Source: Eledone cirrhosa
Taxonomy: Eukaryota
DNA: 64,000 nt
Direction: 5' to 3'
NCBI GenBank assembly: GCA_964016885.1
Contig: OZ024755.1
Location: 20,150,001-20,214,000 of the forward strand
How positions within the stretch are numbered: position 1 is the stretch's first letter; each line of letters starts with the position of its first letter. The notes beneath the pieces are model-generated. The model was given only the letters and a program-made list of their open reading frames with translations. It did no database searches and had not been told where the DNA came from. Of this stretch, positions 1-64,000 are shown one piece after another. Made by a program: the position numbers and the translations under genes.

Positions 1-63
1 TCGTATATATTACATTTAGTCTTCTGGTGATACTCATGGTTGCAAATTACTGTTTCAAAGTAT

Positions 64-252
64 AAAATAATTGTTTCTACTTTTGGCACAAGGCCAGCAA
101 TTACCCAGTACATTACTGGCACTTTATTTTATCGACCCCGTAAGGATGAAAGGCAAAGTTAACCTCGGCGGGATTTGACCTCAGTCCGTAAAGGGACGTA
201 ACTGTGCTGCAAAGCATGGCGTCCGACCCTCTACCGATACTGCCAATCCACC
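64..252 (-). mobile_element. tRNA-derived SINE (family A, short variant), first unit of a tandem dimer
   Basis: The reverse strand reads GGTGGATTGGCAGTATCGGTAGAG (A-box-like), GAGGTCAAATCCCGCC (B-box-like), core GCCTTTCATCCTTACGGGGTCGATAAA and tail GTAGAAACAATTATT. The family recurs about 30 times in the window. Confidence 0.9.
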
Positions 253-442
253 AAAATAATTGTTTCTACTTTTGGCACAAGGCCAGCAATTATCCCAGTG
301 CATTACTGGTACTTTATTTTATCGACCCCGTAAGGATGAAAGGCAAAGTTAACCTCGGCGGGATTTTAACTCAGTCCGTAAAGGGACGTAACTATGCTGG
401 AAAGCATGGCGTCCGACCCTCTACCGATACTGACAATCCACC
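253..442 (-). mobile_element. SINE family A, second unit of tandem dimer
   Basis: Near-identical to 64-252, with AAAATAAT at both junctions and at 443-450. Confidence 0.9.
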
Positions 443-558
443 AAAATAATGTTTTATAAATGGTGCATTATAACAGAGTATTTAATATTACTTTTGTTTC
501 ATGTTGTACATAAATAATTTAAATCTTATAAGAATTATAATTATCATATTTTCTCTCA

Positions 559-775
559 AATCTAATCCAATCCAATCCAAATCCAGGGCCATCTCACGCC
601 TTTTGAAAGAACCTCTCCCCGATTGACCTCCACCGCTTTCTATATGGTTTTGGTCATGTTTTCATTGGTATAAACCGTACTTAGTACGCTGGCTTAATTG
701 CGGGTTGGTGAGGCTATTTAACTCAGAGTTGGACTGGTTGGCGGTTGACTCAGGAATTCATCCGCCCTTTTACTA
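559..775 (-). mobile_element. Short interspersed element (family T), probably RTE-related, (GGATT)n tail
   Basis: The reverse complement aligns by eye with 53271-53456 and 62246-62443 (GTTAAATAGCCTCACCAACCCGCAATT...ATGACCAAAACC...GCGGTGGAGGTCAA). Confidence 0.7.
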
Positions 776-1430
776 TCTCTTATGAACTATCTTACTAAAC
801 ATAATCTATTATATAAGTATGTACACGTACATACATATATGTATACAGACGTACAGTAGTATGTATATATATATGTACGTATGGATTCACCGAACATTTA
901 TTATAATGCTCGGTGTGTTTGTAAACAAACATCCCGTATTAAGCCGTAGTGTCCAGCAACCATCGTTGCTCGTTTGTTCAACACTGACAAAAGGAACGCT
1001 GTACTAGTTTCAAGCTTATTAGCTATCGTCAGCAACGTATACCTTCCTGCCAGATTGTTGCACGTATATACTTACCTTATGCATATTAACGGCTGAGTAG
1101 CCCAATTTGCATATCGAGTGGGTTAATCGGCCGGGTGCACCGAAAACGATAAACGGAAAAAATGAAACGAAATTTCATTTCCCACTCTTAGTACGGCTGT
1201 TACTTAAATATAAGTATGTATACGTACATACATATATGTATACATAATCTATTAATTTGACTGATATCATCGAATTACTTCACTATTCCATATTAACAAT
1301 GGACGTACTTAAAAAGAATTACGTATATGTGACAGTAACTAATAGATTCGGTTCAGTATATTATATTGTATGTTCAAATACCAGTTTTGTCGATGATATT
1401 CTTACACCCATGGTTCTTTGAATAAGAAAC

Positions 1431-1582
1431 AATAATGGTTTCTGCCTCAGGCACAAGGCCAACAATGTCGGGTAAAGGGTACGTAGATTAAATCGACCCC
1501 AGTATGTTTCTGCTAATCTATTTTATCGACCTCGTAAAGATGAAAGGCATTGTTAATCTCGGCTGGATTTGAAATCAGGAAT
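1431..1582 (-). mobile_element. SINE family A, degenerate long variant
   Basis: GGCACAAGGCCAAC...AATCGACCCCAGT...GATGAAAGGCA...GGATTTGAA. Confidence 0.75.
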
Positions 1583-1967
1583 GCGGAAGCATTAATAAAA
1601 AAAAATATATATTGAATATTTGCTATGTTAGTAGATTATGGACGCACAAAACAAGTTTATTTTGCGTTTTTATGAAAAGTAATTGTATATATATATATAA
1701 ATATATAAATATTAAATACTTGCAAAAACCGATGAAAAGCTATGCTGTGTAAAGCCATCCACTCAAACCAAAAGCTATCACATTCTTATTTGTAAGCTTG
1801 GTATTATTATTCAGAATACCAGCGACGACTAACAGCGCCAATAATATTTTGTGACATTAGATATTTTATATTAGATGAGAACGTCGTTGTAATTTTATGC
1901 TATCGGATAGTTGAATATATATTTATAGGATCATATTAGGAGAATTTGATTGATATAGATGGTTATT

Positions 1968-2011
<44 letters not shown>

Positions 2012-2563
2012 TTTTATGGGGAATTGTTCATTTGCCTGCCGTGAAGAATATAGATATATAGACAGCTAGAGTTGAAAAACATTGAGAAAGAAGTAGTTAA
2101 GAAAGTCAACAGAACAGTATTTTCGTAACGAGGAAGATAACACGACAGTGTGTATTAATGACATAGTAACGATCATAGAGTCATGACAGATACGTTACTC
2201 GTCTTTGAATGCAGTCAAATATATCATTAGCCCGAAGTGATTTATTGATGAATTTATGAGATATATATCCGTGGGAATTATTTATTTTATATTCGGTACA
2301 GAAATATCGATACCTTTGACTAGGCAATAAGCCAATCTCTGTGATACACTGTTATTGTCAATTGGATCAATTCTAGAATATAATTGTTAGTCCTCTTATC
2401 GAGACCGGACCGACAAAAGTCAAGATTGACTTTGGCAAGCTTTCAACCCGGAATTTAGGAGGACGACACAAAAAACAGAAAAATTTAGTCCCAAATATTA
2501 CCGTCTGGTTGGCTTTGTTACAACATTCACACACACACGCACGCACATATATATGTATATATA

Positions 2564-2758
2564 TAGGAACAAGTATGACCCCGACGGCAGAGCTCAAGCC
2601 GTTTCGACGGCTCGTCCAGAATTAGCCGTCGAAACGGCTTGAGCTCTGCCGTCGGGGGGGGGGTCATACTTGTTCCTATTACCCACTCTACTACCCTAGG
2701 TATTGAGTACTTTGGTGCCTTATTGTCCATCTGGTTCCTTACCACACTTCCTTCGTTA
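2564..2758 (+). mobile_element. Family C inverted-repeat element with hammerhead 3' half (Penelope-like pLTR remnant)
   Basis: Inverted arm 2564-2612, then a forward arm with CGAAACGGCTTGAGCTCTGCCGTC and an ~85-nt tail ending TTCGTTA. Both ends lie in TA-rich tracts. Confidence 0.8.
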
Positions 2759-2766
2759 TGTATATA

Positions 2767-2798
<32 letters not shown>

Positions 2799-2801
<3 letters not shown>

Positions 2802-3016
2802 GAATGAGTAGGACCCCGACGGCTGAGCTCAAGCCGTTTCGACGGCTAATTCTGGACTAAATTTAGTCTGATTTTAGTCCAGAATTAGCCGTCGAAACGG
2901 CTTGAGCTCAGCAGTCGGGGTCCTACTCGTTCCTATTACCCACACTACTACCCTAAAGTATTTAGTACTTTGGTGCGTTATGGTCCACCTGGTTCCTTAC
3001 CACATTTCCTTCGTTA
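2799..3016 (+). mobile_element. Family C element
   Basis: Longest inverted arms of the family (about 2799-2860 vs 2875-2936) plus tail; left end in (TA)n. Confidence 0.8.
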
Positions 3017-3147
3017 TGTGTGTATATATATATATATATATCAAAATGAAAATCCGAAGGCAAGGAATTGGAGATATACAAAAGCGTGGAGAACTTAATA
3101 TTGCTAACAAAGTTATTGGACCATTTTACACAACCAATAATGCACCC

Positions 3148-3202
<55 letters not shown>

Positions 3203-3521
3203 AACATGGAAAGTTAAAAAAAAAAAACTATAAAAGTCTGGAAGCAATGGAGTTTACATAGTTTTACTTTAATTGGCAAAAAACGAAGTCCTTTATTATA
3301 TATAATTCATAGTTTATGTCGATACACCTCGGAGTAAACATATCACTACTGATATAAACAGTCTAGTACAAAAACAAAACTGTTGAAAATGGCTGAGTCA
3401 GGTTTGTCTTTTCATGACATGTAATGGAGTCTTGCTTGTTGTGATTCACAAATCATCAGATAATAAGTTCCGCTTGATGGAATCCGTATATACTTTTTGA
3501 ATGCCAGATTGTTTTGTTCAA

Positions 3522-3523
<2 letters not shown>

Positions 3524-3563
<40 letters not shown>

Positions 3564-4269
3564 TATATACACACACACAACACAATATATATAATATATA
3601 TACATATGTATATATATACATTATAAACACATATATAATGTATATATATGTAAATATATATATATATATACATTATATGCACACATATATATACAATGTA
3701 TACATTATACATACACACATATATATATATAATGTATATATATGCATTATACATACACAGATATATAATGTATATAAATATATATATATACATATATATA
3801 CATTATATATATACACACATATATATATACATTAAATATACACATATATATACATTAAATATACACACACACGCATATATATATAATGTATATATATACA
3901 TTATATACACACACACACACATATAATGTATATATATATATATATATATATACATTATCACACATATGTATATATATATATATATATATATACATTACAC
4001 ACAAACATATATACATTATATATATGTATGATTATATATACATAATGTATATATATATTTATGTATATATATATGTGTATCTATATGTATATAGATATAC
4101 ATTATACACATTACACACAAACATATATACATTATATATATGTATGATTATATATACATAATGTATATATATATTTATGTATATATATATGTGTATCTAT
4201 ATGTATATAGATATACATTATACACATATATATATACATACATATATATATATATATATTTGTATATAT

Positions 4270-4300
<31 letters not shown>

Positions 4301-4467
4301 CATACATGTTAATATTTGTATATATACATGTATATATATATATATATATATTTGTATATATACATATATATATATATTTGTATATATACATATATATATA
4401 TATATTTGTATATATACATATATATATATATATTTGTACATATACATATATATATATATATTTGTAC

Positions 4468-4501
<34 letters not shown>

Positions 4502-4599
4502 GTATATATATATATATATATATTTGTATATATATATATATATATATATACATATATTTGTATATATACATGTACATATATATATACATACATGTATAC

Positions 4600-4664
<65 letters not shown>

Positions 4665-4705
4665 CATACACACATATATATATGTGTGTGTGTGTGTATG
4701 TATAT
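3524..4705. repeat. Compound (TA)n/(CA)n microsatellite field
   Basis: Seen directly; includes variant units such as TATTTGTATATATACA and a (CT)n run. Confidence 0.95.
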
Positions 4706-4927
4706 GTGTAATGATATACATGCTAGTACGGGCAATCACCTATGTGGCTATTCATATTCCTACTGGTTTCCCTCTTCTTTGATAAGTTCTATGGTGAGAG
4801 GGAAATACGTCATTTCCACATTGTTGCTGAAGCATGTGTTTTATGGCCAAATAGCTTTTGTAATATTATCTAGCCAACTGTGACATATAAACAATTGGTA
4901 TGACGATTATATTATATTATATATGAT

Positions 4928-4973
<46 letters not shown>

Positions 4974-4976
<3 letters not shown>

Positions 4977-5086
4977 CGAAGGGGTTGTGGTAAGGAAGCA
5001 GATGGACCATAACGCACCAGAGTACTCAATACTCCAGAAATAGCCGTCGAAACGGCTTGAGCTCTGTCGTTGGGGTCATACTTTTT

Positions 5087-5090
<4 letters not shown>
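4974..5090 (-). mobile_element. Family C element (tail on minus strand, hammerhead-half arm on plus)
   Basis: Reverse complement of the tail at 4974-5031 joined to CCAGAAATAGCCGTCGAAACGGCTTGAGCTC...TTCCTA; flanked by (TA)n. Confidence 0.75.
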
Positions 5091-5129
<39 letters not shown>

Positions 5130-5206
5130 TTTAAATATGCATACACACACACACACACACACGCACACAAATATATATATACACCCACACACACACATGT
5201 AACATT

Positions 5207-5248
<42 letters not shown>

Positions 5249-5279
5249 CATACGTAAAATATACATATACAAATATACA

Positions 5280-5324
<45 letters not shown>

Positions 5325-5387
5325 TCACACATATATGTCACACTCACCAAGTTTGAACAATGATGTATTGTTTGAATGTTTTGTCAT

Positions 5388-5402
5388 ATTTATACGTCGA
5401 TC

Positions 5403-5440
<38 letters not shown>

Positions 5441-5719
5441 TATATATATATATTCTGCGTCTGAGTGTATATGTGTGTTTGTGTTTGCATGTGTGTGCAT
5501 TTTTATAAATATTTATACGTCGATCTGCATATATATATATACATAAATATATATATATTCTGCGTCTGTGTGTATATGTGTGTTTGCATGTGTGTGCATT
5601 TTTATAAATATTTATACGTCGATCTGCATATATATATATATATATATATATATTCTGCGTCTGTGTGTATATGTGTGTTTGCATGTGTGTGCATTTTTAT
5701 AAATATTTATACGTCGATC

Positions 5720-5776
<57 letters not shown>

Positions 5777-5783
5777 TGCGTCT

Positions 5784-5821
<38 letters not shown>

Positions 5822-5833
5822 ATTTTTATAAAT
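5388..5833. repeat. Tandem repeat x4 (about 100-140 bp) with a variable internal (TA)n
   Basis: ATTTATACGTCGATCTGCA(TA)nTTCTGCGTCTG...GCATTTTTATAAAT occurs four times. Confidence 0.9.
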
Positions 5834-5972
5834 AATATATGGCTGTATACGTATATGCATGGCTATTTCTATGGCTATTAGTATTATTGGGTTGGGAAAT
5901 CGTTAAGGAAGAAAAAAGTATTGGATTCGATATTTTATAAAATGAAACCGTCCAAACCATTACGTGTTCAAA

Positions 5973-6156
5973 TATTTGTTTCTACTTTTGACACAAGGCC
6001 AGCAATTATCCCACTGTATTACTGGTACTTTATTTTATCGACTCCGTAAGGATGAAAGGCAAAGTTAACCTCGGCGGGATTTGAACTTAGAATGGCAAAG
6101 GCCGTAATTCTTTTCTACAAAGCATGGCGTCCGACCCTCTACCGATACTGCCATCC
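5973..6156 (-). mobile_element. SINE family A
   Basis: Full-length match to the family consensus. Confidence 0.9.
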
Positions 6157-6262
6157 AAAAATGTAGCAGATATTCATTTGCATAAACAGGATCCAGCATC
6201 TGCATAGACTCTATGCAAATGCTGGATCCTATTTATGCAAATGAATATCTGGCTACATTTTT
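6157..6262. repeat. Near-perfect ~52-bp-arm palindrome (foldback/MITE-like)
   Basis: AAAAATGTAGCAGATATTCATTTGCATAAACAGGATCCAGCATCTGCATAGA followed by its reverse complement, with a 1-nt loop. Confidence 0.85.
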
Positions 6263-6868
6263 TCTCATTTTGTACTTCTTCATAAAGATTGTATTTCCCC
6301 CCTTTTTACAACAGAATTGTTTATTGTATATGAAATGATGCGTTATGAAGCTAAATCCATTCTCAAATTACGTACAAATGAAATATTTGCTGCTATATTT
6401 AAATGAAATCCACTCTGCAGTTGGAAATACTAGTATTGTCATAAACCCACCTTCTTCGATCATTTCTAGCGTATAATTAGTTTCGGTAACATTGGTACAG
6501 GATTGATAGCATATTTGTACCAGTATTTTCGTAGCCATGATATCGAAAATGAACTAAAGAAACAAAAATAACATTTGAATAAATGTGTAATTTGTTAGCC
6601 ATCCTCTCTTACTAAGTGAGTGTCTCCACATCAGACACTCACCAAAATAAAGTGTAAATCAATCGAAGTTGATCCTTTATAGTGCATGCTTGAAATATCC
6701 TGTTTCTAAAGATGGTTGTACGACTGTGTGAAAGACATATCTTTTCACGATGCAAATGTAAAATATAGATGATACTATATAGAGACATGTTCACAGATTT
6801 AAACTGTTATAAATACGAATAACACTTACAAATTCTCTTATCTTGTCACTTAACGTCAACCATTTTCT

Positions 6869-7060
6869 AATAATTCTTTCTACTTTTGGCACAAGTCCAG
6901 CAATTATCACAGTGTATTACTGGTACTTTATTTTATCGACCCCCGTAAGGATGAAAGGCGAAGTTAACCTCGGCGGGATTTGAACTCAGACCGTAAAGGG
7001 GCGTAACTATGCTGCAAAGCATGGCTTCCAACCCTCTACCGATACTGCCAATACACTGCC
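6869..7060 (-). mobile_element. SINE family A with 16-bp TSD
   Basis: Full length; ACCATTTTCTAATAAT at 6859-6874 and 7067-7082. Confidence 0.92.
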
Positions 7061-7514
7061 CATATTACCATTTTCTAATAATATGGGCTACTAAGTTACT
7101 AAATTCAGAGATGAAGAATCGTGACGATACAACATTGTCTTATAAATTAAATACATGCTACATATATTACAAGCAATATATTTTCTTCTCAAATACAGTC
7201 AGAAAACATTTAACAGATTTAGATTTATATATGTATATGTTACAGTGGAATTAACATATAACACCATACTTCTCACTACCTACTTAACGAACTAAAACAA
7301 AAAATACTATGTCATTAAATTAGTAGTTTGTTTACCAGATTTTGTTGTTACTTAAATCTGTTTTTTCGTTTGTAGGTAATATATTAGCAATAATGTTCAG
7401 CACATTTATCTCTACTGGTAAACACACTTTGTCTTCTGTTGACATGCATCTGAATGTGTGTAACCTTATCTCTCTCTCTCTCTCTTCCACACACCGCCTC
7501 TTTCTCTCCGCCAC

Positions 7515-7568
7515 CCATATATATATATCTATATAATCATACAAACATACATATATACATACACACAG

Positions 7569-7621
<53 letters not shown>

Positions 7622-7640
7622 CATATATACACACACACAG

Positions 7641-7691
<51 letters not shown>

Positions 7692-7768
7692 TATATATAT
7701 ATATACACATATATAGATACACACACACATATTATATATACACATATATATATAGAGATAGATATATA
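7515..7768. repeat. (TA)n/(CA)n microsatellite
   Basis: Seen directly. Confidence 0.9.
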
Positions 7769-8821
7769 ATGAGGAGATCACATACAAATGCAATGTTTGA
7801 TCTTAGAACATTTGGAAAAAACACTAAAAATAGTCAGATCTTTAGTTCTTTCTGACAAGATAAATAGGTTTTAAAGTATCACTAATGTACTTGCGTGGAA
7901 TCAGGACAGTGATATATCAGTTAATTCTTAGTGAAACATATCTAATGAACTTGCAGTTGTAATGTTCTTGAAAAATGTGTAATTACAACATCTCACGGCT
8001 ATTCTACTATCAAGTATCAATAAATTATATAATTATGGTACGTTGAGCGGTATTTTTATTGATTAAGTATTTCGTGGTAAAAGTTTTATTTTTACTCATC
8101 ACAACTCGATCGGAAATATAGAAATATCTGTTGAATATTAATTCAATTTGTTTGTATAACATTTTCTAGTATGTATTTTGTTATAAGATTTATTTATACA
8201 TACAATATATTATATATTTTCTTATTATAGATAATTGCTTTAATATATGTATTTAAGGTCAAAGTTAAAAGAAAATTCCATTAAACTATTTTAAGAAAAC
8301 TAGTTCACAGAAATCTTTATAAAAGCGAATCTACATATTTAGTGCAACAATATTAAAGGTTGAATTCAAGAGAATAGAATTCCATCCAAATCAGATATGA
8401 TTTGAAATTTTAGTTTGAGAATGCTCGTTGAAGAATCAATAAAGCAGAATTATCTATAATTTCTATACACGAAGTTTCTGTACATTTGCCTGCATTAAAT
8501 GAAAACATGAATCTTTTGATAAAAACTGTCAATATTATGAGTCCAATTGGAGGGTCCGCACTGATTTATAACTAATATTATATATATACTTGGACTTAAA
8601 AGTCTTCTAATGTGTGTTTGTGTGGTTGTATATATATATATATATGAATAAAGTTAGTCCTTCATCAGTGATCTTCCAACCTTTATTGGTATTTCATCGC
8701 TTTAAAGACCATATACCTACGGTTGGTGCGAGCAACGGCTAAATAAAGTCGTTGGGACACGTAAATAAGGGGAACGAGCGAGACTGTAAACAATCAAAGA
8801 TGGTAATGCAACGAAAAGTGG

Positions 8822-9016
8822 GGAAGAAGGAGTCAAGTCCCAGAATTCTATGAATATAAGTTCTGTGAAATCGTGGACGAGAGAGAATAAAGACCATCAA
8901 ACCTAGTCGAAATGTGAGCAAGGAAAGAATTCCGCACAGGTCAAGCGGGAGGAAGAAGGAGTCTAGTCCCTGAATTCGGTGAACATAAGTTCTGTGAAAT
9001 CGTAGTCAAGAGAGAA
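8822..9016 (+). repeat. Diverged ~65-bp direct repeat x2
   Basis: GGAAGAAGGAGTCWAGTCCCWGAATTC...ATAAGTTCTGTGAAATCGT at about 8822 and 8951. Confidence 0.8.
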
Positions 9017-9339
9017 AAAAAAAGAGATTCGAGATAAAGCTGTTGATAAAACAAGTCTCATGCCTGGAAAGGATGTCTGTAGTGGTCGGCTTGATTGGCT
9101 AAATCTATTCAAAAAGAGCTCCAGAATGGCCATTGTCTAATGACCATATCAGTCAAATAATAATAGATTAATCATTTTTTTTTAATTGTAGATCCAACTC
9201 ACATTTTCTTTTACATCTTCACCACCACAAAATATATTTAATTATTATGTATGAAATATCTCATAAAACTACTCAGTAAAAGTAAAATAGGAACTGGGTT
9301 TTTTGTCGTTACAAAGTTAGAGATGTGGTGAACCCTGAA

Positions 9340-11200
9340 AAGTTAATCGACCTACTATCTTGTAAGCATTGAAACATAAACATGTCACATGATAAATGGA
9401 GTGTTGAAAACAGGATTTAAACTTGGATGAAAATATATTTGCAAAAATTTACTTTTCCCATTCACATTTAGATTATTTTCCACGTTATTGTATACTCAAT
9501 GTAAACCTAAAGGATATATCAGTATGATGGTTCAACTATATTTGGTGTTTGAGATGGTATTAACTTTAAACTGAAGAGGCAGAAATATCAAACATAAGTA
9601 TAATTAACTGCAACATGCCAGAAATGAGATACATGTTATATATAAATGACCTATCCCAGTTGTAAATTACAGCTTCAAAATAATAGCCTGGACGCTAAGT
9701 GAATTGAAGAAAGAAAACAAAACAAGGAAATTGCTAACATTGATTCGGTGACATCACCAGCTTGTTGATATAGGAGCGTTGGGGGTTAATACATGACAAG
9801 ACATATGGAAGCTGTGGTGAATATAATACTACTGCAAAGTAACAACAGGGCAAATAGAAAGTCTTTTAGAAGCAAAGCAAGGAAAGTGTGAATAGTGTTA
9901 TAAAATAAACCTGAATCACACAAACAAAGCGAACAGTAAATTGCAAGCTAAAAACTACTTTGAAAAGACTGCACAAACAAATAGAAAACATCTGAAAATA
10001 CTTGACAAATTGAAAATGGAATTCTGAAATATCCTTGAGGAAAACTGGAGACACGACCACTCAATGACAAATGTCCCACTTGATTCAACTTCAATTAGAG
10101 GAAAAGACTAGGTTTGACAGAATGTACAAAATGACAAAGTCTCTCAGTTAAAAGCAAAAAAGGAAGGCCTGATTTTAGTTGCCGAAGACCATTGTGTAGT
10201 CACAAATAATTGTAAAGCATCACACAAAGATTATAACACTAAATGTAGATTAGGTAATCAGTATAATGAGACAGCTGAAAACCTCCTTCCAAGTTTCTCA
10301 ATCCTTTCCAAGTCTGATAATGTTCAAAGACACGAAGGCATCGGTAGCTATATTCATTGAGCAATATACTGATACTTCGTCTTGAAAACGGATACCAAGT
10401 GTTATAATAAGTGTATCTAACACTGGATATTGCAAGAAAAAGGCTACAATGGGGGTCGAATCTCGCCAGATTCGCAGAGTAGCCTGAAGAATGAGTTTGA
10501 AAGCCTAGAACAAAAACTCTATGAAAAAGAACATACATAACGAGAGAGAATCCAATAAATATAGAGAATGTAAAGAGAAAATGTATAGTGTCTAATATTT
10601 AAAGTGCCTGTAAAATATTTGCACTGAAAGACAATGAAATGCTTCATGATAAATTATGTTTACATCAGCAGTGATAGTTTGCTAAAGTTGCATAATACTG
10701 AAGTAGACGAAAAGTGATACCGTCAGGTACTTCACAGAATGTTAGAACAGGAATGTACAAATCTATTGTGTGATATTAATATCGAAATAGTTATTTCTTC
10801 GGGGACCGAGGAGACACACAAACGTTACATTATAGGTGTAGCCATTCCGGGTGATTACAAAGAGCACGAAATAGAATATAATTAGGCGAACCTCAGTCTG
10901 TAAATCTCAAGAATATGGAACACATTTTAATTGGTGTACCAATTTTAATTGGTGTACCAATTTTAATTGGTGACCTTGGCTTCATTCTTATTAAACTGAT
11001 AACATGTATCAACGAATCAAATATAAAACACCATAATAGAATCAATTCAGCATTAATTGGAACTGCAAACATCCGGCAGAACGTACTCTCTACCTGAAGA
11101 CCTGATCGCGAGCATATTGTATAAACCCTGTTAAGACTTTAAACGGTGACATTAGAAGACCAAGAACAAAAACAACAACAAGAATAACATCATTAATAAT
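9340..11200 (+). pseudogene. Decayed R4/Dong-clade non-LTR retrotransposon (RT thumb, Zn knuckle, restriction-like endonuclease)
   Basis: Collinear translated remnants: FKIIAWTLSELKKENKTRKLLT (9674), LKAKKEGLILVAEDHCVVTNN (10148; cf. LKAETEGxIIAAQDQ), KCRL..NET (10241), YIIGVAIPGD (10826; cf. IDVAIP), VPILIGDLGFI and SALIGTANI..VL* (to 11097; cf. ALLGTAHILRKVL), then an AAC/AAT-rich tail. Many stops and frameshifts. Confidence 0.8.
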
Positions 11201-13962
11201 GTTTTTTTAATGAAGAGAATACACGGACGAAAAATACCACAGTGTGGATTATATCGAGTAAAGGAAACGAAATATCGACCTAGGGAAAATATTAGGTATC
11301 AAAATAACCTTAATCGTAATAGGAGGGGACAACATTTTAGGATAATTCTAGAACAAAGCCCTAGATTACTGTCACATCAAAGATCAAAAATACCCTTTCA
11401 CGGGATTTTTTTTTCCTGCTTAGAGAGGCATAATTAGAGTTGCCCTATTCACCTGCGCTCAAATTTCATGAACTACACTAAAAAGCAGCACCCCTCTCTA
11501 CCTGCACATTCCTCCAAGTTATTCTTGAAGAAATCGATGAATAACTAGTCGGAGAGGATGATTCCTAACGTGAAAATTCGTAGACGTACCAACCATACAG
11601 TTTCTTTTATCATTGCTACCAGGTAGAGGATGAATTGCCACACATTCCTGCTCATGGAAGAGGGAGATATGTTTCCCTATAGACCCGCGGCTGATAGCGA
11701 GATCTGTCCTACACGAGATAGTAGCTGTTCGAGACAAGCCAACAAGTCTGCAAGCATTTGGCGGTAGTCTGAAGCACGGCTTCGTGCCCTACTTGCACTC
11801 CACACGGATTTAACTGTTTGTTTCGAACTATTAATGATCATCGGTAGCTCTACCATGTCAAGCATATTTGAAATAGTCCATTATGTCGACCCGAAGGTCC
11901 TCCTGAAGACACTGTTCCGATTGTCGTCTTAGACGCCCAAAGCCTTTTCATGGCCATCGTCGCTCATATCCCCCCCAACTAAACCTCTAAAGAAAGGAAG
12001 CGTTCGTTGTTCTGCGATCGTCGCTGGCATTATCCAACTGGTAAAGTGCCATAAGTGCATAGCAGCGCTCTTGATATCCAAATTGTCAAGATAATTATAT
12101 GGTTAGACATACTTCTATGTCTGTTTTCTATTCTTGTTAACAGTCTCTATTTTAATCACGAGAATCTTTGAAAGCTATGAATGTTTTCCAAGATGTACCT
12201 AATTCTTCTTCCAAGAAAGTAAACTCTTGCTGTATATTTCAATGTATGAATAATAAAGATTGTAATGAATCGCTTTCAGCAATGTAAGTTGCTTTCAGCG
12301 ATGCATGAGTCTGAATGAATGCTCGCAGCCTTCAACGCTCAAAGAAAAATTGAACAACAAAAGCAATTGAACAACAAAACACCAAGTCGATATAAACTAA
12401 ACAACAACAACGATGGTGATCGATATGGAAATAGTTGTCACGAAAAATGATATGTCAATAAGAATGTTTAGTTTTCAAAAGCACTACTTGTGACCTAAAA
12501 TTTTTTTAACTTCGCGTACTTTAGAGGAAAACTGAGTAATTCTTTAAATTTCTATTTGTTGGAATAATTTTCTAGAAGATATTCGGTAGCATTGTCTCGA
12601 TAACCAAAGGCAAAATTTCGATGTCAACTTTAATGATAATTTTATGCATGCTCTTTGTTTACTCTGCGTTTGATCACAATCAACGCTGTAGCTGCATAAC
12701 TTATTGACTTGGGGAGCTTTTAACCCTTTTATTGCTCTACAGCTTTCTACTTAAATATTATAAACATTCTCTTCTTATCCTTATAGAAGTTGTTATAGCA
12801 AAGCGATCCCCAGCATCGAGAAACAAACAGGAGATAGGGGTGTGTGAGTTTGAACCGAATACATAGAGGTTATAAATGTCTTCTTTATAGCCAAATTAAA
12901 CTATTTAATTAACATCACAGAATCGTGGGGCTGTGATTTCCATTTACAGAAGTAGGAGTTATGGGACAATCTGTTTGCTATTCGAAACAGAAAATAAGCA
13001 GAGTTCAAAACAGTCTCATTCAAAATTACGTACGTATTATACAAGGTTCATGGTGATATATATTGGCTTTGACACTTAATATTGACTCGGGAAACCTGCA
13101 GTATATTAGGAATAGATACTGATTTTGTCAAAGATTATGATGAGGAGTCGGGTGGTGTTTGCGTCGAGAAACACGTTTAAATTATATCTACCTTTGACTA
13201 CCACAGGTGTATATCGGAACAGTATTTTACCATAGATGCTGAGACTAAAGTGATATGAATGTTAGTGTAAGGCAGAAAGACCGTTTGTTACGTGTGTGAA
13301 AGCAAGAGCCGTATATGTGGTATGTATACAAATTAGTTTATCCAATTTAGTAATAGTGGATTTATACGTAGCATCTGTACACACTTAAATCAACGAAATC
13401 TGAAAGGAGTATTGAATCTATTTCGAGTAATCCATCTGTTTTGCCCAGGAAGATATTTTATTATACAGATAAGGTGTTTTTATCTCTCTATCCATAGTAT
13501 GCTGACTAAAAATCTATGAAAATAGTAGATCATTCAAATAAAATACTCTTAACGCAACAGTATTTTTTCTTTATCACAAAACCTCTTTAAATCTTTACCA
13601 GATATATTGGGATGAAGTTATGTTTAGTGATGATAGATGTACTATTATTTTTACAGAGAGGTAAATGATAATCTATCATAGAATCATACATTCTGAAGAA
13701 CGATCGATGAAAGATGATGGATATATAACAAGAAGAAAGAGAAGAGAGGTAAAGGGATATTTCAAGTGACAGATATTGTAAACAGAGAAAATATAGAACT
13801 AGAGATGTATCTTAGGAAGACTGAATAGAAGCTTAAATCTTCAGTTAGAAATACAGAAATACTCAAGGCGAATACACTATCTCTTTTTTTTTCTCTTTAT
13901 TCGCGTACACACATTTAAAACACAAGAAACTTAACTCTCTATTCGCCTACAAAATCGCACAT

Positions 13963-14145
13963 TTGGCAGTATCGGTAGAGGGTCGGACGCCATGCGTTGA
14001 AGCATAGAGTTACCTCCCTTTATAATCTGAGTTCAAATCCCGCCGAGGTTAACTTTGCCTTTCATCCTTACGGGGTCGATAAAATAAAGTACCAGTAATG
14101 CACTGGGTAATTGCTGGCCTTGTGCCAAAAGTAGAAACAATTAAT
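13963..14145 (+). mobile_element. SINE family A
   Basis: TGGCAGTATCGGTAGAG (A box), GAGTTCAAATCCC (B box), core and tail. Confidence 0.9.
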
Positions 14146-15489
14146 AAACATACTTCACAGATATCTTCCACAGTTGACATACATGTAATTAAAACGGATT
14201 CATTTATATCCCTACATCATCCTTTGTGTATTTATTCCCTTTATTGCACGCTAAATTTTCCTTGCTCAAAAACGACTCCCTTACTTCTCTTCATTCTCGT
14301 CACCATTCAATTATATTTCTTCTCTGACTATTCATTACATTTTTTCTGTCTCTTCTGTCTTGAATAAATACCTCAATCTGAAACGACTTTTAACTTCCCT
14401 TCCTTCCCTCCACAGTAAATTACATTTTATGCTAACTGTTGCTCGTTAGCTTCTTATTTTTGTTCGTTTTCACTCTGGATTTGCGCGTTACCTAACCTAA
14501 TTTATACGAAATTAATAGCCAAGTTATTAATTCCCATCATCACACACGATAAACACGGATTATATTTGGTTGTATCGTTATAATATAACACTAGAAAAAA
14601 CTGCAAATAATAAAACAATATGAATAGAAAACAGTACGGAAAACGTGTTACATAGCTAATTTGTCAGGAAATCGGATATACCGTAAGTGGGTTTTGTTGA
14701 AAATATAGTGAACAAAGGTGGGACAAGTATATATCCCACCAAAAAGTGATTAAAAGCAAAATAGCAAAACATAAGATAGATAGAAACTAGCTACAGGATA
14801 GGTGACAAGAGTGTGACAAAACACAAGAGACTTTCAACTGTATGGATACAGGAAAGTGTAAAGCGATAATTTGGATGTCAGTATGGATTTAAAACTAACA
14901 AATTTCAATAAATGTTTCTAGTGTATAACGTTTGTGTATAAACTGGTCATAAAAGAAATATATTCACACCAGTTATAAAATAAATATATAATATCTAAGG
15001 TTGTATATTGTGTTACGGTACACCACATGATAGCCGAATCAAAGAAAAAATATTGGAAAGTATCTTAACTTAGTAATCGGAGACGACTGAAACATTTCAG
15101 TGAAATACATCCCCGTTTACAAAGAAACAGCTGAACTGCTGTCCAAGAGATTGTGATTGAAATTGTACTCCGTGCACCTGACTTACAGCAGCATGGCTTC
15201 ATCGACAAACGTTATTTGAAGATACTTTTAGACGTGTGACTAACTCTCGAGACATTAATTCATTATTACGATCAATATATGTGGGTAATATAATTTTATT
15301 GGTTGGCATTTATGTAAAGAAGCTTTTGTGCATGTGTTGCGTTATTGTGTGGCTGTGTAGAGAAATAGGCAATTGAATATTTTTTCTGCTTATGTTAACG
15401 TTCTTTATCACGCATATCCATACCATTTTTACATTTATACTACACCACCCGGTTATTTCCATTTTAATATCTTTGAACTTCGATAGTTT

Positions 15490-15750
15490 CCTTTTGATTT
15501 CTTTCCAAGCGGGTCCTGTCAGAAGCAAGTGTCTCCAACTGATCCGACAGGATCTTAAAGCGAGACCAGCCGAGATCATTGATGTTATCCATCCATCTTG
15601 ATTGGGGATTACCCTTGGGTCTCCTGCCGGTTGGTTTTACCTGTAAAATCTATCCAGTGATACTTTCCCGAGACATTCTAACTATAAACCCGTAATATCG
15701 CTGCTACTTCTCCGAACTCTGATTCCTCAATTCGGAGAAGTAGCAGCTCT
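15490..15750 (-). pseudogene. RTE-clade LINE 3' ORF fragment with a small inversion at its 5' end
   Basis: The minus frame reads ILQVKPTGRRPKGNPQSRWMDNINDLGWSRFKILSDQLETLASDR, matching the RTE C-terminal GxRPRGRP..RW.D..LA.DR pattern. A 17-bp inverted repeat GCTGCTACTTCTCCGAA lies at 15701-15747. Confidence 0.8.
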
Positions 15751-16498
15751 ACATTGCTTTAAGTAACTCTCTACATTACACAACAAAGGCATATCTATTT
15801 TTACACACGTTTAAATACATGCCCTTAGACACATCTGGACATGCATGTGTGTTAATGGGCATAACAGATCAAGGTTATTGAGGATACGAAACAAGAATAT
15901 CTCTTATATGAGATAAATGGTTCTAATTAAGAGTTAAATCATCCATAAACCCTTTTAAATAGGATGTATTGCAATCATATAGCCCTAAAGCATAACTAAG
16001 TTTAAGAAAAAAGTTATGTATTTTTATACAAACACCAATCTGTTTATATATAATCATTTCATCTAAATCTGCACCATCGAATAATGTAGGGTTTATTCAA
16101 ATTAGGAGGATATGAGTATGAATTATATCATTAATTTATTACGTACAACAATATATTCTTTACATCAAATTATCAAATTAATTACTCCTGTGATAAATTA
16201 TATACTTATTGACATGTGCTTTTAATTAGGCCTTCAGTAGAAGAGGAGGAATATAAGATATTTGCTGTTAAGACACCATCTAATGTAGAAGGGAATATGA
16301 TCTTGCCTGCATGGAGGCTAATGGAAGAGATCTGTGTCAAAATAATAAAGCTTCAGTTATTGGTTACATATTTGTGTTTTGATGTTTAAAGAATTTTTAT
16401 CTTGGATTAAAGATATTCTCATACAGAATTACTGTTATCATGCATATTTCTGTAGAAATAACTGGAGCTATAATTACAATTATTTTTATAATAAACTA

Positions 16499-17543
16499 AT
16501 TGGATAGTGTCGGTAAAGCGTGGAACATGCTTTGTGACATAGAGTTACGGCCCTTTACGTCCTCGCCAAGGTTAGCTTAGCCTTTCATCCTTACAAGGTC
16601 AATAAAATAAAGTGCTAATAATGCATTGGAGTCAATATAATCGACTTTCCCCTTCCCACAAATTGTTGACCTTGTGTCTCAATCAGAAACCATTATTATA
16701 ATGAAAGCAGGGTGGTGGATTGGCAGTATCGGTAGAGGGTCGGACGCCATGCTTTGATGCATAGAGTTACGGCCCTTTCCAATCTGAGTTCAAATCCCGC
16801 CGAGGTTAACTTTGCCTTTCATCCTTACGGGGGTCGATAAAATAAAATACCAGTAATACACTGGGTAATTGCTGGCCTTGTGCCAAATGTAGAAACAATT
16901 ATTATAATGAAAGCAGCGGTGGATTGGCAGTATCAGTAGAGCGTCGAACAACATGCTTTGCAGCATAGAGTTACGGCCCTTTACGGTTTCAGTTCAGGTT
17001 AACTTTGCCTTTCATCCTTAGGGGGTTGATAAAATAAAGTACCAGTAATGCACTGGGATAATCCTGGTCTTCTACCAAAAGTAGAAACAATTATTGTGAT
17101 TTCTTATATAGGCACAATGCTAGCAATTTTTTTTTTTGGGGGGGGGGGGTCGATTAAATCGACCGCAGTGCGTACTTTATTTTATCAACCCCCTAAGGGT
17201 GAAAGGCAAAGTTACCCTCAGCGGGATTTGAACTCAGACCATAAAGGGCCGTAACTCTATGCTGACAAAGCATGACGTCCGATCCTCTACCGATACTGCC
17301 AATCCACCGCCCTAGTAGACAATTATTATAACGAAAGCAATCATAATTACATCTTATTAGTCAGCAATCTACAGCCATTCTGTAAGAGCTTACGGTCCTT
17401 TACTTCTGAGTTCAAATCCCGCTTTGCCTTTCATCATTACGGAATCGATAAAATAAAGCACCAGTAAGTAATGGGATCGATTTAATCGATTTCCCTCTCT
17501 ATTTTAAATTGCTGGCCTTGTAGTCTAAAGTAGAAACAATGAT
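16499..17543. mobile_element. Cluster of five family A SINEs (+16499-16700, +16710-16905, +16915-17094, -17091-17311, +17359-17543)
   Basis: Each copy carries the family core and tail; ATTATTATAATGAAAGCAG is repeated at the junctions. Confidence 0.9.
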
Positions 17544-17999
17544 ATTTTATGTGTCATTGTTTTCATGACAGATATGCAACTGAGTTGTTTCACCAACTAA
17601 ACTACCAGAATTACTTTCTCTTTGCATGTAATAAAACAACCGCGATAGTTACATACTACATAGTATGGCTACCAATGCTAAATTATTGATACAAGTGTAC
17701 TGAGTAAGAAGTTCTTGACAGAAAGAAATATAAGGTGAATTATGTGCTTCTTGAGATGTGATGCATCGTATCGTACTTAATAGACCATGCATAATTTGGG
17801 AAATACCACCGCCATACCGACAGCAACTGAAAGCTGACACTAAGATTAGGAAATAGAACACTGTTGCAGTACCATCTCATATAACACATTTTTATCTATA
17901 TTAACCCTAACTCCACTACATTCCATCTACGCCTTTTATCAATTTCTGAAAAAATTGCTATACAGATTTCATTTACCTTCGCATGAAGCAAACCTTTTC

Positions 18000-18427
18000 A
18001 ATAATTGTTTCTACTATTGGCACACGGCCAGCAATTACCCAGTACATTACTGGTACTTTATTTTATCGACCCCGTAAGGATGAAAGGCAAAGTTAACCTC
18101 GGTGGGATTTGAACTCAGAATGGCAAGGGCCGTAACGCCATGCGTCAAAGCATGGCGGCCGACCCTCTACCGATACTGCCAGTTCACATCCCTTGATGAT
18201 GATGATAATAATGGTTTCTGATTTAGGCACAAGGCCAACAACTTTGGAGGAAAGGGAAAGTCGATTAAATGAACCCCAGTACATTACTGGTACTTTATTT
18301 TATCGACCCCGCAACGATGAAAGGCAAAGTTAACCTCGGCGGGATTTGAACTCAGAATGGCAAGGGCCGTAACTCCATGCCTCAAAGCATAGCGTCCCAC
18401 CCTCTACCGATACTGCCAACTCACCGC
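18000..18427 (-). mobile_element. Two adjacent family A SINEs (18000-18187 short, 18206-18427 long variant)
   Basis: Both are full-length consensus matches. Confidence 0.9.
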
Positions 18428-18533
18428 AATAATGTGATATAATTTACCTCTGTTATATTACCGACAGACGTTCAAGTGATCGCTGAGACATGAAAAGCTG
18501 AAATGAACTCAGCGTTAGAGAAAGATTTATAAA

Positions 18534-18888
18534 AATAATTGTTTCTACTTTTTGGCACAAGGCCAGCAATTATCTCAGTGCATTACTAGTACTTTATCTT
18601 ATCGACCCCGTAATGATGAAAGGCAAAGTTAACCTCGGCGGGATTTGAACTCAAAACGCAAAGGGGCGTAACTCTATGCTACAACGCATGGCGTCCAACC
18701 CTCTGACGATACTGCCAATGCACTGCTCATATTACCATTCTCTAATAATATGGGCTACTAAGTTACTAAATTCAAAGATGAAGAATCGTGACGATACAAC
18801 ATTGTCTTATAAATCAACTACATGCTACGTAAAGGGCCATAACTATGCTGCAAAGTATGGTGTTTGACGCTCAATCGACACTGCCAAC
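18534..18888 (-). mobile_element. Family A SINE (18534-18727), ~100 bp duplicated flank, and SINE head fragment (18829-18888)
   Basis: 18728-18828 matches 7061-7161. Confidence 0.88.
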
Positions 18889-19198
18889 AAGACATAATTA
18901 TTCCAAAGTTACTCACAACAACCCATCCTCTACAATATTTACAGAAGTGTTTTCACATAAGTTAGTTCAAGTGAAGCAGCATCTGGCTTTAATTATACCA
19001 GTATGTTTCTGAGATATTAGTAAATATATAACTTTATATCCCGTCATCATATTATTTAGTAAGCTTCATTAGCTAGATATATTCACGATACATTCATCCA
19101 TTCTCGTCACGGAGGATACACTCTTGTCTCTGTAAACCAAGGAACCAGATATTCAAATTAATTTCGCAATTTAATATGTCTTTCTATCGACTTCGAAT

Positions 19199-20300
19199 GA
19201 TACCACTCTTCTCACAACAGAATACACAATATGTCTTTTTATCACATCCAGTGATACCACTTTTCTCCCGACACAATACATAACATATCTTTCTACCACA
19301 TCCACTGATACCACACTTCTCATGACAATACATAACATATCCTTCTACCACTTACAAGGATACCACTCTTCTCACGACATAATATATAGCATATCCTTCT
19401 ACCACTTGCAATGATACCACACTTCTCACGACATAATACATAGCATATCCTTCTACCACTTACAATGATACCACTCTTCTCACGACATAATACATAGCAT
19501 ATCTTTCTACCACTTGCAATGATACCACTCTTCTTCTCACCACATAATACATAACATATCTTTCTACCACATCCACTGATACTACACTTCTCACGACATA
19601 ATACATAGCATATCCTTCTACCACTTACAATGATACCACTCTTCTCACGACATAATATATAGCATATCCTTCTACCACTTACAATGATACCACACTTCTC
19701 ACGACATAATACATAGCATATCCTTCTACCACTTGCAATGATACCACACTTCTAACGACATAATATATAGCATATCATTCTACCACTTGCAATGATACCA
19801 CTCTTCTCACGACATAATACATAGCATATCCTTCTACCACTTACAATGATACCACTCTTCTCACGACATAATATATAGCATATCCTTCTACCACTTACAA
19901 TGATACCACACTTCTCACGACATAATACATAGCATATCCTTCTACCACTTGCAATGATACCAGACTTCTAACGACATAATATATAGCATATCATTCTACC
20001 ACTTGCAATGATACCACTCTTCTCACGACATAATACATAGCATATCCTTCTACCACTTACAATGATACCACTCTTCTCACGACATAATATATAGCATATC
20101 CTTCTACCACTTGCAATGATACCACACTTCTAACGACATAATATATAGCATATCCTTCTACCACTTGCAATGATACCACTCTTCTCACGACATAATACAT
20201 AGCATATCCTTCTACCACTTACAAGGATACCACTCTTCTCACGACATAATATATAGCATATCCTTCTACCATTTGCAATGATACCACTCTTCTCACGACA
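19199..20300. repeat. 54-bp minisatellite, about 20 copies
   Basis: Unit TGATACCACTCTTCTCACGACATAATACATAGCATATCCTTCTACCACTTGCAA; period confirmed at 19631/19685. Confidence 0.97.
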
Positions 20301-21007
20301 GTATACAAACCCACTAGTACGATAATACTGACAACACTCTACTGCATTTATAATTAGTTAACAGTAAAGACATAATGTTCTAATAATATACTAATTAAAA
20401 TCAAAATCAAACAATGGATATAGCTAGCCAATATCCCATCCTTTATTTGTTCCCAATAGTCAGTCAGCCATACTGGGTCAGAGAATGTTCCAATGATGTT
20501 ATGATTAAAATCAAAATCAGACAATGGATAGAGATACCGTCATAAGCCATCGTTTAGTTGTTCCTAATATTCAATCAGTCAGTCAGTCAGTGATATTGTG
20601 TAGGAGATGCAACAGCAATCAATGCTGAATGGGTAGAGATGAAAACTGGATGTTTCATTTGTCGGACATTTACAGCACAGAGTAAACGACAGATACAATC
20701 AATAAATTTATTTGTGCAGCTTTATAGATAATAATGCTGCTCCTGAAACGAAACGGTCATGTGTTTGTCCCATCTCTGGGGAGTATCATATGAAATTACG
20801 TTCAGTGTGTAGAAGGATTTATATAAAATGATGAACTGAAATTGTTTTTAAATAACATATTCGTAAACTAATCCCACTTCTGAACAACTAACTGAGAAAT
20901 GAAAAGAATTGATAAGTTATCATTATTGGAAGATTACATATACAACTTTAGAATTAGTCGAAACCTACAGAAGAATTATCTGGGAGATATTTATATACTT
21001 ATATCAT

Positions 21008-21950
21008 GTTGACGACGACGGTGGTGGTGGTGGTGGCGACGGTGGTGGTGGCGGCGGCGACGATAAGAATGATTGCTTCGTAATTATTGATCGTAGTGAT
21101 GAATATGTTAATATTAAATGTGATGATGAAGATGATGAAGATGATGATGAAAATGATTAAGATGATGAAGAAAATGATGAAAATGATGAAGATGATGAAA
21201 ATGATGATGATGAAGAAGATGATGATGATGATGAAAATGGTTATGATGAAAATGATGATGATGATGATGAAAATGATGATGATGATGAAAATGATCATCA
21301 TCATCAACACCGTCATCATGGTGATGATAATGATGATGAAGACAATGTTGATGATGGTGATGATAATGATGATGAAGACAATGTTGATGATGATGATGAT
21401 GACTGCTTCTGTATTACTGATAACGATGATGAATATGTTAATATTAAATATGATGGTGATGGTGGTGGTGGTGGTGGTGATGGTGGTGATGGTGATGGTG
21501 ATGATGATGATGATAACACTGGTTGTACTAATAACAGGGATATTTTTAATGGCTGCATTAATGCAGCTGTAGCTGTTGATGATGATGATGATGATGATGA
21601 TCTGAGGCTAATGAAGACGACGATGGAGATGATGACGACGAGGAGGTTGACTATGATGATGGTGGTGGTGGTGATTGTAGCGTTGATGTTAAGGTTAACG
21701 AAGACGAGGGCATTGATTTTGATGGCGTTGATGATGATGATGACGATGTTTATGACGAGGATGACGATAATGATGATCTTGTTGACGATGATGATGATCT
21801 TGTTGACGATGATGTTGATGTTGATGTTGATGATGATGATGATGATGATGATGTTGAGGATGATGACAATGCCATTCTTGGATAAACTAAAGTTGAGGTT
21901 GTTGATGATAGAGATAAAGCTAAGGGTAACTATGATGATCTGGTGATAAT
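21008..21950. repeat. Degenerate (GAT)n/(GGT)n trinucleotide field
   Basis: Seen directly; internal ~55-bp duplication at 21071 and 21401; stop codons break the Asp-rich frame. Confidence 0.92.
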
Positions 21951-22335
21951 TAGTATTTTGAAAGAGCTAGCAGAGCATAGCTCCTGGCGATGTTAATTAT
22001 CAATTTGTTAAGATGCAGGGTTTGAGTGAGTGTCATTGGCTCTATGCCCAACCAAGTTAGAACACTACCTTCCAACATCAATCATATACTCACTTTACAT
22101 TCACACGATTGCACAAACACACACACACTGCCACACAGACACAAATTCACACACAGACACACACAGACACACGTTCACACATATTCACAAGTACGCATAC
22201 TTAGTTACATATAAAATGGCATGTGTTTTAATGTTTAGAAGTGTATATGTACATATATATATATATATATATATGTGTTGATTTAAAACTTCACTATTCA
22301 CAAGTGTTTTTTAAGCTTCATATCATGTATCCCTA

Positions 22336-22402
22336 TTTTATCTGATGAAAACGCAGCTATCATCCCGTGATGATATTTGTTTTTGAAATGCGAATAATAA
22401 AA
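22336..22402 (+). ncRNA. Degenerate type-I hammerhead motif followed by AATAAA
   Basis: CTGATGA at 22342-22348, a long stem II (AAAC..TATCATC/GATGATA..TTTT) and GAAA at 22385. Stem III is decayed (GAAATGCGA vs GAAACGCGTH). Confidence 0.4.
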
Positions 22403-22440
22403 TACTTGGAACTCTTTTAACCATCTTTTGATCTTGTATT

Positions 22441-22445
22441 AGAGA

Positions 22446-22476
<31 letters not shown>

Positions 22477-22580
22477 CGGGGAGAGAGAGAGAGAGAGAGC
22501 GGGGAGAGAGAGAGCGAGAGGGGGAGGGAGAGAGAGAGCGAGAGGGGGAGGGAGAGAGAGAGCGAGAGGGGGAGAGAGAG
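22441..22580. repeat. (GA)n-rich polypurine tract
   Basis: Seen directly. Confidence 0.9.
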
Positions 22581-22587
22581 AAATAAA

Positions 22588-22690
22588 ACTGTTTTATTCG
22601 GGAGAAATCATCAGGAAATCATATTTATACTCTACTATGTATTGAGTACCTTGCTTACTGTGGTTAGCCCCGATTGAACCCGGGATAAAC
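22588..22690. mobile_element. Family D fragment (inverted hammerhead part plus forward tail)
   Basis: The reverse complement of 22588-22615 is CCTGATGATTTCTCCCGAATAAAACAGT; 22626-22690 matches the family D tail. Confidence 0.7.
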
Positions 22691-22736
22691 TTTGCGTACG
22701 TGCGTGCGTGCGCGTGTGCGTGTGTGTGTGTGTATT

Positions 22737-22771
<35 letters not shown>

Positions 22772-22803
22772 CACTTTGCATATTTAATCCAACGAGGAAA
22801 CTT

Positions 22804-22857
<54 letters not shown>

Positions 22858-23702
22858 ACCCACAAAACATGAAAACAAAATCTTACAATTAAAATTTATT
22901 GATAATTGTTACCAAGACAAAGAGAGATAAATCCGAAATCAAAGCGGCTCCATGTGGAATTAACATATAGAGATGGAAACAAATTTCGTCTTTGACAGGC
23001 ACGGAGACAACTCTGCTGTTGCTTCGGTTTTATTAGACAAATCATGGAATTACAAGTAGCTAGCAGAGCGCAGATGGATGTGAGAACATATATAGATATT
23101 CGTATTGAAAACATTCAATGATTAACTAATTATTGCATGTTTATTTATTGTGGCACCGGAACTAATGACGACATCTTGAATCTTGAAAATCTAATGAGAT
23201 CTCAATACAAGATATGGTCTCCGTTTAAAACAACACGAATCATCCGATGAATAAAGGAAAGAGTAATTGCAGTAAAACCAGACTGAGGTTTTGAAAGGGG
23301 CGAGTATATGCGAGAGACTGAGACAGAATGGTTGGGTCTAGAAAGTGGCAAAAGTGGGGGTAACGGGCGTAGGGTTGCTAGAAATAGTAATGGAAAGGTT
23401 ACAATAAAGGGAGTTATATATTTATAGATGTTAATAAAGATAGGCGATGGTGGCGAGAAAGAGGACTGGATATTGATAAGAACACCTGAATGAAGAGGGG
23501 TTGTTACTGGTAGGGGTGGAAGGGTGATAATAGAGATCATACTGTGTCAATGGATTCGATTGACTACCTGAAGCATCGTGATGCAAGAGAGAAGTAGAGT
23601 GGCAGGAAGAAAGAATGGAGGTATACAGGCAGACCTAAAGAAACCTCTAGGTAGAAAGGTGATATCGTAGAGTGTAAGAAATGTGACTGGCAGAGATTCC
23701 TG

Positions 23703-23759
<57 letters not shown>

Positions 23760-23763
<4 letters not shown>

Positions 23764-23881
23764 GATGATTTCTCACGAATGAAACAGTTCTAGTCCTGTA
23801 GAAGCTCTTCTATATTAAAACTTTCATACTCTGCTATGTATTAAGTACCTTACTGTGATTACCTCCGATTCAACCCGGAAT

Positions 23882-23885
<4 letters not shown>
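23760..23885 (+). mobile_element. Family D element with hammerhead core
   Basis: CTGATGA 23762-23768, GAAA 23781-23784, stem III ACAG/CTGT, GTA 23798-23800, then tail; between (TA)n and (CT)n. Confidence 0.8.
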
Positions 23886-23946
<61 letters not shown>

Positions 23947-24113
23947 CGTGTAGGTAGTACGGTGAAATACTGGTATTGGTACCAAAGCAAGCACTCAATG
24001 CACAGGCAGAGTGTATATAACAGAAAAAAACGAGGAACTTTCGTTTACATATGAAAAGTATTTATTGCAATAAATATTTTTTCATATGTAAACGAAACTT
24101 CCTCGTTTTTTCT
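23947..24113 (-). mobile_element. Family G: 92-bp palindrome plus asymmetric tail
   Basis: Palindrome at 24022-24113 centred on TGCA. The reverse complement of the tail contains ACTCTGCCTGTGCATTGAGTGC. Flanked by TA. Confidence 0.7.
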
Positions 24114-24127
24114 AATATATATATATA

Positions 24128-24370
24128 TTGATGTGAGCAATGTTTATGGGGGTTATCAAGTATATATATATATATATATATTGTCTGATGAGGACGTACT
24201 GTTGTACCTCTGAAATATGTATAATAAAATTTAATTGATCAAAAGAACATCTATTTTATTAATATTTGTATTTTAATATTTTAATAACTCTGGAAAATTA
24301 TAACTGTAGAGTGCTTCCAATCTACTGTAAAACTCATTCTTTGATGTACTCATTGAATCTTGTTTAACTC

Positions 24371-24412
<42 letters not shown>

Positions 24413-24442
24413 TTGATAACCCCCGTAAACATTGCTCACAAC

Positions 24443-24444
<2 letters not shown>
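24128..24444. repeat. ~34-bp inverted repeats enclosing a segment with a degenerate hammerhead motif
   Basis: TTGATGTGAGCAATGTTTATGGGGGTTATCAAGTA (24128-24162) vs TACTTGATAACCCCCGTAAACATTGCTCACAACAA (24410-24444). Inside is CTGATGAGGACGTACTGTTGTACCTCTGAAATATGTA, then AATAAA. Confidence 0.7.
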
Positions 24445-24482
<38 letters not shown>

Positions 24483-24838
24483 CATGTGTTTATATCATAT
24501 ACGTACGTACGTACATACATAGAAAAAGCTGGCACGTGTCAATTAAGACCTTTAAAGCCATGGTTTACGACATCTTGTCCCTTCTTGATACCCAGACCTG
24601 TACCTGCTTCTAACAACACCCTAGGTTATAATGTACTTGTTTTAAAATGGCGATATAACATAATATTTATTACATCCCATACGGTTATGCCTGCATGGGT
24701 TGAGTGGGTCAGCCACACATTAGTTACTCCTTTGTATTGTTATATGTTGGAATGTTCAATCACATTAATAATTGAATTTAAGTATCTATCAACATGCACA
24801 TGCCAGCAACCTACTAACTGCTCCATTTATCTATACTA

Positions 24839-25127
24839 AATAATGGTTTCTTATGTAGGCACAAGGCCAGCAATTTTGGGGGGAGGGGAAAAGTAGATGA
24901 AATCTACTCCAGTGCGTGACTGGTACTTTATTTTATCCACCCCGTAAGGATGAAAGGCAAAGTTAACCTCGGCGGGATTTGAACTCAGATCATAAAGAGC
25001 TGTAACTCTATGCGGGAGAGCATGGCGTCCGACCCTCTATTATACTGCTAATCCACCGCCCTATCTATACTAAATAATTGTTTCTACTTTTGGCACAAGG
25101 CCAGCAATTACCCAGTGCATTACTGGG
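24839..25127 (-). mobile_element. Family A SINE long variant (24839-25060, 17-bp TSD) plus tail fragment of a second copy (25073-25127)
   Basis: TATCTATACTAAATAAT at 24828-24844 and 25062-25078. Confidence 0.9.
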
Positions 25128-25269
25128 AAAGCTATGAGGGAGCCTCTGTGGATTCATCCTACATGCAAAAAGTAGAAGCCTGATTTCGCTCAAATCCGCT
25201 TAAAAAAAGGTAGAAGTCTAAAGAAATAATATATTCTGGGATTGGATATATTTTACATGAACAAACAGA

Positions 25270-25447
25270 TAGAATGGTTGAAGATAGTTCTTCTTTATTA
25301 GGGGTAGACTTTAGAATTTCTGAGTTAAATTTTCCTTTCATCCTTACTAGGTCGAAAAATTAAAGTGCCAGTAACCCACTATTGTCGATTTGATCAACTT
25401 TCCCCTCAACTAAGATTGTTGACCTTGTGCATAAATCAGAAACTATC
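25270..25447 (+). mobile_element. Degenerate family A SINE
   Basis: CTGAGTTAAAT..CCTTTCATCCTTAC..GTCGA..CCTTGTGCATAAATCAGAAAC. Confidence 0.7.
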
Positions 25448-26174
25448 ATAGGTAAACTTAACCACGACGTTTCTGGGGCAAAATAAAAACTACAACTATA
25501 AAAACAACTGTAAATAGTCTAATAATTGGTTTGCTAGGAATTGAATTAGTTTTACATCTATTATGCCTCTCCCAATCTCTGTTTCTCTCCTATCTCTCTT
25601 TCTCTTTACAAATGTGCGTGCGTTATAGTATGTGTGTGTGTATACACCCCCCCCCCCCACACACACACTGGTTTTAACACAGTTTCATTATCTGGGGTTG
25701 GAACTTGACACATTTAAAGAAAAATGCACTTGTTTACAGGATGACATTGATATAAGGCAGCAAGCTTTGACCAATCATTGGACAGTCTCAGCAGTGTTTG
25801 TTGCATTATTTACACCAAAGCTTCTCCTACTCCAGATTCTTAACTTCTGCCCCACCCCCACCATTTCATTCATATTTCTCTCACCTTAATGTTCACTAAC
25901 ATAGCTCCATATATAAACATCTTTATATAACTGTAATTAATGTACAAAATATCATGATTTCACCTGTAAATATTTACATCACATCTTTACTTTCTACTAA
26001 TTTAATAAGTTCATGAGTTTCTTCATATATTGTATAACACACATACCATAAAACATGCTTTCCATTACTTTTCATTCGTTTCGTTTTAGTTATCTATTAG
26101 CCAAACATTATAGAGGGATATCTAGATTTAATTCTAGACTCATATGAACTTTTAATGATTGAATTACGAGAAAT

Positions 26175-26473
26175 AATAATGGTTTCTGATTTAGGTAGAA
26201 GGCAAACGATTTTTTGCGGAAGGAGACATTCGAGAGAGGAAAGTTGATTAAAACTACCCTAGTGCGTTACTGGTACTTTAAGTTGTCGACCCCGTAAGGA
26301 TGAAAGACAAAGTCAACCTCGGCGGGATTTGAACTCAGATCGTAAATGGTTTCTAATTAAGGCACAAGGCCAACAATTTTGGGGAGGAGAGGAATGCCGA
26401 TTAAATCGACTCCAGTACATAACTGGTACTTTATTTTATCGACCCCTGCAAGGATATATTTGAGCTCAGAACG
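26175..26473 (-). mobile_element. Two truncated family A SINEs (long variant) in tandem
   Basis: Tail and core at 26175-26346 and 26346-26473. Confidence 0.8.
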
Positions 26474-26976
26474 TAATAATAAAGTGACAGTTGTGAATTG
26501 CATCTATTTCATAGAAAAAAAACATAATAAAAAAAAAAATAAAAAACATAATAAAAAAATAATAACCATTCCTTATATTATATGCATTTATATCATATCT
26601 ATTTACATACATACATATTACATAGAACATGCGGTGACAGGGTAAGCTAAAGCCTAAGAGATAAGGGGTTCTCTATTTCCCTATATTACAGCGAGGAAAA
26701 TCAATATAGTTTGATGATGAACATTCTAGTATAAAATATTTTTTTATATATTTTGGGAAAGATAAGAAGAATAAAGTAAATAGAAATGAAAATTGAAAGT
26801 GAAAGTAGAAAGTGGAAAATATAAACCTTTGACATATTTCTATTTAGTAACAATCTTAATCAATGCAATGAAATAGTTGCATGAAAACTTAAAATTATTG
26901 CTTTCAGTTGCGCAAATAAATGTGTGTGTATATATGTGTGTGTGTGTATGTACATATAAATATATATATATATATT

Positions 26977-27097
26977 TTTTATTATTGGTCTATTATGCAA
27001 ATTAGTGGGGGTTTTTTCCCTATTCCAACGGCTTAATTTAAATGTACGGGATTTAAACCTCTCCAACACTAATTTGCATAATAGACCAATAATAAAA
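26977..27097. mobile_element. Short TIR element with perfect 31-bp inverted repeats in TA tracts
   Basis: TTTTATTATTGGTCTATTATGCAAATTAGTG (26977-27007) and its reverse complement (27067-27097). Confidence 0.75.
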
Positions 27098-27098
27098 T

Positions 27099-27131
<33 letters not shown>

Positions 27132-27134
<3 letters not shown>

Positions 27135-27265
27135 CGAAGGAAATGTGGTAAGGAACCAGGTGGACCATAACGCACCAAAGTACTCAATACTTAGGGTAGT
27201 AGAGTGGGTAATAGGAACAAGTAAGACCCCGACGGCTGAGCTCAGCCGTCGGGGTCTTACCTGTT

Positions 27266-27269
<4 letters not shown>
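27132..27269 (-). mobile_element. Family C element
   Basis: Tail and long arm on minus; folds back exactly at the GGCTGAGCTCAGCC palindrome; flanked by (TA)n. Confidence 0.8.
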
Positions 27270-27310
<41 letters not shown>

Positions 27311-28037
27311 AATATTTAAAGAAATATATTAATAAAGCAAGGGAATCATAATGAAAGGTAAATCAATTAAAAAAAAAAAAAAAAAAAAAAAATGCAACTA
27401 AAAGAAATATTACCAAGCATGTAGTATTCATAAGGTGAACTCGTAAGAAATCCATATGTAATCTGTTGTGAGTAGCTCCATGTGAGAGAGGAGAAAAATC
27501 AACATGTATTGTCGGGAAAAGCTGTGGTTGTTTATTGACAGTAGAAAAGTAGGAAGCTAACATAGCAACATGAAATTATTCACATAATCATAGCAGTAAG
27601 CAGTTGTGAACATTTCAGCTCGGTGTTGAACAGTAAAAACTATTAGATTTTTGCCAACCGAGAAAATACTTTTGAAGAAGAATGCATATAGTAAAAGAGA
27701 GTTGATGTAAAATAAGCTAATACATTTTCAAGCTTGATGCATTAGAGTAAAAATGAATATGAGTATGAAACACTCAGCAGCAGAATCAGCAGCAAAAGCA
27801 GCAGCAGCAGCAGCAGTAACAGCAGCAGAAAGTAAACAACAGCGGCAAAAGAAACAACAGTAGCCGTAACTACAACACTAACAACAATAGTAAAGCGCGG
27901 GAGCCTCTACATGGTCATTTTGCTTGTTGGAAATAGCAGTGACATTAGGAGAGAAGTAAGGAGTCGAGGATATACTCGTAACAAAATGTCAGAGCGGTTA
28001 TATATATATATATATAGGTATACTCGGTCAGATTTAT

Positions 28038-28233
28038 AATAATTGTTTCTACTTTTGGCACAAGGCCAGCAATTATCTCAGTGCATTACTGGTACTTTAT
28101 TTAATCGACCCCCCCCCCCCCCGTAAGGATGAAAGGCAAAGTTAACATCGGCAGGATTTGAACTCAGATCATAAAGGGACGTAGCCCTCTGCCGCAAAGC
28201 ATGACGTCTGACGCTCTACCGACTCTGCCAATC
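28038..28233 (-). mobile_element. SINE family A
   Basis: Consensus match with an internal poly-C expansion. Confidence 0.88.
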
Positions 28234-28334
28234 AGATTTATTATAATTAATTTTTACTACATTTAAAAAAAGAAAAATGATGTCCACTTTAGTGACCAGA
28301 GTAAGTTGTAAAAACAATGTTAGATGAGAAATAT

Positions 28335-28700
28335 TTGCAGCATCTGCAGCAGTAACATCAGCACTAACAGCAGCAGCACTAACAGCAGCAGCAAAAAAAA
28401 AAAAATACAAGTCCATAACCACAACCACCAACACAATAATAATAACAACAACAACAACACTATCAAAAAACAATACCGTCGCCGCCCATCACAACAGAAA
28501 CAACCGTAAAAGTATGAACAATGTCACCGTTAAAACCATTACCAACACTACCACCACCGCTAGCAACATCATCAACAACAACAACAACACCTGTAAAAGT
28601 ATCAACAACAACATCAACACCATCACAACTACCAACAACAGCTATAAACGTATAAGCAACAGCATCACCACCATCACTGTTAGCACCTACAACAAGAAAG
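28335..28700. repeat. Degenerate (CAG)/(CAA)/(CAC) trinucleotide field
   Basis: Seen directly; a similar (CAG)n run lies at 27775-27890. Confidence 0.85.
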
Positions 28701-28923
28701 ATTGCAGAAAAATATTTTTAAAATGTGTTGAAAAGTTTTTTTAATTCGTGTATAATACCTTATTTTGTAGGATTATTTAAAACAAATGAGTAAAGAAAAT
28801 ATATGTAAAATAATCACACACGAACACACAAACGTACATATATATATATACAAATACACATCTGTGTATGTGTTTATATATATAGAGAGAATGATAGGAG
28901 TATATATGTATTTATATTTCATT

Positions 28924-28959
<36 letters not shown>

Positions 28960-28963
<4 letters not shown>

Positions 28964-29148
28964 AACCAGTAAGACCCCGACGGCTGAGCTCAAGCCGTTT
29001 CGACGGCTAATTCAGAATTAGCCGTCGAAACGGCTTGAGCTCAGCCGTCGGGGTCCTACTCGTTCCTATCACCCACTCTACTACCCTAAGTATTGAGTAC
29101 TTTGGTGCGTTATGGTCCACCTGGTTCCTCACCACATTTCCTTCGTTA
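28960..29148 (+). mobile_element. Family C element
   Basis: Inverted arm 28960-29013, then forward arm and tail; flanked by (TA)n. Confidence 0.82.
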
Positions 29149-29271
29149 TATATATATATATATATAAAATATAAATATATATATATTTCTATCATTCTCT
29201 CTTTCCCTATCTGTATGTATACATAACGTATTTATATATATAAAATATAAATACATATATACTTCTCTCTC

Positions 29272-29311
<40 letters not shown>

Positions 29312-29389
29312 TTATTTATCAAGAGGGGTGCCCTAGCATTGCCTCAACCGGATGGCTGGAACAGGTAAAAGGGTAAAAAGTATATATAT

Positions 29390-29495
29390 AAGAGACCTAT
29401 AAATACCATACTTATTTTTTGATACCCAGATTCCTAATGATTTCTAAAGAATGAAACAGTTCTAGTCCTGTAGTATCTCATCTATATTAAAACGT
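29390..29495 (+). mobile_element. Family D element with mutated hammerhead core
   Basis: GATTC-CTAATGA(29434)-TTTCTAAAGAAT-GAAACAGTTCTAGTCCTGTA. Confidence 0.7.
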
Positions 29496-29515
29496 GTATA
29501 TATATATATATATAT

Positions 29516-29790
29516 AAAAGATGAAATCGAAAATGCAACTGGAGTCTTTTTAAAAAAAAAAATATTTATTTGGTTCCGTGACCGGTTTCGCAGTTCTTGT
29601 GCTTTTCAAAAGTAGAATTGAGATGGAGGGTCTGTGGTTCCTCCATCTCAACTCTACTTTTGAAAAGCACAAGAGCTGCTAAACCGGTAAAGGAACCAAA
29701 TAAATATATTTTTTATTTAAAAAAGACTCCAGTTGCATTTTCGATTTCATCTTTTTTCCTTATACTTTCACTCGTGTAGGACACCCAGTT
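29516..29790. mobile_element. Family E: ~115-bp-arm foldback with Penelope-type GAAACCGGTC
   Basis: Arms at 29516-29629 and 29640-29755. The reverse complement of the left arm contains CGAAACCGGTC (29580-29590) followed by AATAAA. Short one-sided tail. Confidence 0.75.
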
Positions 29791-29828
29791 TTTTTTTTCA
29801 TTTTGTAAAAAAACCTTACTTTCTAATA

Positions 29829-29864
<36 letters not shown>

Positions 29865-30059
29865 ATTTTGTATATATATATATATATATATACAAAATTA
29901 AGATAATCAAAATTATGGGTGTCATGCCAAAAAGACATGCGCCATATCACCCGCAAAATAAGCTCTCAGATTCTAACGAATTGGTCCGAACATTTTATAA
30001 TAACTAGAAATTGATTAATCAATTTTATAATAACTAGAAATTGTTAATCAATTTCTAGT

Positions 30060-30124
<65 letters not shown>

Positions 30125-30586
30125 AGTAGGCGTGCATGTCTCTGTGTGTGCACATGTGTATCTATGTATGTATATAAACACACACACACACACACACACT
30201 GCCCACATTATTTATATGTTACAATCTATATTTCAGCATGTTTATGTCTCGGGAACGTCTCTCGCAATGTACTGAGTTATACAAACTTATATATATGCTT
30301 GTGTGTGTGTGTAGGTGTGTATACACACGACCGTGTCTATATATATGAGTGTGTGTACATCCGACTATATGTGTATATATATATATATGGGGGGGGGGTT
30401 ATATATTCATGTTTAAATATGAAAACAACTGGATAAAAACGAGAAACTAAAATATTTATATATATATATATATACACATATACACCATTCATTTACATGT
30501 ATGTATTATCTATCTATCCATGTTTATAACCATCTCTGTATATATATATATATATATACACACTCACAGACACACAGCAGATATAG

Positions 30587-30701
30587 TCTGAGTTCAAATC
30601 CCGCCGAGGTTAACTTTGCATTTCATCCTTACGAGGTCGATTAAAATAAAGTACCCGTAATGTACTGGGATAATTGCTGGTATTGTGCCAAAAGTAGAAA
30701 C
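30587..30701 (+). mobile_element. 5'-truncated SINE family A
   Basis: Starts at the B box CTGAGTTCAAATCCCGCC. Confidence 0.85.
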
Positions 30702-30732
30702 GTGGATGAGTGTGTATGTATGTTCATGTGTG

Positions 30733-30780
<48 letters not shown>

Positions 30781-30809
30781 TACATACATACACACACATA
30801 CACATATAT

Positions 30810-31010
30810 TTTTAAATATAGATGAAATTCTACAGGACTAGAACGGTTTCATTCTTGAGAAATCATCAGGAATCAGGATTCCTGATGATTTCTCAAGAAT
30901 GAAACAGTTCTAGTCCTGTAGAATCTCATCTAAATTAAAACTTGTATACTCTACTATGTATTGAGTACCTTACTTACTGTGGTGACCTCCGATTCAACCC
31001 GGAATAACTT
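30810..31010 (+). mobile_element. Family D element: inverted arms (30810-30874 / 30877-30940) plus 70-nt tail
   Basis: The arms are reverse complements with few mismatches, and each contains a hammerhead motif. Confidence 0.85.
30877..30925 (+). ncRNA. Putative type-I hammerhead ribozyme
   Basis: Stem I GATTC/GAATC; CTGATGA 30882-30888; short stem II TTC-TCAA-GAA with a U.U closing mismatch; GAAA 30901-30904; stem III ACAG/CTGT in near-palindromic ACAGTTCTAGTCCTGT; cleavage triplet GTA 30918-30920. Confidence 0.7.
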
Positions 31011-31011
31011 A

Positions 31012-31046
<35 letters not shown>

Positions 31047-31048
<2 letters not shown>

Positions 31049-31359
31049 TGGTGGCTGCCAACTCGTTTTCGAGAATGGCCACAACTTTATATCCATGTAG
31101 GAGAATCCCTACCGATGTGCTGAACGAGTGTGATCCTTTAGTCCAGCCAGCTACTTGAAAACTGGTACAAACACTACACTTGTGACAATAATTGACACAT
31201 AGTGCTGGGCCCATGGTACCATGTGACGACAAGTGCAGAGAGATCTCCAGATATAAAGCAATGCCTGTGCCGTGAAGCTTTTATAGTGAGCAAAGGCACT
31301 GCACAAAGCCAGTCCCACTCTCTTAACCAAGATGATATTGACTTGTTCTTCTTTTTGGT

Positions 31360-31361
<2 letters not shown>
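31047..31361 (-). mobile_element. RTE-derived non-autonomous element (family R) with a short 5' inversion
   Basis: Highly similar to 41871-42180 and 53590-53900; the last ~24 nt are inverted relative to 42158-42181. Confidence 0.8.
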
Positions 31362-31399
<38 letters not shown>

Positions 31400-31633
31400 C
31401 ACATACAGAAACGCGCGGACATACCCCAGTATGGCCTCAGCTCCTCGGCTGTAACATGTAATTGAGTAAACACAGTAGAGTCAGAGAAAGGGTGTATGAT
31501 ATGAGAATACGTGCATTTCTTGTGAGTCCGAGGGTATGCCTGATTAAGTTAATTATATATTAAATGACAAAGGTCATAGGGTTACAGAGTAGGCATGCCT
31601 TGGTTATCATAGATCACTTCACTATATTTACTG

Positions 31634-32770
<1,137 letters not shown>

Positions 32771-32789
32771 ACTCTTTTCCTAACCTATT

Positions 32790-32856
32790 TACTCCCGAAG
32801 AAGGGCTTATGCCCGAAACGCCCCCCCCCCCCTCAAAAGCGTGAACCTAATAAACC
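32790..32856 (+). ncRNA. Degenerate hammerhead motif of Penelope type
   Basis: CCGAAGA-A-GGGC-TTAT-GCCC-GAAACG, then AATAAA. The core has a T>C change and stem III is disrupted by poly-C. Confidence 0.45.
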
Positions 32857-32897
32857 TTTATTTGTCTGCCTCTCTGTTTTGTTCCCGTATAAATTTG

Positions 32898-32942
<45 letters not shown>

Positions 32943-33439
32943 TATGTATGTGTATATATGCATGCATATAATATATAAAAACGTGTGTGTGAGTGTATGT
33001 ATGTATAAATTGATGGATACATGTATAAATATATGTCAAAAGAACAAGAGTAAAGTTAATATAATAGCAACAAAAAACATGACAAACAAACAAAATTCTA
33101 CACACTATTAAACAAACAAAACAACAAACAACAAACAACAAAAGAAAAACAGAAACAACAAACAAAGAAAGAAGGTAAAAAAGAAAACACTTGTTACTCA
33201 CCTCATGGTATAGAAAATTACGGTGTGTATATATAGGAGGAAGTGGGTGGGGGAGACATCATTGAGGATGCCAAACTATGTTATGGAAGGCCAGTTTTGA
33301 GAAACTATGTTATGGAAGGCCAGAGATAGTAAGATCTCTAATGATGAGTGGAATACTAGCATATATGTGTTCATGCCTGTTTAAGAATAAGTGTGCGTGC
33401 GTGTGTAAGTGTGCGCCGCTGCCAAGGTATGTGGGCCGA

Positions 33440-34400
33440 GGTGTGTGTAAGCCAATGTGTGTGTAAGCCAATGTGTATGTAAGCCAAGGTATGTGTGTAA
33501 ACCAATGTGTGTGTAAGCCAATGTGTGTGTAAACCAATGTGTGTGTAAGTCAACGCGTCTGCGATGGTCTGTGTGTGTGTGTGCAAGTACCGGTGAGTGC
33601 GTATGCGTGTGTGTGTGCAAGCAATGGTGTGTGCGTGTGTGTGCAAGCACGGGTGTGTGTATGCAAGCACGGGTGTGTGTGTGCAAGCACGGGTGCGTGT
33701 GTGTGTGTGTGTGTGTGCAAGAACGGGTGCGCGCGTGTGTGTGTGTGCAAGAACGGGTGCGCGCGTGTTCGGGTGTGCGTATGCGTGCAAGCAGTGGTGC
33801 GTGTGTGTGTGTGTGCGTGTAAGTTAGCTTATCTGTAGTAGTCAATGTGTGCATGTCAATGTTTTTCCGTGTGTGTTTGCGTGTGTGTGTGTGCGCGTGT
33901 GTGCGAGCGTGTGTGTGTGAGCGTGTGTTTGCGTGTGTTTGTGTGTGTTTTCGTGCGTTTAGGTGTGTGTGTGTATGTGTACGTGAGCTTATCTGTAGTG
34001 GTATGGGTGTGCATGCACGGATGTATGAGCACAAGTGTGTGTACCATTGTGTGCATGTGTGTAAGACAGAGTGTATGTGGTGTCTTAGTACGTGCGTGCG
34101 TGCGTCTCAGTGTCTGTATGTATGTCAGTGTGTGTGTGTGCAAGCACGGGTGTATGTGTATGTCAGCGTCTCTGAGGGCGTGCGTGTGCGTGCGTGCGTG
34201 CGTGCGTGTATGTGTATGTATGTCAGCGTGTCTGAAGTATGTGCGGGTGTGTCAGCGTGTCTCTGGTGGTCTGTATGTACCAGTGTGTATGTATGTACTA
34301 GTATGTATATGTATGTGTAAGTCAGCGTGTATGTGTGTACTAGTATGTATATGTAACTCAGCGTGTATGTGTTTACTAGTATGTATATGTAACTCAGTGT
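33440..34400. repeat. (GT)n-derived complex repeats (16-bp GTGTGTGTAAGCCAAT; GCAAGCACGG(GT)n)
   Basis: Seen directly. Confidence 0.9.
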
Positions 34401-36312
34401 GTATGTGTGTACCAGTATGTATATGTATGTGTCAGCAAGGGTATGTGTGTACCAGTATGTGTATGTATGTACCAGCTAGGGTATGTGTGTACCAGTATGT
34501 GTATGTATGTACCAGCAAGGGTATGTGTGTACCAGTATGTGTATGTATGTACCAGCTAGGGTATGTGTGTACCAGTATGTGTATGTGTGTACCAGTATGT
34601 GTATGTATGTACCAGCAAGGGTATGTGTGTACCAGTATGTGTATGTATATGCCAGCAAGGGTATGTGTGTACCAGGATGTGTATGTACCAGCAAGGGTAT
34701 GTGTGTACCAGTATGTGTATGTATGTACCAGCAAGGGTATGTGTGTACCAGGATGTGTATAAATGTACCAGCAAGGGTATGTGTGTACCAGTATGTATAT
34801 GTATGTACCAGCAAGGGTATGTGTGTACCAGGATGTGTATGAATGTACCAGCAAGGGTATGTGTGTACCAGTATGTATATGTATGTACCAGCTAGGGTAT
34901 GTGTGTACCAGTATGTGTATGTATGTACCAGCAAGGGTATGTGTGTACCAGTATGTGTATGTATGTACCAGCAAGGGTATGTGTGTACCAGTATGTGTAT
35001 GAATGTACCAGCAAGGGTATGTGTGTACCAGTATGTGTATGAATGTACCAGCTAGGGTATGTGTGTACCAGTATGTGTATGTATGTACCAGCTAGGGTAT
35101 GTGTGTACCAGTATGTGTATGTATGTACCAGCAAGGGTATGTGTGTACCAGTATGCGTATGTATGTACCAGCTAGGGTATGTGTGTACCACTATGTGTAT
35201 GAATGTACCAGCTAGGGTATGTGTGTACCAGTATGTGTATGTATGTGTCAGCAAGGGTATGTGTGTACCAGTATGTATATGTATATGCCAGCAAGGGTAT
35301 GTGTGTACCAGTATGTGTATGAATGTACCAGCAAGGGTATGTGTGTACCAGTATGTGTATGTATGTACCAGCTAGGGTATGTGTGTACCAGTATGTGTAT
35401 GAATGTACCAGCAAGGGTATGTGTGTACCAGTATGTGTATGTATGTACCAGCTAGGGTATGTGTGTACCAGTATGTATATGTATGTGCCAGCAAGGGTAT
35501 GTGTGTACCAGTATGTATATGTATGTACCAGCAAGGGTATGTGTGTACCAGTATGTATATGTATGTACCAGCAAGGGTATGTGTGTACCAGTATGTGTAT
35601 GTATGTACCAGCAAGGGTATGTGTGTACCAGTATGTGTATGTATGTACCAGCTAGGGTATGTGTGTACCAGTATGTATATGTATGTGCCAGCAAGGGTAT
35701 GTGTGTACCAGTATGTGTATGAATGTACCAGCAAGGGTATGTGTGTACCAGTATGTGTATGTATGTACCAGCAAGGGTATGTGTGTACCAGTATGTGTAT
35801 GTGTGTACCAGCAAGGTTATGTGTGTACCAGTATGTGTATGTGTGTACCAGTATGTGTATGTATGTACCAGCAAGGTTATGTGTGTACCAGGATGTGTAT
35901 GTACCAGCAAGGGTATGTGTGTACCAGTATGTGTATGTATGTACCAGCAAGGGTATGTGTGTACCAGTATGTATATGTATGCACCAGCAAGGGTATGTGT
36001 GTACCAGTATGTGTATGAATGTACCAGCAAGGGTATGTGTGTACCAGTATGTGTATGTATGTACCAGCAAGAGTACGTGTGTACCAGTATGTGTATGTAT
36101 GTACCAGCAAGGGTATGTGTGTACCAGTATGTGTATGTATGTACCAGCTAGGGTATGTGTATACCAGTATGTGTATGTATGTGTCAGCACGGGTATGTGT
36201 GTACCAGTATGTATATATATGTACCAGCAAGGGTATGTGTGTACCAGTATGTGTATGAATGTACCAGCAAGGGTATGTGTGTACCAGTATGTATATGTAA
36301 GCACGGGTATGT
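34400..36312. repeat. 40-bp minisatellite, about 47 copies
   Basis: Unit GTATGTGTGTACCAGTATGTGTATGTATGTACCAGCAAGG, with GCTAGG and GAATG variants. Confidence 0.97.
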
Positions 36313-36551
36313 AAGACTGGTGTTAGCGTGTTTCATTCAACAAGCGAGAGTACAAACAACACTGCATCAGTTATGGCAGTTTTGTCTCAAAACGGGTCAA
36401 ACTAGATATTATTAGCAAATCACTGGAAATGTGTTTCTTCCTCATTTTTATTATTTTTTATCCTAAACTTAATATGTAATTAGAAATACTTCCCTTGCTT
36501 AAACTTTTACTTTCATACGACTAAGATTCTATCATATATATACATCATATA

Positions 36552-36703
36552 CAGTAAAATTCTCTTATAATGAAATTCACGGGGTATAGAAAAAATTCGT
36601 TGTAACTAAAAATTCTTTATAACGAGATGGACCTCATACATTGAGCATGTGGCTGGGGTTGAAAAAATTTCGTTATACTGAAAAATTCATACAAACGGAA
36701 TTA
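36552..36703 (+). mobile_element. Degenerate Tc1/mariner (pogo/Tigger-like) MITE
   Basis: Starts TA|CAGTAAAATTCTCTTATAATGAA, with repeated TATAACGA/TTCGTTATA subterminal motifs; the right TIR is eroded. Confidence 0.5.
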
Positions 36704-36738
36704 TATATATATGCGTGTGCGTGTGTATAATAATAAAA

Positions 36739-36903
36739 AATAATTGTTTCTACGTTTGGCACAAGGCCAGCAATTACTCAGTACATTACTGGTACTTTAT
36801 TTTATCGACCCCGTAAGGATGAAAGGCAAAATTAACCTCGGCGGGATTTGAAATCAGATCATAAAGAGACATAACTACGCTAGAAAGCATGTTCGACCCT
36901 CTA
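36739..36903 (-). mobile_element. SINE family A, head eroded
   Basis: Tail, core and B box present. Confidence 0.85.
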
Positions 36904-37214
36904 TTCCTGAAAAATAATAATAATAATTAACTCTACATATTATAAATATGTTTGAGTAACTCATTAATTAAGTACTTCATTTTTTTTTTCAATAAAAATT
37001 AACTAATGTATATATATATATGTATGTGTGTATGCAACAAGTATATATATATATATGTATGCGTTTGTCTGGCTGCGAGTGTTTGTTATGTTTCCGCGTA
37101 TTTCTGTTTGTGAGTGTATGTATGCAATGAGTGCGTATATGTATGTGTGCAGCGTGTGTGTGTATATATATATATATGTGTGTGTTTGTGTGTGAGTGTG
37201 TAGATATATATATG

Positions 37215-37285
<71 letters not shown>

Positions 37286-37873
37286 AGATATATATATGTA
37301 GATATATATATATATATATGTGTAGATATATGTAGATATATATATATATATATATATGTTTGTGCGTGTGTGTGATTGCGAGTGTTTGTATATTTGCGTA
37401 TACTTGTGTGTGTGTGCGCGTGTGTATGCAACAAGTTTAAAGTATCAGTTGAATATAAAACTCGTATGAGTTCTGCAGTGAAACATATTTTTCTTTATAA
37501 ATCGTCAAACATATTAGAAACCATCGATCTATTTGGTTTTTGCAAAAGCCACTAATTTCAGAGGTTACAGGTCACTAGTATTGTCACTAAAACCCGAAAC
37601 ATAACCTTCCACCTCTGCATATAATTAGTGTACAACATGAATTCTGTGACTATATAGTAACTATATATGTAGCAGTAGTCCGACTGCCAACTGTATATTC
37701 TGCACAATTTACTGTTATCAAGTGCCACTGTCGATTCTACCGTCTCTTCCACTCAGTCTGTTTGTCGGTAAACAATATATTATATACTAGTTGGTACTAT
37801 TTGGCAAAATGACTGTAATTCTAAACAAAATGTTTCTTAATATTTTTTTAATTCACACATACGATGACAAATA

Positions 37874-37954
<81 letters not shown>

Positions 37955-38159
37955 GTCTGCATGCGTGTGTATAGAGTTATACTTACACACACACACACAC
38001 ATACACATACAAACCTACTCAAATGTGTATGTGTGTGTGTATGTATGTATATATATATATATAGAGATATAGATATACTTGTGTGTGTATATATTAAACT
38101 ATATACAATTAAATATGTATGCAGCTGTACATATAAATAGATAACTCAAAACGTGCATA

Positions 38160-38162
38160 CTT

Positions 38163-38202
<40 letters not shown>

Positions 38203-38280
38203 GCATATATATATATATATACATATATATATATGCATATATATACATATATATATACATATATATACATATATATATAC

Positions 38281-38315
<35 letters not shown>

Positions 38316-39618
38316 CACATGTATATACATATATATAAATATATATAAATATATATACATATATACATATATATAAATATATATACATATATATAAATAT
38401 ATATACATATATATAAATATATATACATATATATAAATATATATACATATATATAAATATATATATACATATATACATATATACATATACATATATACAT
38501 ATATACATATACATATATATATATATACATATACACATATATACATATATACATATACATATATATATATATACATATACACATATATACATATACATAT
38601 ATATACATATATACATATACACATATATACATATACATATATATACATATATACATATACATATATACATATATATATATATACATATATACATATATAT
38701 ACATATACATATACACACATACATATATACGTATATACATACATATATACGTATATACATACATATATACGTATATACATACATATATACATATACACAT
38801 ATACACATACACATATACACATATATATATACACATATATATATACACATATATATATATACACACATATATATATATATACACATATATATATATACAC
38901 ACATATATATATATATACACATATATATATATATACACATATATATATACACATATATATATATACACATATATATATATACACATATATATATACACAC
39001 ATATATATATACACACATATATATATATACACATATATATATATACACATATATATATACACATATATATATATACACATATATATATACACATATATAT
39101 ATATACACATATATATATACACATATATATATACACATATATATATACACACATATATATACACATACATATATACATATATATATACATATACATATAC
39201 ATATACATATATAAATACATATACATATACATATACATATATAAATACATATATAAATACATATATATATACATATACATATATAAATACATATATATAT
39301 ACATATACATATACATATATATATACATATACATATATATACATATATATATACATATACATATACATATATACATATATATATATACATATACATATAT
39401 ATATATACATATACATATATACATATATATATATACATATACATATATACATATATATATATACATATACATATATACATATATATATATACATATACAT
39501 ATATACATATATATATATACATATATATATATACATATACATATATACATATATATATATACATATACATATATACATATATATATATACATATACATAT
39601 ATACATATATATATACAC

Positions 39619-39665
<47 letters not shown>

Positions 39666-39736
39666 CATATATATATATACATATATATATATACATATAT
39701 ATATATACATATACATATATACATATATATATACAC

Positions 39737-39785
<49 letters not shown>

Positions 39786-39798
39786 CATATATATATAT
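38160..39798. repeat. Large (CATATA/TA)n microsatellite array
   Basis: About 1.6 kb composed almost entirely of A/T/C on the plus strand. Confidence 0.97.
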
Positions 39799-39799
39799 C

Positions 39800-41143
39800 C
39801 AGCATGGATTCCGTAATGGAAGGGATTGCCTGACGCAACTACTGCATCACTTTGATGACATTTTGAGAGCCTTGGGAGAGGGTTCCCACACTGATGTTAT
39901 CTACCTTGATTTCAGCAAGGCCTTTGACAGGGTTGATCATAACATTCTACTGAGAAAGCTGTCCAATATTGGTGTCACTGGAAAGCTGCTGCAGTGGATC
40001 AAGAGCTTCCTGTCAAACAGAACCCAACATGTTGTAGTTGAGGGAGTCAAATCAAGCCCAGCCAAAGTCAGTAGTGGAGTCCCACAAGGCACTGTGTTGG
40101 GCCCACTTCTCTTCATCATCTATATTAATGACATCACTGACATCATCAAACACAGCAACATTAAAATTTTCGCTGATGATTCCAAGCTCCAAAAGGTCAT
40201 CAATGGCGTGGATGACCGGATAAGCCTTCAGTCAGACCTTCTGGCTGTTACCCAATGGGCAGAAAAGAACAACATGTTACTGAACGAAGACAAATTCGAA
40301 CTGATCCACTTTGGAAAAGAGGATGCTCTGAAACTCCCGTACTCCCTTCCCTCCGGGGAAACTCTCGTGGCATCTAACAACATCAGAGACTTGGGAGTAA
40401 CCGTGGACAGCAACATAAGCTGAACCACGCATATAAGCAGCAAAGTTGACATGGCCCGCAGAATGTGTTCCTGGATCCTCAGAACCTTCCAGTCGAGAGA
40501 TTCCCGCACCATTATCCTTCTCTTCTCTACTTTCGCCCGACCACACCTTGAATACTGTTGTCCACTGTGGTCTCCCCACACGAAACAAAGTATCATGAAA
40601 CTTGAAGATCCTCAAAGGGCAATCACGAAAAAGATAGATGGCATGTCAGACCTTGACTACTGGGGTCGATTAGAAAACCTGAAACTTTACTCACTCCAAC
40701 GTCGCCGTGAGCGTTATATTATTTGCATGATGTGGAAAATGTTCCATCATCACTGCCCAAATGATGTTGGCATCGCCTTCAAGATACACCCAAGGCTTGG
40801 GCCCCGTGCTATCCGTCCCATTCAAAAATCTAAATCGCAACTCATAACAACAATACGGCACAATTATTTCACCTCAATCGGCCCTGCTCTCTTCAACATC
40901 ACACCAGGACACGTCAAAACAGAAACTGACCACACAAAATTCAAGAAGTCTTTGGACAAATTCCTCCAAGTAATCCCGGACAAACCACCCACACCCGGAT
41001 ATGTCTCCGCAAACAGTAATTCTCTTCTCGAATGGGCCATGGTGCCCAAATTCTGAATTGAAAGACTTCGCCAGGTGGTGCTATTAAGTTAGACATCGCC
41101 TGGGCCAATACTTGCCAAAACATTTCAAAGTTATTCAAAGTTA
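39800..41143 (+). mobile_element. 5'-truncated CR1/L2-group LINE (reverse transcriptase and C-terminus), single premature stop
   Basis: One frame from 39800 to 41056: [67 protein letters not shown] single TGA at 40421-40423 falls where Trp is expected. Short 3' UTR ending (TTCAAAGTTA)2. Confidence 0.93.
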
Positions 41144-41803
41144 CACATATATACACATATATACATATATATACATATATACATATATATGCATATATAC
41201 ATATATATACATATATATACATATATACATATATATACATATATATACATATGTATATGTATGTATATGTATATATGTATATATATGTATATATGTATAT
41301 ATATGTATATATGTATATATATGTATATATATGTATATATGTATATATATGTATATATATGTATATATGTATATATGTGTATATATCTATATATGTGTAT
41401 ATATGTATATATGTGTATATATGTATATATGTGTATATATGTATATACATATATACATATATACATATATATACACATATATACATATATACATATATAC
41501 ACATATATACATATATACACATATATACATATATATACATATATACATATATACATATATATACATATATACATATATATACATATATACATATACATAC
41601 ATATACTTATATATACATACATATATATACATATATATACATATATATACATATATATACATATATATACATATATATACATATATATACATATATATAC
41701 ATATATATACATATATATACATATATACATATACATGTATATATATACATATATACATATATATACATATAAAGATATATATACATATATACATATACAT
41801 GTA

Positions 41804-41835
<32 letters not shown>

Positions 41836-41870
41836 CATTTATATATACATATACATATATATATATATAT
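41144..41870. repeat. (CATATA)n array with an internal inverted (TATATG)n block
   Basis: Strand polarity flips at about 41250 and back at about 41445. Confidence 0.92.
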
Positions 41871-42319
41871 GGGGGCTGCCAACTCGTTTTCGAGTACGGC
41901 CACTACTTTATATGTAGGAGAACCCCTACTGATGCGCTAAACGAGTGTGACTGTTTAGTCCAACCAGCGACTTGAAAACTCTGGTACAAACACTACACTT
42001 GTGACAATTATTGACACAGTGCTGGGCCCATGGTACCATGTGACGACAAGTGAAGAGGGATCTCCAGATATAAATCAATGCCTGTGCTGTGAAGCTTTTA
42101 TAGTGAGCAAAGGCACTGCACAAAGTCAGTCTCACTCTCTTAACCGAGATGATATTTACCAAAAAAGAAGAACAAGTCAACATCATTGGATACCATCAGG
42201 GTTGCAGGTGTTATATCAGAGGTTTCCTTCTAGAATTCTGCCTTGACAAAGGATAAGGGGTCATCTCTCCCGGTGATTTTGGATGGCCATTGACTCTTAA
42301 GAACTCCTTTGCCTTTGAC
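41871..42319 (-). mobile_element. RTE-derived non-autonomous element (family R), longest copy
   Basis: The minus strand encodes [22 protein letters not shown], a C2H2 finger of the type ending many RTE ORFs, joined to a non-coding 5' part with no RT sequence between. Confidence 0.8.
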
Positions 42320-45000
<2,681 letters not shown>

Positions 45001-45242
45001 AGAGAAAGGGGGAGAAAGATATAGAGAGAGAAAAGAGAAAGAGAGGAGATGAGGAGAAACATGACTGTGAGTGAAGTCTGAAGCATTATCTTTGATTAAT
45101 AAAAATTGTGCAGAAACAACATACATAAATTAATATTCTAAACACAAATTATTTGAAATGGAAATAAATATTGTCAAGACACATACATACATACATACAT
45201 ACACACCGGAGCACGTATACTCAGATATACATGCGTATGCAC

Positions 45243-45470
45243 ATACATACATACATATAATCGAATAAAAGTAAGCACATACATACATTCATACAATTCA
45301 ATAAAAGTAAGCACATACATACATTCATACAATCGAATAAAAGTAAGCACATACATACATTCATACAATCCAATCCAATAAAAGTAAGCACATACTCATA
45401 GAATATAACAGGTGCAAGCACACATAGGCATACACAGATTCATACGATCAAATAAAAGTAAGCATATGCA
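45243..45470. repeat. ~36-bp tandem repeat, 4-5 copies
   Basis: ATACATACATTCATACAATCGAATAAAAGTAAGCAC. Confidence 0.88.
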
Positions 45471-45624
45471 CATACACGGATACACATACACATACATATA
45501 CACATGCACACACACCCTATGTATTTGCCTACATATATACATTAGTCTTTATTATTAACATAATTCCCATAAATCTTCATTTTATTATCTGTATATTTGT
45601 ATGCACATGCATTCATACACACAC

Positions 45625-45664
<40 letters not shown>

Positions 45665-45668
<4 letters not shown>

Positions 45669-45836
45669 AACGAGTAGGACCCCCACGGCTGAGCTCAAGC
45701 CGTTTCGACGGCTAATTCTGGACTAAACGGCTTGAGATCAGCTACTCGTTCCTATTACCCATTCTACTACGCTAAGTATTGAGTACTTTGGTGCGTTATG
45801 GTCCATCTGGTTCCGTACCACATTTATAGATCGTTA
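45665..45836 (+). mobile_element. Family C element, internally deleted
   Basis: Inverted arm 45665-45726, then a shortened forward arm and tail; flanked by (TA)n. Confidence 0.78.
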
Positions 45837-45929
45837 TATATATATATATATATTTAGTTATGTAATAAACAGAATTACTTCATTTACACACATATATATA
45901 TTGTGGTTACCCCGATTGAACCCGGAATA

Positions 45930-46010
<81 letters not shown>

Positions 46011-46012
<2 letters not shown>

Positions 46013-46444
46013 AGACGTAAGATAAGAAAATTATAAAATTAACTTACTTACTAAAATATCACTTCCAACTAATTAGTTTCTGGAATGGAGTAGATACATC
46101 TTCCGAAGAAGGTGTAGAGAAACATCCCGTCATCAGGAAAGTCAATTCTCATATAAGTTTCCAGGCAAAGCGAGGACACTGGAAGCTTATTAAAAAATAA
46201 ATCAGTGAATAGGAAATAGCAAAGCGTGGACTTACTTCCTAGCCATTGAGAAAATCACTGCCTCTGTGTCTGTGGCAAATTCAAAAAGAATCGAACACGT
46301 GTATCTACTCCATTCCAGAAACTAATTAGTTGGAAGTGATATTTTAGTAAGTAAGTTAATTTTATAATTTTCTTATTTTACGTCTCTTATATTATTGTTC
46401 TGCAACCCCATGCATTGAACCACAATGTTATTAAGACAAAACCT
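46011..46444. mobile_element. Family H: 88-bp inverted repeats (46011-46098 / 46300-46387) plus tail
   Basis: Near-perfect arms; the left end abuts a long (TA)n; the tail contains TTCTGCAACCCCATGCATTGAAC. Confidence 0.85.
46063..46140 (-). ncRNA. Putative type-I hammerhead ribozyme
   Basis: Reverse complement: TTTC-CTGATGA-C-GGGATG...CATTCC-A-GAAAC-TAATTA-GTT-GGAA. Stem III is the perfect palindrome AACTAATTAGTT, the triplet is GTT, and stem I is TTTC/GGAA. Confidence 0.6.
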
Positions 46445-46778
46445 ATATATTTGCTAGCATCGATATGCATTTGTATGTATATATATGTTACTAGATATAA
46501 ATTCTTTATTATATATATATATACAGAGAGAGAGAGTGAAAGAAAGCGGGGTAACCACTCTGCATCTCCCCATGCATTGTGTACTCCCATGATTAGTGGT
46601 CTCCCCGGTCTCAGCACCACAGGCTATATATATATATATATATATAAGAGTGTGTGAGTGTGGTTCAATGTTGTTTATGAAACTCTATATGCAATTATGC
46701 GAACTCAAGTTTGAGCCCACTGTACAGCTACTTGGTCATGTTAATTCCACACCTTTGTATTGACATAAACCTGAAGAT

Positions 46779-47100
46779 ACGGACTTAGATGAAACGGACT
46801 TAGATGAAACGGACTTAGATGAAACGACAGATCAGATGTCTCAAACTTGAAAAAAAACAGCTCAGATGACCTAAATATGAAAAGACAGATCAGATGACCT
46901 AAATATGAAAAGACAGATCAGATGACCTAAATATGAAAAGACAGATCAGATGTCCCAAATATGAAAAGACAGATCAGATGTCCCCAATATGAAAAGACAG
47001 ATCAGATGTCCCCAATATGAAAAGACAGATCAGATGTCCCCAATATGAAAAGACAGATCAGATGTCCCAAATATGAAAAGATTGGTCAGATGTCCCAACT
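46779..47100. repeat. 15-bp repeat x3 followed by 28-bp repeat x about 9
   Basis: ACGGACTTAGATGAA x3; ACAGATCAGATGTCCCCAATATGAAAAG with period 28. Confidence 0.93.
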
Positions 47101-47678
47101 ATAAACAATTAAAAAAAAAAAAACAATATATCATGCAAATGATCCCTAGACGCAATGTACAAAATTATGATGAAAGAAATAACTTGGAATATCCAGTACT
47201 TCAGTCGCAACTTGTCCCTAATAATTACCATCTCTAATCTGATCTAGTTAAGTAAGCAAACATTTCAGGGGCCCACAGACGGCAGAGCTTCCATCACTAT
47301 GTGTTCGACAAGAAATCTATCATAGTGCTGCTCGTACTTGGTTAGCATGCGATTTAAGCTCTGTTGGTCAACTGAGCCACAGTTGGACACCGATTTCAAT
47401 AGGTTACCACTAGAGAAAGAACCAGTACTATCGTCGACATAACTAAGTTTCCTCCCCACCCCTCAAAGTATGGGCCTTGTGCATAAATTAGAAAACATCA
47501 TCATCAACGCCGCCTTCCTTATCACCATCATCATCATCTTTCTTATTATTGTTTTCCTTTGATTTAGCTTTATATGCAATGCCTACCGAGTATCAATCAG
47601 ACAGAAGCATCGTATTATCATCATCATTATTATCATGAGTAGTAGTAGTAGTATCATCATGTTAATGATTTGCATATC

Positions 47679-47717
<39 letters not shown>

Positions 47718-48605
47718 ATATATTTTAATATGAAACACCAGCGTCCGTTTTGTTAGAACAAAATCTTTTAGATTGATTTATTTTAATTAAAAATATGATA
47801 AAGCTCTGGCGGATTATGGCCATCATTGATTTCATTGTTTAGAAGTAAGTTATCCTCTATTAGAAAATATTCTCATATATTCCCAGATAATACCTAATTA
47901 GGCTTGATTTATACATGCAAATTAAGCTGTTACTTCATAATATGAATTACTTTCTTTTATTAATGCCTTACTATCCTTTAATTTATGATGATCTTTTATC
48001 TATTTTGTGCTGTGCTGTTACTGTCTTATTTTCAAATCAGCTTTGATCGATGATATACGTTCTAACCGTAGCCACCCAGTATGTTTTTTGTTTTGTATGC
48101 CAGAAACTATATTTCCCAATCTAACACTTTTTTTTCTATTCTAAACAGTAAGTTGTTATTGAAACATAATTTATCTTATATCTCTTTGTTATACTACTTT
48201 CTTTCTTATACTTTCTTCTTATACTCTATTTTCCAATCCCTCTCTCAAACCAGCATCCAGTTCGCCATACACAGTCCCAAGTTCCATCTACTCTTACTAC
48301 CCCCTTGTACGTTTGTCCACACCCTATATTAAATATAAAATTTCTATTCAATCGGGTACAGCCATTCAAACTGCAATTACTCCCCGGCTTAGTTTCGTTT
48401 TAGACCTTTTCGTTTCTTAGTTTACTTTAAGATGTTTAACCAGAAACGTCAGATATTTTCTTCTTTTACTATTCGGCGTAAATACTTTCACATTAATAAC
48501 ATTGATTTCTTGTTACACTTCGATTTAAACTTCAAAATTGTAAGTGTACGCTCCCGTATTATAGTTGCGTCGTTTTTAAACACACAAATATATACGTTTA
48601 GTGAA

Positions 48606-48722
48606 GGCGTGTGGCTGAGTGGTTAGAGAATTGGATTCACAATCTTGAGGTTGTGAGTTCGATTCCTGGATCGGGCGATGCGTTATGTCCTTGAGCAAGA
48701 CACTTTATTTCACGTTGCTCCT
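48606..48722 (+). mobile_element. Second tRNA-derived SINE family (B): head and CORE-like segment
   Basis: TGGCTGAGTGGTTAG (A box), GAGTTCGATTCC (B box), then GTCCTTGAGCAAGACACTT. Confidence 0.8.
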
Positions 48723-49415
48723 TCTACCTGGAGTTGCGACCGATAGATAGTATTAGCAACTAGAAAGACCGACGAAAACATTGTTTCCGCAGGCCGATTT
48801 GACGAAAGTCGATCGATATATATAAATATATACACATATGTGTACCTGTGTGTGGGTGACTAAATTCTAGCTACATAATATAATTGTTTCTATTTTAGGA
48901 ACTAGCTACATAGGATAATAAATATTCATTTATAATGATGATACAGGAAAGAAATTGATTCACCAAACACCTCTGAAACTGCAGTTATGCAACCGGATGC
49001 ATACTTCAACAACGAAGGACTGGAGAATACCGGCTCTGACGTCAATTGCATACACTGAAAGTGTTCCAATTGAAGCCTATATACGTTTAAATAGCCGATA
49101 AAACGTATTTAAAAATATGTGCTCCAATATAGGAGAAGATATAGCAGCTAATAATTGCATTATTAATAGAAAGATTTAAAAGAATATTAAAGAAATAATT
49201 AAACTCTATTATCAGTTGATATTTAATTTTTTTAAGGGAACATTTAGGGTGCAATTGATCCAGAAAGAGGTTGAGTATATGTTCTGTAAAGCTATGAAAT
49301 CTTCTGGCGCAGAAAATGAATAAATACAAAAGGAAACCAAAATTAAATTAATGTATCGTAGAACAAACCTTTCTTTTCTTAGGTAGAATTATTTAGAGCT
49401 GCTCTCTCTCTCTCT

Positions 49416-49979
49416 CTCTGATTCTCTCTCACTCTGATTCTCTCTCACTCTGATTCGCTTTCACTCTGATTCTCTCTCACTCTGATTCGCTTTCACTCTG
49501 ATTCGCTTTCACTCTGATTCGCTTTCACTCTGATTCTCTTTCACTCTGATTCGCTTTCACTCTGATTCTCTTTCACTCTGATTCTCTTTCACTCTGATTC
49601 TCTTTCACTCTGATTCTCTTTCACTCTGATTCTCTTTCACTCTGATTCTCTTTCACTCTGATTCTCTTTCACTCTGATTCTCTTTCACTCTGATTCTCTT
49701 TCACTCTGATTCTCTTTCACTCTGATTCTCTTTCACTCTGATTCTCTTTCACTCTGATTCTCTTTCACTCTGATTCTCTTTCACTCTGATTCTCTTTCAC
49801 TCTGATTCTCTTTCACTCTGATTCTCTTTCACTCTGATTCTCTTTCACTCTGATTCTCTTTCACTCTGATTCTCTTTCACTCTGATTCTCTTTCACTGAT
49901 TCTCTTTCACTCTGATTCTCTTTCACTCTGATTCTCTTTCACTCTGATTCTCTTTCACTCTGATTCTCTTTCACTCTGA
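49416..49979. repeat. 16-bp minisatellite, about 35 copies
   Basis: Unit CTCTGATTCTCTTTCA, growing out of a (CT)n run. Confidence 0.97.
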
Positions 49980-50242
49980 ATTTTAATGAGTTAATGTACA
50001 TATGGGTGAGATAAACTTAATTTTATGTACACCTGGATTAACACAAAATACATCTATATATATATATATATATATACAGGGAGCATCAAAACGACTATAT
50101 TTCAAATGGATATATTTTGTAAACAAATGACCATTTCGTCATGCGGTAACTTCTACAACACATATCTGAATAGAAAATTGCATTCTTTGTTTTATAACTT
50201 TTACATATATATATATTATATACACACACATATATATATATA

Positions 50243-50373
50243 TAACGAAGGAAGTGTGGTAATGAACCAGGTGGACCATAACGAACCAGAGTACTCGATA
50301 CTATTATAATAGGAAAAGAGTCAGCTGTCGAAACGGCCGGAGCTCAGCCATCGGGGTCCTGACTCTTTTCCTA
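50243..50373 (-). mobile_element. Family C element, diverged
   Basis: Tail on minus plus forward arm GTCGAAACGGCCGGAGCTCAGCCATCGGGG...TTCCTA; flanked by TA. Confidence 0.75.
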
Positions 50374-50639
50374 TATATATAATAACTGTCTCTTCTTTTC
50401 AAAATAGGGCATATATACATACGAATATTATCGATACGATGTTAAATAGAGTTAAGTATATAAAAAAAAAAACGATGTGGATTCGAGATTCGAGTATTGG
50501 ATGCGACTAGATTAAGTGTTAATAATGTTAATAGCTAAGCGAAATATTGTATAACCTCAAGGTGTCGAGATATTTTCTTAAAGGGGATTTAGCATGTTGC
50601 GCAATTATAATAAATGTTAATTATAGGTTGAAGAAAAGC

Positions 50640-50848
50640 TGTGGAGTAGCAGTATCGGTAGTGCGTCGGACAACATACTTTACGGCATAGAGTTACATCT
50701 CTTTATGTCTTGAGTTCATATCCCACTGAAGTTAGCTTTATCTTACGGAGTCGATAAAATAAAGTACCAGTAAAGCACTGGGGTCGATTTAATCGACTTT
50801 CCCCTCCCCCAAAAGTGTTGGCCTTGTTCCTAAACCAGAAACCATTAT
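50640..50848 (+). mobile_element. SINE family A, long variant
   Basis: A and B boxes, core, GTCGATTTAATCGAC hairpin insert and tail. Confidence 0.85.
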
Positions 50849-50921
50849 AGGTTTAAGAGTTTGAAATTTGTGATGGTTTATAATTATTAAAGTGGTATTT
50901 ATGAAAACTATTAAGGAACGG

Positions 50922-51116
50922 CAGACCTGTCAAGTCCCCCTGCCCGATGGGGAGATCTCCCACCCACTTTGGGTGGGTGAGAGATGTCTTCTCTTGTGCA
51001 AATGAGTATAGCTTTCAGTATGTAAAATCTCCCCCATTTTGCCTAATTTCTGTCTGTTTTAGGGCTATTTTTTTCATGGTACTCCCCGTTTGGGTTTTTA
51101 GAGGTCGGCAGGTCTG
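50922..51116. mobile_element. 195-bp MITE, hAT-like TIRs, 6-bp TSD
   Basis: Ends CAGACCTGTCAA...TCGGCAGGTCTG; GAACGG at 50916-50921 and 51117-51122. Confidence 0.8.
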
Positions 51117-51237
51117 GAACGGTTAAAACAGTACATGAGTAAAATAAATAATACACTTTAAGGCGCACATAAATGAAATACGTCAGCATGCTAAAAATTT
51201 CTCATCTCCGTTACAAATTCATGATTTGAGTATTCAA

Positions 51238-51406
51238 AATAATTGTTTCTACTTTAGGCACAAGGCCAGCAATTACCCAGTGCATTACTGGTACTTTATT
51301 TTATCGACCCCGCAAGGATGAACGGCAAAGTCAACCTCGGCGAGATTTGAACTCAGATGCTGGAAAGCATGGCGTCCGACCCTCTACCGATACTGCCAAT
51401 CCACCG
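51238..51406 (-). mobile_element. SINE family A with internal deletion and 15-bp TSD
   Basis: AGTATTCAAAATAAT at 51229-51243 and 51411-51425. Confidence 0.9.
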
Positions 51407-52372
51407 CGCCAGTATTCAAAATAATGATACAAGATAATAACAGTTAGGCTATGTAACATAATAATTATAGTCTGTGTGAATATTATTATGGCGTCAAAAA
51501 AAGAATTATGTAGTTCGACTGGAGAAATAATGCGAAAAATATTTGTTTGAGACCATATTGTACAATTATATACAAAATAAATATGGCTTTTACTAGTTTG
51601 TGAAAATATAGCAACGATATGTGTTATCAAAATATTAGATCATTGGTAAAAGGAGATACAGGTTTCAGAATTTTGAAATGTTGACTAATTGAAGAGTATT
51701 GTTATATTTCTTTTTCTTTCGTAGTCCTAAATGATATGTTAGTTTAATGGTGGTAAAGTTACTTAAGGGTATAAGGTCGTCACCTCTATAAAGATTATCT
51801 TCAGTTTGGGAAAACTGGCTGTTAAATTATATGAGACATATAATACAAAAATCTCGTTAATCACATTTGAATATTTCGTACTGAGGCTGCCAACAAATAG
51901 TAGGTTATGATATATACTGTTGTCAAAATACACCTATCTGCGGGATATTGGTTTCCATACTAATGTATGGAACCAATTTAGTTAAAGACATTAAGAAACA
52001 GTCGTTTCGGTATAAGTTGATAGAACACTCTGGGAGAATTTTATATTTGTTTGTGAAGGATCGCATTCCTCAGGACTTGCTGTGGAAGGTTATGCAGGAG
52101 CATGGGATCGCTTGAGATCCAGCCTCATCAGTTGGAGACATGTTTGAAGGGTTTATTAGCCTAAAGGAGTTGTTTAGTTCAAAATTACATACACAATCTT
52201 CAATGGTGAATTATGAATGTATAATTATTATTGGTTACATTCTATCAGCAATTTCAAGATCAGAAGTTATTTCTTTTTACCAAGGGTGCAGATGTTATTC
52301 CAGAAATAAACTATAACATGGTCAAGAATGTTATAGTTTATTTCTGACATAAGTGTATTATTGAACTAGATA

Positions 52373-52452
52373 GCCTTACGGGGTCGATAAAATAAAGTAG
52401 CAGTAATGTACTGGATAATTGCTGGCCTTGTGCCAAAGTAGAAACAATTATT
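52373..52452 (+). mobile_element. 5'-truncated SINE family A with TSD
   Basis: TTATTGAACTAGATA on both sides (52358-52372 and 52448-52462). Confidence 0.85.
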
Positions 52453-53138
52453 GAACTAGATATAATTCTGTGGAATGTAGATTTATATATTTCAGATGGA
52501 AACATTCAAACATTGTTGAAAAAGTGTATGACATAGACAAATATACATACCGCGGATTTGTAGCCAACTCAATACGAAACGAATACCAGAAACCAAACAG
52601 GGATAATATTTATTAGATCAACAGCCAATACAGGTTACGCCATGTAAGTTTCTTGTAAATATCCTTTGATATGGTTCAGTTATGGTTCAATATGTGTAAC
52701 GGAATGGGACAAACAACAAACCAGTTAGGGACTATACAAAATAAGAGAATATCTGAATCGTAAAATTCTGTGAAATCATAAGCAGGGCCTGCGAGGTACA
52801 TGGACATTATTGTTGGTGCTTATTCTCTCTAGATTGGATGGTTGTTAAGAGTTATTCTTAAATAAATACGGCTAAAGTAGTTCTCCTCAAGGAATAATAT
52901 ATGGTTACAGTTTAAACAATTTCCTTTTCCAAAGTAGATGAGTTATTATGCTTCCAATTTCAACAACAGATTGTTTTGTTCCATCCATTGAATTACAGCA
53001 TGTAGCTAAGTGTGGAGGGTTAACTGGTCATCTGTGTATATAATACACACAACTATTCTATATCTACAAATGGGTATGTCATTGCCAAAATGCTATCTTT
53101 AAAATAGCCTATTAATGCTAGTATATACTGATGTTTCT

Positions 53139-53185
<47 letters not shown>

Positions 53186-53270
53186 TAGGTGAAGTCGTAT
53201 CAATTAGTGATTAGAGCGTAGGGTTCACTATTTCACTTGCTCAAGTTCACCCAACTGTAGAAATAAGTTT

Positions 53271-53456
53271 ACCCACCTACGGGTTAAATAGCCTCACCAA
53301 CCCACAATCGGCCGAGCGTGGTGAGTATGGCTACACCCCTGACATGACCAAAACCCCCAAAAATAAAAAAAATAAAAAAATAAAAAACAGAAAACGGCGG
53401 AGGTCAATGAGGGGGGGGGGGGGTCTTCCGGTAGGATTGAAAAGACCCTAGATTGA
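53271..53456 (+). mobile_element. Family T element
   Basis: Homologous to 559-775(-) and 62271-62443. Confidence 0.7.
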
Positions 53457-53589
53457 ATATATATACAGACACAAACACAACAAACACAAATAAATACAGA
53501 GAGAGAGAAATAGAGAGAGAAAGAGAGATACACACATACATACATACATACATACATACATACATACATACATACATACATACATACAT

Positions 53590-53900
53590 GGTGGCTGCCA
53601 ACTCGTTTTCGAGTACGGCCACTACTTTATATCTATGTAGGAGAACCCCTACCGATGCGCTGAACGAGTGTGACCCTTTAGACAAGCCAGCGACTTGAAA
53701 ACTCTGGTACAAATACTACACTTGTGACAATATTGACACATAGTGCTGGGCCCATGGTACCATGTGATGACAAGTGCAGAGAGATCTCCAGATATAAAGC
53801 AATGCCTGTGCCGTGAAGCTTTTATAGTGAGCAAAGGCACTGCACAAAGCCAGTCCCACTCTCTTAACCAGGATGATATTTACCAAAAAGAAAACCAAGT
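53590..53900 (-). mobile_element. RTE-derived non-autonomous element (family R)
   Basis: Encodes [22 protein letters not shown]; the 3' end runs into (GTAT)n. Confidence 0.8.
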
Positions 53901-55193
53901 CATACATACATTACACATTTCTGAGTACGTGCACATTTACATATGGCATTTAAAGAGAGAATAATAGCGTGAAAATATTGAACTACGTTATAGAGGTTGA
54001 ATGGAAATGTTCTGAGTTAGTGTATACAGGGTTCAAATAACACTTTTGACCTTCCCTGTTTTAGTACAGTTTCGTATTTATCGATTTCATGAATGTCGTC
54101 CACCATTACATTATTGTTCAATGTACACAGAATATCCATATCTCTTTCACAATCACATATATATATGACGCCTGTATAGACTCTTGTTAATATATCCATC
54201 GACAAACAGACTCAACTACAAATATATCTACATGCTTTCACGGAGACACATAAATGCACAAATAGGTAAGTACCTCTATATTTCAATAAATATATCTATA
54301 CATTACGATCAACATAAATTAATGTTGATTTAATTAGAGCATGCTCTAAAAGAAACTTATTGCTCATAGGAGGATAAAACTATGAATTTTCCACACCATA
54401 AATTAAGAAAAATTAGAGAAGCATTGTCGCAGTGATAGTATTTAGAACAGTGTAGAGCAGACAGTTACATTGAGAAAAATTGTATTTTTTGATATATTGT
54501 TTCAGTCAGTTCATTATATTCTAATTGAGATAGTCATGTTATTGATTGGATTAACAATTGTTTAAAGCTTGTTTGCAAGTGTAAACATGTCTTCTTTCAA
54601 CACTTACTGTGTGTTTGTTTTTTTTCCTTTTATTGTACACGACTAGCAGACGGAACACTACATAGAAAATGAAATATTGGAGCGATTTTCTCTTACCAAT
54701 ACCACGCCTAGGGATGCTGCACTACATGCAAATAATATTTTGTGAATTATTCTGTCTCACTGCTTACAACAATAAAATGTAATATTCGTTGCTGCCTTTT
54801 TACAGCTAGATAGATATGTATCAATTACAGACGAACAAATCTGCGCCATTTCGGGCGTTAAAGATATTAATTTTTCACCAAGTAAAACATAGATTGTCAA
54901 AGATGTTACTCTCCACTGCACTTACAGTTTTGTATATCAGTCTATCTTCCGTTTACTTGAAGATAAATGTTAAAAAACTTAGATAGGTTAGCTTAGTGTT
55001 AATAATAACTATTAAATACTTTTTCGTCGCTGGAAGAGCCCTCTTCAAAACATAAGAAATGAAGACATCCATCCAAGATGTTTCCTATTTCCCTTTCGTA
55101 TGACACCATAACATAATTCATCTCGACGTTTTAACCATTGTATGAAGGGGTCACTACTACTCTCATATATTCAGGACATTATATATGATAACA

Positions 55194-55229
55194 GGGCGGT
55201 GAATTGGCAGTATCGGTAGAGGGTCGGAC
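55194..55229 (+). mobile_element. SINE family A head fragment
   Basis: GGGCGGTGAATTGGCAGTATCGGTAGAGGGTCGGAC. Confidence 0.75.
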
Positions 55230-55274
55230 AATAAATTATATATTTTCGACATAAATTATATATAAACATATAAG

Positions 55275-55322
<48 letters not shown>

Positions 55323-56006
55323 TAAACACGCAAACACAGAACACAGATGCTTATAAATATGCCTCTGCATATCAGATATCACAAGCGATATTCAGTGTTA
55401 AACATGTTTATGGTAGAACACACTTTCCCTATCTTGCAAACATGTCTGCAGCGTTGACTCTCCTGGTTGGGAAAGGGATCTTTTAACAATAGGGTCATGC
55501 AGACCCAATTTATATTTTCGTTTCGGAATATTATTATCCAAAAAATCCACTGTTATTGTTATTTAATCAGAAATAATTTCTGTCACAATAGATACTGTAA
55601 AGAAACTGCCAAAATGTTCCTGTTTTATATATCCTACCCTCTACCAACAAATAAATATTGACCATTAATTTATTCTTCAACAAGTTTTTAATATACTTAT
55701 TTTTCACATGCACTTTAGTAGCCGTCAGAACATATAATAATTTTATATATTTTTTGTAAATACGAGTGTAGGTAGGCTGAAGATTTCACAGGCTGCCTGT
55801 GAAGAGGTGAAACTAGAGCTGTGAATTCTTGTCTTTTTTATTAATAACTGCATTGTTTCTTTCCAAGGACCATGTCGAAAAATATACCTCATTTAGTCAT
55901 TCCATGAGAGTATCTTGGTCAGCCTATGTACTTTTCAGCTAATCTTTTTTTTATTAAAAGATAAATTCGGAGACTCTTAATTCCATATTATTCAAGGTAT
56001 TCTGGT

Positions 56007-56188
56007 TAATAATTGTTTCTACTTTAGGCACAAGGCCAACAATTACCCAGTGCATTACTGGTACTTTATTTTATCGACCCCGTAAGGATGAAAGGCAAAG
56101 TCAACCTCGGCGGGATTTGAACTCAGATCGTAAAGGGACGTAACTATGCTGGAAAGCATGGTGTCTGACCCTCTACCGATACTGCCAA
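56007..56188 (-). mobile_element. SINE family A
   Basis: Full-length consensus match. Confidence 0.9.
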
Positions 56189-58489
56189 TAATGCTAACCA
56201 ATCAGAGTAGAGATCGCCAATCTAGTTTGATATCAGTAGTATGAAATCAAATTTCAAGATATCAAGTGGAATTGAGAAAAGGATGATTTTCTTATAAATA
56301 TCGAACCAAAATAAATTAAAAATAGTGATCCCTTTGAAAGAGATTAGTAAACAAGGCTGTTTCGTTGTTTACAAGAATACACACAAACTATTTTCCCGAT
56401 AGAATGTCCATTAATATTAAAGTGGTATAATTCGTATTTGTATTATTTTAAATATTTGTTCCTTAGATTTTTATCTTTCATTCCATGGAAAGAAAAATGT
56501 GGACAGCAATGCAAGCTAGAAATAAATGACTGACAAGGAGTGAAATGATTGCAATCACAAGCGATGAACGGTAAAGATAAAATTGGAATTGACAAGTAAA
56601 GAAGATGCAGCTGCAATTCCGAGTTGCTGTAAAATATCACTTCACTTTTTGCAATAGGAATTGACTGTGTAAAAATAACACGAACAGTGATATGCTGTAG
56701 TGATAATTTCATATGGTTCTCTTGTGAGAAAAGAAAACATGGCGATGTATAAGGCTGCTAATATGAAGATATTAATGAATGATCTGTACAATATATTCAG
56801 TGTCAACGAACGATTAAAGGCGATATTAAATATATTCTTATGGTGGTAAATACAATATGATTCCGGGAGAAATAAAGCACAGTTATCGTTTTAAATGGAA
56901 CTATCCATTTCTTATTAAACGTTATTCATTGTTAATGATGACTGCCCATAATTTTGGTAAGGCCTTCCATAAAAGTAACTGATGGAGATGATTAATCAAT
57001 GCTTATAATCGAATAAGTTCCAATGTAAACGATGAAGAACCATGTTATGGTGGTAAATAGGATGATGCATTAGATGTTAATGCCATTTTATATCAACTTC
57101 GTATTTCATTCCACAATCCTGGCAAAATAGCAACCTTTATTTATATATAAAAATGTACCATACCAACTCTCCTGGTAATTATCGACATTTAATCAGAGCG
57201 TATATATCTCATATCATATTATCTAAGAGAGTGGTTTGGGAAATATTTTACTACAATTCTTAGACAAGGTTGTGCGAAATACACATTATAAATAGAGAGA
57301 ATACATTTAAACATGGGCTAGATCTATCAAGGGTGACCGGATGACAAACAATAAGAACTAATGTTTGAAAGATAACCAGAGCCTTTAACTAAAATGACGA
57401 TAACGTTTATAAATATTTAGGAATAAGGGTTTTAGTAGCTATAGAATATACTTTATACTACAACAATTATGGAATAGTTATCTAATATATTAGACATCAA
57501 AATGTGTAACATAATACCAATGGAGGTAAACATTATTTGCCTAACTAATGTTATTTCTGGCTACTTGATTGCACGATACCAGCATATAATAATTATAAGT
57601 CTATTAAGAAATCCTAAGATATAGTAAGAGAAGCCATAAATATTTCCGCATTAGAAGTGAAGATTGAAAACATGACTCATGATATGCATAGAAATATAAT
57701 TTGTAATGTGGTTCTCATTTGTATTATAAAAGCTCACAAAATTGGGGGTTATTTAAAATATAAACCCGGAAGTAGTTACTAATGAACGGAGAGAAAAATG
57801 TCTTGAAATTAATTATCTGTTTTTCCCTGCTTGAGAGAATATTTATTTTTAATCTCGGACAAAACTGTTTAATAGAATATATATATATATATCTAACATA
57901 TTACTGTCTGTCTGTATATTCCAGCTTGATCATGCATTAACCCCGCTTTGTTTGCGTTTGGCTTGTATTGATGTGGTGACTGTCTATGTGCAGGTTTAGC
58001 ACCCCTGGTCCACGTAATTCCGTAACCTACTAGTATACCCTGATTATGTATACTATGGGGAGGAATAAAATCTCCTTTGGACTTTCTGAAGGTACCTTAG
58101 AGTAATAAAAATACTAAGAGGCTCCTAAGTCATGGAAAACTAAATCACCTGTTCTATATAGTGACCAACGCATAACTTCCTCTGGCTTTTGTGTGCTTTA
58201 ATTTTTTATTATTATTTATTTATCTTTTTACTATTATTTTTCTATTTTTTTAACTATCGTTAAATGCTTCATTTGTTTCTGTGTGCCCTCACGTGCTTCC
58301 GCCTCTTGTGAGAAAATCTGCCTATATCCTCATATGTAGTTGTAATGTTGAACAACAACAACCCCATTACGCATTCTCTCCATCCTTTCAATTTCCCATC
58401 TCCCTCTTATTATCCTGTACTATATATCTAATGTTAATGTGACTCAGCTTGGTAGAGCTTACACTCAGCACTGTATTTTTGTTTATAAA

Positions 58490-58541
58490 GCTCTGATGAT
58501 TCCTGTCCCATGGTATGAATGAAACATTGTCAGCAAATAAA
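58490..58541 (+). ncRNA. Putative minimal type-I hammerhead followed by AATAAA
   Basis: GCT-CTGATGA(58493)-TTC...GAA-T-GAAAC-ATT-GTC(58529-58531)-AGC, then AATAAA. Confidence 0.55.
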
Positions 58542-58577
58542 AAGTGTATGAGTATGTAGGCGTTCTTTGATTTCTTT

Positions 58578-58611
<34 letters not shown>

Positions 58612-58664
58612 TCGTTTTTGTATTTTGTTTGCAAGATTTCCTATCTGAAATATATATATAGATA

Positions 58665-59025
58665 TGGCTAGTATACTTTTATTCTTTTTATTGATTTATA
58701 TTCACCATTCCTTCCGTAGGCAATATGTCCGTCACTCTGGTGGTTTTTGACCCCCTATAATTGAACACATATCTCTATGTGTACTTCTCTCTATATGTTG
58801 GTTTATAAAGAGCCCAGAATATATATTCCTTGAGCTCTCTAAATTATAGGGGAATAATTTGAGTTTTTAACTCCGTTTTTTAATCCCCTATAATTTAGAG
58901 AGCGAAGTACACACAGAGATATGTGTTCAATTATAGGGGATCAAAAACCACCAGAGTGACGAACATATTAGCTACGGAAGGAATGGTGAATATAAATCAA
59001 TAAAATAAATAAATTATACTAACCA
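58665..59025. mobile_element. Family F: ~130-bp inverted repeats with a nested 20-bp inverted repeat
   Basis: Arms at 58665-58793 and 58896-59025; inner GCTCTCTAAATTATAGGGGA (58834-58853) and its reverse complement (58884-58903); flanked by TA. Confidence 0.8.
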
Positions 59026-59164
59026 TATATATGTATATATATATATCCCTCGCCATGTCTGAACGACACCTGTTTCTAACAGAGAATGATAAAGTGTGAT
59101 AGAGAGAAAATATGAGAAAGAGATATTCAGGTAGAAACGAATCCAGTATTAGACTGGGATTGTT

Positions 59165-59295
59165 GCTATCGACCTCGAAAAGACAAAAAAGCCAAGTTTA
59201 ATTCGGCGAGATTTGAACTCAGAATGCAAAACGCCGGAATGTCCTGTCGAAGCGCATTCTATCCGACGTTTAAACGCCTCTGTTAATTCGCTACC
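59165..59295 (-). mobile_element. Old, diverged family A-related SINE
   Basis: ATCGACC..AAAGTT..CGGCGAGATTTGAACTCAGAA. Confidence 0.6.
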
Positions 59296-60010
59296 TCGAT
59301 TCTGGTACTACTTATAATGAAACACTAGAATGAGAAGAAACTAGCGGAGATATGCTTCGGCAAATATTGTAGCAATAAAATCCCAACAATGGAATCAATT
59401 TTATGATGTGTGGAAGTAAAGAAATCAAGTGTTTCATAGAGGTGAGTAATTATTGCTGGTTTTTTTTTATATACATAAACTGGGAATAGTTCGAGTGAGA
59501 AAAATGTTATATCAGTAAAAAAAATATGGATGGAATGGTGTAGTGATGGCGAGGTGAGGGAGAAAAGAAACGGAGATGTAAGGAAAGGGAAAAGGTTTCG
59601 GTAATGAATTGTTGTGGCTTGAGGTGAGACGCTTGCCAAATCTACGAAAGATAAATCAAGAAGAATGCCAGATTTGAAAAACATTATTAGGCGAGAGAAA
59701 AAAACAGTGAAACACTATATAATATATAGATTCACACACATGTATCTACATACAAGAACATACACGCACACACAATGGCAGGCACAAACACACACGCGCT
59801 GATATTCTTTTACATTCTTTAGCGTTTTCCGACAATATACACGAAAAGCCAATAGATTTTTTTGAGGGACGTTCTGGATCCTTCATTATTTAATAATCAC
59901 AGCAGCTAAAGGAACAGCCCTGTTTATCAGTGAAACATTCAGTAACCCTGATCTAAGTCACAAATTGTTAGCAGAAATATAATATAATATATATTATATT
60001 ATATTATATT

Positions 60011-60200
60011 TCCTGAGCAAAACACTTCATTTTACGTTGCTCCAGTATACTCAGCTGAAAGTGTGTACCAACAATATCTGGTGGGTTTAACTTTGCGATG
60101 GACATGGCGTCCTGTCCGGGGAGGAATCTTGTACTCTTAGTCGCATCACGCTATGAAACCGGGATAAGCACCAGCCAAATGAACCTTCTGGCTTAAGACA
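60011..60200 (+). mobile_element. SINE family B body, head lost
   Basis: CCTGAGCAAAACACTTCATTTTACGTTGCTCC matches 48689-48720; continues GCGATGGAC..GGCGTCCTGTCC. Confidence 0.65.
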
Positions 60201-60699
60201 GACTTTAGACTTTTTTTAGATACCAGGAGATGGGGCTCCACCAGGCTTGAAATGTCCTAAGAACATCGTATGCCACTACGAGACCCCTACTATTCTGGCA
60301 GGAGTTACGGGTCCTTATATGCATGCATATATTTGAAATGTCATTGCTGTTGACATTTAACGATTAACAAATACGTCAAGGCTATTTCTGTTATATCGAA
60401 TTTTTACTACTCTATGGATTAAACAACTTCTTCAAAGGTAACTAACTGCCAACCTTTGATAATTCCGTACTTTGATCTAACAAATATCTTATGTCGATTG
60501 TTTGTGTATTAGTCTCCGATTGATAAAGTATATTATTATTGCCAAACATCCATTCGATAGACGTCCATACTTGATTACAGTTATAAGGACGTTTGAAGTA
60601 ACTACATTATTGAAATATATTTGATGTTGTATCATTGGAAGACATGACTTGACCAGTCGAGGAATCGATGGCTGCCATCCTGTTTCTGGCGTTACATTC

Positions 60700-60815
60700 A
60701 CACTTCAGATATCAGTTAATCATTTCTCTGTAATCAAAATGTATTGATTCGTGGCACTGTATGTAGGTCATGAATGTTGGGTAATGACCCGCAAGACGAA
60801 GAAGATATAGTGGCT
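60700..60815 (+). pseudogene. Short RTE LINE remnant
   Basis: GHECWVMTRKTKK at 60766-60804 (cf. RTE YGxExW motif). Confidence 0.45.
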
Positions 60816-61607
60816 TAACTATTATTTCTAACAACGCGAACGACCACCTTGAGGTGCCCACATTCACACATTTTGTTTATATAATTATCTAGAAGAAAAA
60901 GAAAAAGAAAAGGAAAAAAAGGAAAAAGAAAAGGAAAAAAGAAAAGGAAAAAAGTAAAAAAAAAAGAACGACGACGACAACAACAACAACAATAAGAGAA
61001 ACTATGAATGTCATAACATCCTATGTATTTCTCAACAAACAAAAGACAACGACTGCCTATACGAGTTGAAATCAATACTGTGTACGTGAGAATGAGTTTA
61101 TTTGTTTGTCATTTTGTCAGAACAATAATTGAAGCCATGAACAATTTAATGGTTGTTGCTATTTCCTTAATTACATTTAATTAAAATATCATTAGCTTTA
61201 GATTTTCAAATGATATTGAACGTTCAAACTCTATAAAAACTTATTACTAATGAAATTATTTCCATTTGTAAATCTCATGTTACATTTTTATTTTTTTTTT
61301 AATATTAAATTCCCCAACATTGCTGTCAGCGCTGCAGAAAATTTCCGCCGAAAGGAATATGTTCCTAATCTGCCGCAGTACAAATAAAGCAATTTTAATA
61401 TTAAAGGATATAAATTATTCTCTCTTACTCTATTATATATATATATATATAAACCAAATGAAACAGATATGTGTAAATATATATATAGAGAAAAACTATA
61501 TATCGTATAAGAAACATAATATATTGTATATATACCAAATACATATTCTAATTAAGAATATGTATTTGGTATATATACAATATACTGTGTTTTTTATACT
61601 ATATTTG

Positions 61608-61658
<51 letters not shown>

Positions 61659-61754
61659 ACATATATATATACGTATATATACGTAATTTCATTTGGTTTA
61701 ACATGGCTCTAGATATTTGATATGTTTTGATTCATATATGTATGTAGGTTAAAC

Positions 61755-62060
61755 CACTGGGAATGAAGGACCCCTAACCTTTGTCAGAGCATTCTTCTAG
61801 GAGAAGGCAACCCAGGAAACTGGGATAACTCCGATATAAAACCTGCGGCTCAGTAGTTACCGATGATGTTGATCTTTTCTTCTTTTCGGGTTATAGCTAC
61901 TGTCGCTCAGAGTGGGATTGGCTCAGTGCACAGTCTTTCTTCACTTTAAAAGATATCTTCATGCACAGGCATTGCACGATAGAATTAATTACGATAGAAC
62001 TATTAATAATGGTATATCGTGCAATGGCCATACTCGATAACGAGGGGGCAGCCATCATCA
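61755..62060 (+). mobile_element. Diverged relative of family R lacking the zinc-finger segment
   Basis: Collinear with the reverse complement of 41871-42270: GACCCC..CCTTTGTCA, GATATAA.ACCTGC, ATGATGTTGA..TTCTTCTTTT, AGAGTGGGA.TGGCT, GCACAGGCATTG, TGGCC.TACTCGA.AACGAG..GGCAGCC. Confidence 0.7.
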
Positions 62061-62198
62061 TGTGTGTGCGTGCGCTAGCGTGTGCGTGTGCGTGTGTGTG
62101 TGTGCGCGCGCGCGGTTGGTATCTGCAAATAAAAGCCAAAAGAAAGCAATACTCAAGAGAGCCTATTTAGTTTATATTAAATTTCATACACTTAACGT

Positions 62199-62443
62199 TG
62201 ATGAGGAAGGTAACAGCAACCCTTTCACCACAAGAAAACTATCTGTAAAAAGGACCGATAAACAGCTCATAGTCAATGGCCATCCGCCACAACTGTGGGT
62301 TAAATAGCTCATCAACCGGCAATTGGCCAAACGTGGTGTGTACGGTTATCCCCTGACCTGACCAAAACCAAACAAAGCGGTGAAGGTTAACCAGGGAGGG
62401 GTTCCTCCATCAAGTGTGAGAAAGGCCTGGGTTAGATTGGATT
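62199..62443 (+). mobile_element. Family T element with RTE-like 5' module
   Basis: GAGGAAGGTAACAGCAACCC...AAGAAAAC, then the family T body and a GATTGGATT tail. Confidence 0.65.
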
Positions 62444-63564
62444 CTCAATCAAGACTGACATGTGGCTGACTAACAACACTAAAACCATCAACAACAAACC
62501 TGCGCTATACAAAGCTTTTGTAAAATGTATTAAATACTATGAACATCTAATTCCCTCTCTCCTTAAATTCTAAGTTGTATGGATTTGTTAGCATACACCA
62601 CTATGGCCATCGGTTTCTCATAGTCATGTTTCATAAATTCAATCTTTACATAAAAGCTATAGAAATCCTTATAACTTCTGTCCTCTTTTTAATGATTCTC
62701 ATCCTCTTCTTCCCCCTTCACATCTCCCCTTATTCTCCCTTATTTTCTCTAATCCTCTTCCTTCCTATAATATCCTTATCAGCAACATCATCATCATCAT
62801 CGTTATTATTGGTGTTTGGATTATCATTAACATTCTCTACATTATTCTCATCATTCCCATCAATAGCCACTTCATCACCAACACCATCAACGCATGCAGC
62901 GTAATCATTATTATTATTATTATTATCAATAAAATCAAAGTATTCTTCCATTGTATGTAGGCAATGTCAAAGCTAATACCCAGAGATCCTATTGTTCAGA
63001 ATGGACACGTGATGTCATCACATTGTTTCTACATCAAAACGGAAGAAATACGATCAGTTCTAGTAAAATCAGATTCTTTTGTTAAAACTCAGACAATTGG
63101 TCACGGGAAATGATTGCATATTTCTCCTGTCTCCCATGTGGCTTCAATTTGTATACCTTGAATAAGGGGTTTTCTTTTCATCCAGCTTTACCTTCTAATT
63201 TGATAGCTGTCGTTGTTGATGTTGTTGTTATTGTTGTTGAAACTCTTCGTTGTTCTTGTATCAATGATGTTTAGCTTCAATTAAACTGTGTGTGAGTTGA
63301 CCTATGATCAAACGCATGCTTTCTATCCTCATCCGAATATCTTGTTTAACTATGTCTGTTATGCCTTATGTTCGCTACCTTTGTAAGACCGTACAGTGTG
63401 TTAGAAAAGAGAATTATCTTCCTCCCCTGGCGGCTTGTGACTCATTGGTTCAAACATTACTAACTTTTGTATCTATAGAAATGATTTTAAGTGAGTCGGA
63501 CATTGAATTATAGGTTTTATATTTTCCATTACGTTTTATGTCTGTGAAAGGACAACGGATTTCG

Positions 63565-63752
63565 AATAATTGTTTCTACTTTGGACACAAGGCCAGCAAA
63601 TACCCCAGTACATTACTGGTACTTTATTTTATCGACTCCGTAAGGATGAAAGGCAAAGTTGACCTCGGCGGGATTTGAACTCAGAATGGAAAGGGCCGTA
63701 ATTCTATGAGTCAAAGCATGACGTCCGACCCTCTACCGATACTGCCAATCCA
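63565..63752 (-). mobile_element. SINE family A
   Basis: Full-length consensus match. Confidence 0.9.
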
Positions 63753-64000
63753 TTACCCTTACGAATAATATACCCCAAATAATAACACTATTTAGGGAAG
63801 TTGATATTCTTTCGTATATTAGTAAACTATTCCAGTTAGAATTGTCGCATCTTTACTTTAAATTATATATATATATATATATATATATCACAGCCTTATG
63901 AATAAATGAGATTTACACACCTTCAAAATGTTCCTGATTGTGTGTATATTATATATATATATTATATAATCATCATCACCGTTTTAACGTCCATTTTGCA

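Follow-up and report, generated by a model that had tools for sequence, protein, structure and literature searches.

The mirror-image pair of hammerhead motifs at 30811-31013 is very probably the short end of a Penelope-like element (PLE) that was copied into a (TA)n site in both directions. The locus lies in a 64,000-nt window of the Eledone cirrhosa assembly GCA_964016885.1 (contig OZ024755.1, positions 20,150,001-20,214,000 of the forward strand), here referred to as the window, and belongs to a repeat family that we call family D. The head-to-head layout is already known for Penelope-like elements. Family D appears not to have been described before: titles and abstract openings of the literature on octopus hammerheads and Penelope palindromes contain no description of it, and family D words are absent from the supplement of PMC8557442 and from two of the three supplement files of PMC4209133.

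In the proposed mechanism, the element's endonuclease would nick the (TA)n tract, which is identical on both strands. Reverse transcription would start at two fixed sites about 65 nt apart, yielding one tailed and one tailless arm, and the two copies would grow towards each other until joined with two filler bases. Precedents for these steps are found in the accessible text of earlier reports. Penelope-like insertions have been described with an inverted 5′-truncated copy, a one-sided tail and (TA)n targets (PMC8557442), and head-to-head palindromes occur at pLTR junctions (PMC3846280). Opposite-strand pairs of minimal hammerheads have been on record since 2014 (PMC4209133). With purified PAc protein, both strands are cut and extended, two reverse transcription start sites bound the tail, and ribozyme cleavage requires the protein (PMC11167929). 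The locus is organized as follows:

30730-30810, no strand: left microsatellite flank, (TA)n/(CA)n
30811-30874, minus strand: inverted short arm of 64 nt, carrying the hammerhead 30826-30874 and terminating at the first 3′ end, adjoining TA/CA repeats
30875-30876, no strand: 2-nt junction, unlike the native upstream sequence of either arm (a T-rich tract ending GATACCCA)
30877-30925, plus strand: type I hammerhead, right copy, intact with all core residues; predicted cut after A30920
30926-30940, plus strand: spacer separating the ribozyme from the first 3′ end, which family reads place at about 30942
30941-31013, plus strand: tail of about 65-70 nt, optional and confined to the long arm; the second 3′ end lies at ~31007-31013
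31014-31046, no strand: right microsatellite flank, (TA)n

Hammerhead architecture and the U.U-closed stem II

Every element that a first-pass annotation had named in the right copy, namely a full core, a 5-bp stem I and a GUA site, was located at 30877-30925 on the plus strand. Stem I pairs GATTC (30877-30881) with GAATC (30921-30925), reaching 6 bp when the G30876-T30926 wobble is counted, and the core comprises CTGATGA (30882-30888), GAAA (30901-30904) and GTA (30918-30920). Stem II is a 3-bp TTC/GAA helix closed by T30889.T30900 (U10.1.U11.1), with loop II at 30893-30896, and stem III has 4 bp (30904-30907 with 30916-30919) and an 8-nt loop centred on CTAG. The residues C3-U4-G5-A6-N7-G8-A9, G12-A13-A14, A15.1-U16.1 and H17 are present in both arms (30882-30888, 30901-30904 and 30919-30920 in the right one). 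The three helices, open at stem I, measure 5-6, 3 and 4 bp in the right arm, and stem III is broken in the left. Stem-loop III (30904-30919, 16 nt) is near-palindromic: compared with its reverse complement, it mismatches at two pairs, the number given in the annotation.

The base pair usual at 10.1-11.1 (G-C) is replaced by U.U in five of five window copies: all core-pattern matches (22591, 23762, 29434, 30846 and 30882) have a T.T closure of stem II, and the mean expected by chance is 0.02. This closure had been regarded as a family trait, a view supported by these matches and by the fixation of U10.1 and U11.1 in the contigs described below. With a relaxed hammerhead descriptor, the window yields three sites and 200 shuffled versions yield 0.02 on average; none appeared in a set of 60 shuffles. 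The U.U mispair lowers the expected cleavage rate and leaves the hammerhead class possible, since it is a reported natural exception, the best tolerated mispair according to the accessible text of PMC3088659, and was found here in seven microbial hammerheads. An Rfam scan of the entire window returned zero matches at gathering score, and among the best 150 of 162 matches for 22000-32000 (E<=10) hammerhead families were absent and only generic hairpin families appeared. The Rfam models are insensitive to the U.U variant, as the microbial type III examples (L001-L006) were missed too.

These microbial examples came from a pattern of core plus stem II only, which recovered eight distinct viral or metagenome contig sequences, seven of them with full stems I and III:

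L001:6001-6024, L002:209-232, L003:6001-6024, L004:2711-2734, L006:350-373 and L011:151-174: type III hammerheads with U10.1.U11.1 and a UUC/GAA stem II
L014:151-175: type I hammerhead with U10.1.U11.1 and a UUC/GAA stem II

Among distinct matches with a 4-nt loop, 6 of 12 passed the hammerhead test versus 0.09 expected from shuffled flanks. Matches in prokaryote genomes were rejected as hammerheads (0 of 33 passed) and are treated as chance, as is L005. The U.U-closed stem II module is not peculiar to family D. The phage and metagenome hammerheads, together with the natural U10.1-U11.1 cases in the accessible text of PMC3088659, have the core and the UUC-loop-GAA stem II of family D; the phage and metagenome hammerheads are mostly type III with a 7-bp stem I and an NAAA loop II, suited to folding as a monomer, whereas the D hammerhead belongs to type I and its loop II varies. 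Exact family D words had no match in metagenome or viral contigs, and the relaxed core and stem II pattern found no animal relative. Several of the microbial U.U hammerheads have an apparent start codon shortly downstream.

The minimal hammerheads of metazoan PLEs, as presented in the accessible part of PMC4209133, resemble that of family D in being type I, in the CUGAUGA/GAAA core, in the 5-6-bp stem I, in the palindromic loop III and in their opposite-strand pairs. At 16 nt, stem III of D is longer, with two 2x2 internal loops when dimeric, and stem II of D has 3 bp with U.U instead of the 7-8 bp with G10.1-C11.1 of the described PLE ribozymes, a difference that speaks against the Penelope-like reading.

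Family D in the window and in sequencing runs

Public runs were aligned to 30875-31016: X1 (contigs) and X21 (12.47 million reads), which carry the same species label, as well as X5 and X20. Family D is represented by 8,011 contigs in X1 and by 6,420 of the 12.47 million reads in X21. No record on 30875-31016 came from X5 (another species) or X20 (RNA, another species), which is no proof of absence. In X1, whose contig depth is biased towards young subfamilies, 24 changes reach at least 2%. Seven of them fall in loop II, where all four positions (30893-30896) are variable, and only one of the 45 ribozyme positions outside loop II varies (p 2.4e-5). U10.1, U11.1, the core and the entire loop III are fixed in X1; in X21, G12A stands at 7.1% among the 40 of 87 variants listed. 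The first-pass annotation had proposed a variant hammerhead, to be abandoned if the core were no better conserved than the loops. The opposite pattern was found, the core is complete, and the proposal stands. This family conservation shows that the D hammerhead was under selection in its source elements.

The sole ribozyme change beyond loop II in X1 is T30924G, which accounts for 12% of X1 depth and 33% of X21 reads. It accompanies loose-end consensuses in which GGC ends before 30879 and GCC starts after 30923, and the combination would give a compensated 6-bp stem I, GGCTTC/GAAGCC, in unphased consensus ends. Stem I thus appears to covary, a partial answer to the covariation analysis suggested earlier: a compensated stem accompanies T30924G, and it is read from consensus loose ends of unphased copies. 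Covariation in stem I and a fixed loop III are as needed by a dimer.

Four further family D segments were found in the window, and each of the other hammerhead-bearing D copies has G5A, G12A or a cut stem I:

22584-22688, no strand: second inverted D locus; 22584-22617(-) corresponds to family positions 3-36, with G12 changed to A, and 22626-22688(+) to 69-131; arms non-overlapping
23758-23886, plus strand: single D copy that includes the tail; its core is intact and (TA)n truncates the 5′ strand of stem I; member of the GAAGC subfamily
29390-29497, plus strand: solo D copy without tail; native upstream sequence kept, core G5 changed to A
45899-45931, plus strand: tail-only D fragment between microsatellites

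In the native upstream sequence (29390-29429), a TATA-like word lies ~30 nt ahead of stem I, and a T-rich tract finishes with CAG at the stem I edge. The pyrimidine tract and AG at the 5′ edge of helix I may parallel the intron end of D. virilis Penelope. A total of 840 X21 reads run upstream of 30877 into a common T-rich native sequence, with a median loose length of 83. The idea that stem I marks the RNA 5′ end, with all copies starting there, was dropped because of these reads. The family D loose ends cover 30 upstream letters, and no RT or GIY-YIG ORF was linked to the family.

The window itself consists of animal DNA rich in AT and in microsatellites, and it lacks long non-repetitive ORFs. 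A SINE-like repeat about 190 nt long is abundant, with copies at 30587-30701 and many further sites and an inverted pair at 16916-17310. Its combination with (TA)n arrays is, we presume, reminiscent of octopus genomes. A tandem array with a period of about 54 nt occupies 19172-20307. At 990-1040(-), an unrelated single hammerhead likewise closes stem II with T.T and has a palindromic stem III with CTAG. A single hammerhead at 24185(+) lies in a segment (24129-24443) with (TA)n arrays and 32-nt inverted arms at its borders. Six other stretches (29516-29790, 58658-59032, 6157-6262, 24025-24111, 26977-27097 and 46011-46387) are long palindromes or have inverted arms, several of them beside (TA)n; these six are possibly stubs of other Penelope-like families. 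A three-copy repeat (31050-31342, 41871-42187 and 53590-53912; 90-94% alike), one copy of which adjoins the (TA)n flank at 31014-31046, is possibly a LINE 3′ end. Two of its copies weakly match a C2H2 zinc finger on the minus strand, with E-values of 3e-05 and 0.001 that fall short of the curated cut-off.

Insertion architecture and the Penelope-like interpretation

Family D reads have two 3′ ends about 65 nt apart, one near 30942 and one near 31007, and continue into (TA)n after either of them: 418 reads do so behind 30942, 449 behind 31007 and 418 behind 31008. At 30811-31013, the 3′ end of the left arm is the first of these ends and that of the right arm the second. (TA)n stands behind both 3′ ends in the reads and in the window, and a target duplication would be unreadable inside such a microsatellite. 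The hammerhead occupies a terminal-repeat position, as in Penelope-like elements, and the tail is optional and confined to one end.

The two arms form an inverted repeat of 64 nt each, separated by 2 nt and differing at 4 of 64 positions. The mirror copy annotated at 30826-30874(-) is present with its 2-nt spacer, and the mirror is imperfect: a change at 30845, private to the left arm, breaks stem III pair 15.3-16.3 and weakens the self-duplex of stem III (-3.8 instead of -12.8 kcal/mol), and another at 30826 produces a stem I wobble. Loop II is TCAA in both arms and in none of the three other window copies. The right arm has four private changes in about 135 nt (30933, 30944, 30953 and 30984); 89-99% of X21 reads differ from it at 30933, 30953 and 30984, as does 92% of X1 depth at 30944. 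Private mutations are building up in both arms, and the locus is decaying.

Inverted 5′-truncated copies and partial tandems recur across the family, with at least 12 kinds of opposite-strand joint and at least three kinds of go-back joint. Inversion may be the minority form genome-wide, because the 12 listed opposite-strand joints hold 140 of the 6,420 X21 reads; among window D loci bearing a hammerhead, two of four are inverted. Near-symmetric joints recur, 30879/30879 appearing in 7 contigs and in 40 reads from 2 starts. In six read joints, the inner end lies at 30879-30899 and the forward arm begins only at 30945-30955, so that the arms do not overlap; one locus of this kind, 22584-22688, is present in the window. 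In many of the listed joints, one arm begins beyond the ribozyme and has no ribozyme core.

A second (TA)n-flanked family has the same geometry:

2563-2758, 2798-3016, 4974-5091, 27132-27270, 28959-29148, 45664-45825 and 50243-50374: family C

All seven family C loci consist of an inverted short arm and a long arm with an 80-nt tail, and their junctions differ. This family keeps the 3′ half of a hammerhead (GAAAC, a palindromic stem III and GTC), with the junction inside the motif; the CTGAnGA core was seen upstream at none of the seven window loci. Families C and D have a tail word in common. Arms are non-overlapping at three window loci (22584-22688, 4974-5091 and 50243-50374). The tail is found on exactly one arm at all eight scorable loci, which would occur in 0.4% of cases if the ends were random, the loci being possibly non-independent. 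This count excludes 29516-29790, whose tail is unverifiable from one copy, and the 22584 locus, whose inverted arm is shortened. In a weak test of a shared template, no other long arm had fewer mismatches than that of the locus itself at three of five family C loci.

Taken together, the locus resembles the EN+ Penelope-like elements (Penelope/Poseidon, Neptune, Nematis and Hydra), as described in the accessible text of PMC3846280, PMC8557442 and PMC11167929, in its head-to-head copy and palindromic junction, its tail on one arm, its two 3′ ends, its (TA)n targets and its hammerhead near the 3′ end. It differs from them in its length of about 200 bp, in having no ORF seen and in its tail. The tail length (about 65-70 nt versus the 30-40 nt usually quoted) counts against the Penelope-like reading, as does a Pfam scan of 65 non-microsatellite ORFs among the 228 in the window, which found no RT or GIY-YIG domain. 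A six-frame translation of 22860-23710 gave nothing recognisable. The putative Penelope membership of family D rests on structure.

Alternative origins, dimerization and significance

We tentatively propose that the inverted insertions arise by twin priming, in which both fixed sites would be used on one sense RNA and a 77-78-nt tandem would supply a double hammerhead in cis, possibly as a very small retrozyme. One nicked strand of the self-complementary (TA)n would prime at the tail end and the other at the tail boundary; the first cDNA would either stall near the second primer, leaving non-overlapping arms, or pass it and produce a palindrome. The features that twin priming predicts were seen, namely a tail on exactly one arm at every scorable locus and stalled arms that begin immediately 3′ of the inner end. 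If true, it would remove the need for the antisense self-priming proposed earlier. Titles and abstract openings yielded no paper on twin priming in Penelope, which Arkhipova 2006 and Lunse 2017 may cover.

It is also conceivable, though short of probable, that the same element acquired its inverted arm through fold-back self-priming, or through later central deletion of a longer palindrome, and not through two primings. Self-priming is favoured by Arkhipova et al. 2013 in the accessible text of PMC3846280, and it suits the 30811-31013 locus, which is symmetric and has the otherwise absent TCAA loop in both arms; for symmetric loci of this kind, fold-back is possible. However, it requires the second arm to be contained in the first, and the arms do not overlap at the three window loci and in the six read joints described above, an arrangement that central deletion of a longer palindrome could mimic.

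The tandem invoked above is seen in reads whose head-to-tail joint leads from 30938 back to 30877 via 15-16 native upstream letters, forming a 77-78-nt hammerhead unit. This joint is covered by 70 X21 reads with 17 starts and several letter variants, the 150-nt reads being too short for array length. The three listed joints that return to 30877 (from 30931, 30938 and 30939) comprise 88 X21 reads. At 30811-31013 there are no two head-to-tail hammerhead units; the tandem joint lies elsewhere in family D. In the accessible text of PMC7229834 and bioRxiv 10.64898/2026.07.22.740005, animal non-LTR retrozymes consist of head-to-tail hammerhead units, like these D reads, and are tandem, whereas the D locus is inverted. 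Retrozyme consensus units of 51-972 bp are reported there (bioRxiv 10.64898/2026.07.22.740005) as PLE derivatives. The 77-78-nt tandem would be a natural setting for a double hammerhead and is a candidate mini-retrozyme.

This unit, and the size range of the PLE-derived retrozymes, would also suit a free-standing non-autonomous element, SINE-like or a mini-retrozyme, that uses PLE enzymes and whose palindrome would still be an integration product. We consider this rather unlikely as the nature of family D. No ORF is seen and four of five window arms begin at most 5 nt upstream of the core, as such an element would have it, but the 840 X21 reads that continue upstream of 30877 make the element longer than the stub.

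Folding predictions bear on how the ribozyme might act. As a monomer, the hammerhead fold (-3.8 kcal/mol) is not the minimum free energy structure (-7.2 kcal/mol), and neither is the two-strand double hammerhead (-17.6 versus -21.5 kcal/mol for the dimer minimum). Stem III is predicted to be far more stable as a self-duplex (-12.8 kcal/mol) than as a hairpin (-1.4 kcal/mol). The accessible text of PMC4209133 and of the review PMC6765202 describes slow, dimer-dependent cleavage for PLE hammerheads. Such behaviour fits family D, because its stem III is stabler as a self-duplex and its loop III is fixed, and the D hammerhead probably cleaves slowly, in a dimer held together by its near-palindromic stem III, when arranged in tandem or helped by protein. 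Dimer action, which the first-pass annotation had raised as a possibility, now seems probable. The pair at 30811-31013 is nevertheless unable to form a double hammerhead in cis, since any RNA through the locus carries one of the two in sense and the other in antisense.

The same annotation had suggested that read-through transcription would give a ~65-bp hairpin that could sequester the ribozyme. The read-through RNA is indeed predicted to form a 64-bp hairpin (-85 kcal/mol, z -16.3), which exceeds the forced hammerhead fold by 66 kcal/mol (-85.0 versus -18.9). Sequestration is real in silico and probably a by-product; selection for it is unsupported, because the junctions are scattered, the right arm has four private changes and stem III of the left arm has been hit. 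We accordingly regard it as very unlikely that the mirror pair is a selected regulatory device, either an antisense arm silencing the ribozyme or a bidirectional switch. The stability of the hairpin, the symmetric junction with both cores kept and the recurrence of symmetric joints would suit such a device. Against this, junctions are of at least 12 kinds, many with one arm starting past the ribozyme, the family C junctions fall within the motif, and both arms show private decay. The back-to-back layout, read before as something special, is a known Penelope signature. An assembly or library artefact, or a chance palindrome, is scarcely credible: fold-back chimeras arise in sequencing libraries and the exact locus has no demonstrated spanning record, but the arms differ from each other at 4 of 64 positions, each stops at one of the two 3′ ends specific to the family, and their flanks are dissimilar; seven other loci share the architecture, and the chance expectation of the motif is 0.02.

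As a ribozyme switch, the mirror pair has no importance; its layout is that of a known retroelement scar, which we read as a Penelope-like insertion. In family D, a U10.1-U11.1 hammerhead whose stem III is long and near-palindromic occurs naturally in high copy, and its stem II recurs in phage-type hammerheads; this provides a usable test set for the rescue of weak cores by dimer formation or protein. The regular geometry of short and long arms bears on how PLEs make inverted insertions. If transcribed, such palindromes would be a source of long double-stranded RNA.
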